A stretch of DNA of 8,174 nucleotides from Naegleria gruberi. Lineage: Eukaryota. Under the pieces are notes generated by a model, which did not search any database, was not told where the DNA came from, and saw nothing but the letters and a program-made list of their open reading frames with translations. Positions 1 to 8,174 of this stretch are shown piece after piece; position 1 is the stretch's first letter; every line of letters begins with the position of its first letter. The translations under genes and the position numbers were made by a program. Location: NCBI GenBank assembly GCA_000004985.1, contig GG739084.1. The stretch is one strand, 5' to 3'.

Positions 1-2
1 TT

Positions 3-407
3 ATCATTGGCAATTACCAAACCAAAGATGTTAATCAAAATCATACTAACAGAACCTTCCCCTCTAAGATTAAATCCTCTAAAGAGAGTTTACATGAGGT
101 GAGAAACATGTTTCCAGATCCTTCTAACAGATATTGTGTTATTTGTAAGAGAGCGAATATGTCTTTCAAAAAGAATTATTTTATTCATGCTCAAAACGCT
201 GAGCTATACCAAAAAACCTTTCCATCCACTTCAATCATGTTTGGGCCAGTTTGTTCAACAGATTTTAACAAGGTTTGGAGGTATTCCAGAGGAGAGTATA
301 TTCCATCTGCAGACGGTTCTGGAAGAACGATAAAGAACTTGAAACCTTCTCAAAAGAGAACTTTATCCAACTACACACCAATAAATACGAAAACAATGAA
401 AATTTGA
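3..407 (+). CDS. Hypothetical protein, possibly the 3' part of a gene that continues left of the window. The ORF track calls 99-407 from a GTG. The first in-frame ATG is at 108.
   Basis: Frame 0 is open from nt 3 to the TGA at 405-407, about 135 codons, which is unusually long for AT-rich DNA. The translation (..RYCVICKRANMSFKKNYFIHAQNAELYQKTFPSTSIMFGPVCSTDFNKVWRYSRGEYIPSADGSGRTIKNLK..) shows no family signature I recognise. The 5' boundary is unknown because the frame is still open at the window edge. Confidence 0.3.
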   Translation: MIGNYQTKDVNQNHTNRTFPSKIKSSKESLHEVRNMFPDPSNRYCVICKRANMSFKKNYFIHAQNAELYQKTFPSTSIMFGPVCSTDFNKVWRYSRGEYIPSADGSGRTIKNLKPSQKRTLSNYTPINTKTMKI

Positions 408-467
408 AGTGAGTACCCCACTCACTAAGGTTTATTGTAAACTACACACACCAATAAATATGAAAAA
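371..467. repeat. Diverged direct repeat. CTACACACCAATAAATACGAAAA at 371-393 matches CTACACACACCAATAAATATGAAAAA at 442-467. The two copies differ by a 2-nt (AC) indel and one C/T change.
   Basis: Read directly from the sequence. Copy 1 lies in the last codons of the 3-407 ORF and copy 2 lies just upstream of the 471-911 ORF. The ~45 bp after each copy also shows weak similarity (tgaaaatttgaagtgag vs tgaaaaaatttcaacacag). That is consistent with a ~70-bp local tandem duplication that has since diverged. Confidence 0.55.
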
Positions 468-470
468 TTT

Positions 471-911
471 TTGTCTGAAAAAATTTCAACACAGCAAGAT
501 GTTAAAAGACAAGATTTACGCTTTTTCCACAGCACTTTAAAAAGAAAGAAAATTAAGCAAAGCACTGAAATTGTTCCGTATGATGGTTCTTGTTCCATAC
601 TGTTAAAATTTCACTCCACAACAAACAACTTTGATCCCATAATTACTTTGTTAAGATTAGACTATAATATTTTCCCATCAGAATACTGTAGCCAAAATGG
701 AAGTTGTTGTTCCATCTTCAAGGAAGAAATTTTGAACAACTGTTTTGAAGCAATGAATTGCTATTCAATCACTTTCAAGCGAGTTGAAGTGGAATCGATT
801 TTCCTTATTTCTGATAACCATCTTTGTCCAGTCGATGAACCATTTCTCAAAAATCTTATTCACTACAAATTGTTAAAGGAGGGTGACACATTTCATGTGT
901 GTTTAAAATAA
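471..911 (+). CDS. Hypothetical ORF, with no ATG until about codon 95. It may be an exon or a pseudogene fragment that belongs with the upstream ORF.
   Basis: The 146-codon ORF in the track starts at TTG 471 and is in the same frame as the 3-407 ORF. The first in-frame ATG is near 753 (..FEAMNCYS..). It ends at TAA 909-911, overlapping an AATAAA hexamer at 907-912. The translation is not recognisable and is Cys-rich (SCCSIF, NNCFEAMNCYS). Confidence 0.2.
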   Translation: MSEKISTQQDVKRQDLRFFHSTLKRKKIKQSTEIVPYDGSCSILLKFHSTTNNFDPIITLLRLDYNIFPSEYCSQNGSCCSIFKEEILNNCFEAMNCYSITFKRVEVESIFLISDNHLCPVDEPFLKNLIHYKLLKEGDTFHVCLK

Positions 912-1002
912 AATAGAATGTTGTTGGAACAAAAAACAAAAAAATATCTTGATCATCAACCCACAAAAATACTTCGTCGCCTGATGCTAGTAATTTTTTT
1001 AA

Positions 1003-1111
1003 ATGTCAACGAATAACAATAACAACAACAATAGAACCCGAAGCTCCACAAGCTTCTCCTCTCCATCAAATGCTCAAGGAGGGTTTGGAGCGTTTTTAAA
1101 ATCATTCATGG
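1003..1111 (+). CDS. 5' end of a protein-coding gene cut off by the assembly gap. The visible N-terminus is poly-Asn and Ser-rich, followed by GGFGAFLKSFM.
   Basis: The ATG at 1003 has an A at -3 (ttaaATGt). The 36 codons before the N-run read MSTNNNNNNNRTRSSTSFSSPSNAQGGFGAFLKSFM. The Asn run uses mixed AAT/AAC codons, so it is not a pure microsatellite. The open frame beyond 1111 is just N translation. Confidence 0.35.
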
Positions 1112-4100
1112 NNNNNNNNNNNNNNNNNNNNNNNNNNNNNNNNNNNNNNNNNNNNNNNNNNNNNNNNNNNNNNNNNNNNNNNNNNNNNNNNNNNNNNNNN
1201 NNNNNNNNNNNNNNNNNNNNNNNNNNNNNNNNNNNNNNNNNNNNNNNNNNNNNNNNNNNNNNNNNNNNNNNNNNNNNNNNNNNNNNNNNNNNNNNNNNNN
1301 NNNNNNNNNNNNNNNNNNNNNNNNNNNNNNNNNNNNNNNNNNNNNNNNNNNNNNNNNNNNNNNNNNNNNNNNNNNNNNNNNNNNNNNNNNNNNNNNNNNN
1401 NNNNNNNNNNNNNNNNNNNNNNNNNNNNNNNNNNNNNNNNNNNNNNNNNNNNNNNNNNNNNNNNNNNNNNNNNNNNNNNNNNNNNNNNNNNNNNNNNNNN
1501 NNNNNNNNNNNNNNNNNNNNNNNNNNNNNNNNNNNNNNNNNNNNNNNNNNNNNNNNNNNNNNNNNNNNNNNNNNNNNNNNNNNNNNNNNNNNNNNNNNNN
1601 NNNNNNNNNNNNNNNNNNNNNNNNNNNNNNNNNNNNNNNNNNNNNNNNNNNNNNNNNNNNNNNNNNNNNNNNNNNNNNNNNNNNNNNNNNNNNNNNNNNN
1701 NNNNNNNNNNNNNNNNNNNNNNNNNNNNNNNNNNNNNNNNNNNNNNNNNNNNNNNNNNNNNNNNNNNNNNNNNNNNNNNNNNNNNNNNNNNNNNNNNNNN
1801 NNNNNNNNNNNNNNNNNNNNNNNNNNNNNNNNNNNNNNNNNNNNNNNNNNNNNNNNNNNNNNNNNNNNNNNNNNNNNNNNNNNNNNNNNNNNNNNNNNNN
1901 NNNNNNNNNNNNNNNNNNNNNNNNNNNNNNNNNNNNNNNNNNNNNNNNNNNNNNNNNNNNNNNNNNNNNNNNNNNNNNNNNNNNNNNNNNNNNNNNNNNN
2001 NNNNNNNNNNNNNNNNNNNNNNNNNNNNNNNNNNNNNNNNNNNNNNNNNNNNNNNNNNNNNNNNNNNNNNNNNNNNNNNNNNNNNNNNNNNNNNNNNNNN
2101 NNNNNNNNNNNNNNNNNNNNNNNNNNNNNNNNNNNNNNNNNNNNNNNNNNNNNNNNNNNNNNNNNNNNNNNNNNNNNNNNNNNNNNNNNNNNNNNNNNNN
2201 NNNNNNNNNNNNNNNNNNNNNNNNNNNNNNNNNNNNNNNNNNNNNNNNNNNNNNNNNNNNNNNNNNNNNNNNNNNNNNNNNNNNNNNNNNNNNNNNNNNN
2301 NNNNNNNNNNNNNNNNNNNNNNNNNNNNNNNNNNNNNNNNNNNNNNNNNNNNNNNNNNNNNNNNNNNNNNNNNNNNNNNNNNNNNNNNNNNNNNNNNNNN
2401 NNNNNNNNNNNNNNNNNNNNNNNNNNNNNNNNNNNNNNNNNNNNNNNNNNNNNNNNNNNNNNNNNNNNNNNNNNNNNNNNNNNNNNNNNNNNNNNNNNNN
2501 NNNNNNNNNNNNNNNNNNNNNNNNNNNNNNNNNNNNNNNNNNNNNNNNNNNNNNNNNNNNNNNNNNNNNNNNNNNNNNNNNNNNNNNNNNNNNNNNNNNN
2601 NNNNNNNNNNNNNNNNNNNNNNNNNNNNNNNNNNNNNNNNNNNNNNNNNNNNNNNNNNNNNNNNNNNNNNNNNNNNNNNNNNNNNNNNNNNNNNNNNNNN
2701 NNNNNNNNNNNNNNNNNNNNNNNNNNNNNNNNNNNNNNNNNNNNNNNNNNNNNNNNNNNNNNNNNNNNNNNNNNNNNNNNNNNNNNNNNNNNNNNNNNNN
2801 NNNNNNNNNNNNNNNNNNNNNNNNNNNNNNNNNNNNNNNNNNNNNNNNNNNNNNNNNNNNNNNNNNNNNNNNNNNNNNNNNNNNNNNNNNNNNNNNNNNN
2901 NNNNNNNNNNNNNNNNNNNNNNNNNNNNNNNNNNNNNNNNNNNNNNNNNNNNNNNNNNNNNNNNNNNNNNNNNNNNNNNNNNNNNNNNNNNNNNNNNNNN
3001 NNNNNNNNNNNNNNNNNNNNNNNNNNNNNNNNNNNNNNNNNNNNNNNNNNNNNNNNNNNNNNNNNNNNNNNNNNNNNNNNNNNNNNNNNNNNNNNNNNNN
3101 NNNNNNNNNNNNNNNNNNNNNNNNNNNNNNNNNNNNNNNNNNNNNNNNNNNNNNNNNNNNNNNNNNNNNNNNNNNNNNNNNNNNNNNNNNNNNNNNNNNN
3201 NNNNNNNNNNNNNNNNNNNNNNNNNNNNNNNNNNNNNNNNNNNNNNNNNNNNNNNNNNNNNNNNNNNNNNNNNNNNNNNNNNNNNNNNNNNNNNNNNNNN
3301 NNNNNNNNNNNNNNNNNNNNNNNNNNNNNNNNNNNNNNNNNNNNNNNNNNNNNNNNNNNNNNNNNNNNNNNNNNNNNNNNNNNNNNNNNNNNNNNNNNNN
3401 NNNNNNNNNNNNNNNNNNNNNNNNNNNNNNNNNNNNNNNNNNNNNNNNNNNNNNNNNNNNNNNNNNNNNNNNNNNNNNNNNNNNNNNNNNNNNNNNNNNN
3501 NNNNNNNNNNNNNNNNNNNNNNNNNNNNNNNNNNNNNNNNNNNNNNNNNNNNNNNNNNNNNNNNNNNNNNNNNNNNNNNNNNNNNNNNNNNNNNNNNNNN
3601 NNNNNNNNNNNNNNNNNNNNNNNNNNNNNNNNNNNNNNNNNNNNNNNNNNNNNNNNNNNNNNNNNNNNNNNNNNNNNNNNNNNNNNNNNNNNNNNNNNNN
3701 NNNNNNNNNNNNNNNNNNNNNNNNNNNNNNNNNNNNNNNNNNNNNNNNNNNNNNNNNNNNNNNNNNNNNNNNNNNNNNNNNNNNNNNNNNNNNNNNNNNN
3801 NNNNNNNNNNNNNNNNNNNNNNNNNNNNNNNNNNNNNNNNNNNNNNNNNNNNNNNNNNNNNNNNNNNNNNNNNNNNNNNNNNNNNNNNNNNNNNNNNNNN
3901 NNNNNNNNNNNNNNNNNNNNNNNNNNNNNNNNNNNNNNNNNNNNNNNNNNNNNNNNNNNNNNNNNNNNNNNNNNNNNNNNNNNNNNNNNNNNNNNNNNNN
4001 NNNNNNNNNNNNNNNNNNNNNNNNNNNNNNNNNNNNNNNNNNNNNNNNNNNNNNNNNNNNNNNNNNNNNNNNNNNNNNNNNNNNNNNNNNNNNNNNNNNN

Positions 4101-6284
4101 NNNNNNNNNNNNNNNNNNNNNNNNNNNNNNNNNNNNNNNNNNNNNNNNNNNNNNNNNNNNNNNNNNNNNNNNNNNNNNNNNNNNNNNNNNNNNNNNNNNN
4201 NNNNNNNNNNNNNNNNNNNNNNNNNNNNNNNNNNNNNNNNNNNNNNNNNNNNNNNNNNNNNNNNNNNNNNNNNNNNNNNNNNNNNNNNNNNNNNNNNNNN
4301 NNNNNNNNNNNNNNNNNNNNNNNNNNNNNNNNNNNNNNNNNNNNNNNNNNNNNNNNNNNNNNNNNNNNNNNNNNNNNNNNNNNNNNNNNNNNNNNNNNNN
4401 NNNNNNNNNNNNNNNNNNNNNNNNNNNNNNNNNNNNNNNNNNNNNNNNNNNNNNNNNNNNNNNNNNNNNNNNNNNNNNNNNNNNNNNNNNNNNNNNNNNN
4501 NNNNNNNNNNNNNNNNNNNNNNNNNNNNNNNNNNNNNNNNNNNNNNNNNNNNNNNNNNNNNNNNNNNNNNNNNNNNNNNNNNNNNNNNNNNNNNNNNNNN
4601 NNNNNNNNNNNNNNNNNNNNNNNNNNNNNNNNNNNNNNNNNNNNNNNNNNNNNNNNNNNNNNNNNNNNNNNNNNNNNNNNNNNNNNNNNNNNNNNNNNNN
4701 NNNNNNNNNNNNNNNNNNNNNNNNNNNNNNNNNNNNNNNNNNNNNNNNNNNNNNNNNNNNNNNNNNNNNNNNNNNNNNNNNNNNNNNNNNNNNNNNNNNN
4801 NNNNNNNNNNNNNNNNNNNNNNNNNNNNNNNNNNNNNNNNNNNNNNNNNNNNNNNNNNNNNNNNNNNNNNNNNNNNNNNNNNNNNNNNNNNNNNNNNNNN
4901 NNNNNNNNNNNNNNNNNNNNNNNNNNNNNNNNNNNNNNNNNNNNNNNNNNNNNNNNNNNNNNNNNNNNNNNNNNNNNNNNNNNNNNNNNNNNNNNNNNNN
5001 NNNNNNNNNNNNNNNNNNNNNNNNNNNNNNNNNNNNNNNNNNNNNNNNNNNNNNNNNNNNNNNNNNNNNNNNNNNNNNNNNNNNNNNNNNNNNNNNNNNN
5101 NNNNNNNNNNNNNNNNNNNNNNNNNNNNNNNNNNNNNNNNNNNNNNNNNNNNNNNNNNNNNNNNNNNNNNNNNNNNNNNNNNNNNNNNNNNNNNNNNNNN
5201 NNNNNNNNNNNNNNNNNNNNNNNNNNNNNNNNNNNNNNNNNNNNNNNNNNNNNNNNNNNNNNNNNNNNNNNNNNNNNNNNNNNNNNNNNNNNNNNNNNNN
5301 NNNNNNNNNNNNNNNNNNNNNNNNNNNNNNNNNNNNNNNNNNNNNNNNNNNNNNNNNNNNNNNNNNNNNNNNNNNNNNNNNNNNNNNNNNNNNNNNNNNN
5401 NNNNNNNNNNNNNNNNNNNNNNNNNNNNNNNNNNNNNNNNNNNNNNNNNNNNNNNNNNNNNNNNNNNNNNNNNNNNNNNNNNNNNNNNNNNNNNNNNNNN
5501 NNNNNNNNNNNNNNNNNNNNNNNNNNNNNNNNNNNNNNNNNNNNNNNNNNNNNNNNNNNNNNNNNNNNNNNNNNNNNNNNNNNNNNNNNNNNNNNNNNNN
5601 NNNNNNNNNNNNNNNNNNNNNNNNNNNNNNNNNNNNNNNNNNNNNNNNNNNNNNNNNNNNNNNNNNNNNNNNNNNNNNNNNNNNNNNNNNNNNNNNNNNN
5701 NNNNNNNNNNNNNNNNNNNNNNNNNNNNNNNNNNNNNNNNNNNNNNNNNNNNNNNNNNNNNNNNNNNNNNNNNNNNNNNNNNNNNNNNNNNNNNNNNNNN
5801 NNNNNNNNNNNNNNNNNNNNNNNNNNNNNNNNNNNNNNNNNNNNNNNNNNNNNNNNNNNNNNNNNNNNNNNNNNNNNNNNNNNNNNNNNNNNNNNNNNNN
5901 NNNNNNNNNNNNNNNNNNNNNNNNNNNNNNNNNNNNNNNNNNNNNNNNNNNNNNNNNNNNNNNNNNNNNNNNNNNNNNNNNNNNNNNNNNNNNNNNNNNN
6001 NNNNNNNNNNNNNNNNNNNNNNNNNNNNNNNNNNNNNNNNNNNNNNNNNNNNNNNNNNNNNNNNNNNNNNNNNNNNNNNNNNNNNNNNNNNNNNNNNNNN
6101 NNNNNNNNNNNNNNNNNNNNNNNNNNNNNNNNNNNNNNNNNNNNNNNNNNNNNNNNNNNNNNNNNNNNNNNNNNNNNNNNNNNNNNNNNNNNNNNNNNNN
6201 NNNNNNNNNNNNNNNNNNNNNNNNNNNNNNNNNNNNNNNNNNNNNNNNNNNNNNNNNNNNNNNNNNNNNNNNNNNNNNNNNNNN
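1112..6284. other. Assembly or scaffold gap of 5,173 consecutive N.
   Basis: Read directly from the sequence. Every ORF shown as crossing this region (1003-6294 +, 1074-8060 -, 1106-6289 -) is continuous only because N translates to X. The true gap length is unknown. Confidence 0.97.
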
Positions 6285-7898
6285 GCCAATATGATTAAAT
6301 ATTTCCAAAAAGTAATGACAAATCATATAAACCTCAATAGCTCTTAACTTATTCATTGTTTTTCCGTTTGTGATTTTTCTTGGGTGTTTATGAAGGAATG
6401 AAGGATATTTTTGTNTGAGGAATATTTTGTCAAATTTTTCCCAATAACTTTCTGGAATTAAGGACATGAAATCTTGAAATAATCCTTCATACAGAACATG
6501 CATAGAATCGTAACAACATATAATTGATGGATTAGGATTCCAATCTTGTTTCAAAATTGGTGAAATTCCTTTCATTCCTTCATAATCTTTCTTACTCATG
6601 TTTTCTTCCCAATATTCTAAACTTCTCAACTCATTTAAATTATATTTTTTTAGAAATTTGTCATAATTTAAAGGGTATCTTGTTTGTTTTGTTGTTTCAC
6701 TAACCTTACTTGTTACCCCTTTTTGTCTACATATATGACAAAAGTACGTTCCACTTTGTTTAAATAATAATACTTCAGATCTGGCGGGAAGATCACAGAC
6801 AATTCTTTCTAATCTTATTTTTACAGAATTATGTGAATTGTAATGATTTAAATCATCCATCAAAATGTTCAACAATAATTGTACTTCCTTCAAATCAGGT
6901 TTTTTTGGAGCAAGAATCCAAAGAAAATTATTCGAACGCTTTCTCCTTAAATGTGGTTTCATTTCATTGAAATTGAAAGATCCTTGATAAAAAGCATTGG
7001 TGCTATTGTTAAATGGGCAAACTGAATCAAAAAATGCAGATATTGTTTTAAGCTTTCCTTCATTAAACAGTTTTTTGTGATGTTGTTGATAAACCGATCC
7101 ATGAACTCTATCTGAAACAATTTCATCCTTAATATCTTCCACTTTTTCAAAAAATTGATTATTAAAATCTTTTTCAAAGAAAATTCTTTCATCCAATTGA
7201 AATTTTAGTGGTCTCAAGAAACAATATGAGTGATTCTTCCATTCTATTTCACAATTACATTTTTTTACATTTTTGTTTCTTTCATATTCTCCACATTTTG
7301 TACAATAATGCACCATAATTGTTTTTCTACTGATATAAAAATAATCATAAAATCCTTTCAACGTGAAATAATATGAATCTTTTTCAGAAATAGAATTAAA
7401 ATCTTGAAGTGTTTCTTTAAATAATTCCAAAACAGATTCCAAACTTGATTCAGACAGTTTTGCTTTAACAGCAAACCTTAATAGTTTCCTCATTATTTTT
7501 TCCAACTTGATATCCGTTACAATTCTTTCCACGCTTTGGAATGAATGATTGCTCAATAAATCATTCTCTCCATATTTTGATGATTCATGACTATAAAAAT
7601 TTTTAAGAAACTCATATTCTTCTTGATTCTCTTGATTTTCAAATTCTCTTGATTCATCAGATTCTTCCATATCAACTTCATTGAAACAGGAACAGCTCTG
7701 TGCTTCATAACCTCCAATTTCTTGACAAAATACCTCCACTCTATCATCATTTCTGACAGGATTATCTTTTAAAACAAAATCAGTTTCAGAATTTTTCTGA
7801 GTACTGTTTGATTGACAGAGTTTCTTACTTGCTCCTCTTAACGCATCAAACTGATACGATCTTTTCATTGTTTTTTGAATGGAGTTGGAGAAAATCAT
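6285..7898 (-). CDS. TNP2-like DDE transposase of the CACTA/En-Spm or KDZ-type (CMC superfamily). This is the N-terminal ~538 aa, and the 3' end is lost in the gap.
   Basis: A single minus-strand frame is open across all resolved sequence from 6285 to 8060 (592 codons, no stop) in AT-rich DNA. The most plausible start is the ATG at 7898 (MIFSNSIQKTMKRSYQ..., A at -3). The ATG at 7868 is an alternative. Motifs run in the canonical TNP2 order: HYCTKCGEYERNKNVKKCNCEIEW (~7235-7310, cf. CPKCGESRY zinc finger); FDSVCPFNNS (cf. DGFNPF); FLWILAPKKPDL (~6895-6945, cf. LIPGPKSP); LLLNILMDDL (cf. YLQPLIDEL); CDLPARSEVLLFKQSGTYFCHIC (~6718-6810, cf. NDFPAYGNLSGWSTKGxxACPVC); CCYDSMHVLYEGL (~6481-6520, cf. 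LDVMHIEKN). The family assignment rests on my recall of these motifs and was not searched against any database. Confidence 0.7.
6285..7898 (-). mobile_element. Minimum visible extent of a DNA transposon of the CACTA/KDZ class. The termini were not identified, and the element most likely continues into the N-gap and perhaps rightward.
   Basis: The only basis is the presence of the transposase gene. No TIRs (CACTA...TAGTG) or target-site duplication can be seen in the resolved sequence. The adjacent 5.2-kb gap fits a repeated element. Confidence 0.4.
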
Positions 7899-7928
7899 GT
7901 TTTCAACCTTGATTGAGTTTGATAGGAG

Positions 7929-7966
7929 GTTTACAATTTTTTGTAAACTTTTTGTAAACTTTTGTA
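7929..7966. promoter_or_regulatory. Candidate cis-element cluster in the divergent intergenic region. The palindrome GTTTACAA-tttt-TTGTAAAC sits at 7929-7948, followed by a second direct TTTTTGTAAAC at 7949-7959 and a partial TTTTGTA at 7960-7966.
   Basis: Read directly from the sequence. It lies 31-70 bp upstream of the transposase ATG (7898, minus strand) and 55-92 bp upstream of the plus-strand ATG at 8021. The GTAAAC core resembles the forkhead-type consensus GTAAACA. It could also be a transposase-binding subterminal-type repeat. Confidence 0.25.
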
Positions 7967-8020
7967 TGACATACTGGGCCAATAAAGATTGTATCCATAC
8001 AAAAATTTTAAAAAACCAAA

Positions 8021-8167
8021 ATGAAAAGAAAAAGTTCTTCAAAAGTCTCATCTTCTTCAAAATCTCCTTCCAAGAAATCGAAAGATAGCGAGGAAACTAA
8101 GGAATCAACAGATCAATCCTTATATAAAAAGAAAAGGTTATCCAAAAAACAAGTGAATACTATTTAA
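8021..8167 (+). CDS. Short Lys/Ser-rich basic ORF of 48 aa. It may be a complete small ORF or the first exon of a gene continuing beyond the window.
   Basis: ATG at 8021 and TAA at 8165-8167. Translation: MKRKSSSKVSSSSKSPSKKSKDSEETKESTDQSLYKKKRLSKKQVNTI. It is transcribed divergently from the transposase. It is absent from the supplied ORF track, presumably because it falls below the length cut-off. A donor-like CAA|GTGAAT sits at 8150-8158. The basic low-complexity composition can also arise by chance in A-rich DNA. Confidence 0.2.
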   Translation: MKRKSSSKVSSSSKSPSKKSKDSEETKESTDQSLYKKKRLSKKQVNTI

Positions 8168-8174
8168 CCTATAA

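Follow-up and report, generated by a model that had tools for sequence, protein, structure and literature searches.

What kind of gene runs into the assembly gap on contig GG739084.1 of Naegleria gruberi, and is it the broken remnant of a mobile element or one of its working parts? On the minus strand of the window (the whole stretch of 8,174 nucleotides that was analysed), positions 6285–7898 hold 538 codons with zero stops, and the frame enters a run of N that spans 1112–6284. An initial annotation, made from the letters alone, described a single open frame without internal stops and read it as a truncated transposase of the TNP2-like kind, either CACTA/En-Spm or KDZ. The open frame itself was borne out by translation: the visible DNA has a G+C content of 28.5%, at which 538 codons in a row would lack a stop with a probability of about 6e-23. 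A lone n at 6415 gives a single X in the translation and reads Lys in the N. gruberi gene model P0004. The candidate start codon is the ATG at 7898, which is also the start used by the public model XP_002682167.1; Met11 (7868) lines up with the start of the relatives and, judged from this alignment, may be the true start of the transposase. Translation from 7898 to 6285 recovers every motif of the series that had been quoted, and in the order claimed: CTKCGEY...CNCEIEW (aa 199–220), FDSVCPF (aa 290–296), LAPKKPDL (aa 329–336), LNILMDDL (aa 343–350), CDLPA...GTYFCHIC (aa 368–390) and DSMHV (aa 464–468). Rfam and tRNA scans of the window gave no matches.

The Full-Length Gene and Its Public Models

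Two N. gruberi 'predicted proteins' from a single 712,659-bp scaffold match the window protein at 99% identity. The first of them, P0001 (XP_002682167.1, NAEGRDRAFT_46017), covers aa 1–335 and then closes with a spurious 'FDG' end; the second, P0004, starts at Met434, shows 100% identity over the last 105 visible residues (...FLEIFNHIG) and continues for 207 aa more to a stop. P0001 and P0004 are two halves of one uninterrupted ORF. Since P0004 covers the masked part, the sequence beneath the N run exists in public data, and the gene is hidden in the window by the N run, not truncated in the genome as had been supposed. The length that had been expected (800–1200 aa, with half of it visible) also needs correction: P0004 runs 207 aa past the visible end, so the full protein would have about 745 aa, of which about 72% is visible, an estimate that agrees with the 751 aa of the N. 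lovaniensis homologue (P0002). The features of the visible and of the hidden part are collected in Table 1.

Table 1. Coordinates in the window of the transposase gene, its conserved motifs and the neighbouring divergent frame.
Feature	Position	Strand	Observation
Visible transposase ORF, codons 1–538	6285..7898	-	Open frame; 99% identity to N. gruberi models P0001/P0004; CMC/TNP2 homology
Cys4 zinc ribbon C199, C202...C214, C216 (CTKC...CNC)	7251..7304	-	Columns conserved in 26–28 of 27–28
D291 codon (FFDSVCPF), predicted first catalytic Asp	7026..7028	-	Invariant, 28/28
D369 codon (CDLPA), predicted second catalytic Asp	6792..6794	-	Invariant, 29/29
C(2)C motif C387-H-I-C390, after the second Asp	6729..6740	-	Invariant, 29/29
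DSMHVLYEG (D464, M466, H467, G472)	6483..6509	-	Conserved in 29–30 of 30
Last 207 codons and stop codon (predicted, hidden)	5661..6284	-	P0004 continuation
Predicted contents of the hidden part: NFHIVSDL, YGPLAHNSAFIGE (third catalytic Glu), C-terminal small beta-barrel	5661..6284	-	P0004
Divergent intergenic region, 122 bp, transposase ATG to ORF2 ATG	7899..8020	.	Read directly
Probable ORF2 start, 47 codons, Ser/Lys-rich basic N-terminus	8021..8163	+	Position and orientation as in N. lovaniensis ORF2

Assignment to the CMC Supergroup

The check that had been proposed for this frame, a direct Pfam match to Transposase_21/23/24 or KDZ, was negative even at E ≤ 10; the only match of the window protein in that scan was to Polysacc_syn_2C and is meaningless. 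Searches of PDB sequences with phmmer and with profile hmmsearch likewise gave no relevant match, only weak zinc-ribbon/RING noise. As the window protein has no direct Pfam match, its link to TNP2/CMC transposases is transitive, and it runs through distant relatives. Nearly all returns of the word-indexed homologue searches were Naegleria proteins, even with a 30-sequence alignment; an exhaustive hmmsearch over 1.84 billion representatives, run with a profile built from five Naegleria sequences, yielded 995 matches at E ≤ 1e-3, of which 241 reach E ≤ 1e-10, and the distant full-length matches listed mostly align over approximately profile positions 65–630. Nine of the nine distant matches that were Pfam-scanned carry Transposase_21 (tnp2) and/or DUF1258 above the curated cut-offs, and the profile search reaches proteins with PF02992/PF06869 above gathering at E values of 1e-27 to 1e-19. 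The tenth match scanned, the N. gruberi paralogue P0007, has the best direct match to Transposase_21 in the Naegleria clade (E = 0.006), below threshold with 16.2 bits against a cutoff of 28.6. Among 26 distant relatives scanned with Pfam at E ≤ 0.001, Transposase_21 is present in 24 and DUF1258 in 24, and the KDZ and DUF1280 models match none (0/26). Moreover, comparison by hhalign of a Naegleria-only with a non-Naegleria alignment returned a probability of 100% and E = 1.1e-45 over 485 aligned columns.

Transposase_21 is matched by neither the window protein nor P0002, DUF1258 is matched by the intermediate relatives only and directly by no Naegleria member, and DUF1280 and the KDZ families are absent from all the Pfam scans (window protein, P0002, P0007 and relatives). 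DUF1258 corresponds to the Mirage group and DUF1280 to Chapaev, and Transposase_21 clusters with CACTA (En/Spm) transposases (PMC3985635). On this homology, the window frame very probably encodes the first 538 residues of a DDE transposase that falls in the CMC (CACTA/EnSpm-Mirage-Chapaev) supergroup. The transposon family has so far been seen only in Naegleria and in a few environmental contigs; a scan for relatives in viral contigs, which tested a giant-virus link, found none.

Catalytic and Zinc-Binding Residues

Conservation was scored in a 30-sequence family alignment, in which the motifs listed at the outset do fall on conserved columns (C199/C202/C214/C216, D291, D369, C387/C390 and D464/M466/H467). 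By hhalign, FFDSVCPF is paired with the 'WNTDGV.FKSS' block of Transposase_21/DUF1258 proteins and CDLPARS...SGTYFCHIC with 'CDLPAKS...NG.YGC..C', so that D291 and D369 are the predicted first two catalytic Asp residues. The pair C387/C390 that follows the second Asp is the putative zinc ligand pair of the CMC/Transib/RAG1 signature, the C(2)C motif being the signature of the EnSpm/Mirage/Chapaev/Transib/RAG1 clade (PMC12730594). Upstream of the catalytic core, the Cys4 zinc ribbon, for which the Pfam and PDB searches gave weak similarities only, is probably part of a DNA-binding N-terminal region.

DSMHV appears from its alignment to be a conserved motif of the insertion domain. It was also considered as the site of the third catalytic residue and rejected, since the invariant Glu comes some 170 residues further on, behind the N.H...H and GPL blocks. 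This third catalytic Glu is found in the P0004 continuation (AFIGE), is invariant in 28/28 sequences and lies beneath the N run in the window. In the hidden part, 27–28 of 28–29 sequences agree at each of the N, H, G, P, F and E columns. An H(3–4)H motif before the Glu is a feature of CMC/CMCT transposases (PMC12730594). The first His of the H(3)H motif is invariant and is also beneath the N run in the window, where P0004 reads NFHIVSDL; the position of the second His holds His in 24/24 non-Naegleria sequences and Asp or Glu in the 4/4 Naegleria sequences that cover the column. Asp and Glu are also able to ligate metal. All of the visible catalytic and zinc-ligand columns are intact in the window copy, which departs from well conserved residues at G292S, adjoining the first catalytic Asp, and at D266H.

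Predicted Fold

Both structure models are of moderate confidence (mean pLDDT of 59.7 and 57.7). For the window protein's own model the top fold matches are RAG1/RAGL/Transib, and the fold comparison scored 14.2 for RAG1 (366 residues aligned), 13.4 for the amphioxus RAG1-like protein (BbRAGL), 10.3 for the P element transposase, 9.2 for Transib and 7.3 for Hermes. In the model, D291 ends the first core strand (E283–293) and D369 is located just past the fourth strand (E360–367), a predicted placement that is canonical for an RNase H-like core. The modelled protein would comprise a disordered acidic N-terminus, a helical domain, the Cys4 zinc ribbon, the RNase H-like core and a small C-terminal beta-barrel.

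Element Structure and Mobility in Naegleria lovaniensis

Three N. lovaniensis contigs, with unrelated genes around the locus, each encode the same 751-aa protein. The three loci have in common a block of 5,866–5,893 bp, that is, a 5.9-kb element, whose copies differ from each other by 3 substitutions and 3 indels. The element ends read 5'-CCCGCTACTCGCGG... and ...CCATGAGAAGCGGG-3' and form an imperfect inverted repeat of about 14 bp, and the three insertions are flanked by 2-bp duplications (AA, TG and GA). A second N. lovaniensis subfamily (L005, 4544–11413) has CCCGC...GCGGG ends and a GA duplication, and on L004, a contig of another assembly, the element begins with CCCGC; ends of the CCCGC type are found in three subfamilies or species. 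Four matching dinucleotide flanks are expected by chance with a probability of about 1.5e-5. A target-site duplication (TSD) of 3 bp or 5 bp was considered, as the flanks of one insertion (L001) share AACAA, and rejected, as the other three insertions agree on 2 bp only. The family has been very recently mobile in this sister species; the evidence of activity concerns a relative there, not the window copy. Degenerate copies are also present: the L005 transposase is split and the L004 transposase is internally deleted. A table of 38 'CMC-EnSpm' RepeatMasker hits, 69,762 bp in total, has been given for the N. lovaniensis genome (PMC6125883), so that elements of the CMC kind were already known in Naegleria at the level of automatic classification, and the Naegleria family is an ordinary addition to the CMC group.

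Each relative's element carries a second ORF (ORF2) of about 410–510 aa placed head-to-head with the transposase gene, with a spacer of 116–174 bp between the transposase ATG and ORF2 in L001, L004 and L005. The corresponding intergenic region of the window contains a tandem TTTGTAAACTTT repeat at approximately 7935–7965 and is presumed to be a bidirectional promoter. By analogy with the N. lovaniensis elements, the plus-strand frame beyond it is the probable start of the element's second ORF, and its position 122 bp from the transposase ATG indicates that the N. gruberi copy keeps the internal layout of the element. This frame stops at a TAA (8164–8166) shortly before the end of the window at 8174, and an intron may possibly start at GTGAAT (8153). 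Its alignment with the N-termini of the relatives' ORF2 is weak and of low complexity, with 33% identity. Searches with ORF2 gave no Pfam family and no PDB sequence match, only weak coiled-coil/bZIP-like and SH3-like noise. At the other side, the element of L001 ends 107 bp and that of L005 189 bp past the transposase stop; on this analogy, the end of the N. gruberi element is predicted approximately 100–190 bp beyond the hidden stop. Both predicted ends of the window copy fall either within the N run or past 8174.

A mechanism can be proposed by analogy with better known systems. The transposase would bind the short imperfect terminal inverted repeats of the element (5'-CCCGC...GCGGG-3' in the relatives) and would then excise it by Mg2+-dependent chemistry; reinsertion at a 2-bp staggered cut would produce 2-bp target-site duplications like those of the relatives. 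TTRACG/CGYAA hexamers are concentrated in the element's first 230 bp and its last 130 bp, and it may be speculated that ORF2 has an accessory role and binds DNA at these hexamers near both ends, comparable to TnpA in En/Spm.

A Mobile Element or a Domesticated Gene?

We infer that the window copy sits in a complete element. The main alternative is that it represents a host-domesticated or immobile CMC derivative, in which an intact ORF would persist in N. gruberi outside any mobile element. What speaks for this is that a single copy of this subfamily is found among N. gruberi proteins, the other members being 37–78% identical. On other scaffolds, P0007 is 37% and P0015 is 61–78% identical to the window copy; P0008, P0165 and P0166 form one cluster of at least 90% identity spread over three N. 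gruberi scaffolds, in which P0008 and P0166 are 99.3% identical to each other over 138 aa and 56–58% identical to the window copy. A single copy is weak evidence, however, because repeats are often collapsed or unannotated in draft assemblies. The unique changes of the window copy at two conserved positions (G292S and D266H) and the stop of the putative ORF2 after 47 codons also speak for a domesticated or immobile derivative. On the other hand, ORF2 starts head-to-head at the same distance as in the mobile N. lovaniensis elements, no visible catalytic or zinc-ligand column has been lost, and the family is demonstrably mobile in N. lovaniensis, all of which argue against this alternative, which appears unlikely.

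The proposal of a KDZ-type (Kyakuja/Dileera/Zisupton) transposase fares much worse. It draws on a general resemblance only, since KDZ proteins are large eukaryotic DDE-type transposases with Cys-rich regions, as is the protein described here. KDZ Pfam models match neither the window protein (E ≤ 10), nor P0002 (E ≤ 1), nor any of the 26 distant relatives (E ≤ 0.001), and those relatives match Transposase_21/DUF1258 instead. Zisupton generates an 8-bp TSD (PMC12730594) compared to the 2-bp TSD of the Naegleria family, the predicted fold is nearest to RAG1/Transib, and KDZ transposases are described as completely distinct from CMC (bioRxiv 10.1101/2025.05.19.654958). The KDZ reading is effectively refuted. 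Of the two possibilities that the initial annotation had joined, the TNP2-like one stands, upheld by profile relatives with Transposase_21/DUF1258 and by the hhalign result, and the KDZ one falls. A chance resemblance of motifs in an unrelated Naegleria-specific protein, for which the want of any direct Pfam or PDB sequence match might be invoked, is refuted by the profile search and hhalign, with E values between 1e-27 and 1e-45 across some 500 columns, by the conserved D/D/C(2)C/H/E columns, by the RAG1-like fold and by a multi-copy element with terminal inverted repeats and TSDs.

Comparison With Known Systems

The family shares with the TnpD/TNP2 proteins of EnSpm/CACTA (PF02992) the order of the blocks (zinc ribbon, D(G)..F, PxKP, CDLPA..G.Y.C..C, D.MH...G, N.H...H and GPL...F.E), the C(2)C after the second D and short TSDs. 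The Naegleria elements possess two head-to-head ORFs, unlike En/Spm, where one transcript is alternatively spliced to give TnpA and TnpD. In Naegleria, Asp/Glu takes the place of the second His of H(3–4)H, the relatives end in CCCGC...GCGGG compared to CACTA...TAGTG, and their TSD is of 2 bp compared to 3 bp in EnSpm families (PMC12730594). With these ends and this TSD in the relatives, the family does not belong to CACTA in the strict sense, and the narrower label first given to the window frame has to be dropped.

Similarity to Mirage (PF06869, DUF1258), a group of nematodes and other animals, comes from the distant relatives, 24/26 of which match DUF1258, whereas no Naegleria member matches this model directly. 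Mirage elements make 2-bp TSDs, as does the Naegleria family. The 2-bp TSD together with the DUF1258 matches of the intermediate relatives gives a hint of a possible Mirage-like position. For the CMC/CMCT clade as a whole, a TSD of 2–5 bp has been described, with termini of 5'-CA..TG-3' 'in most cases', which makes them usual and not universal (PMC12730594). The relatives' four insertions in N. lovaniensis, with their 2-bp TSD, are within this range, whereas their CCCGC termini depart from CA..TG. Chapaev elements have CAC...GTG termini and a 3–4 bp TSD (PMC3985635, PMC4079192); the Naegleria family differs in both and lacks a DUF1280 match.

In contrast to the similarity in fold, sequence identity to the Transib/RAG1/RAG1-like structures (6dbi, 6cij, 4wwx, 6b40 and 6pqn) is of 7–12% only, and, unlike the RAG1 system, the Naegleria family has no RAG2-like partner. 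The TSD of Transib is 5 bp, at the upper end of the 2–5 bp of the clade, compared to 2 bp in the Naegleria relatives. Other divergent CMC transposases are those of CNEST/CNIRT6, active CMC elements newly reported from Cryptococcus neoformans that had been overlooked by Repbase-style searches and were recognised through aligned DDE/Cys/His columns (bioRxiv 10.1101/2025.05.19.654958). They are likened to the Naegleria family by description only, and their hosts are fungi.

Concluding Remarks

The main value of these results is in annotation: XP_002682167.1 and P0004 are halves of one transposase ORF, several other N. gruberi 'predicted proteins' are fragments of the same transposase family, and a Naegleria family is now labelled CMC-type instead of unknown. 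As the Pfam models miss it entirely, the family would escape domain-based transposon screens. The near-identical N. lovaniensis copies mark a transposon that is active now or was so until very recently, in a genus for which genetic tools are scarce. A CMC lineage in Heterolobosea, its zinc site altered, also adds a distant taxon to those through which the CMC/Transib/RAG1 family can be traced; neither the recent activity nor the altered zinc site would surprise a transposon specialist. A broader reading can be put forward only tentatively, and we consider it somewhat doubtful: the Naegleria elements might constitute a lineage of their own, confined to Heterolobosea and placed either within CMC or next to it. 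It would be marked by ends of the form CCCGC...GCGGG, TSDs of 2 bp, a RAG1/Transib-type zinc site in an H(3)D/E version, a KOW/Tudor-like barrel at the C-terminus and a divergent accessory ORF that possibly reads subterminal TTRACG hexamers, and would be active now in N. lovaniensis. If this were true, Naegleria genetics would gain a candidate tool in a native transposon, and the lineage would serve as a deeply branching point of reference for the radiation of CMC, Transib and RAG1.

The split gene models and the masked zinc motif

The 5,173-nt run of Ns (window 1112-6284) that cuts the CMC-type transposase gene masks sequence that exists publicly, and the N. gruberi model P0004 extends 207 aa past its boundary. 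P0004 also reads the lone n at window 6415 as a lysine codon (AAA). The public N. gruberi annotation divides the single unbroken minus-strand ORF at 6285-7898 into two "predicted proteins": XP_002682167.1, which carries a spurious FDG terminus after aa 335, and P0004, whose start is placed at Met434.

Column 920 of the family alignment A3, which the N run masks in the window, is covered by four Naegleria-clade sequences: P0004, the N. lovaniensis homologue P0002, P0005 and the N. gruberi paralogue P0007. It is occupied by Asp or Glu in all four. In 24 of 24 non-Naegleria relatives the residue is His, the second one of the H(3)H zinc motif of CMC transposases.

Flanks of the transposase gene

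Upstream of the transposase gene, a short ORF is arranged head-to-head with it (ATG-to-ATG spacing of 122 bp), in a layout identical to that of ORF2, the second ORF of the N. lovaniensis elements. It meets an early stop shortly before the window ends at 8174, with a possible 5' splice site in the GTGAAT that begins at 8153. The divergent intergenic region also contains a tandem direct repeat of TTTGTAAACTTT, which could represent a promoter or binding element. On the other side of the N run, window 1-1111 holds three plus-strand ORFs located about 4.4 kb outside the predicted element end; these are probably host genes, and no Pfam family was found for the first two (99-407 and 471-911).

Features of the window and of the N. 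lovaniensis contigs
Feature	Sequence	Position	Strand
ORF	window	99-407	+
ORF	window	471-911	+
ORF, MSTNNNNNNNRTRSS…, poly-Asn	window	1003 onward, into N run	+
TTTGTAAACTTT tandem direct repeat	window	7935-7965	
ORF2-like 47-codon Ser/Lys-rich ORF	window	8021-8163, stop 8164-8166	+
5.9-kb element copy	L001	6498-12363	
5.9-kb element copy	L002	6497-12389	
5.9-kb element copy	L003	6498-12389	

Element copies in N. lovaniensis

Among the three N. lovaniensis copies there are 3 substitutions and 3 indels, of which one indel spans 26 bp. The copies end in CCCGC…GCGGG termini and are flanked by 2-bp TSDs (AA, TG and GA). A further copy, inverted, contributes 38 bp of its end at the start of contig L003. 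On L005, the contig bearing a second N. lovaniensis subfamily, a gene encoding a tyrosine recombinase domain (Pfam Phage_integrase) occupies 937-3621, approximately 1 kb upstream of the element; it may belong to a DIRS/Crypton-type element and is unrelated to the transposase finding.

Near the two ends of the L001 copy (6498-6730 and 12230-12363), TTRACG / CGYAA hexamers (GCGTTAA, GCGTCAA) form subterminal clusters with sites in either orientation, and 8 of the copy's 10 TTRACG sites fall within its first 230 bp. These clusters recall the TnpA-binding subterminal repeats of En/Spm.
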